From TPA_inf: Saccharomyces (taxonomy: Eukaryota), in assembly GCA_000146045.2 (NCBI GenBank), contig BK006940.2, positions 1 to 64,000 of the forward strand: a stretch of DNA of 64,000 nucleotides. Reading direction: 5' to 3'. The notes below the pieces were generated by a model that did no database searches, had not been told where the DNA came from, and saw only the letters and a list, made by a program, of their open reading frames with translations. Below are positions 1 through 64,000 of the stretch, one piece after another; the first letter of the stretch is position 1; every line of letters starts with the position of its first letter. Made by a program: the position numbers and the translations under genes.

Positions 1-879
1 GATCTCGCAAGTGCATTCCTAGACTTAATTCATATCTGCTCCTCAACTGTCGATGATGCCTGCTAAACTGCAGCTTGACGTACTGCGGACCCTGCAGTCC
101 AGCGCTCGTCATGGAACGCAAACGCTGAAAAACTCCAACTTTCTCGAGCGCTTCCACAAAGACCGTATCGTCTTTTGCCTCCCATTCTTCCCGGCACTTT
201 TTCTCGTCCCAGTTCAAAAAGTACTGCAGCACCTCTGTCTTCGATTCACGCAAGTTGCTCCATACTTTATAATACAACTCTTTGATCTGCCTTCCAGACA
301 TGCGGAAAACTTGGCTCCCTTGCTTGCCTCTTGTCGAATCCAATACACTAATTGTTTCTCTTCTTCTAGTAATGGCCAGGTACCAAGCATAATTTCTCTG
401 TATCTGAGAGTAGATCTCTCCCCTTTTTACGCTAAAAAATTTCAAATACCCTACAGGGTCCCCATGATATGGCTCGATGTCTTCCAAGTATTCTTTGTAT
501 TCCTCGTCATTTCGCAGCATTCTCTCCACAGCTAGTGCTTCCCAAGCCATCCTCCGATACGATACTTTCTGGCCAGCCCAACAGACACAGAGCTCGAACA
601 TCTTTTGACAGCCCTTGCATAATCCGTATTGTGTGAATACTCCCTCTGGGCAGAAGTATACGTCAATACCATAGAGGAAAAGATGTTTAATTTCGTCAGA
701 CCGAAATCCAAGAAACTGTAAGACATTCATATTCTCGGAAGTATTGGGAAATTGTGCTTTCAGTTTCTTTCTCTCTAGCAAAACCATTTGACTCCCTTTC
801 CGCTTATACGACTCTTTGTTAATGTCGGTGACTGGATGGAATCTATTATCCTCAGCATTGCCATCTTTATTGGCGTCCT

Positions 880-1275
880 CCTTGGCACTAGCGTTGGTGC
901 TGGCAGTGGTAGTAGCATTAGTCCTGACGTTGATGCTGGCAGTGGTAGTCGCACTAGTCCTGACGTTGATGCTGGCAGTGGTAGTCGCATTAGTGCTGGA
1001 GTTGGTACTTTCAGTGGTAGTAGCACTAGTCCTGACGTTGATGCTGGCAGTGGTAGTAGCACTAGTCCTGACGTTGGTGCTGGCAGTGGTAGTAGCATTA
1101 GTGCTGGAGTTGGTAGTCGCATTGGTACTGGCATTGGTAGTCGCATTGGTACTGGCATTGGTACTGGCATTGGTAGTCGCATTAGTACTAGCATTGGTAG
1201 TCGCATTAGTCCTGACGTTGGTACTAGCAGTGGTAATCGCATTAGTACTGGCGTTAGTACTGGCATTAGCACTAC
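880..1275. repeat. Y' 36-bp tandem repeat array (12-aa repeat unit of the Y' helicase C-terminal region), with 12-bp/18-bp sub-unit variants.
   Basis: Direct reading shows gctggcagtggtagtagcattagtcctgacgttgat repeated about 8 times with single-base variants, then degenerate attggtactggc / attggtagtcgc subunits. On the minus strand it encodes INVRTSATTTAS-type repeats as in YRF1. Confidence 0.9.
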
Positions 1276-1436
1276 CATGAATGCACGTGTCGCTGTCCTC
1301 ATCACTGCTGCAATACTTTCTGCACCTGTCACTGCTATTGCTCTCCTGGAAGCTAGACGGTAACGCAACGATCGACATGGAAGCTGTCGCCTGTTTTTCA
1401 GCCAATCTGTCCATTCTTTCTATCAGTTCCACTGTG

Positions 1437-2975
1437 TCAGCAGACACAGCATCCAACATGCTGGCCCTTTTTTCCTTTCTTTGATTCAAGTCCATAGAAC
1501 TCGCGTACCTGTTCGGTTATACAGCCTTCCTTAATTGGTGGTAATTCACCCTTACGATTCCTTGCCGCCCAACTGTTTTTTCTAGATAATAGATAACAGA
1601 GGCCCCCATCTCTTAGTCTCCCTACACCTTGAATGAGCTCAATAATATTAAGTCTATTATCAAGCATGATCACCATCATCAATTGCTTAATGTCAATTCC
1701 TTCAGTCACTAATTTCGTTCCGATGAGAACTTGCATGCTACCGTCAGTGACAAACTCCTTTGTGCGAGACACCTTTTCTGCAGCACCCAGCTTCCCGTGT
1801 ATCCATACCACCCTAAAATACTTTCTCCAAGAGCAGGCCAATTCTTCCACTTCGTTGGTTGTGCTTGCAACTACAATGGCCTTCGACTCTGGTTCAATTT
1901 CAAAGAGGGCTAAAAGAAGCTTCAGTGCTTCTTCGGGCTGTGATTCCACTTTCTTCCAAATTTTATGAACATGCCCTAAAGGCACCTCGGATTTCTCCTT
2001 GATTAGATTAAACATCCGTGTTGGATAGCTGGATAGACCTCTGCTGAGATCTTCCGACCGTTTGAGCTCGTTGATGTCCATCGACTTCTTGGCCAGTCCC
2101 GTAAGCCCAATACGCTGCAACGCAGCATCAGCTACAGCCTCAGGGGCTGTGCCGCTCAAAAAGATTGCTTTCTCAAAAGCGTCAAAATCAAGGTTAGTTA
2201 TGCCCCCAAATTGCGACTGCCGGTAGACCTCCGTTTCAAAGTTGTGAAACTCATCTACAATGAGGTAACCCAATTTTACGTTGTTGGTCCTAAAGGTGCA
2301 CTCAACAATATTCTCCCACGCAGCTATCCTGTCTGTGAAATTAGTGCTAGCAAGATCATCGTAGATCCCCACGTATAAATCAGTAACGCCATCGTAACCT
2401 TCTTCAATAAAGTTTCTTACAGGGGCCACATTCAAGCAACCGCGTCGGCCCAACCTGATCATGCAATTAGCAAGCAACACTGTGTACGGTACAAACAGAA
2501 ACGACACATATTTCACGTCGCCCTTAGACGCCAGTGCTATCAAGGGGAGATGAAATAACTCCGTCTTACCATAGCCCGGTGGGGCCTGTACTGCCACAGA
2601 GGGTGTGTCTGCCATGTATATTTCATGACATAAGCGCAACTGATGCAAGTCCCTGAATTCAAAGGAGCTGCCAAAGAGTTTCTGGCCTGCGACGAGGATA
2701 TCGTTTGTACTCTTGGGCTCTCGGGGCCTTTTTCGCGTTACTCTTGAAATTTTTTGATCATGATCTGAACTCGCCGCCTCACCTGCCACTACGTCTTCCG
2801 CATTCCGAGTACTAGAGAATGAACAATGGTAGTCGCTTTCAAGGCCTAACCATTGAATCCAGCGCTCGGAAGTGAGTCCGTCAAGCGTCTTTAGTCGAGG
2901 CTCCGATGAACCGTTCTTGTTGTATCGTCGACGTATACGTTGCGCTGTAGCTCTGGATAACGGTAAGCGTATCAC
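1437..2975 (-). CDS. Y' helicase-domain fragment ORF (YFL066C-like). The annotated start is probably the Met at 2615 ([19 protein letters not shown]...), and the track ORF extends upstream to 2975.
   Basis: Contains the Walker A/helicase motif I (APPGYGKTE), the DEFH motif ([10 protein letters not shown]) and other SF2 helicase blocks, and is collinear with YRF1. It ends at a frameshift relative to YRF1. Confidence 0.8.
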
Positions 2976-3029
2976 CGTAAGCTCGTCAATTATTTTTGAG
3001 AGCCGCGGTCATTTTGTTAGTATCTCTTC

Positions 3030-3338
3030 TCAACTTGGGCAGCACACACGCAAAACATCACCCAATCGGTCCTTTTTGTTCATCATATCGTTACATATCT
3101 GTGAAAAGTACTTTATCTCAATGGGTTTACGTGGGCATAGATCACGCTTCAGCCGCTCTGTGTCGACTTTCTTTTCGCCAGGTAAACTTGCTTGGTATGC
3201 AGAAAAAATCGATAGCTCATCTACGTGTAGTAACAAAAACATGTGGGGTGCCAAATTGTACCCATATTTCCTTATGGTGCTTTTCTGAAGACTCCTTACA
3301 ATAGGTGCGCCAGAAACAAAGTCAGTGAAAGTACGCAT
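3030..3338 (-). CDS. Y' helicase internal fragment ORF, 102 aa (YFL065C-like).
   Basis: Track [70 protein letters not shown]... matches the YRF1 segment that follows ...[13 protein letters not shown]. Confidence 0.65.
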
Positions 3339-3846
3339 CGTAGAGCTGTCGTTCGGCCTGGCACTCGCTATTTCGTGACAACGTTCCAGGACACGGAAAA
3401 CTCAACTCATTATAGTATCCTCTGTTGAGGTAAAAAAGAGAAAGGGTATCGTAATCCTTTCTATTGAATTTCAAAGTATGCACTTGAAACAACGTGTAGA
3501 CCATCAAGTTGATTTTCTTGGGAATAAGATACTTTGAAGGGATTGGTCCGCCCTGGAAATCTGGTTCGTCTTCAACAAATGTCAGGAACTTTTGTACATT
3601 TTTCCCGACCATGACGGAAATGACAATTTTTTCAAAAGACCTTTTCCTATTCATTGCACCAGTTCTGAATTTTACCACTTTGATTAGGCCAGACTTTTCG
3701 TCTTCGTAGAATGACCGCACTTCCGTGGGGATCGATTCAAATAAAGTTATTGAGGGACAATGTACCAAGTCGTTTTTGTTATTTAGAGCCGACTCAAACT
3801 CGTCAAAGTTTGCTTTTTCAAACTTACGCCTATCGGAAACTTTCAT
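3322..3846 (-). CDS. Y' helicase N-terminal fragment ORF, 174 aa from the first ATG. Corresponds to dubious/uncharacterised ORF YFL064C.
   Basis: The ORF-track entry 3322..4032 contains [51 protein letters not shown]..., identical in character to the YRF1 N-terminus. The Met lies at residue 63 of the track ORF, which places the start at 3846. Confidence 0.7.
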
Positions 3847-4684
3847 TTTATTTTTGTAAGTTTCGAAATTAACAATAGTATGTTGATTGTTATGCTTTTT
3901 GACAAGAAATCCATCAATATAAACAAAAGATTGTCCAGTTTCCGTCTTATCATCATCTAAGAATGTAATAATTAAGCTATTGAGAAGATGCAGAATCTGC
4001 GCTATGCAGGTGCAAATCTCCAGCAGCAGCAAAGAAAATTCAGTTAATAAGAAATCTCACTAAGATAAGCGACTGTCTGTCCCCTTCAAGCACAACATAG
4101 AAAACAGAAGGATGTCTCATTCATCGCTTGATTTCCGGCCTGCAAAAATAAAGTAGTCGGTACGCACTTTCGTTTTCAATTTCCATGGTGCACAGTATCT
4201 TAACTATCTGCTTAGTCGAGGAGAACCAGGATTCGTGGATATTCTCTTGGATACTTCAAACATGGACCTACGCTTAGCCTGCGCTTAGCCTACAACTTCT
4301 TCCGCTCTCGAAAAGACCAATATAATAGAAAGTTATAAATTACATTTCCTTATTAGGTATACGACCTCGCGCTTCGAAGTAGAGGAGCCCTTTTTGGCGT
4401 ACCTACATATGGCGCGTCAGACAGACAAACTTCCCCCAAAAATGTATTACCCCGCCGAATAAGAAAACAGACCCATTCACCCACGACGTATCAAGTTACT
4501 TCCTTGGTGCAATGTCCCACTATAAAAAAATTCCTTGACGCTAGATCGTTGGACTAAAATCTGCGTCCCAATCGCCTAAACAGGAAATATTGCCTATTTT
4601 CGTACAAGGTTACTTCCTAGATGCTATATGTCCCTACGGCCTTGTCTAACACCATCCAGCATGCAATACAGTGACATATATATA

Positions 4685-4823
4685 CCCACACACCCACACA
4701 CACCACACCCACACACCCACACCCACACACCACACCCACACCACACCCACACACCACACCCACACCACACCACACCCACACCACACCCACCACACCCACA
4801 CCCACACACCACACCCACACCCT
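4685..4823. repeat. Internal telomeric C1-3A/TG1-3 repeat tract between the Y' and X elements (array of Rap1 sites).
   Basis: cccacacacccacacaccacacccacac... is irregular C1-3A on the plus strand, the polarity expected for a left arm. It is about 140 bp long. Confidence 0.95.
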
Positions 4824-5530
4824 AATACTACCTCAACCCTACCCTAATCCAACCCTTCCATCCTGTCTCTCAACTTACCCTCCATTACCCTGCCTCCCCA
4901 CTCGTTACCCTGCCTCCCCACCACCAACCCACAAATCCACCATAACAGTTACCCTCCAATTACCCATATCCAACCTCACTGCCACTTACCCTGCCATTAC
5001 CCTACCATCCACCATGTCCTACTCACTGTACTGTTGTTCTACCCTCCATATTGAAACGTTAACAAATGATCGTAAACAATGCACACATACTTACCCTGCC
5101 AATACCCTACCATGCCCCATCTGTCATACTCACCATCACTTGTATACTGATACGGCATACGCACACGGATGCTACAATAGTATATACTATCTCAACTTAC
5201 CCTACTTTCACATTCCACTCCATGGCCCATCTCTCACTTCATGAGTACAAATGCACCCACATCATTATGCACGGCACTTGCCTCAGCGGTCTATACCCTG
5301 TGCCATTTACGCATAACTCCCACTATTATCCACATTTTAATATTTATATCTTATTCCGCGGCCCCAAATATTGTATAAATGCCCTTAATACATACGTTAT
5401 ACCTCTTTTTCACCGTATACTAACCACTCAATTTATATACACTTATGCCAATATTACAAAAAAATCACCACTAAAATCACCTAAACATAAAAATATTCTA
5501 TCCTTCAACAATAATACATAAACACACTCA
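4824..5530. repeat. X element: combinatorial repeats (STR-like, TTAGGG/Tbf1-type motifs, about 4824-5060) plus the X core (about 5060-5530) containing an Abf1 site and an AT-rich ACS-like stretch.
   Basis: ccctaa motifs (TTAGGG on the other strand) occur at 4820-4825 and 4847-4852. A degenerate ttaccctgcc(a/t)ttaccctaccat motif is repeated. The core carries the conserved ...atcattatgcacggcacttgcctcagcggtctataccctgtgccatttacgcataactcc... block typical of X cores, followed by AT-rich sequence (cacattttaatatttatatc) with 10/11 ACS-like matches. Confidence 0.8.
5261..5273 (+). promoter_or_regulatory. Abf1 binding-site consensus within the X core.
   Basis: atcattatgcacg fits RTCRYNNNNNACG exactly, at the position conserved in X-element cores. 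Confidence 0.55.
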
Positions 5531-6425
5531 ATTGCGTATCAATACCACCATGAGGTCATTAACTTAAATGTTCCTTAATACCGTCATACCACTATGCTCT
5601 ATTCCATATATTGTAATATAACTGTACTCTATAGTCATACAGACGCTTTTACTTCACCCTATCTTCTCATACTATTGTCATAGAATCGCACACTGACGCA
5701 TGATTAAAACGAATAATTTTTACTATAAGGCCTCCCATCCGTGCTCTATCCTTTTGTTTGAAACATTTATATACAGAATCTCAAAGCAAGCGGGAGAAGT
5801 AGTAATTACCCAGAGGTCATGCATGATCTTAGCACCACCGTACCTCTAAGTTTTGCTTTGAGCCTTTTTACAGTGACATCAAACATAAGGAGAAAAAATG
5901 GTATTGAAAGGTTATCAATATAGGGAAATAAATTGGTTCTATGAATCTTCATGTAAGATACTCGTAGGACAGACTCTTTCCTGTGTAAATATTTGTGACA
6001 GCTACGTCTATTTTCTATTAGATATTTACACATTTTTGTCACAGGCAATCTACGCTTAAAATATACGTTTCATTTTGGGTAACAACTGCTGTGCGAACAG
6101 TGACATTGCTGGTCGCACCTTAAATGTAAACCAAAGTTACGGCACACCGTGATGTACCCTCATACAAAGCTTTGTAAAAGTATTATTACGATTATCGAGT
6201 AACTTAGATAGAAAACCGGAAATGAAATGGACTCCCTTTTCGAATAGTAGAGTTTCTGTGCCTAAAATAGCCCAACATTGTTGCCCTTTTTCTATCACGA
6301 GGTTACTGAGCCATTGCATGAACGCGCGCGCCTCGGCGGCTTTTTTTTCTACTCTATAAAAGCGAAAAGCCAGAAGTTACTATCTCGAATAAAAAACCCC
6401 TCGAACTGCCATCTCATTACCGAAA

Positions 6426-7565
6426 ATGAAAGAAAATGAACTTAAAAATGAGAAAAGTGTAGATGTATTATCTTTCAAACAGCTCGAATCTCAAAAGATT
6501 GTTCTACCTCAAGATCTTTTCAGAAGCAGCTTTACCTGGTTTTGTTATGAAATTTACAAGTCCTTAGCGTTTCGCATCTGGATGCTATTATGGCTACCAC
6601 TTAGCGTCTGGTGGAAGCTTTCCAACAATTGGATTTACCCGCTTATGGTTTCACTTCTTGTCCTGTTTTGGGGACCAGTATTTGTTCTTGTTATTTTTAG
6701 ACTTTCTCGTAAACGTTCCTTATCGAAACAACTCACTCAGTTTTGCAAAGAGATTACTAAAAGCACACCAAGTTCGGATCCTCATGATTGGGAAGTTGTT
6801 GCAGCAAATCTAAATTCGTACTTATATGAAAATAAGGCTTGGAATATTAGGTACTTTTTCTTCAATGCCATGGGCTGCCAAGAAGCGTTCAGAACAACCC
6901 TTCTCGAACCCTTCTCTTTGAAAAAAGACGAAGCTGCCAAGGTTAAGTCATTTAAGGATTCCGTCCCTTACATTGAAGAAGCATTGGGAGTTTATTTTAG
7001 AGAAGTTGAAAAACAATGGAAGTTGTTTAATTCTGAGAAATCATGGAGCCCTGTTGGCCTGGAAGATGCTAAACTTCCCAAGGAAGCTTACCGATTTAAG
7101 CTTACTTGGTTTTTAAAGAGGATTTCCAATATTTTTATGTTGATACCATTCCTTAATTTTTTGTGCTGCATATATGTGTCACGGGGAATGTGCCTTCTAT
7201 TACGCACCTTGTATCTCGGGTGGATTCTTTTCATGTTGGTACAAGGTTTCCAAAATATAAGGGTTTTGATTATGAGCATGGAACACAAGATGCAGTTCTT
7301 GTCGACTATTATAAATGAGCAAGAAAGTGGTGCGAATGGATGGGACGAAATTGCAAGGAAAATGAATAGGTACTTGTTTGAGAAAAAAGTCTGGAAGAAT
7401 GAAGAGTTTTTCTTTGACGGGATTGACTGTGAATGGTTTTTTAGCCACTTCTTCTACCGCGTTCTATCTGCGAAGAAATCTATGCGGGCTCTATCATTGA
7501 ATGTGGAACTATGGCCATATATTAAAGAAGCGCAATTATCCTGCAGTGAGGAGTCCTTAGCGTAA
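6426..7565 (+). CDS. COS4: COS family (DUP380) subtelomeric membrane protein, 379 aa.
   Basis: Intact 379-aa ORF with two adjacent hydrophobic segments (WMLLWLPLSVWW..., LMVSLLVLFWGPVFVLVIF) and the conserved COS/DUP C-terminal region. Its position, first gene inside the X element on chromosome VI-L, fits COS4 (YFL062W). Confidence 0.9.
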   Translation: MKENELKNEKSVDVLSFKQLESQKIVLPQDLFRSSFTWFCYEIYKSLAFRIWMLLWLPLSVWWKLSNNWIYPLMVSLLVLFWGPVFVLVIFRLSRKRSLSKQLTQFCKEITKSTPSSDPHDWEVVAANLNSYLYENKAWNIRYFFFNAMGCQEAFRTTLLEPFSLKKDEAAKVKSFKDSVPYIEEALGVYFREVEKQWKLFNSEKSWSPVGLEDAKLPKEAYRFKLTWFLKRISNIFMLIPFLNFLCCIYVSRGMCLLLRTLYLGWILFMLVQGFQNIRVLIMSMEHKMQFLSTIINEQESGANGWDEIARKMNRYLFEKKVWKNEEFFFDGIDCEWFFSHFFYRVLSAKKSMRALSLNVELWPYIKEAQLSCSEESLA

Positions 7566-8840
7566 AGATAAATACAACTTTTTCAATTTATATATTTTGT
7601 AGTTTGTCAGCTGCGAATAACCAAAACGAGACTACTTTTTACGATTACAACCATTCTCTTTTTCCCTATTTCTCACTGGTTGACAGAAATCAGTGTGCTA
7701 TCATCCTACCATATGCGCAAAACTTATTGTCTTTCTCCTCCTAGAGATGCTGTATTCCATGCATATTCTGAACGATGGGTTGGTGTTTTTATCAAGCAAG
7801 GTTAATCACATGGCGTGGCTTGCTCCACGCATCAGTAGAAAACGCATACCGCAGCGGAATCCTTAAATAATAAGTGATTTTACTGTTCATCAACTACAAT
7901 CGGACTCTTTCACAATTACCCTTCTTGTTTTCCACATTTACTGTTAAATGAAGGGATGTACAGAAGGCTTAGGAAAACCTGTGCTGAATACTGGATGGAC
8001 ACTGCATTCCCACAGTGAAGCTTTTATAGATACACTGCCAGTTATTTTCGAACTTTCATCAAGTTGCTGAGTTTTAGTATCCCTTTGCCTTAGCTATATG
8101 TTTGAATGAGCAAAATATTTGCAATGTCTCTAGCTTTCTTGAAATATTGGTTTATATTGAGGGCTTGGTAAGATTTCAAATTTCATTTTGAAGTGCTCAG
8201 GAGAAAAATCATGCTCTTTTGATAATTTGGTGACTAAACATACATAAAACAGTTTAATTTTGGGTGGTAATGGCTGTGTGACTAGCTATAGAAAGAAAAA
8301 AATTAAAAAAAAAAAAAAAAATCAAGTAGTTCCTGCACTGCGACGTCCATTATAGCATTATAAATTGGTCCCTGATTTACGCATGCGATAAACTATTTTT
8401 AGCGCAGCCGCATATTATCCGAGAATAACTTCCGACATAAGAAAATTCGCAGAAAATAGATAAAAAAACTGCTCTTGGCATTCTTCACTTCCTCTATTAC
8501 ACACTGTGTCATACCACAATCATCTCACAGTATGTATTTGTATGTTTATACATGCTATAACGTAAAACAATGTAGAATATATATCTAAATACCTCACGGT
8601 TTTAGTTTAGTGCAGCCCACATACTACTTTTTTCCTTTTGTTTTTTTTTTTTATATTTCAAAGGTTAAACTCGCTTAGACTATGTCTATAATATAAAAAA
8701 AAAATAGCTCTATTCCGTTTCTTTTATTCTATTTGATATTTCCATCACACTTTCATCTTAATCACGGATGTATACTGATAATAGGGTTGACTGCGCCTGT
8801 ACGGATTACAGTGCCCTCTTCAATTGGAAAATCCAAGCTT

Positions 8841-9182
8841 TCAAGATGGGTAACTGTTATTCAAAGGATCCTCTAAGATAAAACACAGATCGACAGATCC
8901 GAGAGTTGGCTTCTGTGCCTTGGGCTCAAATTCCTTTCCCACCTCATGCAAATTGATTTTTCTGACTCCAAAAAAAGACAGAGCCCTGCGATAGTTCCCG
9001 AATGTTGTAACATCAAAGCCAAGCACTCCTTTATAGAAGTCGCATGAACGTTGAATACTAGCAGCTGGTGAAACTACAGGGTCTAAACTAACTAGTATCC
9101 ATATCTTTTTGAGAGCATTGAAAGTATACGGAGTACAAGCTGGGTTAGAAGGAATTTTTATCTTAACAGCAATGAAAATCAA
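8841..9182 (-). pseudogene. Possible relic of a VOC-fold (glyoxalase/bleomycin-resistance/dioxygenase superfamily) gene. The frame is open but has no in-frame ATG.
   Basis: The 113-codon open frame contains ...AASIQRSCDFYKGVLGFDVTTFGNYRRALSFFGVRKINLHEVGKEF...GSVDLCFILEDP, which resembles the VOC beta-alpha-beta-beta-beta signature (x-D-x-x-x-S-x-x-FY-x-x-vLGF ... HiaF.V.D). The track start is a TTG and the frame contains no Met. The call is by motif recognition only. Confidence 0.3.
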
Positions 9183-9544
9183 CTTTCTAGACTGAATCCC
9201 TCAAGAAAATTGCAAAAGACTAACTGATACTGGTTTAAAAGAGAAAGATGTCAAATATGCGGAGTTATACCATCAAACAACTTTGGACGGCCCCGAAACA
9301 AATGTCCGCAAAAAAGATCTTATTAAAGTGCATGGACACTATCATTTCTATAATACAAAATACTCCACCGCACAATAGTTTGTCGGGAAGTCATCAATCA
9401 ATCTTGTACGAGCTTTACAAATAACTTTTTAGGATCGGTCCCCTCATAAAATTATATATAAATGGGTTAGTTTCCTTCTTCTTCTGTTAACATGAAGTTG
9501 CTTCGTACTGTTTTTTGCCTTGCTTCTCTTCAAAAGAATCAATC

Positions 9545-10222
9545 ATGTCACAGTACGGATTTGTAAGAGTTCCTAGAGAGGTAGAAAAGGCCATTCCAGT
9601 GGTGAATGCACCTAGACCACGGGCCGTTGTTCCGCCTCCAAACAGTGAAACTGCTAGGCTTGTTCGGGAATATGCCGCTAAAGAATTGACTGCCCCCGTT
9701 CTAAACCACTCTTTGCGTGTTTTTCAATATAGTGTAGCTATCATAAGAGACCAATTTCCAGCATGGGACTTGGATCAGGAAGTTTTGTACGTCACCTGCT
9801 TACTTCATGATATTGCAACAACAGATAAGAATATGAGAGCCACGAAGATGTCATTTGAGTATTATGGTGGCATACTTTCAAGGGAGCTTGTATTTAATGC
9901 GACAGGTGGAAATCAGGACTATGCAGATGCAGTAACTGAGGCCATCATTCGTCACCAGGATTTGACTGGGACTGGCTACATTACCACCTTGGGGCTCATT
10001 CTGCAGATTGCTACTACGCTTGACAATGTCGGATCCAATACCGATCTGATTCATATCGATACAGTTAGTGCCATTAACGAGCAATTTCCAAGACTGCACT
10101 GGTTATCATGTTTTGCTACGGTGGTGGACACTGAAAACTCGAGAAAACCGTGGGGCCACACCAGTTCTTTGGGTGATGATTTTTCAAAGAAAGTCATATG
10201 CAATACATTTGGGTATAACTAA
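9545..10222 (+). CDS. DDI2: Cyanamide hydratase (HD-domain protein), 225 aa.
   Basis: ORF starting MSQYGFVRVPREVEK... with an HD-domain motif (LLHDIATT). It is the first gene of the DDI-SNO-SNZ-THI5-AAD subtelomeric block, in the YFL061W position. Confidence 0.9.
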   Translation: MSQYGFVRVPREVEKAIPVVNAPRPRAVVPPPNSETARLVREYAAKELTAPVLNHSLRVFQYSVAIIRDQFPAWDLDQEVLYVTCLLHDIATTDKNMRATKMSFEYYGGILSRELVFNATGGNQDYADAVTEAIIRHQDLTGTGYITTLGLILQIATTLDNVGSNTDLIHIDTVSAINEQFPRLHWLSCFATVVDTENSRKPWGHTSSLGDDFSKKVICNTFGYN

Positions 10223-10300
10223 ATAGGTAAGTTTCAATGAGGCGAGTTCAGAATGAACAGTGATGATCTCCTTTCTCCATAACTATACTATACGTCCCTT

Positions 10301-10969
10301 TTATTTACTGTAGTTTTTAAGAACAAATTCTCTGATGAACCAGTCGTGAAACCGTATATCGTTTTCTGCCAATTCCGGATGAAATGATGTCGCAAGAATA
10401 TTGTTTTTTTGCTTAGCGGCAACAATTAGTTCTTGACCACCATTATCCTTCCCATCTAATTTGTACAGGACCTGCACATGTTCAGGATCCAGCACCTCTT
10501 CTATTACTGGGGCTCTTATAAAAGTAGCAGGAAAATCATTGCAGTGAGGAATAAAGTTTGAAAAGTCGCAAATCCGGGTAGAAGACTGAGCTTGTCTCCC
10601 AAATGCATTTCTTTTTACTTTAACCTTTAGTAAATTCAGCGTCTTGACCAGTTTTGCTTCGTTAGATAATTGTTGTGAAATATAAATCAAACCTGCACAA
10701 GTACCCCAGGTTACCTTGCTTGGGTTGTGTACGAATGCGTAGAGATCGTCGTAAAATCCTGTTCTTTCTGCAATAAGGGACATTGCAGTCGACTCTCCCC
10801 CAGGTATGATCAATGCATCACATTGAGCTAGTTGATTTTTATCCTTCACTGTCATCACAGATAGTTTTTTTTCATAGAAATCCCTGTTTTCGACGATGCA
10901 TTTTTCTACGTGTCGCACATGTTCAATGAACGCACCCTGTAATGCCAAGACTCCGATAACGACGGTCAT
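10301..10969 (-). CDS. SNO3: Glutaminase subunit of PLP synthase (SNO/PDX2 family), 222 aa. Start taken at MTVVIGVLALQGAF....
   Basis: Class I glutamine amidotransferase motifs (ALIIPGGESTAM, GTCAG). It is divergently paired with the SNZ gene, as in all SNZ/SNO loci. Confidence 0.9.
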   Translation of the reverse strand: MTVVIGVLALQGAFIEHVRHVEKCIVENRDFYEKKLSVMTVKDKNQLAQCDALIIPGGESTAMSLIAERTGFYDDLYAFVHNPSKVTWGTCAGLIYISQQLSNEAKLVKTLNLLKVKVKRNAFGRQAQSSTRICDFSNFIPHCNDFPATFIRAPVIEEVLDPEHVQVLYKLDGKDNGGQELIVAAKQKNNILATSFHPELAENDIRFHDWFIREFVLKNYSK

Positions 10970-11244
10970 TTTTGAGATATTACTCTTGTCTTGGCCCCAG
11001 CAACCAGGGTCATGGTAAGTGTGCTTGCTACTCAAACAGAAAAAAATGGGCTTTTATCAATGAATAACTTTTTTTTTTTTTTGTAGCTGAATGATGAAAG
11101 ATGGCTCAACTATTCTTACAGTTTCCAATAAAGTGACGCGCCGCCCAATGGCATAACAGTAGTAGGCACATTATATCGTTTGAATGGCAAAATGTTGTGG
11201 CAAGGAAAGAGCAGAATTATTTGTTCATGTGGAATGAATTTCAC

Positions 11245-11270
11245 ACACACACACACACATATATAAAACT
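11245..11270. repeat. (CA)9-(TA)4 microsatellite in the SNO3-SNZ3 divergent promoter.
   Basis: cacacacacacacacacatatataaaa is read directly from the sequence. Confidence 0.9.
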
Positions 11271-11362
11271 AGTATGTTTCTCCACCATAGTCACATTATT
11301 ATTCGACCCTTCTGGGAAAGGAACTATAATAGAAAAATAAGTATATCGTAAAAAAGACAAAA

Positions 11363-12259
11363 ATGTCAGAATTCAAGGTTAAAACTGGGCTTGCCCAAAT
11401 GTTAAAGGGCGGTGTGATTATGGACGTCGTCACACCTGAACAGGCTATTATCGCAGAAAGAGCGGGCGCTTGTGCTGTAATGGCATTGGAACGCATTCCA
11501 GCTGACATGCGCAAGTCTGGCCAAGTATGCCGTATGTCAGATCCTCGCATGATCAAAGAAATTATGGAAGCTGTTTCAATTCCGGTGATGGCAAAGGTCC
11601 GTATTGGACACTTCGTGGAGGCACAGATCCTGGAAGAGCTGCAAGTAGACTACATTGACGAAAGTGAGGTTTTGACTCCAGCTGATTGGACACATCACAT
11701 TGAGAAGCATAACTTCAAGGTGCCATTTGTTTGCGGTGCCAAGGATCTAGGTGAGGCTTTGAGAAGAATAAACGAAGGTGCTGCAATGATCCGTACCAAA
11801 GGTGAAGCAGGTACCGGTGACGTTTCCGAGGCCGTCAAGCACATCACCAAGATTAAGGCGGAGATCCAGCAGTATAAAGAGAATTTGAAGACCGAATCCG
11901 ATTTTGCAGCTAAGGCCACAGAATTACGCGTCCCTGTCGACTTGCTGAAGACAACACTATCAGAGGGAAAGCTACCTGTAGTCAATTTTGCTGCTGGTGG
12001 AGTTGCTACTCCAGCAGACGCTGCTCTATTGATGCAATTGGGTTGTGAAGGTGTTTTCGTCGGCTCAGGTATATTCAAATCGTCAGATCCTGAGAAGTTA
12101 GCATGTGCTATCGTTGAAGCCACGACTCACTACGATAACCCAGCAAAACTATTGCAAGTTTCCAGCGATTTGGGTGACTTGATGGGTGGTATTTCCATCC
12201 AATCAATTAATGAAGCAGGAGGCAAAAACGGTGCAAGACTTTCTGAAATCGGATGGTAG
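11363..12259 (+). CDS. SNZ3: Pyridoxal-5'-phosphate synthase subunit (SNZ/PDX1 family), 298 aa.
   Basis: [51 protein letters not shown]... is a canonical PdxS/SNZ sequence. It shares a divergent promoter with SNO3, which contains a (CA)n tract. Confidence 0.92.
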
Positions 12260-12928
12260 AACTAGCGATGCTCACACAACGCTAATTTGTTTCCTTCGAA
12301 GGGGCAGTCGGCTATTGTAGTTTCTATATATTATGTAGCACAACATGGAAACCATATTCAGCCAGTTTGTATATATGAGAATTAAACGTTAAAACTTTTT
12401 CATCCTATCAGTCTTTCACATTGGCCTTGCCTAAAGGGCACAATCGTTCACGTATATACATATGTATGTTTACGTATATATATATGTGTTTACAAATATG
12501 CATGTATATTCTTTTCGAGGAAGATTATTATATGCTATTAGGCGATGAGTCGGCTTAATTTTTTAGGGGGACGAGATTGGCGCGTTAGTGCATAAAGACA
12601 GCAAATCACCTGGAGGTGACAACATTAATGCATTTATCGGTTTTTGGCTATGATGCAATGAGTACAGTTCCAATTGAACGGCTCATGAACTATGAAATAT
12701 ACGAATTATTCAACTAGCAGAAGGCTTGAAATATTACTTATTCAGATTATGAAAATGGTGCTGTTATAGCAAAATAAGCAACATCAATCTCTTGCGACGA
12801 CAGCAAACAAAACATATAAAAACCTCGTATTATCATCTTCATGAACAATATTCTTGTCCATTCTTTTGTTCTTTTACCTTTTCAATTTTATAAAAATACC
12901 ACAACAACAATAAACACACTTCCAAGCT

Positions 12929-13951
12929 ATGTCTACAGACAAGATCACATTTTTGTTGAACTGGCAACCAACCCCATACCATATTCCAATTTTCTTGGCT
13001 CAAACCAAAGGTTACTTCAAGGAGCAAGGTCTAGACATGGCCATCCTAGAACCAACCAATCCTTCCGATGTCACTGAGTTAATTGGATCTGGTAAGGTCG
13101 ACATGGGTTTGAAAGCCATGATCCACACCTTGGCTGCCAAGGCCCGTGGTTTCCCAGTGACCTCTGTTGCCTCTTTGTTGGACGAACCATTTACCGGTGT
13201 CTTGTACTTAAAGGGCAGTGGTATCACTGAAGACTTCCAGTCCCTAAAGGGTAAGAAGATCGGTTACGTTGGTGAATTCGGTAAGATCCAAATCGATGAA
13301 TTGACCAAGCACTACGGTATGAAGCCAGAAGACTACACCGCCGTCAGATGTGGTATGAATGTCGCCAAGTACATCATCGAAGGTAAGATTGATGCCGGTA
13401 TTGGTATCGAATGTATGCAACAAGTCGAATTGGAAGAGTACTTGGCCAAGCAAGGCAGACCAGCTTCTGATGCTAAAATGTTGAGAATTGACAAGTTGGC
13501 TTGCTTGGGTTGCTGTTGCTTCTGTACCGTTCTTTACATCTGCAACGATGAATTTTTGAAGAAGAACCCTGAAAAGGTCAGAAAGTTCTTGAAAGCCATC
13601 AAGAAGGCAACCGACTACGTTCTAGCCGACCCTGTGAAGGCTTGGAAAGAATACATCGACTTCAAGCCTCAATTGAACAACGATCTATCCTACAAGCAAT
13701 ACCAAAGATGTTACGCTTACTTCTCTTCATCTTTGTACAATGTTCACCGTGACTGGAAGAAGGTTACCGGTTACGGTAAGAGATTAGCCATCTTGCCACC
13801 AGACTATGTCTCGAACTACACTAATGAATACTTGTCCTGGCCAGAACCAGAAGAGGTTTCTGATCCTTTGGAAGCTCAAAGATTGATGGCTATTCATCAA
13901 GAAAAATGCAGACAGGAAGGTACTTTCAAGAGATTGGCTCTTCCAGCTTAA
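12929..13951 (+). CDS. THI5: HMP-P (thiamine pyrimidine) synthase of the THI5/THI11/THI12/THI13 family, 340 aa.
   Basis: [74 protein letters not shown]... is NMT1/THI5-family sequence with a CCCF motif. It sits next to SNZ3, as in the other subtelomeric copies. Confidence 0.92.
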
Positions 13952-14304
13952 ACGCACTTCGTCACTCCTCGAGCGCAGCCTTCCTCTACGACTTGTGTAT
14001 GATTTCACATTAGGTTTTTTTTCCTCCCTGATATTTAGATATTTACTATTAAGATATTATTTATGAGCCTTTTATTACAGCTTCTTTTCCCTTGTAATTA
14101 TTGTACTTGCCTCCAAGTATCGAAAGTCTTGCGTTGCCTCAATTTGCCACTTCAAATACTGTAATCTGCACAATTTACGTCCGAAATAGATGAGGGATAA
14201 AAGCTGTTTTTAAGTACGGCTTATTCAAAAGTATAAAAGTAGAGAGCATAGAATATATAAGGGCATATTTCTTACACAAACGCACCAAAAAAAAAAAAAT
14301 CTGA

Positions 14305-14763
14305 TTAATCGAAGGAAATCTGCGCAGACATTGCCGTGAGAAGTGAAGCCTTCTTGGTAACAGCCGGATCATCACCGATAAAATTAGTAGGAAAACCAAC
14401 ATCAAAAGGAATAATACTTTCTAAGTACTTTATTTGTTCTGGTGTTAATTTAATGCTCAAAGCCTCAATGTTCTGTTTGAGGTGTTCAATTTTCCTTCCT
14501 CCAACCAATGGAAAAACATTTTTCGCCTTAGAGCGAACATAGGCAATAGCAATAGCAGTAACAGATTCAGTGCCATGTTCCTCAGCAACCTTGGCCAATG
14601 CTTCACTAATCTTGATTTCTGCATCTGTTTGTTCAGAGGCGCCAACGAAAGAACGAATACCCTCTCCATTCTTCCTCCGTTCCTCCATTGCTTTTTTACT
14701 CTGAAATCTTCCACCTCCCATGACATCCCATGGGGCGAGGGCCATACCGAAATGCCTAGCCAT
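14305..14763 (-). CDS. AAD16: Aryl-alcohol dehydrogenase C-terminal fragment ORF, 152 aa from MARHFGMALAPW.... It is the 3' half of a frame-split AAD gene.
   Basis: Aldo-keto reductase family C-terminal region. The track ORF 14305..14901 overlaps the upstream AAD6 ORF in a different frame. Together the two are collinear with full-length AAD proteins (AAD4/AAD14). Confidence 0.8.
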   Translation of the reverse strand: MARHFGMALAPWDVMGGGRFQSKKAMEERRKNGEGIRSFVGASEQTDAEIKISEALAKVAEEHGTESVTAIAIAYVRSKAKNVFPLVGGRKIEHLKQNIEALSIKLTPEQIKYLESIIPFDVGFPTNFIGDDPAVTKKASLLTAMSAQISFD

Positions 14764-14792
14764 TGGAATGATATCACGTTCGAAGTCTCTGT

Positions 14793-15431
14793 TCAACAGG
14801 TTCCATTTACCTTGATAGATGCTAAAAGGGGTTTTACCATGAGATTTAGCGTAGTAATTTGCCGCAGAAACAACCCAGGCAGGCGTATCAGACACACCCA
14901 AATAGAGGACCTTGCCTGCTGCACTAGAATGTGTAAACTATCCATAACTTCTTCGATAGAACTCATATAATCCCACCAGTGAACGTAAAGTATATCAATC
15001 CAATCAGTTTGCAATTTGCGGAGAGAATCCCTCACACTCACATGCAAACTACGCTTGTGATTGCCACAGTAGTTTGCGCTTTTACCACCACCAACGTCGT
15101 ATTTCTTATAGTCAGTGGTAAACTTGGTGGCGATTACAATCTGGTCGCGTAATTTTCTTGAAACCATCCATTCACCGATCCAAGCTTCTGACTGTTCGTT
15201 TTGATAATTATTTGCAGTATCAATGAAATTTCCACCTGCCTCATAAAAAGCATCGAGCAACTCAAAAGCTCGCTCCTTGCTCATTGATCCTAGGATTTCA
15301 GACCAAGCGTCGCCAATTGACATTCCTCCCAAAATGAGAGGGGAAACTCTAATACCAGCACTTTTAGAAAGAACTCTGAGACGTCCTAACTCTGTAGATG
15401 GTTCAGGAGCAGGAGCAAATAAATCAGCCAT
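14793..15431 (-). CDS. AAD6: Aryl-alcohol dehydrogenase N-terminal fragment ORF, 212 aa. It is the 5' half of the same split AAD gene.
   Basis: [89 protein letters not shown]... is an AKR-family N-terminus. The frame ends at 14793, inside the overlap with the AAD16 frame. Confidence 0.8.
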
Positions 15432-17003
15432 ATTAAAAATCGCTATTGAAAATGATATAGAAGAGATATTCAGTTAGTACTGAATTTATATCGATTGATT
15501 GACTGATTTAGGTTGAACAGAGAGGAAATTGTTTCTCATTGCGACGGTATTGCTCCTTTTATATGTCTGAAGATTGAGTGCTTATTTTCTCGAATTTGTG
15601 CACGTGAAAACGGTGAACGTGGTTGTATACCTTCGATACGGATTTGCTTACTAATTGAGAGCAAAATTAGTAAGCGAAATGTGAAAATTGGCTTACGAAT
15701 TAGCCACTGCATGTTCTACGGTTTCCACAACAAAACTGCAAGAACCTGTGTTGATTCGGAACGGTACTATCTCTTCGTAATATCAAAGTTCATTTTGCGT
15801 TACTCCATCCTAGTAATTCTTTCAGATTCCATTTGAAAAGGCTAAAGATTCTATAGGAGCGGTGGCAAACCAGAAAGTCTAAATATTGTTATCAATCCGT
15901 GCGTTGTTTTGCTTTTTAAAACCAGCAAGGCAAGCAGATGCAATATAGATCTTTACGGCTTCCTGTACGCACATTTTAAACTCGACAAGCCAGCTCCTTC
16001 TCCTGTTCACGCCCTCTACGAACCATGTGATTATTAGCACTGTATTTGAGAACAGGTCGGTGTATCATTTTCTACAATTTTGTACATAGAAAATTAAATG
16101 CCGGATGATTGCGATTATCAATTACTTAGCCCTTGATTAAAGTCACGCTTTCACCAAATATGTGCTCCTGCGCACTTCTTTTCTGCCATCTTTTTTTTAT
16201 TATTTTTTATTGATTCCCACATAGAATCCTTTTCATTAACAATGTGAAACCAAAGAAGAGTAGTAGGTTCACGTTATGTCTCTCTTTAGCATATGTCTCT
16301 CTTTAGCATCGCCAAAATATGATTTCAAAATCCTTGAGCCTATTATACCACGTTCCAAAACTTGGCCAAAACAATGCTACAAAAAGCGATGGACTTAATG
16401 CTATAGGAGTCTGGTTACTGGCTGCAAGTGAATTCTTCACCCAACTAAGCAGCTTTCTATTAGAAAATATGTTTATATAGGTCTAAACCGTCATACTATT
16501 AGTGCTGGCTTGAAGGATGGTATTATTATTTGTCAGGTGTTTTTCTTAACCTACGAAAACCAAAGAAGCCTCAGTTTTTTTTTTCCTCCTTTGATCCGAA
16601 TCGAGTAGGAGTACTTAACGAGTTGAAAAGTTTTCAATTCCTTGTTACCAAAGGACACATTCTAACAAAGCAAAAGTCCTCATACAGACTTGACGGGATA
16701 TTTCTTTCTATATAAAAACTTCTCAAAAAGTTTTTTACCACAACTGTGGCAATGTTAACGCTTTTTGTCGAAGTAGTGTAGCGTAGCGCCACACTATTCA
16801 AGGATACATAGTAAATCAGAGAAAGGTTATCTTGTAAGCATACATATTACTGGAGATCATGTTTCCGGAGTAACTCCGCTGGTATTTCTACTAAGCTGGA
16901 TCGTTACTATATAATTGATGGATTCTGCTAATAGATTCCACTCTTTTTGTCAGTTCTCCCCTCATTGCTCTGAAAATATACAAGATTTCAGCAATCCTCG
17001 CTA

Positions 17004-18680
17004 ATGGCAGTCCTTAACTTGAAACGTGAAACTGTCGACATTGAAGAGACAGCGAAGAAAGATATCAAACCTTATTTTGCTTCGAATGTTGAAGCGGTTG
17101 ATATTGATGAAGATCCCGATGTTTCAAGATACGATCCCCAGACAGGAGTGAAAAGGGCGCTCAAAAATAGGCATATCTCATTGCTAGCTTTGGGTGGTGT
17201 TATTGGCCCAGGTTGTCTTGTTGGTGCAGGAAACGCACTCAACAAAGGTGGGCCACTTGCTTTACTTTTAGGCTTTAGTATTATTGGGATCATTGCTTTC
17301 TCAGTGATGGAATCTATAGGTGAAATGATCACTTTATATCCCTCGGGCGGTGGATTTACCACTTTGGCTCGAAGATTTCATAGCGATGCACTGCCTGCAG
17401 TTTGCGGTTATGCTTACGTTGTTGTGTTCTTCGCAGTTTTGGCAAATGAGTACAACACTCTCTCCTCCATACTACAGTTTTGGGGCCCACAAGTCCCTCT
17501 ATATGGTTACATCTTGATATTCTGGTTTGCATTTGAAATTTTTCAACTAGTTGGCGTTGGTCTTTTTGGTGAAACGGAGTACTGGCTTGCTTGGTTGAAA
17601 ATAGTAGGATTAGTAGCCTATTATATTTTCTCGATTGTTTACATATCTGGGGATATTAGGAATAGACCAGCTTTCGGCTTTCATTATTGGAATAGTCCAG
17701 GTGCATTATCACATGGGTTTAAGGGAATTGCGATAGTGTTTGTGTTTTGTTCGACCTTCTATTCTGGAACGGAATCAGTTGCCTTGGCTGCAACGGAATC
17801 AAAAAACCCTGGGAAGGCTGTGCCACTTGCTGTTCGACAAACTCTGTGGAGAATTTTAGTTGTTTATATTGGAATTGCTGTTTTCTATGGAGCAACTGTT
17901 CCGTTTGACGACCCAAACCTCTCTGCTTCTACCAAAGTCCTAAAATCTCCCATTGCTATCGCCATATCTCGTGCTGGTTGGGCCGGCGGAGCTCATCTGG
18001 TTAATGCCTTCATTTTGATAACTTGCATCTCCGCCATTAATGGGTCACTTTATATAGGGAGCAGAACCTTGACGCATTTAGCACATGAAGGCCTAGCTCC
18101 AAAAATTCTGGCTTGGACCGATCGAAGAGGCGTTCCCATCCCCGCCATCACTGTTTTCAACGCCTTGGGCCTAATATCATTGATGAATGTGAGCGTTGGA
18201 GCTGCAAATGCGTACTCTTATATCGTTAATCTTTCTGGTGTTGGCGTCTTTATTGTCTGGGGTGTAATAAGTTATACGCACCTGAGAATAAGGAAGGCGT
18301 GGGTTGCTCAAGGAAGATCCATAGAAGAGCTACCTTATGAAGCGCTATTTTATCCGTGGACGCCAGTACTTAGTCTGGCCGCTAACATTTTTCTAGCACT
18401 CATCCAAGGATGGAGCTATTTCGTACCTTTTGATGCGGGCAATTTTGTTGATGCTTATATCCTTCTGCCTGTTGGAATTTTATTGTATATTGGCATATGT
18501 GTTTTTAAGAGCAATCATTTTAGAACTGTTGATTTGCGGTCAATCAACCTAGACGAAGGACGAAGAAAAGACATGGAGGCTGATCTTTCTGATCAAGAGA
18601 GTAGCTTAGCATCTTCGGAAACGATGAAGGATTATAAAAGTGCAACTTTTTTCAGATACCTCAGCAACATTTTCACCTGA
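17004..18680 (+). CDS. AGP3: Amino-acid permease of the APC/AAP family, 558 aa, 12 predicted TM segments.
   Basis: Typical yeast amino-acid-permease N-terminal region (RALKNRHISLLALGGVIGPGCLVGAGNALNKGGP) and overall length. Position matches YFL055W. Confidence 0.9.
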   Translation: MAVLNLKRETVDIEETAKKDIKPYFASNVEAVDIDEDPDVSRYDPQTGVKRALKNRHISLLALGGVIGPGCLVGAGNALNKGGPLALLLGFSIIGIIAFSVMESIGEMITLYPSGGGFTTLARRFHSDALPAVCGYAYVVVFFAVLANEYNTLSSILQFWGPQVPLYGYILIFWFAFEIFQLVGVGLFGETEYWLAWLKIVGLVAYYIFSIVYISGDIRNRPAFGFHYWNSPGALSHGFKGIAIVFVFCSTFYSGTESVALAATESKNPGKAVPLAVRQTLWRILVVYIGIAVFYGATVPFDDPNLSASTKVLKSPIAIAISRAGWAGGAHLVNAFILITCISAINGSLYIGSRTLTHLAHEGLAPKILAWTDRRGVPIPAITVFNALGLISLMNVSVGAANAYSYIVNLSGVGVFIVWGVISYTHLRIRKAWVAQGRSIEELPYEALFYPWTPVLSLAANIFLALIQGWSYFVPFDAGNFVDAYILLPVGILLYIGICVFKSNHFRTVDLRSINLDEGRRKDMEADLSDQESSLASSETMKDYKSATFFRYLSNIFT

Positions 18681-20846
18681 CCATTATTGTGAATATAAGC
18701 TATTTGAGAATTATTTTACCTTTTTACAGCCGCCCCCCCAGGATAAATATTTCAAGTTGTGGTAACGGAAAAGGGCCTTACATACTCTAGTGAGCATAAC
18801 ACGTACAATGAAACTATGATTAAGTCTTCTGCGCTTTTTAGAGCCGATGTAAAAAAACATGCTTTTTTATAACCAATGCATGAAGTATAATTTAGGCCCC
18901 TTTTGAGTTAAACTACTCAGTGTCGAACACAAGTTTGAGATTTCGCAGTCAATTTTTGGGTTGACTCGATTATTTGCTTTGCAAACTTCTTGATGAGTGG
19001 TTCATTGCAAGGATGATTTGTTTTTGTTATTTCTTATTAAGGATATGTAAGATGGTATAAATAAAGAAAGTCGTTTATGAAAGAGAAAAGAAAGAAGAAG
19101 AAAAATCAAATTTACGGCAAAAACAATAAATCAATGTTAAAGCACTAGTAATTGCCGGATGAAAAGGTTCAGAAATTGGTTGCGGAACGTTTTTACGCCG
19201 GCCAGGGTTTTTCATAGACCATTTATGAGATATTATACAGCAATATTCTAGCACAAAAGATAATCAACCCGAAATATCAATTTCATAGGGTATAAACCCA
19301 AGAACCTCTTGACCGGTGACTTTTTCTCCGAGTTATATTCTAGACCAAGCACCTCTTTTCACCTAGCACATCTTATCCTGTTCCTGAAAAATACAGTTTA
19401 TACGAGCTTGCGTGTTTTCCAAAGAAAAGAGCAAATGCAAGATTCAAGATTACTGTTCTTGTTTTATTTGCACTTATCCAATCAAAAGCTCGTTTAGGGA
19501 TTGTAGAAGAGCTGACTATTGTAGTTAAATATTAGGGGAAATGAATATATTTTATCATGGGAAATACGTGGAACGTGTAATATGTTGTTGCTGCTCCCAA
19601 AATAAATTTACCTGACGAAAACCTTATATTTCCGGAAAAAAAAGCTTAAAGATAAAAGGTTAATTGTACTTTTAAACTCTTGCGGAATCTCTGTGCTCGG
19701 AGAAAAATATCCTGGAAAAGAAGATGCGGGGTAGGCGGACTTAAAAGATAAGTGCACATTTTTCCGGACTTCGAGTGGCGACAGACAGCCTGTTAACTAT
19801 TTTTGAGAATAATTAATCTTTAGGGGGGTTTTAGTAAAACAAACAAAAGACTCAAAATAACGCCAAGAACATCCGAAGAAGTCCTGGTCGCGCTTTTTGC
19901 TGAGGTGGCTTTAAAAAACTAGTTTGCTGAGAGATGTAATAATGGCTTTAACAGATAATTCCTCGTTTGGCCACATTATCAAAAGGCAACCTCTTTCTGA
20001 AAACGGTATAGCCGGAAATGACTGCCGAGTTATATTATTGTTCGGTATACTCAAGTTATTGGTACGAAATATACGATAAGAATCTACCGAATTTTCATCC
20101 ATTTAGTGAGAACGTTGGGTGAATTGAAAAAGGTGATAGATTTTTCTGCTTTGGCCTTGGATTAGCCAAAGTATCAATCCTTAAAATATTTGCTGGCAGT
20201 GTGATTTTTGCCCCTATCTGAGCAAATTTTGTTATCTTTTTCAACGTCAGGCTGAAATTGACAACTTGAGTAACGTAAATCAATATGGCACTTCTCCAAT
20301 TTATATCGCATGAGAAAAATAGCATTGGTCAATCATACAGAACGTAACATCAAAAAACAACCGTTTACATATATATAATCACTTGTCTAAAATTGATTGA
20401 AATTGCATATGAGAAAATATATGATAATGACAATAATTTTCTTTGAGCACAATTAGTTTATTTGGCAACTTGCTCTTTATTATTAGTAAATATAGCACAT
20501 ATTCATATAAAACACATCTTCAGTGGGATTACCTAGTTGATGGTGCCAGGAATTTTCCTATCGTCAACGAGCTGAAAATTTTATTATTTTTATTAATAAC
20601 ATAATGTGAGACTCCTGGTTTGACATTTAATTTTACGTATTAGTCGAATTTTGTTCTTGCCTACAATAAAAAGACAATTAAGCCGCAGGCAGTCTCATTC
20701 TTTATTACAAAAACAAAACGATAGAATTTAGAGCACAAGTAAGAGATGGTAACAAAGTCACGGCTCCCGGATGTAGTATGTCGTCAAATAATAAGTTCGT
20801 GAAATTAATAATTAGGTTATAAATCGTAAAAAATTGAAAATATTAA

Positions 20847-22787
20847 TTATGACGAAGTAGGCACAGATTTCTTGCTGCCAGTGTTGCTGTTGCTGTTAAC
20901 ACCAGATTCATCTGAGACAGTGCCATCATTCTGGTGGAACTCCGCATGTAAAAGTTTACCTACCCTATTCTCAATATAACCGTTGTCTGGGTAGTTGACT
21001 GGGGATTCGCATCCAGTAAAAATGAAAATGTCATATATGAGTGCTCCAGCAATACCGCCGGCAATTGGACCACCCCAGGCTCCCCATGTCCACCACCAAT
21101 GTGTGAGATGAAAAGCATGTGGACCATAGCCAATCATGGAAGCAAATATGCGAGGACCGAGATCTCTTGCAGGATTGATTGTGAAACTTGTTTGATATCC
21201 AAGGGCCATACCAATTGCAGCGACTAAGAATCCAATAATTAATGCGGTCATACCATTGCCAGGTGGAGCATTACTATCATCCAATAGCGCCATCAAACAA
21301 CCCACAAGTATAGAGGCTCCTATGAATTCGTCAAAGAAGGCATTTCTCCACGTGACGTAAGACTTTGGATCAGTAAACAAACACGCACCGGTCGCCGTTG
21401 TTCTTATGTGCGGACCTCCCTCAAATTCTGTGATAGAGCTCCAAAAATAACCATAAGCCATAGCTCCTCCAAAATATGCACCGATAATCTGAGCAACAAT
21501 ATATACGGGCACCTTTTTCCAGGGGAATTTTCGAAAAATTGCCATTGAAATCGTAACAGCAGGGTTAATATGACCACCACTAATACCGCCTGCGACGTAA
21601 ACACCAAGCATACAACCGAACCCCCATGCAAATGATAGGGATTCATAGGAACCACCACTACCTTTTGTTACAGTTGCTTGAAGATTACCACCAACACCAA
21701 AAATGACAAGAACTAGTGTCCCGAGAAACTCCGCAAACGGTTCTCGCATATGATAGCGAATTTTTGCCCAAAAGTTAGGAAATGTCATTATATCCGCGTC
21801 TTCATCTTCTGAGGCACCAATTTCATTACCATCTAATGCACTCGTACTTTTATTTTCCTCTTCAATAAGTTCTTCAGGAAGCTTCGTATAAACCGGAGTA
21901 GAACCATCGAGGGTTTGCATGTTCTTTAATTTTCTGGATTCTGCATCGGCTATGGAGGATGCGTAGCTTTCATCGCCTAATGAAAAATTGACATTATGCG
22001 AAGTACGCTTTTTCTTACGTGAAACATTCTCAATATGCGTGTTAGAGGGCTTTTGTGGGTTTTCAGGCTCTAACTTAGTAGGTTTCACATCTGCACCAAC
22101 AGTATTATCGCGTTGCGTTTGAGCTTCGATGTCACCAAGCTTTTTACCCGGTGCTGCACCTCTAAGGAGCCTTTTCCAGTCTTTCACTGACGTAGTAGAA
22201 CCCCCCCTTGAAATATCGGTCGACCCTCGTCTCGATGATGCGCGGGACCTTGCATCCATATTCTTTTGTATCATCTTTGCTGCCAAGCCTCGATCCAATA
22301 CATGCGGTAACGGCTGATTTAAACTCCAAACAGGCCTGTTCCTGCTACTACCCATAGTTGGATTTAATTGCCGATATAGTGGGTCTACATAATTATTACT
22401 GTTGCCTTGATTTACCCCCCTGGATAGATAATCTTGCATTATACGTGCTTGCTCAGCATCTGAAAAACTGTTTAAAGTCTTCAAATTAGGCAAAGAATAA
22501 GTAAAACCCATGGAAGGGACCTGTGGTTGTACCGAATCCTTCCTCTCGTCAACCACTTTTTTCAAGGGTGTCAAAGCAGAAAGTTTATTTCTCGATGATC
22601 CTCCAGTTTCAATTGCTTTTCGAGTCTCACCTAGCTTTCGCCTCAAGAGAGTGCTGTCATTTTCGTTATTTTCCCTAGATTTTTTGACACTTTCTTCCCA
22701 AGCTATTTTACCATTAGGTTCTTCTTTTAGCGTTGGTGGCCGTGTACTCTCGGAAGAGGAGGATGACCTCCCAGATTCGTAACTCAT
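20847..22787 (-). CDS. AQY3: Aquaglyceroporin-type MIP channel with a long hydrophilic N-terminal extension, 646 aa (YFL054C).
   Basis: Two NPA boxes (HINPAVT and INPARD) inside a 6-TM core in the C-terminal half. The long Ser-rich N-terminus is as in Fps1-like aquaglyceroporins. Confidence 0.88.
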   Translation of the reverse strand: MSYESGRSSSSSESTRPPTLKEEPNGKIAWEESVKKSRENNENDSTLLRRKLGETRKAIETGGSSRNKLSALTPLKKVVDERKDSVQPQVPSMGFTYSLPNLKTLNSFSDAEQARIMQDYLSRGVNQGNSNNYVDPLYRQLNPTMGSSRNRPVWSLNQPLPHVLDRGLAAKMIQKNMDARSRASSRRGSTDISRGGSTTSVKDWKRLLRGAAPGKKLGDIEAQTQRDNTVGADVKPTKLEPENPQKPSNTHIENVSRKKKRTSHNVNFSLGDESYASSIADAESRKLKNMQTLDGSTPVYTKLPEELIEEENKSTSALDGNEIGASEDEDADIMTFPNFWAKIRYHMREPFAEFLGTLVLVIFGVGGNLQATVTKGSGGSYESLSFAWGFGCMLGVYVAGGISGGHINPAVTISMAIFRKFPWKKVPVYIVAQIIGAYFGGAMAYGYFWSSITEFEGGPHIRTTATGACLFTDPKSYVTWRNAFFDEFIGASILVGCLMALLDDSNAPPGNGMTALIIGFLVAAIGMALGYQTSFTINPARDLGPRIFASMIGYGPHAFHLTHWWWTWGAWGGPIAGGIAGALIYDIFIFTGCESPVNYPDNGYIENRVGKLLHAEFHQNDGTVSDESGVNSNSNTGSKKSVPTSS

Positions 22788-23422
22788 TACTTGGGTCTAG
22801 ATCATATATCAGAGGAGCGTTATACTGTGCGATTATACGCTTCTTTTTATATGAATAAGGGGGAGACATGGTGAAAAGGTACCAGAACTTTTGATCGACC
22901 AAGACTAGGTAAAGCTCAAACAACGTTTATAACTCAAATTTCCGGGGTAAGTGGGGTACCGGAAAATTATGATATTCCGGAGCGGAGTTATCAACGGAGA
23001 AAACTAGGCCTTCTGATGGAACTTAATTTAAAAAATTAATCACAACCTATGCATATTATTCCCGCAGAGGGTGATTGTGAGTAAATCCCTGCACAGAAAC
23101 AATTCCCGCCAGGCCATAACTAGATTCTAAATTATTTAACTCATAATTTCATGAAATCGTATCGTAGTACCAAATAGGGAGATATTGAGCCAAGTAAATT
23201 CTTACGTCACCATAGTTGGATAATTAAGTACTTGATATTGTATAAGGATCTCAACAATACGAGAAGGGGAAAATACCGCAATGTGTGATTGAATTTTCAA
23301 ACTTTGGATCATTAAATATATATAAATGAACCCAGATCAGCCCTTTTTTTTTCTAGTATTGTCTGTAAAGTGTATTTTACCTCAAAATCTGACAAAACCC
23401 AACTACAATTGACTAAATAATC

Positions 23423-25198
23423 ATGTCTCACAAACAATTCAAATCAGATGGAAACATCGTTACTCCCTACCTACTTGGCCTTGCTCGAAGCAATCCCGGC
23501 CTTACAGTGATTAAGCACGACAGAGTGGTTTTCCGGACTGCGTCAGCTCCTAATTCAGGGAACCCTCCTAAAGTTTCATTGGTTTCTGGAGGTGGCAGTG
23601 GTCATGAGCCAACGCATGCCGGTTTTGTTGGTGAAGGTGCCTTAGATGCGATTGCAGCAGGTGCCATTTTTGCTTCTCCTTCAACTAAACAGATCTATTC
23701 TGCTATTAAAGCTGTTGAATCTCCTAAGGGTACCTTGATCATTGTAAAAAATTACACCGGTGATATTATACATTTTGGTCTCGCTGCTGAAAGAGCTAAA
23801 GCTGCTGGAATGAAAGTCGAACTGGTTGCTGTAGGAGATGATGTCTCTGTCGGTAAGAAGAAAGGTTCTTTAGTCGGGCGTCGAGGTCTCGGAGCCACCG
23901 TATTGGTGCATAAAATTGCTGGGGCAGCCGCTTCTCATGGACTGGAGTTGGCAGAAGTTGCCGAAGTTGCTCAGTCAGTAGTTGACAATAGTGTCACAAT
24001 TGCGGCATCTCTTGATCACTGCACGGTTCCTGGCCACAAACCTGAAGCCATTTTGGGCGAGAATGAGTATGAAATCGGTATGGGTATTCATAACGAGTCT
24101 GGTACCTATAAGTCTTCTCCGCTGCCATCGATTTCTGAGCTCGTTTCCCAGATGCTTCCTCTTCTTCTCGATGAGGATGAAGACCGTTCTTATGTGAAGT
24201 TTGAGCCCAAAGAGGACGTAGTTCTTATGGTTAACAACATGGGTGGTATGTCTAATCTAGAATTGGGTTATGCTGCAGAGGTCATTTCTGAACAATTGAT
24301 TGATAAGTATCAAATTGTGCCCAAGAGAACGATTACTGGAGCATTCATTACTGCATTGAATGGTCCTGGGTTTGGTATCACTCTTATGAACGCTTCAAAA
24401 GCTGGTGGCGATATCCTTAAGTATTTCGATTATCCTACCACAGCGAGTGGATGGAATCAAATGTACCATTCTGCCAAAGATTGGGAGGTACTTGCCAAAG
24501 GGCAGGTTCCCACCGCCCCCTCTTTAAAGACATTGAGGAATGAAAAAGGTTCGGGTGTGAAAGCTGATTATGACACTTTTGCTAAAATTTTGCTTGCTGG
24601 GATTGCAAAAATTAACGAGGTTGAACCAAAGGTTACTTGGTACGATACCATTGCAGGAGATGGTGATTGCGGAACTACTCTTGTGTCCGGTGGTGAAGCA
24701 TTGGAAGAAGCTATTAAAAACCATACGTTGCGCCTCGAGGATGCTGCTCTTGGTATCGAAGATATTGCGTATATGGTTGAGGATTCTATGGGTGGTACGT
24801 CCGGTGGTCTGTACTCTATCTATCTTTCTGCTCTCGCACAAGGAGTTAGGGATTCTGGGGACAAGGAACTTACTGCGGAAACTTTCAAAAAGGCATCAAA
24901 CGTTGCACTAGATGCTTTGTATAAGTATACGAGAGCCCGTCCTGGTTACAGGACTCTGATCGATGCTCTGCAACCTTTTGTCGAAGCGCTGAAAGCCGGG
25001 AAGGGTCCCAGAGCCGCCGCCCAAGCTGCTTATGATGGTGCCGAAAAGACAAGGAAGATGGATGCCCTTGTTGGGCGTGCTTCTTACGTGGCTAAGGAGG
25101 AGCTGAGAAAACTCGACAGCGAAGGTGGATTACCAGATCCAGGAGCAGTTGGTCTTGCTGCACTACTCGATGGATTTGTTACAGCTGCTGGGTACTAG
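23423..25198 (+). CDS. DAK2: Dihydroxyacetone kinase, 591 aa.
   Basis: DhaK N-terminal domain (GGGSGHEP) and DhaL C-terminal domain. Full-length match to the Dak family in the YFL053W position. Confidence 0.92.
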
Positions 25199-28100
25199 AA
25201 TTGCTCGTACACACTAGAAGCCAAACATAACAGCTTTAAAGGCTTTCATTTTTGAACTTTTTAAAAAATTGAATACTCCAACTGAAGGTGAACTAGTTGT
25301 GTCTCTGAATATATTTTTATAGATATACGAATTGATGAAGTACCGCAAATTAAGCTAAAAAGTAATGCTTCTTGCAGCTTTTAATTGTTCTTTCTGCAAT
25401 CTACAATTACTTTTCTTGATTCCTTCTCCGTTCCCCTGTGTTGTCTGGAAGTATAATTTGTCCAGGAAGATTTTTTGAATAGCCATTGTTTTCTTTAAAT
25501 TAAATCGGAGTGTTTAAATCCATTCCAATCTCTTTTTTCTCGCAAGTCAACAAACAGGTGTTAACTTTCTTTTCCCCGCTGTTTTCTTACCTATGAATAG
25601 TCTCAATTCCTTTTTAGAAGATCTGCACATTCTCTGATACTATGAACAAGTTCTAGGATAGCAATCTAAGTTTTATGATTCTCTTATTTCGGATTCGATT
25701 TCAATAAAGATCGTAGTATTAGAAGTATAGAATGTATTGTAATTTTTTTTCCTAATCTTATTAATTCATGGAAGGCATTGAACTCAACAGCATATTTTAA
25801 ATGTTTGTATCTTGTTTTCTCTTTCAAAAAAAAAATGGTGTCATTCATTATTTTATGGTCAACCCTATACATCAATTTTTCTCTGAAAATATTGACAAAT
25901 AAAGTAGTTGATTCTTGTTCTACCAATTAGTGATATTATGCATGACTGTTAACAACTTTTTGACTAATCTCTGAAATCATATGAAGATCTTGCTGCATTT
26001 CATGCATCTAAGAAATCAACCTATATCAACAGATTTCAATAATTACTCTAAACTTATGCTGTAACTTAGAAAGTAACCAGCCTGTGTTGACTGATTGAGT
26101 TGCGTATTAACTGCGCCTAGTCATTTCAACACTTATAATTTGCTTCAGCTTAAGTGTGGTTCATCTTTTTTTTTCTGGAAACTTTGCATGCCCTCAAAGC
26201 ATGAGTAGTTAGTTATCTTTTTGACAATGATCTCTTTTGAAAATATCTACTGTAGATTTGCATGGACGCACGTCGCCCATACGCCAAACTTTGGCAATGA
26301 TACTCGTTATTCGTAATATCAGTCCGTCAAGGTGCTGTGATTTCTCTATTTTATATTGCCTATTATTTTTTCAAATGATTTGAGCCGTTTTAAATTGAGT
26401 ATGCAATGAGTCTTTTGAATCAACCGTAAGGCAGTTCCATAACCACTGCCACGAATACGTTTCACTACCTTGAAGAATCTCTAATGTAGGCCGTATTCTT
26501 CGCACTTAGTTCTGACGATGTAGACATCTCATTATATAAGAGCATAAGCGCCTGTTTCTAGAATCATTTCTTCGTGACCCAGCTTTTTGAGTTATTTCGC
26601 GGTATTTTGAAACATTTCTCGAGCTTGACGTGAACATCCTTATATTTCATGACAAACTCGATCATTGGAACATCCCTGCCTCGATTTTAGAGCTAGTATC
26701 AAATTTCAATCTCTTTGTGATGGAGCCCCGCTCCTATTTCAAAAGAGAAGTTTCTTGTATGCATATGTTATTGAAGTCTGATTATAGCAAGTGCAATGTC
26801 GTCTCAATTATTTTAACTATTTTTAGCCATACATGTTAGTTATCCTCAAAGAGAGCCTCCAGACTGGGAAGCAGTGTTTGTCATTTCAAATAAGTAGATT
26901 TCACAGTTTGTATGATTTTCGAAGCCAGGATTCATTGGGCTTTGAGTAAAGAGAAGCCGCGTATTACGAACAGCTTACGATATTGTAAAATATTCCCTTA
27001 TTGTGGTGCCCCAATGGATACATGCCAGAGAAATGTCTGTGAAATTGAACAATTACAATGACGAGAGCAAGTAATCCGGCGGCCTTGTCTCTCTTTCACT
27101 AGTACCGTCTATATCTCTTGAGCGCCAATATGCGAAAGCTTTCACAAGGTTGATGTTCATGGTATTCGGCGTCGATAGCGAATTGCTTACTAAGAAACAT
27201 TAGGGTGCAGTACAGCCTTGTTTTTCCAGTTCGACTAACCTTTTTCTTGGCAGTATGGAGACTGACTAGGTCTCCCAAACATTCATTGTAACTGCTGTTT
27301 AAAGATTTTGTTCTAACCTAAATTCAAGTGAGAAGCTGAACATGTGTCTCTACTTATGATATCACGACAGCAAATACTAATCTTGCCATAAATAGTCTAG
27401 CGTTTTGCAACTTACCTCTAGATATATTTTATTTCTTGAGGAACCGTTTTCGTCGGTAATAACAAAATACTACTGAAACGCCACAGCATTGAGAGAATAC
27501 GTTATCGATTACGGCTTTCTTCTCGCTCCAGATGTCGCGGGTAAGATATTCACCTCAAACTTTTCTTGTTGAGTGTCGTCACAAATCTAGAACCTACATG
27601 CCATCTCAACGATTTTTCTGGAGAAAGGCCTCACTCCGTTCCGTACGTAATGCATAGATAAAGTATCAGGATCTTCACGATGCTCGAGAGTTACTTAGTA
27701 GTCTGAGTTTATGCGAAAAAAACTCCGCCGTTGTAATAATCGGGAATACACAGAAGTAGTACTGCACTATCACTGGGATACTCAAAAACCTTCTTTTTAA
27801 CTTTTCTATCCCACAAATAGAACATAGGAAAGAACATTGACTCCTCCACTTGAAGTTAAATTACAGGAACAAACGCCTAACTATAATTTCGACATTGTTG
27901 CATCAACGAATCGACCGAAAGAAAAATCTGGAGTTGCAGTTATCACTTGTATGTGCACTAAGATTTATATTTTTACTCCTGAGATCTGCCAAATCGGTAG
28001 CTTATTGAACTGCGTTCCTTTTTCCCCTGAGTTCTCGAGGTACCTGCGGCTTTGTCTGTGCCATCTCCCCCACTTTAAAGTACCCCACGTTACTACCGCG

Positions 28101-28231
28101 TTTTTCCCCACCCCCGGCTTAATAAATTAGCTATATCTTGTTGACTTAAATACGGAGAAAAGAAGAAAACCTTCAAGAAATGCTTCATTGTCTTGTCAAA
28201 AGAGCTAAAGTAAAAGAGCTCTAGTTCGAAG

Positions 28232-29629
28232 ATGGCCCGCAATAGACAAGCGTGCGACTGTTGTTGCATTCGTCGAGTAAAGTGTGATCGTAAAAAACCA
28301 TGTAAATGTTGTCTTCAACACAATCTGCAATGTACATATCTTCGACCTTTGAAGAAAAGAGGTCCAAAACCCGTCAAGGTGAGAAATTTAAAGAAAGTAG
28401 ATGATGTACAGGTATTTAGTAAAAGTAGTAGTGGTGGCATAATGAAGGTTCCAAAGGCACTAATTGATCAGTGTCTGCGGCTCTATAATGATAAGTTGTA
28501 TGTGATCTGGCCTTTGCTGTGTTATGATGATCTTTACGAACTTTTAGAGAAAAGATATGACGAAACCTGTGTGTATTGGTTCCTGGTATCTCTTTCTGCC
28601 GCCACGCTTAGCGATTTGCAGACTGAAATTGAGTCGGAAGGAGGGGTTACCTTTACTGGGATACAGTTATCCAGTTTCTGCATGTCATCACGCCAAGAAT
28701 TTGACGATTTTAACGGTAGTGATATATTCAAGATTATGACGTACTATTGTCTAAACCGCTGCTACGCACAGATGTCCAACTCAAGAACTTCGTATCGGCT
28801 TTCTTGTGAAGCCGTGGGGCTCATTAAGTTGGCGGGGTTCCATCGCGAGGAAACTTTGAAACTTCTTCCTTTCGATGAGCAGCAGCTTGGAAGGAAAGTT
28901 TATTATTTGCTTCTCTTAACGGAAAGATACTTTTCTGTGTATACGCATTGCGCCACGAGCCTGGATACCACGATTGCTCCACCACAACCGGAGAACGTAA
29001 CGGACCCCCGACTATCTCTCGACAGCTTCTTGGAGATGATTAGGGTATTTACTGTACCGGGAAAATGCTTCTTTGATGCTCTAGCTACCGACTCTGCTAA
29101 TGTAACCTGTACTGAAGACTCCCTTAAAAAGATATGGAGGGAACTTCATACGGTGCCACTTGAGATAGAACCATGGTCTTACGGCTATGTAGACATATCT
29201 TTTTCACGGCATTGGATTAGAACACTTGCTTGGAAGCTAGTGCTTCAAATAAGCGGTATGCGAATCAGTTTCCTTTCAAATAGCAAGAATACGCATATTC
29301 CAGTAGAAATTGCTAGAGACATGTTAGAAGACACATTTTTAATCCCAAAAAATCTTTATGCAGTTCACGGTCCAGGGATATCAGTGAAAGCACTAGAAAT
29401 AGCCGACGCATTGGTAGATGTTGTGAATCAGTACGATCAAAATGCAGAGTCGGAGGCTTGGAATTTTTTGTTCGATATATCCAAATTTGTCTTCTCTCTT
29501 AAGCATTGTGATAGCACATTAGTTGATAAGTTTACGACAAAGTGTCAGTGTGCGCTTATCACGCTTCCTCTTTCTAATCCGCTTGAATCGACAGATGGTT
29601 CTAAAGAAGATGTAGATGCGCTTCCTTAA
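28232..29629 (+). CDS. ZNF1: Zn(II)2Cys6 binuclear-cluster transcription factor (MAL-activator-like), 465 aa (YFL052W).
   Basis: N-terminal ACDCCCIRRVKCDRKKPCKCCLQHNLQC is a Gal4-type Zn2Cys6 motif, followed by basic linker residues. Confidence 0.88.
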   Translation: MARNRQACDCCCIRRVKCDRKKPCKCCLQHNLQCTYLRPLKKRGPKPVKVRNLKKVDDVQVFSKSSSGGIMKVPKALIDQCLRLYNDKLYVIWPLLCYDDLYELLEKRYDETCVYWFLVSLSAATLSDLQTEIESEGGVTFTGIQLSSFCMSSRQEFDDFNGSDIFKIMTYYCLNRCYAQMSNSRTSYRLSCEAVGLIKLAGFHREETLKLLPFDEQQLGRKVYYLLLLTERYFSVYTHCATSLDTTIAPPQPENVTDPRLSLDSFLEMIRVFTVPGKCFFDALATDSANVTCTEDSLKKIWRELHTVPLEIEPWSYGYVDISFSRHWIRTLAWKLVLQISGMRISFLSNSKNTHIPVEIARDMLEDTFLIPKNLYAVHGPGISVKALEIADALVDVVNQYDQNAESEAWNFLFDISKFVFSLKHCDSTLVDKFTTKCQCALITLPLSNPLESTDGSKEDVDALP

Positions 29630-30057
29630 GTAAACACATTGCTACTTGCATTTTACCTTTCAAGATGTAGTGATTACGGACAGTTGAAGAGGCTAATAGC
29701 ATCTATTTCTTCTTTAGTATATGGTTCCTGCAGGGCAAACAATTATTTCCTTTGCAATTTTGCGGCAGTGGGGAAGAATGATAGCACTAATAGTGAACTT
29801 GTGGACAATTATGCTATTATAGCAAGAAAAAAAATTTATTTTTTTTTCAAGGGGGGTGATTGTGATGTGAATTAAATCAAGGATATACGCTTTTATCGTC
29901 ATGATAGTCGTGCGATTTGTACTTGGTTATAGATGAAATGAGTTAGTTTTTAATAATTGTGATCACAATATAGCTGTACTTATCAGGCCATTAAAGTTTC
30001 CTGTAAGGTGCACGAGAAGTCATGGTCATAAAATTATCAGAATCTCCAAGGAGAGGT

Positions 30058-30540
30058 TCAACGGCGTCGGTTGCCCATACTCCATATTAAGTACCCTGTC
30101 ATTTCCACAGTTACATTAGTTGGAGTAGTATAGAAACCAAAAAGATCAGAACTCCAATAGGCAGTATTTGGGTCACAGTATTCAGTGTCACGTTTTTTAG
30201 TTTCATAAAGAGGTCCGCAAGGATCATATCCATCCTCATCACGCTTCAAAACTGCATAAGTCACACAGGTAGGAGTGCTCTCACAAGGCGGACTATAGTA
30301 TATGGAGAGATTGGTCTGTCCGCTAACGGAACCTAACTTCTTTGTATTGGAGTATTCATAGCCCATATATTCAGGCTCCAAGTATGTGGTTTGGTCGCCT
30401 ATTGTGTACTCATAAAAATTAATATTCATACCATCTTCCCTTTTGTTTGTTGGTAAGCAAGCTTCTGTACTGGCTAAGGTTGTAGTAGCTAGCGCCACGA
30501 AGACCAAGAGTGCCGAAAATACGGAATGGGGTATAGACAT
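30058..30540 (-). CDS. Truncated flocculin-like N-terminal (PA14/Flo lectin-domain) fragment, 160 aa from MSIPHSVF... (YFL051C). Likely a gene remnant.
   Basis: The sequence has a signal peptide and then STEACLP...GMNINFYEYTIGDQTTY...YMGYEYSNTKKLGSVSGQTNLSIYY..PC...AYWSSDLFGFYTTPTNVTVEMTGY. This is collinear with the FLO1/FLO5/FLO10 N-terminal domain (ATEACLPAGQRKSGMNINFYQY...KLGSVGGQTDISIDYNIPC...AYWSTDLFGFYTTPTNVTLEMTGY) and stops inside the lectin domain. Confidence 0.8.
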   Translation of the reverse strand: MSIPHSVFSALLVFVALATTTLASTEACLPTNKREDGMNINFYEYTIGDQTTYLEPEYMGYEYSNTKKLGSVSGQTNLSIYYSPPCESTPTCVTYAVLKRDEDGYDPCGPLYETKKRDTEYCDPNTAYWSSDLFGFYTTPTNVTVEMTGYLIWSMGNRRR

Positions 30541-32399
30541 TTGAAGGTGTGGAGGGATGCTGGTATCCTCCAATTGTTACATTAAGATTATCATCTGGCT
30601 ATCATGAAATGAAGGTTACCTTTATATAAGAAAGACTTTTAAAAAAATGTTTTGTTTTCTGCTTTAGGGAAGTAGATATCGTTCCTGCATTTTGATATCA
30701 AAATAATCTCCGGTAGGCATCAATTGCAGTTAAAGCTCTTTCTGGCAAAAACCCCGATACCCATGTAGGTACGCTCTTTTCACCAGGTCTTAATAATTTG
30801 ATGGGCACCGTTTATCCCAGGCAAGCCAAAAATTAGAAACAAAAAACAACTCACGTACGTTAAAAAACCTGATAGTGCTTCGTACTACATAGAACCCTGC
30901 GCTGTTATCTGCTAATCGAGCACTACTAAATTCCCTCCAAAGGAAGTAGAGTATAGATTCTATGCACCGATGTGAAAATAGTAAACCTACGATAACCTTT
31001 TTTTTTTTACTAACCGAATTGAGCAGATATTGTTACCTGTTACGGTCATAAAAGTTAAACGATTTTGCTTTATTTCTGTCCCTGGCTGAAAATAGTAAAG
31101 AAGAGGGAAGGCAAGTTCAAGGGCAGCTTAATAAGTCATACGAAAACGTTCTCGAACTTTTTTTCTGCAAGCTTTTCAGAACCACGATGGAAAAAAGAAA
31201 TTTTTACAACACTAATGCCAAGTAAGGTTTTTCGGATTTAGGGTGGCGTCCTGAAAAAAAAAGAAACGTCTCAGAACGTTTCGGAGAAAAAAAAATAAGG
31301 TGTCAAATTTCTTAGTGTTTTGACGGGTGATGCCCTTCCAGATAAATCTCGTGGAGATTGGCTAGCGTCAAACGTCACCGATCTCTATTTCTTTTTTAGG
31401 TTATTAAATTTCGATTACATCGCGTGTTCTTAGATAAGTTACCAAGGGTGCTCAAAGGAAAATTATATTTCTTTTTTTCTTTTGAGTAATTGCAGGTGAA
31501 GAGATACAGAGCAAGGAACGTGATGTAATGCATTTTTTTTTTTGTTCCTTGGAACCACATGATTTACTCAACAAATTAATCTAGTTTGTGCTTCAAGCAT
31601 GCACCATTGTGAATATTTTTTTAGTTTCAAGGTGACAGGTTATGAAGATATGGTGCAAAAGACAAATGTATGGTGGCAGGCATAGTAAAATGATGGTGTG
31701 GAAGACATAGATTGTATTTGTTTTGCATTATCCAAGTGCTCGAGATTGGTTCTAAAAAACAAGAAAATAAAGGGCAAGAAGAAAACCAGTTACTTCTACA
31801 TTGAGAGGCCAGCCAGGTTGCCGCACACGTGTTGGTGCACGTTAAGTTTTGGGCTCACAGTGGTAAATCATAGAAAAAGCAGTTGCTTAATTTCCCTCTT
31901 TTTCATATTCTCTACGCTAGCACTGTAAGGAAAAACGCAGAAAGCAACATACAACGTTTGTTAGGATGTTCGTACTTCACAATAAGCAGACAATAACCAT
32001 TTCAAGTGTAAAAAAAATTTTTTTTCTGTTAGTTTGATGCAGAAGACTTATACTTTTAACTTTTTTGGTTAACTTACACAAACCAAGCGCACAACGCCTG
32101 CGCTTTTTAGTATTAGATGGCATGATTTGAAAAGCATAAAAGTCTGGATATTGGAATTTAGGGAGGCGGCGGGATAGAGCGATAGTTTCTCCCCATATAA
32201 AGTCTACAAAATGTGTGGGTTTTTGATATCGATCGAAATTTCACAAGGTGTTCTATAATGACTAACATTTTTGTGAGCAGTTGACTCTCCTTAGTGCACA
32301 TTGTGGAATATGTATGCCATGTCTCTTAAAGGGGTAAAAAGAGGTATTCTGCATACTACCAGTGGGGTTTATAGCATCGTTTAATCTTGTTATCCTGTT

Positions 32400-33100
32400 T
32401 CGGTTTCGGCAATTTCTTTCAAAATTCTGTTTTCAATGTTATCTGGGAAAGAAATGTTTCGAAAAATAATACGTAAATTGTTCCGACAAAAGAGTTCTTG
32501 TCTATGATTATTCAAAATGCTGACTTTTTATTTAGCGCTTATTGGAGTCTTTGCTGTCTGTAGAAATCTGACCAGGCATACAAATTATAGTTATTTACTA
32601 ACGCAAGAAGTTTATTGTGGTTTTCATGTGTATGTGGCCACGTAGATTTATTTTGTAAATAAGTATCGCGACAGCTTCTATTTTCTTGGTTTAATACGCC
32701 TGTACTAATTTCCATTTTTGAGTTTAGGCGGTGCTTTCGTAAAAATGATATGATTATTCCGCTCATAAATGGTAGTCATGGTAAGGAAGATAAAAAAAGC
32801 GCAGTTCCACTGTCAGGCTTCGTTTATTTAACAATATAGATACATCATAAAAGTTTTTGGTAATGTTCTCTGGTTTTACTTCGTACTTCTGATCAGAAGT
32901 CTGTTATATCATGGTTCGGTACCAATTTTTTTTATACACCATTGTGATGATGTTAAAACTAAACGTATAAATTGGTCAATTATGTTGCTAGTAATGCAGC
33001 TCAAGCAAATTTATTTTATTGGCCTACATAAAGAAAACTAACTCTACAACTTTTACGGTATAAATATGCAATGTGATTTAAAAAATCACTGAAGTGTGTC
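32400..33100. other. Probable replication-origin region (weak origins ARS601/ARS602 are expected near 32-33 kb on chromosome VI).
   Basis: AT-rich, gene-free 2.7-kb intergenic region. 10/11 matches to the ACS WTTTAYRTTTW occur at 32468-32478 (aatacgtaaat, T-rich strand is minus) and 32960-32970 (taaacgtataa). No exact 11/11 match was found, and the origin assignment is from memory of chromosome VI origin maps. Confidence 0.35.
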
Positions 33101-33271
33101 AGAATATGAGAAACTTTAAGTGAAGCGTCATATTTTTGTGCCCTCATATCAAAAAAATGCTTTAAAAGCAGTCAACCAATGTGCCAAAAATTTTCAAAAT
33201 TCAGGAACTTGTTGTTCGGCAGACTTTTATTCTGCCTGCTAAAGATCTGCCGACCTACCATAGCGGTCATG

Positions 33272-35848
33272 TTAATTGTAACGGCTATATCTACTGGGTA
33301 GACTGACAGTTGATTTCCTTCGAACGCCAACTCTCGCATTGCCATTTTTAGAATCATCGTTAAATCTTTTATCTCTTTTCGGTAAAAAACTAGATATGAC
33401 TGATTTGGCCCCACTACCTGCGGCTTCGTTGAGCGTTGCAGGTGGGTCTATTTTTTTGATCCAATAGCTAGCTAAAAACCAGCTTATGACAGCTAGTAAA
33501 AGCAGTACCCCCAAAATTCCATACCACCACGCAATACTTCCATTTCTTCCTGGAACTTTTACATTCATACCGAACAGACCAGTAATAACATTTAATGGAA
33601 CTAACATTGTACCTAACATAGTAACTTTACCCAACATTTCTGTAACTTTATTATTAGAGTTAAATGATTCCACTTGTAATTGGGCCAGGTAGTTTGCATG
33701 TGATCTAGAAAAAATCTTTTCGTACGCCAATAAATTTTGAAACATCGTCAACAAATGATCCTGAATATCACCTAAGTATAAAGCAATATCTCCCCTTGGT
33801 TGTGATGTTGTTTGCATATAGCTATTTGATAAGCTTATTTGGTTATTACTATTATTCTGGTTCACATTCTCTTGTTCCGCTTGTAAGTTCACCATGTTAG
33901 TTTGAGATTTAAGCACTGGCCCAATACCATTAGTTTCATCTTGACATCTTTTGGCGAACATTTTGATAACATCTGCTTTACCGCTCAAGAGTCTCATCAG
34001 CGTCATTGTCTTACGCCTACTTTCACCAATCCTTTGTAACATGGCTGCAAAATCCATATCACGGGTCATAAACACTGAATCATCAATCGAATCAGCTTCA
34101 TACTCGATGGATTGAATAACCGGAGCAAAACTATCTGTGATATCATCGATTAAAGCATAACATAACCAATCTGAATTGACACTGACATAGTCACGTAATT
34201 GTCTTACACGTCTTCTTACATTGGCACAGTGTGATATTGGGTCAAAATGAAAAGTCAAGACACCTGACCTAAAAACAACGATGTAAACATTTATAGGTTC
34301 AAGATAATTCTCCGATTCTTTATCATTTTCAAATGTATGGAAACAGACAAAGTAATAGGATTTGAAAAGCTCTACCTTTTCACGCGTTTCTTGCATCCTG
34401 ATATCTTCCGCGGTCAAAGGATGGATTCCAAATGTTTTTGCTATGCAACGCATTTCATCATCAGTTGGACAACTGCAATCCAACCACCACGTTGGATCGC
34501 CTCCCTTGAATAACTCATAAAACGTCTGTCCCTCGGATATCAAAGAAGGGATATCACTAGCATGCACAGTTTCATCAGATTCAGAGCGGAAGAACGAAAA
34601 TCTACTAGGAATTTGATATTCTGTATTTTGGAGGGTATAATACGCCCGGCTATAACTCGAATCATTTCCTTCTTTTTCACCTTCAATCTTATTTCTACCA
34701 AATGTTACGTCAGGGTGTAGATCAGGTTTATCATCTTCCCTCACAGATTCATTGTTTTCAGATACGTACATCTCATTAACGCTGCAATTTTTTTCAAGAG
34801 TCCGTGAAATTTCAGGTGTATATTTCAGAGCTGCTGAGGATCCTGAAGTGGAAGCAGAGTTAGTAAATCCAGTATCTTGGTCGGTATGATTGTATGTTCG
34901 TTCACTGTGCCTTTGATGGTTCGCCAAAGACAGATTTCTTTCAGCATTTGAAATCTGGGCATATTCTTCCAACTCATCAAAATCAACACCATTAACTCTT
35001 GTATGTAATAGTCGAAACATTGGAAAACAAACGTCTTCTTCTGTTTCTTGAGAATCCCTGGATGCTTGCGATATCTCACTATGGAAAGATACCCTGCTAT
35101 CCATACGTAACGGTTTAATTCTTCGTGTGTCATTTCCCATATCGGACTTTTGCGATGCAGTTCTTGTCAACAACGTTGTAGGATTGACTGATGAATGTGT
35201 CGATATTGTAGAATAGGTTCTTCTCTTAAGTTTCGCCTGTTTGGGATGCGTACCATGCTCTGATTCAGCCGATGTTTCAAAGATTGCGCTAACTAGCGAA
35301 GCCTTACGAGCGCTTGTAAAAGTTCTTGCCGAGGAGGAGGCTTCTAAGTTGCATCTGTTACTTGACGTACCGGCAGGTAACGCCGTATCATGGCCTCTCT
35401 CTAAAGCCGCATTCTTTGGCAAAGAGGGAGCGATGCTCTCTACATGAATCTGCTTTTGGTGAGTTTCAGACTTTGCTAGCCTGGATGGCCTCGCATTAGA
35501 ACTTAAAAGCGCGAAAGATCTTAACTGGTAACGTTTCACTGCTTCTGCTTCTGCTTCACCTTCAAAATCCATGCGGCCACTTGTGGATATATTCGTTTTC
35601 TCCACATAGCCTCCATTTTCCACTCCACTATTCTCCCCGTTAGAGGAACTAAATTTGTGTCTAGAATCTTTCGTTTCGTCCACTTTCAATGCAAGCGCTT
35701 CGTGACGTATTGGTTGTGCATCAGAATACTGCCTATAGTTCTCTAATTTTGGGTACTTGCCTGTCTTCATGGAAGCCGCCGTATTGTCAACGGATTTTGA
35801 CCTTGGTAAATCTGACGATGAATCAAATGAAGTGGATAAGGACGACAT
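33272..35848 (-). CDS. ALR2: CorA/Alr-family Mg2+ transporter, 858 aa.
   Basis: C-terminal two-TM region carrying a GMN motif (GLFGMNV) after a long hydrophilic N-terminal region, typical of Alr1/Alr2. Confidence 0.9.
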   Translation of the reverse strand: MSSLSTSFDSSSDLPRSKSVDNTAASMKTGKYPKLENYRQYSDAQPIRHEALALKVDETKDSRHKFSSSNGENSGVENGGYVEKTNISTSGRMDFEGEAEAEAVKRYQLRSFALLSSNARPSRLAKSETHQKQIHVESIAPSLPKNAALERGHDTALPAGTSSNRCNLEASSSARTFTSARKASLVSAIFETSAESEHGTHPKQAKLKRRTYSTISTHSSVNPTTLLTRTASQKSDMGNDTRRIKPLRMDSRVSFHSEISQASRDSQETEEDVCFPMFRLLHTRVNGVDFDELEEYAQISNAERNLSLANHQRHSERTYNHTDQDTGFTNSASTSGSSAALKYTPEISRTLEKNCSVNEMYVSENNESVREDDKPDLHPDVTFGRNKIEGEKEGNDSSYSRAYYTLQNTEYQIPSRFSFFRSESDETVHASDIPSLISEGQTFYELFKGGDPTWWLDCSCPTDDEMRCIAKTFGIHPLTAEDIRMQETREKVELFKSYYFVCFHTFENDKESENYLEPINVYIVVFRSGVLTFHFDPISHCANVRRRVRQLRDYVSVNSDWLCYALIDDITDSFAPVIQSIEYEADSIDDSVFMTRDMDFAAMLQRIGESRRKTMTLMRLLSGKADVIKMFAKRCQDETNGIGPVLKSQTNMVNLQAEQENVNQNNSNNQISLSNSYMQTTSQPRGDIALYLGDIQDHLLTMFQNLLAYEKIFSRSHANYLAQLQVESFNSNNKVTEMLGKVTMLGTMLVPLNVITGLFGMNVKVPGRNGSIAWWYGILGVLLLLAVISWFLASYWIKKIDPPATLNEAAGSGAKSVISSFLPKRDKRFNDDSKNGNARVGVRRKSTVSLPSRYSRYN

Positions 35849-36802
35849 TACGAAGTTTTTTCACGTTTTCTCATAAAAATTCAGTACTTCTATAAAGGTG
35901 ATTAAAATATATTCCTGTCGATTTTTTTATCCAACTGACAGTACATTTCCATGTAAGTAATTGTTTAGCAATAGTAGTCTCTACCGTCCTTGCTGAACAT
36001 TGAATAGAGGAAATAAACGCTGTTGATTTTACCTTTCCACTTTTATAATATAAACCTCTACGTTAAAATATCATATGCTCGAGGAAAACCTGATTTCTCT
36101 GGAAGCAGCCACTTTCGTGAACAGCCAAACCAAATGCTGCATTTTTCGAAGAAAATTTTTATCTCAAGGAGTCGCTTTTGTAACTTATAGCCGGTCAGGC
36201 AGTAAAAACGTACCTGAAAGAATAGTTTGATAGTAGGATATGGACAACGGTTAGTTTTGTCTGTACTTCTTGTATACAGGGCCTCTGTCAAATGAATGTG
36301 CGTATAAATTAATGGAGGTCTTGCATAGTTTGTTGAAACTTGGAAGAACTGTCAACCTTCACATATATGATATCCACGGTCTAAGCACGAAGGGCACTTC
36401 TTGTTTCTCACATTTAGGCAACTACGATGTGGGAAGTACAGCTCAGTTACGGAATCTAGCACGTAGGAAGAATAAGCGATAAGTGTTCCCTTCAACACAT
36501 CCATAAAGGAGTTTAGCAGCTGATATATTTGTCGTATCTAAAAAAATTTTCAGAGTATTATGACCTCGTCAAGTACAACGGAAATATATCCTGACATGGA
36601 AAGATTAGCCGTTCAGAAAGTGGCCCTGTGCATTAAATATAGTTGTAGTTTCAGCCGTCTATATTTTTTTTTCGAACCATCACTTTTCCCTTTCTGGACT
36701 TTTCTCAATGTAAAAACAAGAAAAACATGGAATGTATAATACTATAAATAAAAAAAGTAGGAAGAAGAACCAAAACAAAGGGCGTTTTAAAGAGAGACGA
36801 AT

Positions 36803-38674
36803 ATGCTTGGCGAAGATGAAGGGAATACCGTTCTTGAAAAGGGAAATAATCCTTCTGTAAAACAAGGAGAGGTTGGAGCTGTATTTATAGTACCCAAAAT
36901 ACTTATCAGAGAACATGAAAGAGTGATACTTAAGCAAATTCTGCAAATCCTGGATCAAGATGAATTGGTTCAACCTCCCTTAGACAAATTTCCCTACAAA
37001 AAATTAGAATTACCGAAATATATAGATGAACTTAAGACGAGAGACGCTACTAATACATCCTACAAGATGATACAATTGGATGCTTATGGTGAGAAAAAAG
37101 TGGGTTCGAACGGTGAATTATTTGGCGGTAGACATTATTTGTTCAACACCTTCACATTCACGGCTCATATGGGTGTTCTTCTGGTACTTTTACAAGATGT
37201 CATTAAAGTGTTATACCAAAGCAACGCAACGCATGACGAGGACGAGTTTATTGTCCAGCATGATCAAATTCTGGTAATGGAAACTTCTGAGGAACAAACA
37301 AAATTTTTGGCCAAAAATGGTGTCATTCCTGAAGAATCCAAAGGATCTTTTAAGTATATAACTGCCAGGTCAGCCTTTGTTGAATTCGGTGCTTCTGTTA
37401 TTGCCGGTGGTCAACGCATCGTTGATGATTATTGGGAATCTTTAGCTAAAAAGCAAAATTTGTCGTCTCACCAAAGGGTTTTCAAATTATCAACAAATTT
37501 AATTTCTAAAATCTCACTTTTACGCCCCTCCTTCCAAAATAACAGGATTAGCAATGCCAATGAAATTAGTGCGAACACTAATAATACCTGTACGATTTCT
37601 ACTTCAAAATTCGAATCACAGTATCCAATAGTCACGGAACAACCGTCAGCGGAGATTAGAGAAGCCTATATTGAAAACTTTGCCAAAGGTGAGCACATTT
37701 CGGCAATTGTTCCTGGTCAAAGCATTAGTGGAACATTGGAACTCAGTGCACAATTTAGAGTACCGCGTTATCACAGCAAAAACTCATTTCAACAAGCTCT
37801 GCAAATGAAGGCAATGGACATACCAATCGGAAGACATGAAGAATTACTTGCGCAATATGAAAGTCAAGCTCCTGATGGTTCCGCTTCAATTTCACTTCCT
37901 AACCATATTCCATCTGTCAATCCTAGCAATAAACCAATCAAACGAATGCTAAGTAGCATTCTTGATATTAACGTTTCCTCATCAAAAAACAAGAAGTCTG
38001 AGGAGAACGAAATGATAAAACCCATGAACAAGGGCCAACACAAAAATAATACATCGTTAAACATAAACGGCTGGAAATTTGAATCTTTGCCATTAAAATC
38101 CGCCGAGAATTCAGGTAAACAGCAATATTATAGAGGATTGCCGTTATATGAAAAAAACACGCTGCTAGAAAGGTTGAAACAGCTGACACCGAACGAAATT
38201 AAAGAACTAGAGCATTTACACGATGCCGTTTTTGTTAATACCGGTTTGCAGAACGTTAGAAAAGTTAGGACAAAAAAATGGAAAAAGTACTGGCAGTACA
38301 AGGCAGGTATTCCTATCGGTTTGAAACGGTCTCAATTGGATGAATTCAAAAATAAATATTTGAAAGATGTGTTGGCGCAAACGAGTGTTACTACAAATTT
38401 TAACGAAATAACGAATACGGATGAAACAATAACAACAAAGAGGGTACCGAACCCAAACTTCCTAGGAAATTGTAACATTAAGGATTTTAAACCTCCATAC
38501 ATTTATTCTCATGTGAACAAAGTACCACAAAATGTCGCTGGGGATAAAACGGCTGTTAAGCTGGACACTGAAGTAAAGAACACAAATGCTAATCCAGTGG
38601 TGGCGACGGATCCGGTCGCCGCTAAACCGGACAACCTGGCTAACTTCAGCAACGAAGTAGCTATGAATAATTGA
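36803..38674 (+). CDS. SWP82: SWI/SNF complex subunit, 623 aa, Asn-rich.
   Basis: Position and length match YFL049W. It is a hydrophilic low-complexity protein. Identity is by gene order and recall, not by a diagnostic motif. Confidence 0.8.
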   Translation: MLGEDEGNTVLEKGNNPSVKQGEVGAVFIVPKILIREHERVILKQILQILDQDELVQPPLDKFPYKKLELPKYIDELKTRDATNTSYKMIQLDAYGEKKVGSNGELFGGRHYLFNTFTFTAHMGVLLVLLQDVIKVLYQSNATHDEDEFIVQHDQILVMETSEEQTKFLAKNGVIPEESKGSFKYITARSAFVEFGASVIAGGQRIVDDYWESLAKKQNLSSHQRVFKLSTNLISKISLLRPSFQNNRISNANEISANTNNTCTISTSKFESQYPIVTEQPSAEIREAYIENFAKGEHISAIVPGQSISGTLELSAQFRVPRYHSKNSFQQALQMKAMDIPIGRHEELLAQYESQAPDGSASISLPNHIPSVNPSNKPIKRMLSSILDINVSSSKNKKSEENEMIKPMNKGQHKNNTSLNINGWKFESLPLKSAENSGKQQYYRGLPLYEKNTLLERLKQLTPNEIKELEHLHDAVFVNTGLQNVRKVRTKKWKKYWQYKAGIPIGLKRSQLDEFKNKYLKDVLAQTSVTTNFNEITNTDETITTKRVPNPNFLGNCNIKDFKPPYIYSHVNKVPQNVAGDKTAVKLDTEVKNTNANPVVATDPVAAKPDNLANFSNEVAMNN

Positions 38675-38842
38675 AAGAAGTAAAACATAATGTAGGGAAC
38701 ACTCCAATAAGAAATAAACCATTGTTGAAGTAGTAATATAAACTATCGTTCGTTATTTTATAAAATATGTATTGTTACATATATATACATATATAGGGAA
38801 TGCATGTGCACAATTGGTTTGAGTGGAAGGAATAATCCAAAA

Positions 38843-40180
38843 TCATAGCAGTTTGGTCTTTATGATCTCTTGTCTGATTCTGAATGTGTAATATGCCATA
38901 ACCAACATAATGAAAATTAATGGAAGTAACCAAATCATTAGTTTTCTGGCAATTTCGTCGACCTGAGGACCATCTTGTCCATGACGTTTGGTAGCTTCCC
39001 TATACTTTTCTTGTTCAACCAGGACTTTCTCCAATTTCTGATTGATTGATAAGAAGTCTTTGAAATTTTCTTTATCCTCAGCGATTGCATCATCGGTGGA
39101 CGTTCCCTTTTCATTATTAGCTGGTGGCTTAGAAGAGAGCTGTTTAGTTATCGTAGTCATGAATGATAATAGCTCTTGTTGGACCTTAATGACATCATTT
39201 AGCTTTGTTTCTAAAGCATTGATATCGTTCGCAAGAATTTTACCTTCAACTCTATCCAGTTTCTTATACAATTCATAGTTTGTAATTTTGTCTTTGTCAG
39301 CGTCAAATGCTGTTTTTTCAATCAATTTTTCTTTGCCGGTTTGTTGGTCAATGTATTTGGTGATCAGTTTTGGCTGACCCATTGCATTCACATTAGGGAT
39401 CAAAGAATCTTCAATCACGCCATTAAAAAATTGCATTTTGAATATTTCAAAAGACTCTGCATTATTATTCACTGCTCCATTTTGAGCGGTGACACCAATA
39501 CGGTAAGACCCAGAGGGAAAGCGAACCTTCCTAGTTTGGAAACAGACTTTATTGTCCACCTGAACTTTTAATAAGTTGTCGTCTTCCAAATCATAAGTTA
39601 CTCTGATCGTGGAAGGAACGGAGGAATCCTGATAACCCATCAAACAAGATGCAAAACTCTGATCATAGATTTTCGTCTTATCTACAGGCTTTTGACCATC
39701 ATTTAGTTGACCACGAAGTGTTGGGCCCAATGGACCATTGTTATCCACTAATAATTGTAAACCATCATAGTTCACTGGCCCATTGTATAACTGCTTATCG
39801 CGTGGTACGTTAGAATCTTGAACAAACCAAAATGATATGCCACCGTCGGTTTGGCCAGAATAACCAACACTCCTAAATGTCCACTCCATAGTAAAAGAAT
39901 CCTTCAAATCGAATCCTTGCTTCAACCAAAGTGAACCCTTGGAATTTTGCTTAGAAGTCAATACAATTCTCCCTTCCTCTAGACTAGCTTGTTCTCCAGT
40001 TTGCCAGTTATTGGGCACTTTACGTGCATTAATGAGATCAGGGAGCGAGTAGTCTGAGCTTAATTTGGATGCATCTGAAGTGTCACCCAATGGATGAGCT
40101 TCTAGCAATCCAGCCCATGTCGCTAAGACGGTAAAAACACTCAACAGTACTGTACTTTTCATAGTAATTAACATCATCAT
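38843..40180 (-). CDS. EMP47: L-type-lectin-like type I membrane cargo receptor of ER-Golgi transport, 445 aa. Start taken at MMMLITMKST....
   Basis: Signal peptide, luminal legume-lectin-like domain, single C-terminal TM and a short cytosolic tail ending KTKLL (di-lysine/di-leucine signals). Confidence 0.88.
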   Translation of the reverse strand: MMMLITMKSTVLLSVFTVLATWAGLLEAHPLGDTSDASKLSSDYSLPDLINARKVPNNWQTGEQASLEEGRIVLTSKQNSKGSLWLKQGFDLKDSFTMEWTFRSVGYSGQTDGGISFWFVQDSNVPRDKQLYNGPVNYDGLQLLVDNNGPLGPTLRGQLNDGQKPVDKTKIYDQSFASCLMGYQDSSVPSTIRVTYDLEDDNLLKVQVDNKVCFQTRKVRFPSGSYRIGVTAQNGAVNNNAESFEIFKMQFFNGVIEDSLIPNVNAMGQPKLITKYIDQQTGKEKLIEKTAFDADKDKITNYELYKKLDRVEGKILANDINALETKLNDVIKVQQELLSFMTTITKQLSSKPPANNEKGTSTDDAIAEDKENFKDFLSINQKLEKVLVEQEKYREATKRHGQDGPQVDEIARKLMIWLLPLIFIMLVMAYYTFRIRQEIIKTKLL

Positions 40181-40420
40181 AAAATACAAATTCCCTGATG
40201 CTAACTATTTGTTAATTTTATTGGTATAATTATAATTATTCAATACCAATTAAGGCTTCTATTAAAAGATCAAAAACATTCTTAAGAGTTCATACTGTTT
40301 CTCTACTCGTGTATAGTGATACCAAGACGTAATGACAATAATAGATGGAAATTGAAATATTATGAAACAGGAATAATATTCCGTTGAATTGTAATAGATG
40401 TTGTACACCTGCAAGCGAGC

Positions 40421-42565
40421 ATGCTATCATTTTGCGACTATTTTTGGTCTGAAGACCTTGTCTCAGGTCTAGATGTGCTTTTTGATAGATTATACCATGG
40501 TTGTGAGCAATGCGACTTGTTCATTCAATTATTTGCGTCAAGAATGCAATTTGAAGTCAGTCACGGGAGGCAGTTGTTTGGTATAGAAGCCGGTATGGAC
40601 AATCTGAAGGCAGTGCAGGAAGATGAAGATGAAGGGGTGACAGTTTCGAGGGCCCTGAGGGGAATTCTACAGGAAATGTCTCAGGAAGGGACGCATCACT
40701 TGACAATAGCGTCGAACATAGAAAGTTTGGTGCTGCAGCCATTCAGTAAATGGTGCATAGAACATAGGGAGAGAATTCAATACTCCGAGAAGACTTTGTT
40801 GACCAATGTAAATAATTTCAGGAAGTCTAAAAAGTACGTCGGTAAGCTGGAGAAGGAATATTTTAATAAATGTAGGCAGCTAGAAGAATTTAAAAGAACT
40901 CATTTCAACGAAGATGAGCTAGCAAATGCAATGAAATCATTGAAAATACAAAATAAATACGAAGAAGATGTGGCCAGGGAAAAGGATCACAGATTTTTCA
41001 ACAGGATAGCGGGAATAGATTTTGATTATAAGACAATGAAGGAGACGCTTCAGCTGTTACTGACCAAGCTTCCTAAAACGGACTATAAGCTACCTCTCAT
41101 TAGTTATTCTTTGAGCAACACCAACAATGGTGGAGAAATAACGAAGTTTCTGCTTGACCACATGTCGTTAAAGGATATTGATCAAGCTGAAACGTTTGGC
41201 CAAGATTTGTTGAATTTAGGGTTTTTGAAATATTGCAACGGTGTTGGTAATACATTTGTCAACTCTAAAAAATTTCAATACCAATGGAAGAATACCGCGT
41301 ACATGTTTGCCAATGTGCCAATGCCCGGTTCAGAGGAGCCTACCACTGGTGAATCCTTAATATCCCGGTTCAACAACTGGGATGGTTCATCTGCAAAGGA
41401 AATTATTCAATCCAAGATTGGTAACGACCAGGGGGCAGCGAAGATCCAAGCTCCGCATATATCCGATAATGAAAGGACGCTTTTCAGAATGATGGATGCG
41501 CTTGCAGCGTCAGATAAGAAGTATTACCAGGAGTGCTTCAAGATGGATGCCTTGAGATGCTCGGTTGAGGAGTTGTTGATTGACCATTTGTCGTTTATGG
41601 AAAAATGTGAGTCCGATAGACTGAATGCGATCAAGAAAGCGACACTAGATTTTTGTTCTACCTTGGGTAACAAGATTTCTTCGTTAAGACTGTGCATAGA
41701 TAAAATGCTCACGCTAGAAAACGATATTGATCCCACTGCAGACCTTTTGCAACTTTTAGTTAAGTACAAGACGGGCAGTTTCAAGCCGCAAGCCATTGTT
41801 TATAATAATTACTACAATCCTGGTTCATTTCAAAACTTTGGTGTTGATCTAGAAACTCGTTGTAGACTAGACAAGAAAGTCGTTCCGTTGATAATTTCTT
41901 CGATATTCTCATATATGGACAAAATATATCCTGACTTACCTAATGATAAAGTAAGAACTTCAATTTGGACTGATTCGGTGAAATTAAGTTTAACACATCA
42001 GCTTCGAAACCTATTGAACAAACAACAGTTCCACAACGAAGGGGAAATATTTGATATACTTTCTACGTCCAAGTTGGAGCCAAGCACCATCGCCAGTGTT
42101 GTTAAAATTTATTTATTAGAATTACCAGACCCACTAATTCCCAATGATGTCTCTGATATTCTTCGGGTGCTTTACCTTGACTATCCACCTTTAGTTGAAA
42201 CTGCGTTGCAAAATTCTACATCATCTCCCGAGAATCAGCAGGACGATGACAACGAAGAAGGCTTTGATACCAAGAGAATAAGAGGCCTTTATACTACTCT
42301 GTCCTCTCTAAGCAAACCACACATAGCGACACTAGACGCTATTACAACTCATTTTTACAGATTAATTAAAATTCTGAAAATGGGAGAGAACGGTAATGAA
42401 GTAGCAGATGAGTTTACCGTCTCAATTTCACAAGAATTTGCCAATTGTATTATCCAGTCAAAGATCACCGATGATAATGAAATTGGTTTTAAGATTTTCT
42501 ATGATCTACTGACACATAAGAAACAGATTTTTCACGAATTGAAAAGGCAAAATTCAAAAAATTAG
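40421..42565 (+). CDS. RGD2: Rho GTPase-activating protein with F-BAR/FCH and RhoGAP domains, 714 aa.
   Basis: Length and position match YFL047W. The RhoGAP-like region lies in the C-terminal third (PLIISSIFSYMD...VKIYLLELPDPLIP). Confidence 0.85.
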   Translation: MLSFCDYFWSEDLVSGLDVLFDRLYHGCEQCDLFIQLFASRMQFEVSHGRQLFGIEAGMDNLKAVQEDEDEGVTVSRALRGILQEMSQEGTHHLTIASNIESLVLQPFSKWCIEHRERIQYSEKTLLTNVNNFRKSKKYVGKLEKEYFNKCRQLEEFKRTHFNEDELANAMKSLKIQNKYEEDVAREKDHRFFNRIAGIDFDYKTMKETLQLLLTKLPKTDYKLPLISYSLSNTNNGGEITKFLLDHMSLKDIDQAETFGQDLLNLGFLKYCNGVGNTFVNSKKFQYQWKNTAYMFANVPMPGSEEPTTGESLISRFNNWDGSSAKEIIQSKIGNDQGAAKIQAPHISDNERTLFRMMDALAASDKKYYQECFKMDALRCSVEELLIDHLSFMEKCESDRLNAIKKATLDFCSTLGNKISSLRLCIDKMLTLENDIDPTADLLQLLVKYKTGSFKPQAIVYNNYYNPGSFQNFGVDLETRCRLDKKVVPLIISSIFSYMDKIYPDLPNDKVRTSIWTDSVKLSLTHQLRNLLNKQQFHNEGEIFDILSTSKLEPSTIASVVKIYLLELPDPLIPNDVSDILRVLYLDYPPLVETALQNSTSSPENQQDDDNEEGFDTKRIRGLYTTLSSLSKPHIATLDAITTHFYRLIKILKMGENGNEVADEFTVSISQEFANCIIQSKITDDNEIGFKIFYDLLTHKKQIFHELKRQNSKN

Positions 42566-42814
42566 GACTAGGCGATATAGATTTGTATATAATTTTATAT
42601 AAAAGGAAATATGTACATCATTTTCTTTCACTGTAGGCAGCTGTTTCAAGTTCTTTTTTTATTGGAGATATAATTATTTACATTATTGTTATAGAGGACA
42701 CACGAAAAAGCAAGAAGGGAACTATAAGAAAAATAAAAAATAATGAAGAATACAGATCTGTAATTAGTCATTTCAAGTGAGCGTAATAAGTAAAGTAAGG
42801 TAGAACGGAATAAA

Positions 42815-43438
42815 ATGCTCAAGCGTATTGTTGGATTGCCTGCAAGGCGTTGCTTTCATAGAACGTCCTTTTTGCTGGGCAGTGACTTTGAAACTGTGCA
42901 TATTCCCAATACGAACCACTTTAAAGATTTACTTATAGAGAACGGTAAATTTCAAGAGGATCAAGCAACTACAATAGTAGAGATAATGACAGATGCAATT
43001 AGGGGCGGGGTTAATCATGTTTCACAGGATCTGGCAAAGAGAGAAAAATTGACCCAACTTAGCTATCAACAACGTGTTGATTTTGCAAAGTTAAGAGATC
43101 AGCTATTGAGTGCTGATAGAAGTGAATTTCACAATATTCAAAACGAGTACGAAAGTGTGAAAAACGATCTGGAGAAACTAAGAAACAAACTAAGGGAAGA
43201 AATTACCAAAACAAACGCCGGTTTCAAACTTGATCTGTCCTTAGAAAAAGGCAGAATTAGGGAAGAAAGTAGTCATCACGATCTGCAAATAAAAGAAATC
43301 GACACCAAAATTGAGCAAGAAGTGACCAATATGAAGATGCAGATTGATTCTGTCAAGACTCAAGTCATGCAATGGCTGATAGGTGTCTGTACAGGTACAT
43401 TTGCACTTGTATTAGCATATATGAGGTTATTAACATAG
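42815..43438 (+). CDS. FMP32: Mitochondrial protein with coiled-coil and C-terminal TM (DUF1640 family), 207 aa.
   Basis: N-terminal presequence-like MLKRIVGLPARRCFHRTSF, coiled-coil repeats and a C-terminal hydrophobic segment. YFL046W position. Confidence 0.85.
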   Translation: MLKRIVGLPARRCFHRTSFLLGSDFETVHIPNTNHFKDLLIENGKFQEDQATTIVEIMTDAIRGGVNHVSQDLAKREKLTQLSYQQRVDFAKLRDQLLSADRSEFHNIQNEYESVKNDLEKLRNKLREEITKTNAGFKLDLSLEKGRIREESSHHDLQIKEIDTKIEQEVTNMKMQIDSVKTQVMQWLIGVCTGTFALVLAYMRLLT

Positions 43439-43627
43439 TGGCGACAAGCGAGGAAAAAGGGCTAGACTTGGTACTTGAAAATTGCATTTACGTTTTGTAT
43501 AACACAGTTCAGTAAGAGTACACATTCAATAACGTAGTAAGAGTATATTTATTTATATAAGAAGGATAAAAAAGAATCACCAAACGGATCACAAATGGCA
43601 TAATCACGTAGCAACCTGGAAATAAAG

Positions 43628-44392
43628 CTATAAGTTGAATAGTTCAGTCAAAATTTTGACGGTGTCATCAGGGGATTGTACTGAATGTCCGATGGTTCTT
43701 TCATCGACAAAAATTTCGTAATCGTTACCACCGACCATAGTCTTGTCACCAAAGAAATGAATTTCCTTGAAACCATCTTTTTCAACGTGTTGCAAACAGT
43801 AGGTCTTATCCCAACCAGCGGGGAAAACGTCGAAAGAGATTTGGCCACCAATGGAGAAAGTCAAACCGTAGTCTGGGAATTCCTTTTTCAAAGCTTCAAC
43901 GAACTTGGCTCTGATTTGGTGTTCCTTATCGTATCTTTCGAATTCGTTTCTTTCCTCAGTAGAAGCATTTCTACCAATTGGGGAAACGTTGATCATACCA
44001 TTTCTAAATTCCAAGAAAGTACCTCTTCTCTTTGGCAAGTCAATTTCAGATAGATATCTCAAAATGAAGACGGCCAATTTATTGTATTTTTCCTCACCGA
44101 GCCAGTTGATGAAGGATTGAGAAGCTAATTCCTTACCTAATCTGTAGGCGGTCAAACCATTTTCAGAGAAAGAATAGTCAAATTCATCTAAAACGTTTGG
44201 GCCTAACTGTTCTAATTGCTTGCTTAAGTCAGAACCACCGACAAAACCAATGCAGCACTTGTTTCTCAACTTGGCCAAAGTTTTTCTAACTTCTTCAGAA
44301 ACAGTTAATCTGGCTGGTGTCAAGGTACCATCAACATCGAATAAAACCAAAGTTTCTGGTTTTTCCTTGTAAGCGAATTCAGCGATACTCAT
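43628..44392 (-). CDS. SEC53: Phosphomannomutase (HAD superfamily), 254 aa.
   Basis: N-terminal DVDGTLT motif ([15 protein letters not shown]) and overall collinearity with eukaryotic PMM. High codon bias. Confidence 0.95.
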
Positions 44393-44654
44393 TATTGGTG
44401 GTTATATTAGCAGATAGGTAAAAAAGGAGAAAGAAGTACTAAGGAAATTGTCGATTTAGTTTTCGTCAAAGATCTTATACTTTGCCAAGAAGAATAGACG
44501 ATATAAACAGAAAAATAAGTGAAAAGAACACGTAAAAAACGGCACATTTTAATATATTTCAAATTTTTTTTTCATCAACGACAAAAGGAATGCATTTTAT
44601 CCACTTTTCGTGTCTCATGACGAGTATACCGATAAACGCCAAATGCGTATTTTA

Positions 44655-45560
44655 TTATCTATTTTGGCCAAAATCAACGTGTCCCGTGGATTCAGCGTGC
44701 CTAGCAACTTCTCTTTCACCCACAAAGGTCATTTGGCAAGTGTTGCATTTGATCTGGGCCTTATGAGTGTTGAAGGAATAGCCAGTTTGCTTCAAATTTG
44801 AGGCCAGTTGCAAAGCTGCTGTTAGAACATCATCTGATTCCGGCTGGTTCTTGTTGAAAACAGTTTTAAACTCGTTCATGGTCAAGGAATCATAGTGGAT
44901 TCCGTTGAACAGTATCAAAATGTAGTTGTCGAACTTGTCCTCGTTGAACTTTTCGATTTTAACAGCGTCAATGTCGACTACATAAATAGCTACTGCGAGT
45001 GCATCGGATATGATACCAATCTCGATGGCTCCACCCCAAGATTCCATTTTCAAAATCCATTGCGCGTAATCTTTGTTAGGTTTGTCCAATATGGCGTCAT
45101 TGAACTTGACGGGGTTGTTGAGGACCTCCTTAGAGACCATCTCCCTGAGGTCACGAACGCTATCTTGTTTGAAGATGCCATAGGCAATAGCATGGAACAG
45201 ACACGAGTTGTCGTCGAGAACAGGATGTACTGATAGGACGTTTTCTCCACTGCCACCAATTGACATCTCAGTGCTCTTCAGCACCCTCTTTGGTTTGGGT
45301 TGTGGTGGTGGCAAACTGAAGCTTTCGTTACTATCAGAGGACTCTATTGTAATCTTTTCACCAGAGTTAATACCCAGCTCGTCCAGCTGGGTTTGTCCCA
45401 AAGAAGCGTCTTCCCCTTGCAAATTGATCCTTTGAGGCGGATATCCAAACCTCATCGTCTTAACATCTACATTGATATGCTCAATAAGATCATTTAGTGT
45501 TGCATCTTGCTTCAAAGTAACGACTTGGTTGATTCCTGCTCCAGTAACTTTCAGTTTCAT
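44655..45560 (-). CDS. OTU1: OTU-family deubiquitinase with N-terminal UBX-like domain and C-terminal C2H2 zinc finger, 301 aa.
   Basis: OTU catalytic Cys context (DDNSCLFHAIAYG) and C-terminal C2H2 (CNTCQMTFVGEREVARHAESTGH). Confidence 0.9.
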   Translation of the reverse strand: MKLKVTGAGINQVVTLKQDATLNDLIEHINVDVKTMRFGYPPQRINLQGEDASLGQTQLDELGINSGEKITIESSDSNESFSLPPPQPKPKRVLKSTEMSIGGSGENVLSVHPVLDDNSCLFHAIAYGIFKQDSVRDLREMVSKEVLNNPVKFNDAILDKPNKDYAQWILKMESWGGAIEIGIISDALAVAIYVVDIDAVKIEKFNEDKFDNYILILFNGIHYDSLTMNEFKTVFNKNQPESDDVLTAALQLASNLKQTGYSFNTHKAQIKCNTCQMTFVGEREVARHAESTGHVDFGQNR

Positions 45561-45719
45561 CTTGAAAGTTTCTTCTCTTGGTTATCTTCTTCAATGTTAT
45601 CTTGTTTTCAAAGGAAAAAGTTGTTATTTGCCACTGAAATCGGCTTATTTCGCCCTTTACTATTAGTTACTACCATTGCCCTATAGAAACGATATATATT
45701 GGTACGAAGAAAATACAGA

Positions 45720-47744
45720 TCACAACTTCAGTTCTACCAATTGCAGCTTCACCAGTTGATGTAATGAGACAGCAATTGAACGTATGTAGAACAGATTAAA
45801 CAATAGCAAAACGACCACAATCAAGTATAAGAACAACCATGTTTCCATGGTGACCTTGAGACCTTGCTGCTCTGCAATTGCGGGAGCCGTAACAACCGCT
45901 TCTCTTGGTTGTTCAAGGTCAACCTCTTTCAACTTATTTTTTACTTCTTTATCATCTTGCTCCTCTTCCTCCTTGCTGATAGTAATTTGGCACTCTTCGA
46001 CATTGTTCTTGATGAACTTGGAAAGAATACGCTCCATTAATTGCGCAGCCTCCAATTGACCATTCTTGCATCCATTTTCAACCATACCTTTGATCCAACT
46101 GGAACCAGTCCATTCCACCCAAAAGGATACCCGTAACAGACACGTTATTTCGTCATTCCAACGGATTAGATACCTTGTCTTAGTTGAGAAACTACCACCA
46201 CTGGGCACGTTCGGAGTGCGTATGCTACTGATAACCTCATAGTAAGTATCAGGATCTTTTCTCTTTATTACCTCAGCAACATAACATGTCGTGGACTTGG
46301 GCCCCGCAGGAAAGTGCAATGCTTTCTCGTATGAATACTCACGCTTCAAAGTCATGGAAGATCCGTCAATGCTCGTGAAATTTGGAATAGTGGTAATTTG
46401 TGAACCTTCTTGACCCCGTAAAAAATCTAGAAGAAATTCGTTTTGCTCTGAGTTGAACATGATCTCAAAAAGTATACCAGGTGCACAATCGAATGGTAAC
46501 TCCTTGAGAACAAACTCGTTATTGGCCATAGGTTCAGCCGGAAAGCTTGTTGAATGATGATATATTGGACCATCATACTGATACGAGGAATCGGCACGCA
46601 GTTTATACGCTTTCTCTTTTTCTTTATCCGGCGAGGAACTCGTACTATTGGGGGTAGTCTCATTTGTAGAGATATTTTCATCGTCATTTTCATTAGTGTC
46701 ATTATCATTAGCGTCTTTATCATTGTTTTCCTCATCGATGGAGTTTATTGCATCATCAATCTCTTTGCCATTTCCTGACTTTTCTGCTTTAGTATTGATG
46801 TTTTCGCTGGCCATGTCCTTCTGCAACAAGGTTCTTGACCACACTTCTTTCATTAATCCAAATGCAGCATCCCTGGATATAAAACCATTAAAGAGAGTTT
46901 TGCCCATCTTTGTTTCGATGGATATTGCGCTGGGGAACAACCCAGCAGCAGAAGTTTTTTCCATAAACGTGACATCTTCGAACGCAATCAGTACTTTAGC
47001 AATCCAACCAAGAACATTGGAGTTGAAGCAGAGATGCGTTTCTGTTATGTATAGTTTCCCCTGGTAAAGCAGCTCTCTATTCAGCCCACAATTAAAATCA
47101 TCCAGTAGTCTGTCATCTTTAGGAACGGACTTGAATGTCTCATGAAAGTCTTTATTTCTTTGCTCAGACGCATAGTGATAAGGTGTGTCCATGTAACGTT
47201 CTTCCACGAATCGTCTATGATCGTAATTGTCTTCTTTCATTTGGGAAGGAGTGAGTCTTGTCTTGACCTCATCAGGCTTTTCCACCTGTTGCAAGGGAGA
47301 GCCTATTTCAGCAATTGTGGCATTACTGATACGGCGGCTTGATCTTCTTTTGGACCCCATGGAAGGCTCCCTTCTATGTGATATAATGCTTGGTTGCGAA
47401 ACTGGCGAAGTTGGCGTAGTTGATCTAGAAACTGGGGATGGCACGTTTGACTTAAACGAAGAGATCATTCCACTGAAGAACGAGGACGTCGAAGAAGTCC
47501 TTGATTGATCGTGCTTGATCTCTGTAGGGTGTTCATCGGCGGCACTTTGGTTTGTAATCACTACTAAATTCTTGCGTACGTCGTTGGTCTCTGTATTTAG
47601 GGGCACTTCTTGCAGTGACTCAGCTTCAGTATCGCCGGCATTGTCATTGTTACTTGCATGCTCAAAGGGGGGACCCAATTGTTTCACAGAATCAGTACTG
47701 TCCTCATTATCTGATACGGGTTCCCAGTTATCTACATCCGACAT
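45720..47744 (-). CDS. LAM5: GRAM plus VASt (StART-like) domain sterol-transfer protein with C-terminal TM anchor, 674 aa. Start taken at MSDVDNWEP... (YFL042C).
   Basis: GRAM-domain region (FHETFKSVPKDDRLLDDFNCGLNRELLYQGKLYITETHLCFNS) followed by a VASt domain and a C-terminal hydrophobic segment (WLFLYLIVVVLLLFNLFYI). Confidence 0.88.
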   Translation of the reverse strand: MSDVDNWEPVSDNEDSTDSVKQLGPPFEHASNNDNAGDTEAESLQEVPLNTETNDVRKNLVVITNQSAADEHPTEIKHDQSRTSSTSSFFSGMISSFKSNVPSPVSRSTTPTSPVSQPSIISHRREPSMGSKRRSSRRISNATIAEIGSPLQQVEKPDEVKTRLTPSQMKEDNYDHRRFVEERYMDTPYHYASEQRNKDFHETFKSVPKDDRLLDDFNCGLNRELLYQGKLYITETHLCFNSNVLGWIAKVLIAFEDVTFMEKTSAAGLFPSAISIETKMGKTLFNGFISRDAAFGLMKEVWSRTLLQKDMASENINTKAEKSGNGKEIDDAINSIDEENNDKDANDNDTNENDDENISTNETTPNSTSSSPDKEKEKAYKLRADSSYQYDGPIYHHSTSFPAEPMANNEFVLKELPFDCAPGILFEIMFNSEQNEFLLDFLRGQEGSQITTIPNFTSIDGSSMTLKREYSYEKALHFPAGPKSTTCYVAEVIKRKDPDTYYEVISSIRTPNVPSGGSFSTKTRYLIRWNDEITCLLRVSFWVEWTGSSWIKGMVENGCKNGQLEAAQLMERILSKFIKNNVEECQITISKEEEEQDDKEVKNKLKEVDLEQPREAVVTAPAIAEQQGLKVTMETWLFLYLIVVVLLLFNLFYIRSIAVSLHQLVKLQLVELKL

Positions 47745-48039
47745 CACCACTAATCTTTTTGTGTAGTTGCCTTCTTCACCCTTTTCTCAGATAGCGAAAT
47801 GGTTGAGTGTTTTAATATAATTGTCAAGATGCTTTATGAAAAAGGGTGGGAGAAACAAGTCCCCCTGCTCAGCGATACGCGATCTCTCTGATCTCAGACA
47901 TAAAGCAAACATTCTATCATGAGTGACATTGAGGATGACGGTAATTGGTAATATCTGACCTTCTGACCTCCACTCAACACAATGCAGAAAGCTATCAAAT
48001 GTTTTGAACCAAACATGAAAGAGATTCAGAAAGTTGCCA

Positions 48040-48925
48040 AGCCAACGTGATGTCACAGGTCAAAGTTTAAGTGAAGGCTATTGGAATCTGCGGATCAGAC
48101 ATTCACTACTACACGGATGGCCAGGTCAGCGTAAAGTAACCTGGGAAGCCCATGACTTTGGGCCACGAATCCAACGGTGCTGTTCTTGAAATTGAAGTAT
48201 CTCAAACTACTGTAAAGCGGGTGATGCAGTAAGCATATAGCCCTCATACCCAAATAGGTTTACCAAAGAGTTTCTGTGAGGCCATTATAGTTTGCAGCTC
48301 AACATACCATTTGCTGCATCACTGACCGTGACGGCACCCTTTGTCAAGAGTTCGTGGTTAACGTCGACTGCGTTTACTGATTACCGTTACAGTGAATTTC
48401 TAGCAAGAGTCCTCTGTAGATGCCACTATTTGTCGCTCTCCATGTAGTAAGGCCGTCCTAGCTGAAGTGTGGGGAGTAAGCTGTAGTTATAGGTGCTGGA
48501 ACAATTGATCTGCTGGCGGGTGCGGTACTCAGAGGGTTTGGTGTTCATGAGTACACATGATTCCAAGAAAGAGCAAAATGGACAGTTTATAAACGCTATG
48601 AAGAACTGCTATAATCAGAAAAAAAGGAAGCCTGATGGATTCGAGTCCTCAGGTACTCAAAAGAGCGTTGAGAATATGCTAAAATGTGTCAAGAACGGTG
48701 GAACAGTTAAGTAGGTTGATATCCACCCCTCGAATGAAAATGTGGGGACCCTCCCAACGAGATTCCTTCAGAGAGATTACATATAAAGTGAAATTCAAGT
48801 ATGACGATGGTGACTACTCCTTGGCCATTGATTTGATGTCTAGGGATTGTATTAATGTCTATGAGTTGATTACCGATAGGCTACTGGTTGATTTCCTTTC
48901 AAAAAAGCTGCTCAAGCTAAGATAG
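48040..48925 (+). pseudogene. Decayed sorbitol/xylitol dehydrogenase (SOR1/SOR2/XYL2-like, zinc MDR family) gene relic with multiple frameshifts, stops and deletions.
   Basis: Frame-hopping translation gives VKAIGICGSDIHYYTDGQVSVK* / PGKPMTLGHESNGAVLEIEVSQTTVKRVMQ*, compare IKATGICGSDIHYY...KAPMVLGHESSGQVVEVGDAVTRVKVGD. Further on it gives GAGTIDLLAGAVLRGFG, compare the Rossmann GAGPVGLL..AVA.AFGA. It ends with EITYKVKFKYDDGDYSLAIDLMSRDCINVYELITDR, compare KLIGCFRYSFGDYRDAVNLVATGKVNVKPLITHK. Confidence 0.75.
48734..48925 (+). CDS. Small ORF of 63 aa (YFL041W-A-like) that is the C-terminal remnant of the SOR-like relic.
   Basis: MKMWGPSQRDSFREITYKVKFKYDDGDYSLAIDLMSRDCINVYELITDRLLVDFLSKKLLKLR. 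The middle part aligns to the polyol-dehydrogenase C-terminus. Confidence 0.5.
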   Translation: MKMWGPSQRDSFREITYKVKFKYDDGDYSLAIDLMSRDCINVYELITDRLLVDFLSKKLLKLR

Positions 48926-49138
48926 GTAAGGTGTTTATAGAATTTATCGAACTGTATCTAAATATTTTTAATATTCTTGTTTTATTACTTTGTGGCTTTT
49001 GTATTCAGTCTGCACCCTGTTTCGCCATCGATTCTTATAATACATACATTTTTATATAAGATCACAGAAAATACGAAGACGTAAAAAAAGAGTTCCGAAT
49101 GAAAGAAGAAAGAATCAAGCACAGGAAGACAAGAAACG

Positions 49139-51007
49139 ATGTTGTTCTACTCGTTCGTGTGGTCTGTACTGGCCGCTAGTGTTGCTTTGGCAAAGACACA
49201 TAAGTTAAACTATACCGCTTCTTGGGTAACTGCCAATCCTGATGGATTGCATGAAAAAAGGATGATTGGTTTTAATGGCGAATGGCCACTTCCAGATATC
49301 CATGTTGAAAAAGGAGATCGTGTTGAGCTTTATTTGACTAACGGCTTTCAAGACAATACTGCTACTTCTCTACATTTCCATGGTCTTTTCCAGAATACGA
49401 GTTTGGGGAACCAGCTTCAAATGGATGGTCCTTCTATGGTGACACAATGTCCCATCGTTCCGGGACAAACATACCTGTACAACTTCACTGTCCCAGAGCA
49501 GGTAGGAACGTTCTGGTACCATGCACACATGGGTGCCCAGTACGGTGACGGTATGAGGGGTGCATTTATCATCCACGATCCGGAGGAGCCCTTCGAATAT
49601 GATCATGAACGAGTCATCACTCTATCGGACCATTATCACGAAAATTATAAAACGGTTACCAAAGAGTTTCTGTCAAGATATAATCCAACCGGTGCTGAAC
49701 CTATTCCTCAAAATATTCTTTTTAATAATACGATGAATGTAACTTTAGATTTTACACCCGGTGAAACGTATCTCTTCAGGTTCTTGAACGTTGGGCTGTT
49801 TGTATCCCAGTATATCATTCTTGAGGATCATGAAATGAGTATAGTAGAGGTGGACGGTGTTTACGTAAAGCCAAACTTTACTGATTCGATATATCTTTCT
49901 GCGGGGCAAAGAATGAGTGTGTTGATTAAAGCTAAAGATAAAATGCCTACAAGAAACTACGCTATGATGCAAATAATGGATGAGACGATGCTTGATGTTG
50001 TCCCACCTGAGTTACAACTCAACCAAACTATCCAAATGAGGTATGGCCACTCGTTGCCGGAGGCACGCGCATTGAACATTGAAGATTGTGACTTGGACCG
50101 CGCCACGAATGACTTTTACCTAGAACCTCTGATTGAGAGAGACCTACTTGCTCACTATGACCACCAAATTGTCATGGATGTAAGAATGGTCAACTTGGGT
50201 GATGGTGTGAAGTATGCATTTTTCAATAATATCACTTACGTCACACCAAAGGTGCCTACTTTGACAACGTTGCTTACCTCAGGAAAGCTTGCGTCAGATC
50301 CTAGAATTTATGGTGATAATATCAATGCGCAGTTATTGAAACATAATGATATCATAGAGGTTGTTCTAAACAATTATGATTCTGGCAGACATCCATTCCA
50401 TTTGCACGGTCATAATTTCCAAATAGTCCAAAAGTCGCCAGGGTTCCATGTTGATGAAGCTTATGACGAATCTGAGCAAGATGAAATGACCGTCCCTTAT
50501 AACGAATCTGCGCCATTACAACCGTTCCCTGAGAGGCCGATGGTGAGAGATACAGTGGTTCTTGAACCTAGTGGACATGTTGTCCTGAGATTTAGAGCTG
50601 ACAACCCTGGTGTCTGGTATTTCCATTGTCATGTAGATTGGCACTTACAACAAGGTTTGGCTTCGGTCTTTATTGAGGCACCCGTTTTACTTCAGGAAAG
50701 GGAAAAGCTTAATGAGAACTATCTGGATATATGCAAAGCCGCTGATATTCCGGTAGTTGGTAATGCTGCAGGTCATTCGAATGATTGGTTTGACTTAAAA
50801 GGATTACCAAGACAACCTGAGCCACTACCAAAGGGATTTACTACTGAAGGATATTTGGCATTGATTATTTCAACCATTATCGGTGTCTGGGGCCTATATT
50901 CCATTGCTCAGTATGGTATTGGCGAGGTTATCCCTAACGATGAGAAGGTGTACCACACGTTAAGGGAAATCTTGGCTGAAAATGAAATAGAGGTTTCTCG
51001 CGGCTAA
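49139..51007 (+). CDS. FET5: Multicopper ferroxidase (Fet3 paralogue) with C-terminal TM, 622 aa.
   Basis: Copper-binding HxH motifs (HFHGLF, WYHAHMG, HPFHLHGH, HCHVDWH) and a C-terminal hydrophobic segment. Confidence 0.93.
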   Translation: MLFYSFVWSVLAASVALAKTHKLNYTASWVTANPDGLHEKRMIGFNGEWPLPDIHVEKGDRVELYLTNGFQDNTATSLHFHGLFQNTSLGNQLQMDGPSMVTQCPIVPGQTYLYNFTVPEQVGTFWYHAHMGAQYGDGMRGAFIIHDPEEPFEYDHERVITLSDHYHENYKTVTKEFLSRYNPTGAEPIPQNILFNNTMNVTLDFTPGETYLFRFLNVGLFVSQYIILEDHEMSIVEVDGVYVKPNFTDSIYLSAGQRMSVLIKAKDKMPTRNYAMMQIMDETMLDVVPPELQLNQTIQMRYGHSLPEARALNIEDCDLDRATNDFYLEPLIERDLLAHYDHQIVMDVRMVNLGDGVKYAFFNNITYVTPKVPTLTTLLTSGKLASDPRIYGDNINAQLLKHNDIIEVVLNNYDSGRHPFHLHGHNFQIVQKSPGFHVDEAYDESEQDEMTVPYNESAPLQPFPERPMVRDTVVLEPSGHVVLRFRADNPGVWYFHCHVDWHLQQGLASVFIEAPVLLQEREKLNENYLDICKAADIPVVGNAAGHSNDWFDLKGLPRQPEPLPKGFTTEGYLALIISTIIGVWGLYSIAQYGIGEVIPNDEKVYHTLREILAENEIEVSRG

Positions 51008-51349
51008 TTAAACAAGAAAATATAAAAGAAAAATGAAAGAAGTTTATATTCATATTGATGATTTGCAATCCTAAAAAAAATGTAGCACTGTAAATACTGC
51101 TTACTATTGAGTATTTTCATTTTGTTCATTCCATTCCCTATATAATATTCATACGTAATCAAATCTATTGCTTTTTTTTTCTCTTTTATTTCGTTGTTTT
51201 AGCTCTGACGTTGTGACGCTCAGCCAAGAACGTCACAAAAAAAGGATGAAAATCAAAAAACAAAATATTCAATAAGTGTAATATGAGAAGAGAAAAAAGA
51301 AAGAACAAGTACAGTTTCTAACATTATACTTTAAAAATTATTAAGCACA

Positions 51350-52972
51350 ATGACAGCAATGAAAGCTATTGTCTGGAGACTTCCCAAGATGCCGAAAATC
51401 AAAATTACAAAAACTTATGAAGTTACGAAAATTACGGCGATATTGACACTAGTAGGATTTATAATGGGCCTTGAGGTGCCGTCATTGGCAACTTTTCTCA
51501 CAAACAAAACGTTTAATGAGTACTTCAAGTATCCAACTCCTTTACAACAAGGTTTACTCATGGGGTCCACCCCCCTGGGTGGTATCATGGGATGTTTTAT
51601 TTGCTGCATAATGAATGATAGATTCAGTAGAATATATCAATTTCAATCGGGAATAATAATATGGAATATTGTTACGTTATTGAACTTTTGTATTTGGGAT
51701 ATATTAGGTTTACTAATTTGCCGGATGATCAAGGGTATGATCCTTGGGAACTTTTCAATTTTAGTAGCATCCTACGCAAATGAAGTTATCCCCCGCGGCA
51801 AGCGTGGAAGTACGATGAGCTATATTCAATTGTGTTTAACCATTGGAATTCTTGTTATGCATTATTTGTGCATTGCATTAAGTCTATGGGATTCTCATTT
51901 TGCGTTCCGTATAGCGTGGTGCATAGGAATCATTCCTGGATTACTGTTCTGGATGGCTAGCTACGCTCTACCTGAATCTTATCACTGGCTAGTACTACAT
52001 GGGAAGATGAGTGAAGCTCAGGAAATTCAGCACAATTTAGCCAAAAAGTTTAATGAAAGCCAGCCAAGGGATGCAGTCCCTGAGATGAGTAAGATCGAAT
52101 TAGCAGGAGATTTTTGGATTGGAGTTAATGATTTGGACTTCTCCAAAAAATTACCTCGGGGTTCGTTTAAGCCTTTGATTCTTGGAATGACTTTACAGTT
52201 ATTGGTTCAATTTAGCGGTATAAACATTATCCTTGGTTATATTACATACATTTGCGAGATTGTAGGGCTTGAAGGCAATGTAAAACTATTCACCAGTTCC
52301 ATTCCATATTTCATCAACATGGTTTTGAGCTTGTTACCGATTACATTCATTGATTACACTAGCAGAAAGCTAATTACCTTGTTGGGTGGCTTTCCCATTA
52401 GTGGGTTGCTCATTACAATCGGCGCATTATTTGTGAAGTATGGTCAAGACACCAAGCCCATCGACGGCAATAGGAGTTTAGTTTGGTCAATTGGAGAAAA
52501 CCCGTTTGTGGGAGGATGGATTCTAACTTTATGCTTTCTAATTGTTGGAATATTTGCCATGAGCCTTTCCAGTATACCTTGGGTTTACACGAATGAAATG
52601 TTGCCCTCACGAGTGAAAGTTAAGGGATTTGCCATTTGCGTAACGTTTGGATGGTTGGGCAATTTTATTTTAACGTTTCTATGCCCTGTGATGATTGAAA
52701 GATTAAAAGGCACAACATTTATAATATTTGGATCTTTGACATTCTTGATATCACTTTCAGTTTTGATTTGGTTCCCAGAAACAAAGGGTATGAGCATAGA
52801 AGATATTGATAAATTCTTCGAATTTGAGAGTAAAGAGGGCACCAATTTACATGGGGAAAAGGGTATCAAAACGCCGGACTCAAATTCTAATGGCGGTTCT
52901 ACAAGATCCTCCCAAGAAGGGCAATTGCATAAACCTATAAAACTGAAAAGCGATGAAGAGATGATCATATGA
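51350..52972 (+). CDS. MFS sugar-transporter-like membrane protein, 540 aa (YFL040W), divergent from the HXT family.
   Basis: 12 predicted TM segments and sugar-porter-like motifs (VIPRGKRGS resembles the R-x-G-R-R loop; PESYHWLVLHGK resembles PESPRWL). Confidence 0.85.
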   Translation: MTAMKAIVWRLPKMPKIKITKTYEVTKITAILTLVGFIMGLEVPSLATFLTNKTFNEYFKYPTPLQQGLLMGSTPLGGIMGCFICCIMNDRFSRIYQFQSGIIIWNIVTLLNFCIWDILGLLICRMIKGMILGNFSILVASYANEVIPRGKRGSTMSYIQLCLTIGILVMHYLCIALSLWDSHFAFRIAWCIGIIPGLLFWMASYALPESYHWLVLHGKMSEAQEIQHNLAKKFNESQPRDAVPEMSKIELAGDFWIGVNDLDFSKKLPRGSFKPLILGMTLQLLVQFSGINIILGYITYICEIVGLEGNVKLFTSSIPYFINMVLSLLPITFIDYTSRKLITLLGGFPISGLLITIGALFVKYGQDTKPIDGNRSLVWSIGENPFVGGWILTLCFLIVGIFAMSLSSIPWVYTNEMLPSRVKVKGFAICVTFGWLGNFILTFLCPVMIERLKGTTFIIFGSLTFLISLSVLIWFPETKGMSIEDIDKFFEFESKEGTNLHGEKGIKTPDSNSNGGSTRSSQEGQLHKPIKLKSDEEMII

Positions 52973-53259
52973 TACACGGTCCAATGGATAAACATTTTTT
53001 ATCAACACTATGATATATAAATATAATAGTTTTTCGTATATATATTCCTTTTTTTGGTCAATTTTTGAAATTTTCGTAGAAAAGGGAGAGACAAAACACA
53101 TTATATCAATGAAAACGTACAAAAAGTAGATAAAGTCAGTGCTTAAACACGTCTTTTCCTTAAAAATACTTTATTATTTTTATTTTATTGAGAGGGTGGT
53201 TTAAAAATAGAAATAGAGAGAGAGGTACATACATAAACATACGCGCACAAAAGCAGAGA

Positions 53260-54696
53260 TTAGAAACACTTGTGGTGAACGATAGATGGACCACTTTCGT
53301 CGTATTCTTGTTTTGAGATCCACATTTGTTGGAAGGTAGTCAAAGAAGCCAAGATAGAACCACCAATCCAGACGGAGTACTTTCTTTCTGGAGGAGCAAT
53401 GATCTTGACCTTCATGGAAGATGGAGCCAAAGCGGTGATTTCCTTTTGCATTCTTTCGGCAATACCTGGGAACATGGTGGTACCACCGGACATAACGATG
53501 TTACCGTATAATTCCTTACGGACATCGACATCACACTTCATGATGGAGTTGTAAGTAGTTTGGTCAATACCGGCAGATTCCAAACCCAAAACAGAAGGAT
53601 GGAACAAAGCTTCTGGGGCTCTGAATCTTTCGTTACCAATAGTGATGACTTGACCATCTGGAAGTTCGTAGGATTTTTCAATTGAAGAAGATTGAGCAGC
53701 GGTTTGCATTTCTTGTTCGAAGTCCAAGGCGACGTAACATAGTTTTTCCTTGATGTCACGGACAATTTCTCTTTCAGCAGTGGTGGAGAAAGAGTAACCA
53801 CGTTCACTCAAGATCTTCATCAAGTAGTCAGTCAAATCTCTACCGGCCAAATCGATTCTCAAAATGGCGTGAGGTAGAGAGAAACCAGCGTAAATTGGAA
53901 CGACGTGAGTAACACCATCACCGGAATCCAAAACAATACCAGTAGTTCTACCGGAAGAGTACAAGGACAAAACGGCTTGGATGGAAACGTAGAAGGCTGG
54001 AACGTTGAAAGTTTCAAACATAATTTGAGTCATCTTTTCTCTGTTTGATTTAGGGTTCATTGGAGCTTCAGTCAAAAGAACAGGGTGTTCTTCTGGGGCA
54101 ACTCTCAATTCGTTGTAGAAGGTATGATGCCAGATCTTTTCCATATCGTCCCAGTTGGTGACAATACCGTGTTCAATTGGGTAACGTAAAGTCAAGATAC
54201 CTCTCTTGGATTGAGCTTCATCACCAACGTAGGAGTCTTTTTGACCCATACCGACCATGATACCTTGGTGTCTTGGTCTACCGACGATAGATGGGAAGAC
54301 AGCACGAGGAGCGTCGTCACCGGCAAAACCGGCTTTACACATACCAGAACCGTTATCAATAACCAAAGCAGCAACCTCTAAACATATAATATAGCAACAA
54401 AAAGAATGAAGCAATCGATGTTAGTACATGAGACTTAGTAACAGTAGCAAATAAAAGAAGAATATCACTATCACTTATCACGAAAATATTTCAGTTTTTT
54501 TTTTTTTTCCAAATTTCAAGCCCCTATTTATTCCAATAATATCGTGGTTATTACAGATCAGTCAATATAGGAGGTTATGGGAGAGTGAAAAATAGTAAAA
54601 AAAGGTAAAAGAGAAATCTCTCGAGCAATTGGGACCGTGCAATTCTTCTTACAGTTAAATGGGATGGTGCAAGCGCTAGAACATACCAGAATCCAT
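53260..54696 (-). CDS. ACT1: Actin. Two exons on the minus strand: exon 1 at 54687..54696 (ATGGATTCTG) and exon 2 at 53260..54377, with the intron at 54378..54686.
   Basis: Exon 2 translation is the complete actin sequence from [30 protein letters not shown]... to ...IVHHKCF. ATGGATTCTG followed by GTATGT is present on the minus strand at 54696..54681. Confidence 0.97.
54378..54686 (-). other. ACT1: ACT1 spliceosomal intron, 309 nt.
   Basis: 5' splice site GTATGT (plus-strand acatac at 54681-54686), branchpoint TACTAAC (plus-strand gttagta at 54420-54426), and 3' splice site TAG immediately before AGGTTGCTGCT at 54377. Confidence 0.95.
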
Positions 54697-55365
54697 TGTT
54701 AATTCAGTAAATTTTCGATCTTGGGAAGAAAAAAGCAGTAAGCGTGAAAAATCTAAAAGCTGATGTAGTAGAAGATCCTATTCTTTAACAAAGATTGACC
54801 TTTTCTTTTTCTTCTTGGTTTGAGTAGAAAGGGGAAGGAAGAATACAAGAGAGAGGAAAAAAAGGAAGATAAAAAGAGAGCGTGATATAAATGAATATAT
54901 ATTAAACAAGAGAGATTGGGAAGGAAAGGATCAAACAAACCCAAAAATATTTCAAAAAGGAGAGAGAGAGGCGAGTTTGGTTTCAAAACGGTTTATTTAT
55001 TTATGCAAGAGGACGTGGAAGAAAAAGAAGAAGGAAGAAAAAAATTTGAAAGAAAAAAACGCGTGGCGGGTAAAGAAGAAAATGGAAAATAGAGGCCGGG
55101 TGACAGAGAAATATTGAGGGTTAATTGGAAAATATGTTAGGGTGAGGCATATGTTTTTAAGGGTTTTGAGGATCCGATAAGGAAGAATGTAGGTTAAATG
55201 TTGTGCATTAATTGCTGTGGCAGCTTACCCGCTTCCCCACACATTTTGGTAGTATCTGTCCTCTTGTTATTGTTACTGTAATTGTGTATATATGTTCTCG
55301 CGTGTGTCTTATTTACTTATTTAGTTATTATATTATATGGGTCTGCAAGGTAGAGGCGCGCTTGT

Positions 55366-55986
55366 TCAACAGCAGCCCCCACCGGTGTTGGTTAAACTCT
55401 GTCCCTTCAGGTTGACGTTCCCTTTGTCTTCCTTCTTCTGAGTGGTTTCGTTCAGGTTTTGTTGGGACATACTTTCCTTGATTTGTCTAGCCATGGTTAA
55501 AAACGCATCCTCGACGTTGGTGGAGTCCAAAGCACTAGTCTCTAAGAACGGCATCTTATTCGCGTCCGCAAATTCCTTTGCCACGTCATATTCCACGACA
55601 CGCTTGTCCTTTAAATCACACTTGTTACCTACCAATAGCTTCAACACTGTTGAGGTTGCATACCGATCAATCTCTTGCAGCCACATCTTCACGCCGTTGA
55701 AGGATTCTTGGTCAGTGACATCATACACGATAATGATCCCATGCGAACCACGGTAGTAAGATGAAGTGATAGTACGGAAACGTTCTTGACCTGCAGTGTC
55801 CCAAATCTGTAGCTTTACAGTCTTGCCGTCCAGTTCTACAGTCTTAATCTTGAAGTCCACTCCAATTGTGGAGATGTAGTCGTTGGTATATGTGTCGTCC
55901 GAAAACCTCAAAAGTAAACAGGACTTCCCGACACCGGAATTCCCGATCAACAGCAGTTTGAACAGGTAATCGTACTCGCTATTCAT
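55366..55986 (-). CDS. YPT1: Rab-family GTPase (ER-to-Golgi transport), 206 aa.
   Basis: GNSGVGKS P-loop, WDTAGQE and GNKCD motifs, and a C-terminal GGCC prenylation motif. Confidence 0.96.
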
Positions 55987-56335
55987 ATTAGTGCTTTTCT
56001 TGTTTTATTTATTTCAACCTGGGCCTAACAGTAAAGATATCCTCCTCAAAACTGGTGCACTTAATCGCTGAATTTGTTCTGGCTTCTCTTCTTTTTCTTT
56101 ATTCCCCCCATGGGCCAAAAAAAATAGTACTATCAGGAATTTGGCGCCGGGTCACGATATACGTGTACAGTGACCTAGGCGACGCCACAAGGAAAAAGGA
56201 AAAAAACAGAAAAAACAACAAAAACTAAAACAAACACGAAAACTTTAATAGATCTAAGTGAAGTAGTGGTGAGGCAATTGGAGTGACATAGCAGCTACTA
56301 CAACTACAAAAGCAAAATCTCCACAAAGTAATATA

Positions 56336-57709
56336 ATGAGAGAAATCATTCATATCTCGACAGGTCAGTGTGGTAACCAAATTGGTGCTGCATTCTGGGA
56401 AACTATCTGTGGTGAGCACGGTTTGGATTTCAATGGGACATATCACGGCCATGACGATATCCAGAAGGAGAGACTGAACGTGTACTTCAACGAGGCATCT
56501 TCTGGGAAGTGGGTTCCAAGATCTATTAACGTCGATCTAGAACCTGGGACGATTGACGCAGTACGCAATTCTGCCATCGGGAATTTGTTTAGACCTGACA
56601 ATTATATCTTTGGGCAAAGTTCTGCGGGCAACGTGTGGGCCAAGGGTCACTACACAGAAGGTGCTGAGCTTGTAGACAGCGTCATGGATGTTATTAGACG
56701 AGAGGCCGAAGGATGCGACTCCCTTCAAGGTTTCCAGATCACACATTCTCTTGGTGGTGGTACCGGTTCCGGTATGGGTACGCTTTTGATCTCGAAGATT
56801 AGGGAAGAGTTTCCTGATCGTATGATGGCCACCTTCTCCGTCTTGCCCTCTCCGAAGACTTCTGACACCGTTGTCGAACCATACAATGCCACGTTGTCTG
56901 TGCACCAATTGGTAGAACACTCTGATGAAACATTCTGTATCGATAACGAAGCACTTTATGACATCTGTCAAAGGACCTTAAAGTTGAATCAACCTTCTTA
57001 TGGAGATTTGAACAACTTGGTCTCGAGCGTCATGTCTGGTGTGACAACTTCATTGCGTTATCCCGGCCAATTGAACTCTGATTTGAGAAAGTTGGCTGTT
57101 AATCTTGTCCCATTCCCACGTTTACATTTCTTCATGGTCGGCTACGCTCCATTGACGGCAATTGGCTCTCAATCATTTAGATCTTTGACTGTCCCTGAAT
57201 TAACACAGCAAATGTTTGATGCCAAGAACATGATGGCTGCTGCCGATCCAAGAAACGGTAGATACCTTACCGTTGCAGCCTTCTTTAGAGGTAAAGTTTC
57301 CGTTAAGGAGGTGGAAGATGAAATGCATAAAGTGCAATCTAAAAACTCAGACTATTTCGTGGAATGGATCCCCAACAATGTGCAAACTGCTGTGTGTTCT
57401 GTCGCTCCTCAAGGTTTGGACATGGCTGCTACTTTCATTGCTAACTCCACATCTATTCAAGAGCTATTCAAGAGAGTTGGTGACCAATTTTCCGCTATGT
57501 TCAAAAGAAAAGCTTTCTTGCACTGGTATACTAGTGAAGGTATGGACGAATTGGAATTCTCTGAGGCTGAATCTAATATGAATGATCTGGTTAGCGAATA
57601 CCAACAATACCAAGAGGCTACTGTAGAAGATGATGAAGAAGTCGACGAAAATGGCGATTTTGGTGCTCCACAAAACCAAGATGAACCAATCACTGAGAAT
57701 TTTGAATAA
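56336..57709 (+). CDS. TUB2: Beta-tubulin, 457 aa.
   Basis: [22 protein letters not shown]..., GGGTGSG motif, and acidic C-terminal tail. Confidence 0.97.
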
Positions 57710-58002
57710 TTAAGTTGCTTTCCTTTCTTTTTCTTACCTTTCTTCTTCTCTAGGATTGAAGCACTTGGAGCAAAATAAACAAAAATCAAAAAAACTAATT
57801 AAATATCTTTAAAATATTACCGTACGAAAAAATTTATACCATTCCCTACTGAAGTATGTAATTCAAAATATATATATGTATATGTATATGTACATATATA
57901 TGTATATACTATCTTAACAACCTTTAACCTTCCGAGCTATTGATTTTTGATCCTCACTTCAGCGGCTAAAAAAAAAAAAAACACCCCGAGTATTAGTGAA
58001 TA

Positions 58003-58030
58003 TAGATATATATATATATATATATATATA
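58003..58030. repeat. (TA)13 microsatellite in the TUB2-RPO41 intergenic region, with a nearby (TATATG)n-like stretch at 57861-57900.
   Basis: atatatatatatatatatatatatataa is read directly from the sequence. Confidence 0.9.
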
Positions 58031-58781
58031 TAAGGAGGCCGATAAAAAAGAACTTGCAATATTACGCAGATCAGGGATTTACTAAAAGAAAAGTAATAAA
58101 GGACTGCTGCTTCCAAAGAAAGAAGATTACAACATGTTGATGATTGTGGAAGCGGTGCTTATGGTATTCTACCTGTTTCCCCAGAATTTTGTTGAGAACT
58201 AATCATGAACAAAAAACTGTGTTTTATATTGTGATTTCCATAATTCCATTACAATTTTGTACCAAGCATAGGTCTGATTATCAACAATACGCTGCTTCAG
58301 TCCTTTTATTTAGCAGTACGTTGCTTGTTATTCCTTCATCATCTAGCCGCCATAGTTGGAACCCCGCGTGAAAAATGATATACATTTCGTATTCAGTGAT
58401 CTGGGGTTGCATGAATAAAAATTCTGGGTAAATTGTGGGTGGGTACACTTTGGCAAAGGCTAACCCCGAATTTTTCATTATTTCGGTTTTTTTTCTTTTT
58501 AATTTCAAGAAAATGGAAAACTTTAAGAATAACGACGTTGATTTTAGCCTCTCCGTGAAGATATTGGTAAAAAGATAGGTGTCGTCGATTATAGCCACCA
58601 GCTTTTACAAAAGATACCACCAGCTTGTGAATAGTTTTTAAGAAAGTCGCTTTAAAAGGACTACCTACCCCAGATCAGAAACAAAAGCAGATCTCCTGTT
58701 CATATACCATTTGTATTCTGCTTCTTTACATTTTATACATTCCTTGGATCAGTTCCTCCCCCTCTTTGATATTCACTCAAT

Positions 58782-61700
58782 ATGCTGAGACCGGCCTATA
58801 AATCGCTCGTGAAAACATCCCTGTTACAAAGACGGTTAATATCTTCAAAGGGATCTAAGCTGTTTAAACCATCTCCGGACTCAACAAGTACAATATTAAT
58901 ATCTGAAGACCCCCTTGTAACAGGCTCGTCCCCAACCTCATCTACAACATCAGGTATAATAAGTTCAAATGATTTCCCTTTGTTCAACAAAAATAGGAAA
59001 GACGCCAAGAGCAGCATATCCTACCAATGGAAAAATCCTTCAGAATTAGAGTTTGACCCTTTCAATAAATCGCATGCCTCAGCAGTAACCTCGATGACAA
59101 GAACTAGAGACGTTATGCAATTATGGTCTCTGTTAGAAGCATGCTTGCAATCGAATCTAATGAAAAGAGCGTTCTCTATATTGGAGTCACTGTACCTGGT
59201 ACCTGAACATAAGCAGCGATTTATCGAGGATTATAACATGTACTTGAATTCATTTTCCAAAAATGACCCTAATTTCCCTATTTTAAAAATGAACGAAAAA
59301 TTAACAAATGATTTGGAGACAAGTTTTAAAGACGTTAATTATAATGACAAAACTTTGGCAATAATGATTCATCACGCTTTGAACTTCCATTCAACGACAA
59401 GCTCGATGCTTTTGAAGCCTATAATCTCTGCCTACTTGAAAATGAGCGTGAATGGTATTAGGGAAATTTTCTCCTGCCTAGATATTTTGACCATTTCAGA
59501 TCTGAATATTTTAATGAATGACTTAAAGGTTATAACACCATCGCAACTGCCAAATTCTGTAAGACCAATATTAGAATCACTTACGCTATCTCCTACACCT
59601 GTAAATAATATTGAAAATGAGGAGGGTTTGAACAAAGTGGAAGCTGAGAACGATTCAAAATTGCATAAAGCATCAAATGCAAGCTCTGATTCTATAAAAA
59701 AACCTTCCTTGGATCCTCTTCGGGAAGTTTCATTCCACGGTTCAACAGAAGTCTTGTCAAAAGACGCTGAAAAGCTTATAGCTGTAGACACTATTGGAAT
59801 GAGAGTAATCCGGCATACTTTGCTGGGATTATCATTAACGCCGGAACAGAAAGAGCAAATTTCTAAATTCAAATTTGATGCCAATGATAATGTTTTGAAA
59901 ATGAAACCTACGAAAAACGACGATAATAATAATTCTATAAATTTTTTTGAAATTTACAATTCACTGCCAACATTAGAGGAAAAGAAGGCATTCGAAAGCG
60001 CATTAAATATATTTAACCAAGATAGACAAAAGGTACTTGAAAACCGTGCAACGGAAGCCGCAAGAGAGCGTTGGAAGCACGATTTTGAAGAGGCAAAAGC
60101 TAGAGGTGACATTTCAATTGAAAAGAATTTAAACGTTAAGTTGTGGAAATGGTATAATGAAATGTTACCTCTAGTGAAGGAAGAAATTAATCATTGTAGG
60201 TCATTATTGTCAGAAAAGCTATCAGATAAGAAAGGCTTGAATAAAGTTGACACGAACCGTCTTGGATATGGACCATACTTAACCTTGATTGACCCTGGTA
60301 AAATGTGTGTCATCACCATTTTGGAACTATTAAAGTTAAATTCTACGGGTGGTGTTATTGAAGGTATGAGGACCGCAAGAGCGGTTATATCAGTGGGTAA
60401 AGCTATTGAAATGGAATTTAGATCCGAGCAGGTTTTGAAAAGCGAATCTCAAGCGTTCAGAGATGTTAACAAGAAATCACCAGAATTCAAAAAACTGGTA
60501 CAAAATGCTAAATCTGTATTCAGATCATCTCAAATTGAGCAGTCGAAAATTTTGTGGCCTCAGAGTATTAGGGCCAGAATCGGTTCGGTATTAATCTCAA
60601 TGTTGATTCAAGTCGCTAAGGTATCTGTGCAAGGTGTTGACCCTGTGACAAAAGCTAAGGTTCACGGTGAAGCTCCAGCTTTTGCGCATGGTTATCAGTA
60701 CCACAATGGTTCCAAATTGGGTGTCTTGAAGATTCACAAGACTTTGATTCGTCAATTGAACGGTGAAAGATTGATTGCCTCTGTCCAACCACAATTATTA
60801 CCAATGTTGGTGGAACCCAAACCCTGGGTTAATTGGAGATCAGGTGGATATCATTATACACAATCTACCCTTTTAAGAACAAAAGACTCACCCGAACAAG
60901 TAGCATATTTGAAAGCTGCTTCCGATAATGGTGATATAGACCGCGTTTATGATGGTTTGAATGTTCTGGGTAGAACACCGTGGACTGTCAACAGAAAAGT
61001 TTTTGATGTGGTTTCACAAGTTTGGAATAAAGGTGAAGGTTTCCTAGATATTCCAGGTGCACAAGACGAAATGGTTTTACCACCAGCTCCTCCGAAGAAC
61101 TCCGACCCTTCCATTTTGAGAGCCTGGAAACTTCAAGTCAAAACAATTGCTAATAAATTCTCTTCAGATAGATCAAATAGATGTGATACGAACTACAAAT
61201 TGGAAATTGCAAGAGCATTTTTGGGTGAAAAGCTGTACTTTCCACATAATTTGGACTTTAGGGGACGTGCTTATCCTTTGTCTCCACATTTCAATCATCT
61301 TGGTAATGATATGAGTCGTGGCCTTTTGATTTTTTGGCACGGTAAAAAATTAGGACCTTCTGGTCTCAAGTGGTTAAAGATTCATTTGTCAAATCTGTTC
61401 GGATTTGATAAGTTACCCCTAAAGGATCGTGTTGCATTTACTGAGTCTCATTTGCAGGACATCAAGGATTCTGCGGAAAATCCCTTAACGGGAGATCGTT
61501 GGTGGACTACTGCTGATAAGCCATGGCAAGCATTGGCCACATGCTTTGAATTGAATGAAGTTATGAAAATGGATAATCCAGAGGAGTTTATCTCTCATCA
61601 ACCGGTTCACCAAGACGGTACTTGCAATGGTTTGCAACATTATGCTGCCTTGGGTGGTGACGTTGAAGGGGCTACTCAAGTGAATCTGGTTCCAAGCGAT

Positions 61701-62837
61701 AAACCACAAGATGTTTATGCTCATGTTGCAAGGTTGGTGCAAAAAAGATTAGAAATTGCAGCAGAAAAAGGAGACGAAAACGCCAAAATTTTGAAGGATA
61801 AGATTACCAGAAAGGTTGTCAAGCAAACCGTCATGACAAACGTTTATGGTGTTACCTACGTCGGGGCTACTTTTCAAATTGCTAAACAATTAAGCCCAAT
61901 ATTTGATGATCGTAAAGAAAGCTTAGACTTTTCTAAATACCTAACCAAACATGTTTTTAGTGCTATCCGCGAGTTATTTCATAGTGCGCATTTAATTCAG
62001 GATTGGTTAGGTGAAAGTGCGAAAAGAATTTCCAAATCTATCAGGTTGGATGTTGATGAAAAATCGTTCAAGAACGGTAATAAACCCGACTTTATGTCAT
62101 CCGTCATATGGACGACACCACTAGGACTACCAATTGTTCAGCCATATCGTGAAGAAAGCAAAAAGCAAGTTGAGACCAATTTGCAAACTGTCTTTATTAG
62201 CGATCCTTTCGCTGTCAACCCTGTTAATGCAAGAAGGCAAAAGGCAGGTCTTCCACCGAACTTCATCCATTCGCTGGATGCTTCACATATGTTGCTAAGT
62301 GCAGCAGAATGTGGAAAGCAAGGATTAGATTTCGCATCAGTTCATGATTCTTACTGGACGCATGCATCTGATATAGACACTATGAATGTGGTGTTAAGGG
62401 AACAGTTTATCAAACTCCATGAGGTAGATCTGGTTTTAAGATTGAAGGAGGAGTTTGACCAAAGGTATAAGAATTACGTCAAGATTGGAAAGTTGAAGAG
62501 ATCTACGGATTTGGCTCAAAAGATTATTAGAATCCGTAAAGATTTATCCAGAAAATTAGGAAGAAGTACTACATTAGCAGATGAAATTTATTTTGAGAAA
62601 AAAAGGCAAGAATTATTAAACAGCCCTCTAATAGAAGATAGAAATGTTGGTGAAAAGATGGTTACAACTGTATCATTATTTGAAGACATCACTGACTTGG
62701 ACGCACTTGAACTAGAAAACGGTGGAGATGAAAATAGCGGTATGAGTGTTCTTTTACCGTTGAGATTACCTGAAATCCCACCTAAAGGTGATTTTGATGT
62801 TACAGTATTGAGAAACAGTCAATATTTTTTCTCGTGA
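58782..62837 (+). CDS. RPO41: Mitochondrial DNA-directed RNA polymerase (T7-phage-like single-subunit RNAP), 1351 aa.
   Basis: N-terminal mitochondrial presequence region. The C-terminal half carries T7-like RNAP motifs ([30 protein letters not shown]). Confidence 0.95.
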
Positions 62838-63015
62838 GCCGTGAACTACAAACTAAAATTTATTTGTGTTATTTTTATTTAACTTGTACATATATATATA
62901 TATACATACTTAGCGTTTATCGTTTGCATTATTTTTCATTCTTTTTAATTGTTTATATTAAGTGTCTAAAATAGGAGTGACCCATGGTAACTAATAATAA
63001 TAATTGTGTTCACCT

Positions 63016-63993
63016 CTAATTATAAATAATTTTGCCCTGTTTTTCAAAGCTTTCAATTAACGGTAGCAGCGGAGCCATTTCCTTTCTGTCAATGATCTTA
63101 AACTCCTTTGCAAAACTAATGAAATGAGAGAAAAATGAATTCCAATGAGCTTCTAATGACAAGTGCACAATTTTGTCAAAGTGGTGGTGATAAATATGTG
63201 CGAATATCCTGAACATCTGTACCATGATTCTCTGCACATCTCTCGAAAATTGCTGCGGGAATGGTAGCCCATTTTTGGTCGGAAACAAGTTTTTATCGTT
63301 CACTTTGTTATTTATCCACGTGAGGGCCAAATCTATGTACTGACTAGCTGGCAGTGAAACCTGTCTATTGTTTGCGTCCAGCCATAAATAATCCGTGTGA
63401 GGGCCAGCGTTCATTGTTGGATACGCGTCAGGCGTTACGTACTCCGCTACTACTCCGTAAAATTGGTTCAAGTTTGTGAAGAATTCGAAAACGTTCAACG
63501 CTATCCACTCTCCCAGGTCCACATATTTGGGCAATTGTACTATTGTTTTAAATGAACCTTTCACTAAAGCAGTTCTTACGAACGGTTCGCTGAGAAACAT
63601 TATCTGTTGTGATTCTGATCTCTCACTAGCTTCTTGCTGTTGAGACTGTGGTGTGGTAGATGTCAATTGCTGTGATTGCGGCGTAGACTTTTGTGCGGGG
63701 AAACTTGTTTGAGAATGCCTCTTAGGCGAATGATGTTTATTTCTTAACGATAATCTGGAATTGCTGCTGTGGGGGCTTGAATAAATGGTGTTCATTGCTG
63801 GCGGCTGAGCAACATTAAGGGGCTGGTTTTTATTTTTCTTTGAGTTTCTTCCGAATGCTCTGTTTTGCAAAGTATACACGTAGGATCAAATGATTTGATT
63901 AGGTGTGTTGGCTAGTTAGTAAAATGATAACGCAGGTCCAGAAGAAAATAAAACGACAACAGTGTGAACATACTTGAAGTTGAAGAAGGACAT
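63016..63993 (-). CDS. MOB2: Mob1/phocein-family kinase activator (Cbk1 partner). Two exons: exon 1 at 63974..63993 (20 nt, ATGTCCTTCTTCAACTTCAA) and exon 2 at 63016..63859, with the intron at 63860..63973.
   Basis: Exon 2 encodes ...AFGRNSKKNKNQPL... through the Mob domain (HWNSFFSHFISFAKEFKIIDRKEMAPLLPLIESFEKQGKIIYN). The 5' splice site GTATGT is at plus-strand 63968-63973, the branchpoint TACTAAC at plus-strand gttagta 63915-63921, and the 3' splice site ...aaaacag before AGCATTCGG. Confidence 0.85.
63860..63973 (-). other. MOB2: MOB2 spliceosomal intron, 114 nt.
   Basis: GTATGT ... TACTAAC ... CAG. The exon 1 plus exon 2 junction restores the frame as MSFFNFK|AFGRNSKK. Confidence 0.8.
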
Positions 63994-64000
63994 GATGTGC

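Follow-up and report, generated by a model that had tools for sequence, protein, structure and literature searches.

Known Polyol Dehydrogenase Genes and Gene Relics of Yeast

The closest described relative of the decayed locus analyzed here is the xylitol dehydrogenase gene (alternatively termed D-xylulose reductase; XYL2, YLR070C). Both belong to the MDR family, with an ADH_N and an ADH_zinc_N domain, and both go back to the same gene present before the whole-genome duplication (WGD). XYL2 is intact, whereas the locus is disabled, and the amino-acid identity between the two is 38% (45% for the intact ortholog of the locus in a sister species). The sorbitol dehydrogenase genes SOR1 and SOR2 (YJR159W and YDL246C) share the enzyme family and the catalytic motifs, at 35% identity to Sor1. 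Unlike the locus, they are subtelomeric, lie in an unrelated neighborhood and form a separate clade, and in sequence they resemble the genes at the ancestral locus of other yeasts far more (67% to that of T. delbrueckii) than either of the WGD duplicates does.

A survey of "gene relics" is said to have been made by Lafontaine et al. in 2004. Yeast relics of gene loss after the WGD resemble the present locus in that they are disabled at the ancestral site, are recognized through multi-frame similarity together with gene order, and evolve neutrally. Most of the duplicates lost after the WGD left no trace (PMC12157680); unlike these, the locus appears to be unusually recent, having died after the split of S. 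cerevisiae and S. paradoxus.

The dead XYL2 duplicate and the explanation of the small open reading frame (ORF) within it, YFL041W-A, are already known from the 2023/2025 preprint of Dietrich, Magwene and McCusker, in which the same feature is named gene remnant REMYFL041W-A (bioRxiv 10.1101/2023.09.07.545205; PMC12157680). It is given there at 47982-48942 on the Watson strand (with the chromosome misprinted as IV), overlaps YFL041W-A, and is described as the WGD paralog of YLR070C/XYL2 with 7 frameshifts and 10 stops (PMC12157680). In S. paradoxus, this twin of XYL2 has its full length in N44 and CBS432, and some other strains carry a disrupted copy; S. mikatae and S. arboricola have an intact twin and have lost XYL2 instead. 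The loss is reciprocal among Saccharomyces species, with different copies lost, and no intact S. cerevisiae copy occurs in the 94 and 1011 strains surveyed (PMC12157680). In our search of the literature on gene relics and XYL2, the only other papers concerned xylose engineering, and no report predating the preprint was found. The start at 47982, the 10 stops and the origin as the XYL2 twin are independently reproduced here. Our tally of frameshifting indels is 8, one more than the 7 of the preprint, and our 3' boundary is ~48950 instead of 48942; a 2-nt insertion at 48943 accounts for the discrepancy. Beyond that description, we report rates at codon positions and four-fold sites, a relative-rate test, a rough timing of the death of the gene, and the replacement of an NAD-specifying Asp that preceded it.

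A Disabled Dehydrogenase Gene Between LAM5 and FET5

The window, to which all coordinates refer, is the whole stretch of 64,000 nt that was analyzed (64 kb). Within it, the plus-strand interval 47982..48950 is a full-length, heavily disabled gene for a zinc-dependent (MDR) polyol dehydrogenase, delimited by global alignment and by its stitched translation. Taken as a whole, it is best explained (at a probability of roughly 93%) as a non-functional unitary pseudogene at its original site, the second copy of an ancestral XYL2-type gene made by the WGD, and we refer to it as the remnant.

Three-frame translation of 47900-49000 recovers blocks of the enzyme in N- to C-terminal order, alternating among all three plus-strand frames and broken by stops. 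The blocks VKAIGICGSDIHYY and PMTLGHESNGAVLEIEV share one frame, AVVIGAGTIDLLAGAVLRGFG lies in a second, and FKYDDGDYSLAIDLMSRDCINVYELITDR is back in the first; the third frame holds further family blocks, KAGDAVSI.PSYPNRFTKEF and FESSGTQKSVENMLKCVKNGGTV. When five family members were compared by tblastn with the whole 64 kb window, significant matches fell at this locus alone, in frames 3, 2, 1, 3 and 2 and in the correct N- to C-terminal order. E-values were 5.6e-17 for Xyl2, 6.5e-15 (sum E) for Sor1, 1.2e-21 for the T. delbrueckii protein and 2.5e-48 for the ortholog described below. Against proteins of solved structure, a hand-stitched N-terminal half gave E-values of 4e-18 to 1e-13 with xylitol and sorbitol dehydrogenases, among them the xylitol dehydrogenase 7y9p at E = 3.9e-18. 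This similarity is far above chance.

Of the two domain profiles, ADH_N (PF08240) matches a single raw frame of the remnant (E = 4.4e-8; 33.7 bits against a cut-off of 23.5 bits), and the zinc-ligand motifs GICGSDIHYY and LGHES are kept. The match to ADH_zinc_N (PF00107) is weak (E = 0.16; 12.4 bits, under the 31.8-bit cut-off); homology of the Rossmann region is clear through the intact ortholog, to whose residues 122-195 it is 59% identical by tblastn. A continuous ORF of ~345-360 codons, as the enzyme would require, is absent, being interrupted by 10 in-frame stops and 8 frameshifting indels. The remnant is a member of the dehydrogenase family by descent, dead rather than functional.

An initial annotation, made from the sequence of the window, had proposed a dead zinc-dependent MDR polyol dehydrogenase here, and the profile match, the tblastn alignments, the stops and the frameshifts bear this out. 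Every peptide block it listed was recovered, and Sor1 and Xyl2 match the locus in three frames and in order, as it had foreseen; it had also named both domain profiles, and only PF08240 exceeds its cut-off. Its dimensions need revision: the decayed gene had been placed at 48040..48925 and taken as about 20% shorter than an intact one, but it extends from the retained ATG at 47982 to ~48950, and its 969 nt are ~6% fewer than the 1035 nt of the intact ortholog.

Other kinds of element were also sought. A repeat search returned just two short chance matches, and a scan of 47500-49300 against Rfam found no RNA family on either strand at E <= 1. Nothing points to a transposon, to an RNA gene or to an origin mediated by repeats. 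Minus-strand ORFs across the interval are all <= 89 aa in the ORF list, with no sign of genes, and blastn of the interval against a plasmid collection gave no match, as expected for a yeast chromosome.

Anatomy of the Decay

The indels were mapped on a global alignment of the remnant with the intact 1035-nt gene of the sister genome (contig L001, 3358-4392). The two are 77.4% identical and are separated by 11 indels, which remove 68 nt from the remnant and add 2. Seven of the frameshifting changes are deletions, located after 48047 (7 nt), 48202 (1 nt), 48327 (1 nt), 48537 (14 nt), 48748 (1 nt), 48762 (1 nt) and 48891 (16 nt), and the eighth is the 2-nt insertion at 48943; three further deletions (6, 15, and 6 nt) are in frame. 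Stops in the ancestral frame begin at 48068, 48137, 48238, 48277, 48378, 48393, 48417, 48459, 48477 and 48712.

From the 5' end, the segment 47982..48047 (plus strand, as are all those that follow) retains the ancestral ATG at 47982, reads MQKAIKCFEPNMKEIQKVAKPT and aligns to residues 1-21 of the orthologous protein before the 7-nt deletion shifts the frame. The catalytic-zinc region of ADH_N (GICGSD...LGHES) occupies 48056..48193, where the PF08240 match lies; it is 73.9% identical to residues 28-73 of the ortholog and is interrupted by two in-frame stops (48068 and 48137). The remainder of ADH_N follows in the third frame at 48205..48327, between the 1-nt deletions after 48202 and 48327, and reads KAGDAVSI, a stop, PSYPNRFTKEFL, a second stop, and GHYSLQLNIPFAAS (stops at 48238 and 48277).

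The region of the substrate/zinc Glu and of the Rossmann GxGxxG motif, at 48330..48537, is the tblastn segment matching residues 122-195 and contains five in-frame stops (48378, 48393, 48417, 48459 and 48477). Here EPLSV has become a stop followed by MPLFV, and GxGxxG has degraded to GAGTID, without its last Gly. In the tblastn alignment, the Cys and His-Glu zinc ligands are preserved, unlike the Glu of EPLSV and the final Gly of GxGxxG. The middle of the nucleotide-binding domain, 48538..48748, is bounded upstream by the 14-nt deletion after 48537 and contains the 15-nt deletion and a 6-nt deletion; its projected translation from the indel map runs from LVFMSTHDSKKEQ to FESSGTQKSVENMLKCVKNGGTVK, where it meets a stop, and it carries the weak PF00107 match. 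Given the stops, the frameshifts and the lost key residues, the remnant would have no role as an enzyme.

An Intact Ortholog in a Sister Genome

When the stitched translation was used as a query, one match stood out (P0001; E = 7e-107), a 344-aa protein with both ADH_N and ADH_zinc_N domains. In the protein database, no intact S. cerevisiae protein was closer than Sor and Xyl2. The gene for the 344-aa protein lies on a 10 kb contig that encodes, in order, OTU1, a GRAM/VASt gene (LAM5), the dehydrogenase, a 622-aa triple Cu-oxidase (FET5), a sugar transporter, and actin. This contig is collinear from end to end with 44622..54593 of the window, at 88.6% identity.

On the window side, the minus strand near the remnant encodes SEC53, OTU1 and LAM5; the plus strand encodes FET5 (622 aa) and a sugar transporter. 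The two immediate neighbors serve as synteny anchors: LAM5, encoding the GRAM/VASt protein, lies upstream in divergent orientation at 45720..47744 (minus strand; 89.1% identity to the contig), and FET5, encoding the multicopper oxidase, lies downstream at 49139..51007 (plus strand; 90.6%). The coding regions flanking the remnant are 89-91% identical overall. A coding identity of ~89-90% is the level expected for S. paradoxus and suggests that the contig is from an S. paradoxus-like genome. An intact gene thus sits in the LAM5-FET5 interval of a sister genome, a comparison that the initial annotation had singled out as informative. The locus combines the features of a gene remnant as defined by Dietrich et al. 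(PMC12157680): an ancestral site, several disabling mutations, and an undamaged gene at the corresponding position in a genome outside the clade.

Origin as the Whole-Genome Duplication Twin of XYL2

In yeasts that diverged without the duplication, K. lactis and T. delbrueckii, a single dehydrogenase gene lies in the order OTU1 - RFU1 - LAM <- -> MED14 -> XYL2 -> FET5 -> MEF1 (arrows give the direction of transcription). V. polyspora has LAM-MED14-XYL2-FET5 with ACT1 nearby, and in all three species the triple Cu-oxidase gene is directly 3' of XYL2. A GRAM/VASt gene occupies the same position in every XYL2 locus examined; at the Saccharomyces XYL2 locus on chromosome XII it is LAM6, the duplicate of LAM5, within the order RPL10-BUD20-RFU1-LAM6 <- -> MED14 -> XYL2 -> MEF1. 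The order on chromosome VI is OTU1-LAM5 <- -> remnant -> FET5. The two regions divide the ancestral genes between them and have just the LAM gene and the dehydrogenase in common. Such interleaved gene sets are the signature of WGD sister regions, and because the ancestral order is split between chromosomes XII and VI, the remnant is the WGD twin of XYL2.

The initial annotation had called the remnant SOR-like and read it as the record of an ancient dispersal or loss of the SOR family. On such an account, a subtelomeric SOR1/SOR2 member would have been carried inward by ectopic duplication and then have died. Sor1 does match the locus (the tblastn sum E of 6.5e-15 given above), and SOR genes are mobile and subtelomeric: one (P0144), with HXT, MPH, COS and DUF468 genes around it, is ~9 kb away from the end of a chromosome, and strains carry 0-2 SOR copies on seven different chromosome ends (Dietrich et al., bioRxiv 10.1101/2023.09.07.545205). 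The identity of the remnant to Sor1 (35%), however, is not above that to Xyl2 or to the syntenic T. delbrueckii gene (38% each). Identities of 35% and 38% cannot separate an affinity to SOR from one to XYL2, so gene order is needed, and gene order contradicts an inward dispersal. The site is the ancestral XYL2 slot, with a dehydrogenase between LAM/MED14 and FET5 in each species examined that lacks the duplication or was sampled independently, and the remnant lies in a conserved collinear block rather than a subtelomere and shares no neighbors with the SOR locus. A SOR origin is, on this evidence, barely credible.

Phylogeny points the same way as synteny. In a neighbor-joining (NJ) tree, the remnant pairs with its intact ortholog (100% bootstrap), this pair joins Saccharomyces XYL2 as its sister (73.5%), and the SOR clade is placed elsewhere. 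Support for the sister grouping is moderate and it joins two long branches, such that long-branch attraction is possible, and the deeper nodes are unsupported. The assignment of the remnant as the WGD twin of XYL2 accordingly rests mainly on gene order.

The history that these observations suggest would begin with the pre-WGD order OTU1 - RFU1 - LAM <- -> MED14 -> XYL2 -> FET5 -> MEF1. After the WGD, chromosome XII would have kept RFU1-LAM6-MED14-XYL2-MEF1, and chromosome VI OTU1-LAM5-(XYL2 twin)-FET5. The chromosome VI twin would have stayed intact in the S. paradoxus-like genome; in S. cerevisiae its inactivation would date from the base of that branch or very near it. Neutral drift would afterwards have brought the 10 stop codons, the 8 frameshifts and the 3 in-frame deletions and removed key residues, leaving a remnant presumably without enzyme activity, in which YFL041W-A would be an accidental open frame of 63 codons.

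Neutral Evolution and Time of Loss

Divergence from the sister contig at codon positions 1/2/3 is 0.186/0.199/0.294 for the remnant and about 0.05/0.02/0.22 for OTU1, LAM5, FET5 and YFL040W; at positions 1 and 2, the remnant diverges 3-12 times faster than these flanking genes. Its Jukes-Cantor distance at position 3 (K = 0.373) equals that of the flanking genes at four-fold sites (K = 0.371). At positions 1 and 2 its distance is K = 0.21-0.23, approximately the sum of one full neutral branch (0.185) and a small constrained branch.

An ortholog from S. mikatae or S. arboricola was sought as an outgroup, and the protein database contained no sequence with an identity above 49% and below 100% to the 344-aa protein; the changes were therefore polarized with protein-level outgroups only. 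At sites conserved in at least 80% of 22 relatives, the S. cerevisiae branch carries 28 changes, against 1 for the sister branch (chi-square 25). The remnant evolves neutrally on the lineage that lost the gene, and the sister copy appears to be under purifying selection. The rates suggest, as a rough timing, that purifying selection on the S. cerevisiae copy has been absent for essentially all of the time since the species split.

As the WGD is commonly dated, the loss of the chromosome VI twin falls roughly 100 million years after it. The remnant offers a clean, datable example of the very late loss of a WGD duplicate. That Saccharomyces species differ in the copy they have lost (PMC12157680) is relevant to reciprocal gene loss and to the natural xylitol and sorbitol metabolism of yeasts used in pentose fermentation.

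Properties of the Lost Enzyme

Two differences from XYL2 are common to the chromosome VI lineage. The nucleotide-binding domain has a deletion of ~11 residues, and the sequence is VFMST where XYL2 has VFVD. Comparison of these motifs indicates that the NAD-specifying Asp was replaced (VFVD to VFMST) before the gene died. Because this residue had already been replaced, the lost enzyme may have been neofunctionalized, possibly as an NADP(H)-preferring polyol dehydrogenase. If so, its loss would help to explain the poor handling of pentitols by S. cerevisiae.

The Small Open Reading Frame YFL041W-A

The annotated ORF YFL041W-A comprises 63 codons at 48734..48925 (plus strand), the coordinates quoted for NC_001138.5; this agreement identifies the window as the first 64 kb of chromosome VI of S. 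cerevisiae S288C. The sole part of it in the ancestral dehydrogenase frame is 48763..48891 (plus strand; codons 11-52), flanked by two deletions, one of 1 nt after 48762 and one of 16 nt after 48891, as seen by comparing its projected translation in the indel map, SFREITYKVKFKYDDGDYSLAIDLMSRDCINVYELITDRLLV, with the 344-aa protein. Losses of 1 nt after 48748 and again after 48762 put the old frame in phase with the ORF, until the loss of 16 nt after 48891 throws it out of phase again, so only these codons are ancestral: 42 of the 63, with 71% identity to the intact ortholog (manual count from the alignment). The ATG (48734) with the first 10 codons, and the last 11 codons with the stop, are outside the ancestral frame. 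On the sister contig, the corresponding region is internal to the 344-codon ORF, and no start, frame, and stop are conserved as a unit; the frames that hold the start and the stop were created by the lineage-specific deletions after 48748, 48762 and 48891. The middle 42 codons, lying in the old reading frame, account for the "fungal homology" of YFL041W-A, which is a trap for automated pipelines.

YFL041W-A is a chance ORF inside the remnant and not an independent gene, and it is probably without function; Dietrich et al. likewise judged it a dubious fragment (PMC12157680). In the initial annotation it had been taken as the tail of a dead gene. That it is a fragment rather than a gene of its own holds, but it is ancestral in codons 11-52 only. 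In the literature found that mentions the ORF, no function is shown for it.

The opposing view is that YFL041W-A is a genuine small gene, a frame rescued from the pseudogene that is transcribed and translated into a 63-aa peptide with an independent function. More than 900 S. cerevisiae contigs carry the ORF, in 24 sequence variants that are all intact and 61-72 aa long. Its original annotation, as far as a citing paper relates it, reportedly drew on homology and RT-PCR (Kessler et al. in 2003). The dead dehydrogenase frame accounts in full for that homology, and the two ends of the ORF exist only through the lineage-specific 1-nt and 16-nt deletions. Dietrich et al. do concede that remnant status does not prove every residual piece to be non-functional (bioRxiv 10.1101/2023.09.07.545205; PMC12157680). 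Divergence is nonetheless neutral over the whole interval, and identity within the ORF, at 0.69-0.80 per 115-nt segment, is no higher than elsewhere in the remnant. The 42 residues in the ancestral frame come from the interior of a Rossmann-fold domain and would be unlikely to fold alone.

Variation within the species also argues against a small gene. There are at least 15 protein variants of YFL041W-A, and at least 12 amino-acid polymorphisms (our count is ~12) and one stop-loss allele segregate across its 63 codons. The ORF is intact in nearly all of the S. cerevisiae assemblies seen, but neutrality predicts the same, because diversity in S. cerevisiae is low; its intactness is no argument for selection. 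We therefore consider an independent small gene very improbable. There is a similarly slim chance that the ORF, or a transcript over the remnant, has been recovered from the dead gene for a new use, either in encoding a micropeptide or in regulating the adjacent promoter of FET5 or LAM5; if true, this would be the birth of a gene from a pseudogene caught in the act.

For the chance ORF inside a dead XYL2 twin that we favor, the remnant is mainly a matter of annotation, and YFL041W-A should be annotated as a gene-remnant fragment rather than as an uncharacterized protein. One GenBank record names a 61-aa fragment "putative D-xylulose reductase A."

Cofactor-Binding Residues and Sequence Conservation of the Chromosome VI Duplicate

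In xylitol dehydrogenases, the last residue of the second Rossmann strand is an Asp that sets NAD+ preference; Xyl2, Sor1, and the enzymes of K. lactis, T. delbrueckii, and Candida all have VFVD at this strand end. In the tblastn alignment, the same strand end reads VFMST, with Ser replacing Asp, both in the S. cerevisiae remnant of the chromosome VI duplicate and in its intact orthologue (P0001), which is encoded on the collinear 10-kb contig (L001) of an S. paradoxus-like sister species. The surrounding segment, LVFMSTHD, aligns at window positions 48538-48560 on the plus strand and at residues ∼197-204 of P0001 (L001 gene 3358-4392). The occurrence of this Asp to Ser replacement in both the remnant and the intact sister protein suggests, at the level of sequence, that the cofactor preference of the chromosome VI duplicate may have changed before the gene was lost. 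Just downstream of VFMST, ∼11 residues that are present in all relatives are missing in the chromosome VI lineage.

Identity to the T. delbrueckii gene at the ancestral locus (P0115) is 67% for the subtelomeric SOR protein (Sor1/2; P0144), 56% for Xyl2 (P0129), and 49% for the chromosome VI copy (P0001). By these protein identities, both syntenic duplicates (XYL2 and the chromosome VI copy) are fast-evolving, and the mobile subtelomeric SOR retains the conservative sequence, a pattern which hints that the ancestral function may be carried by SOR.

One GenBank record from S. cerevisiae in the cluster of YFL041W-A, the 63-codon ORF within the remnant, is labelled "putative D-xylulose reductase A" (ONH78970.1; P0241, 61 aa); here, an enzyme name is being spread onto a piece of a pseudogene by automated annotation.

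Flanking Genes and Divergence Control

In the alignment of the window with L001, the two species share 99.5% identity over the actin coding segment (window 53260-54366; L001 8684-9790), vs. 89-91% over its neighbors. Such extreme constraint is expected for ACT1, and the segment is useful as an internal control for divergence estimates.

The LAM5 orthologue on L001 was called at 704 aa, vs. 674 aa for the S. cerevisiae ORF (ATG at 47744), and its ∼30 extra N-terminal codons reach into sequence that is intergenic in the window (window 47745-47834; L001 3130-3214). This length difference probably reflects the gene caller's choice of start. For YFL040W, a sugar transporter gene 3' of FET5, the ORF call is 540 aa in the window vs. 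524 aa on L001 (window 51350-51388; L001 6823), and a separate 64-aa ORF was called just upstream of the orthologue on L001. The alignment contains 10 gap columns in the intergenic sequence 5' of YFL040W and 9 inside the gene. Translation of YFL040W may in fact begin at a codon other than the one chosen by the longest-ORF call.
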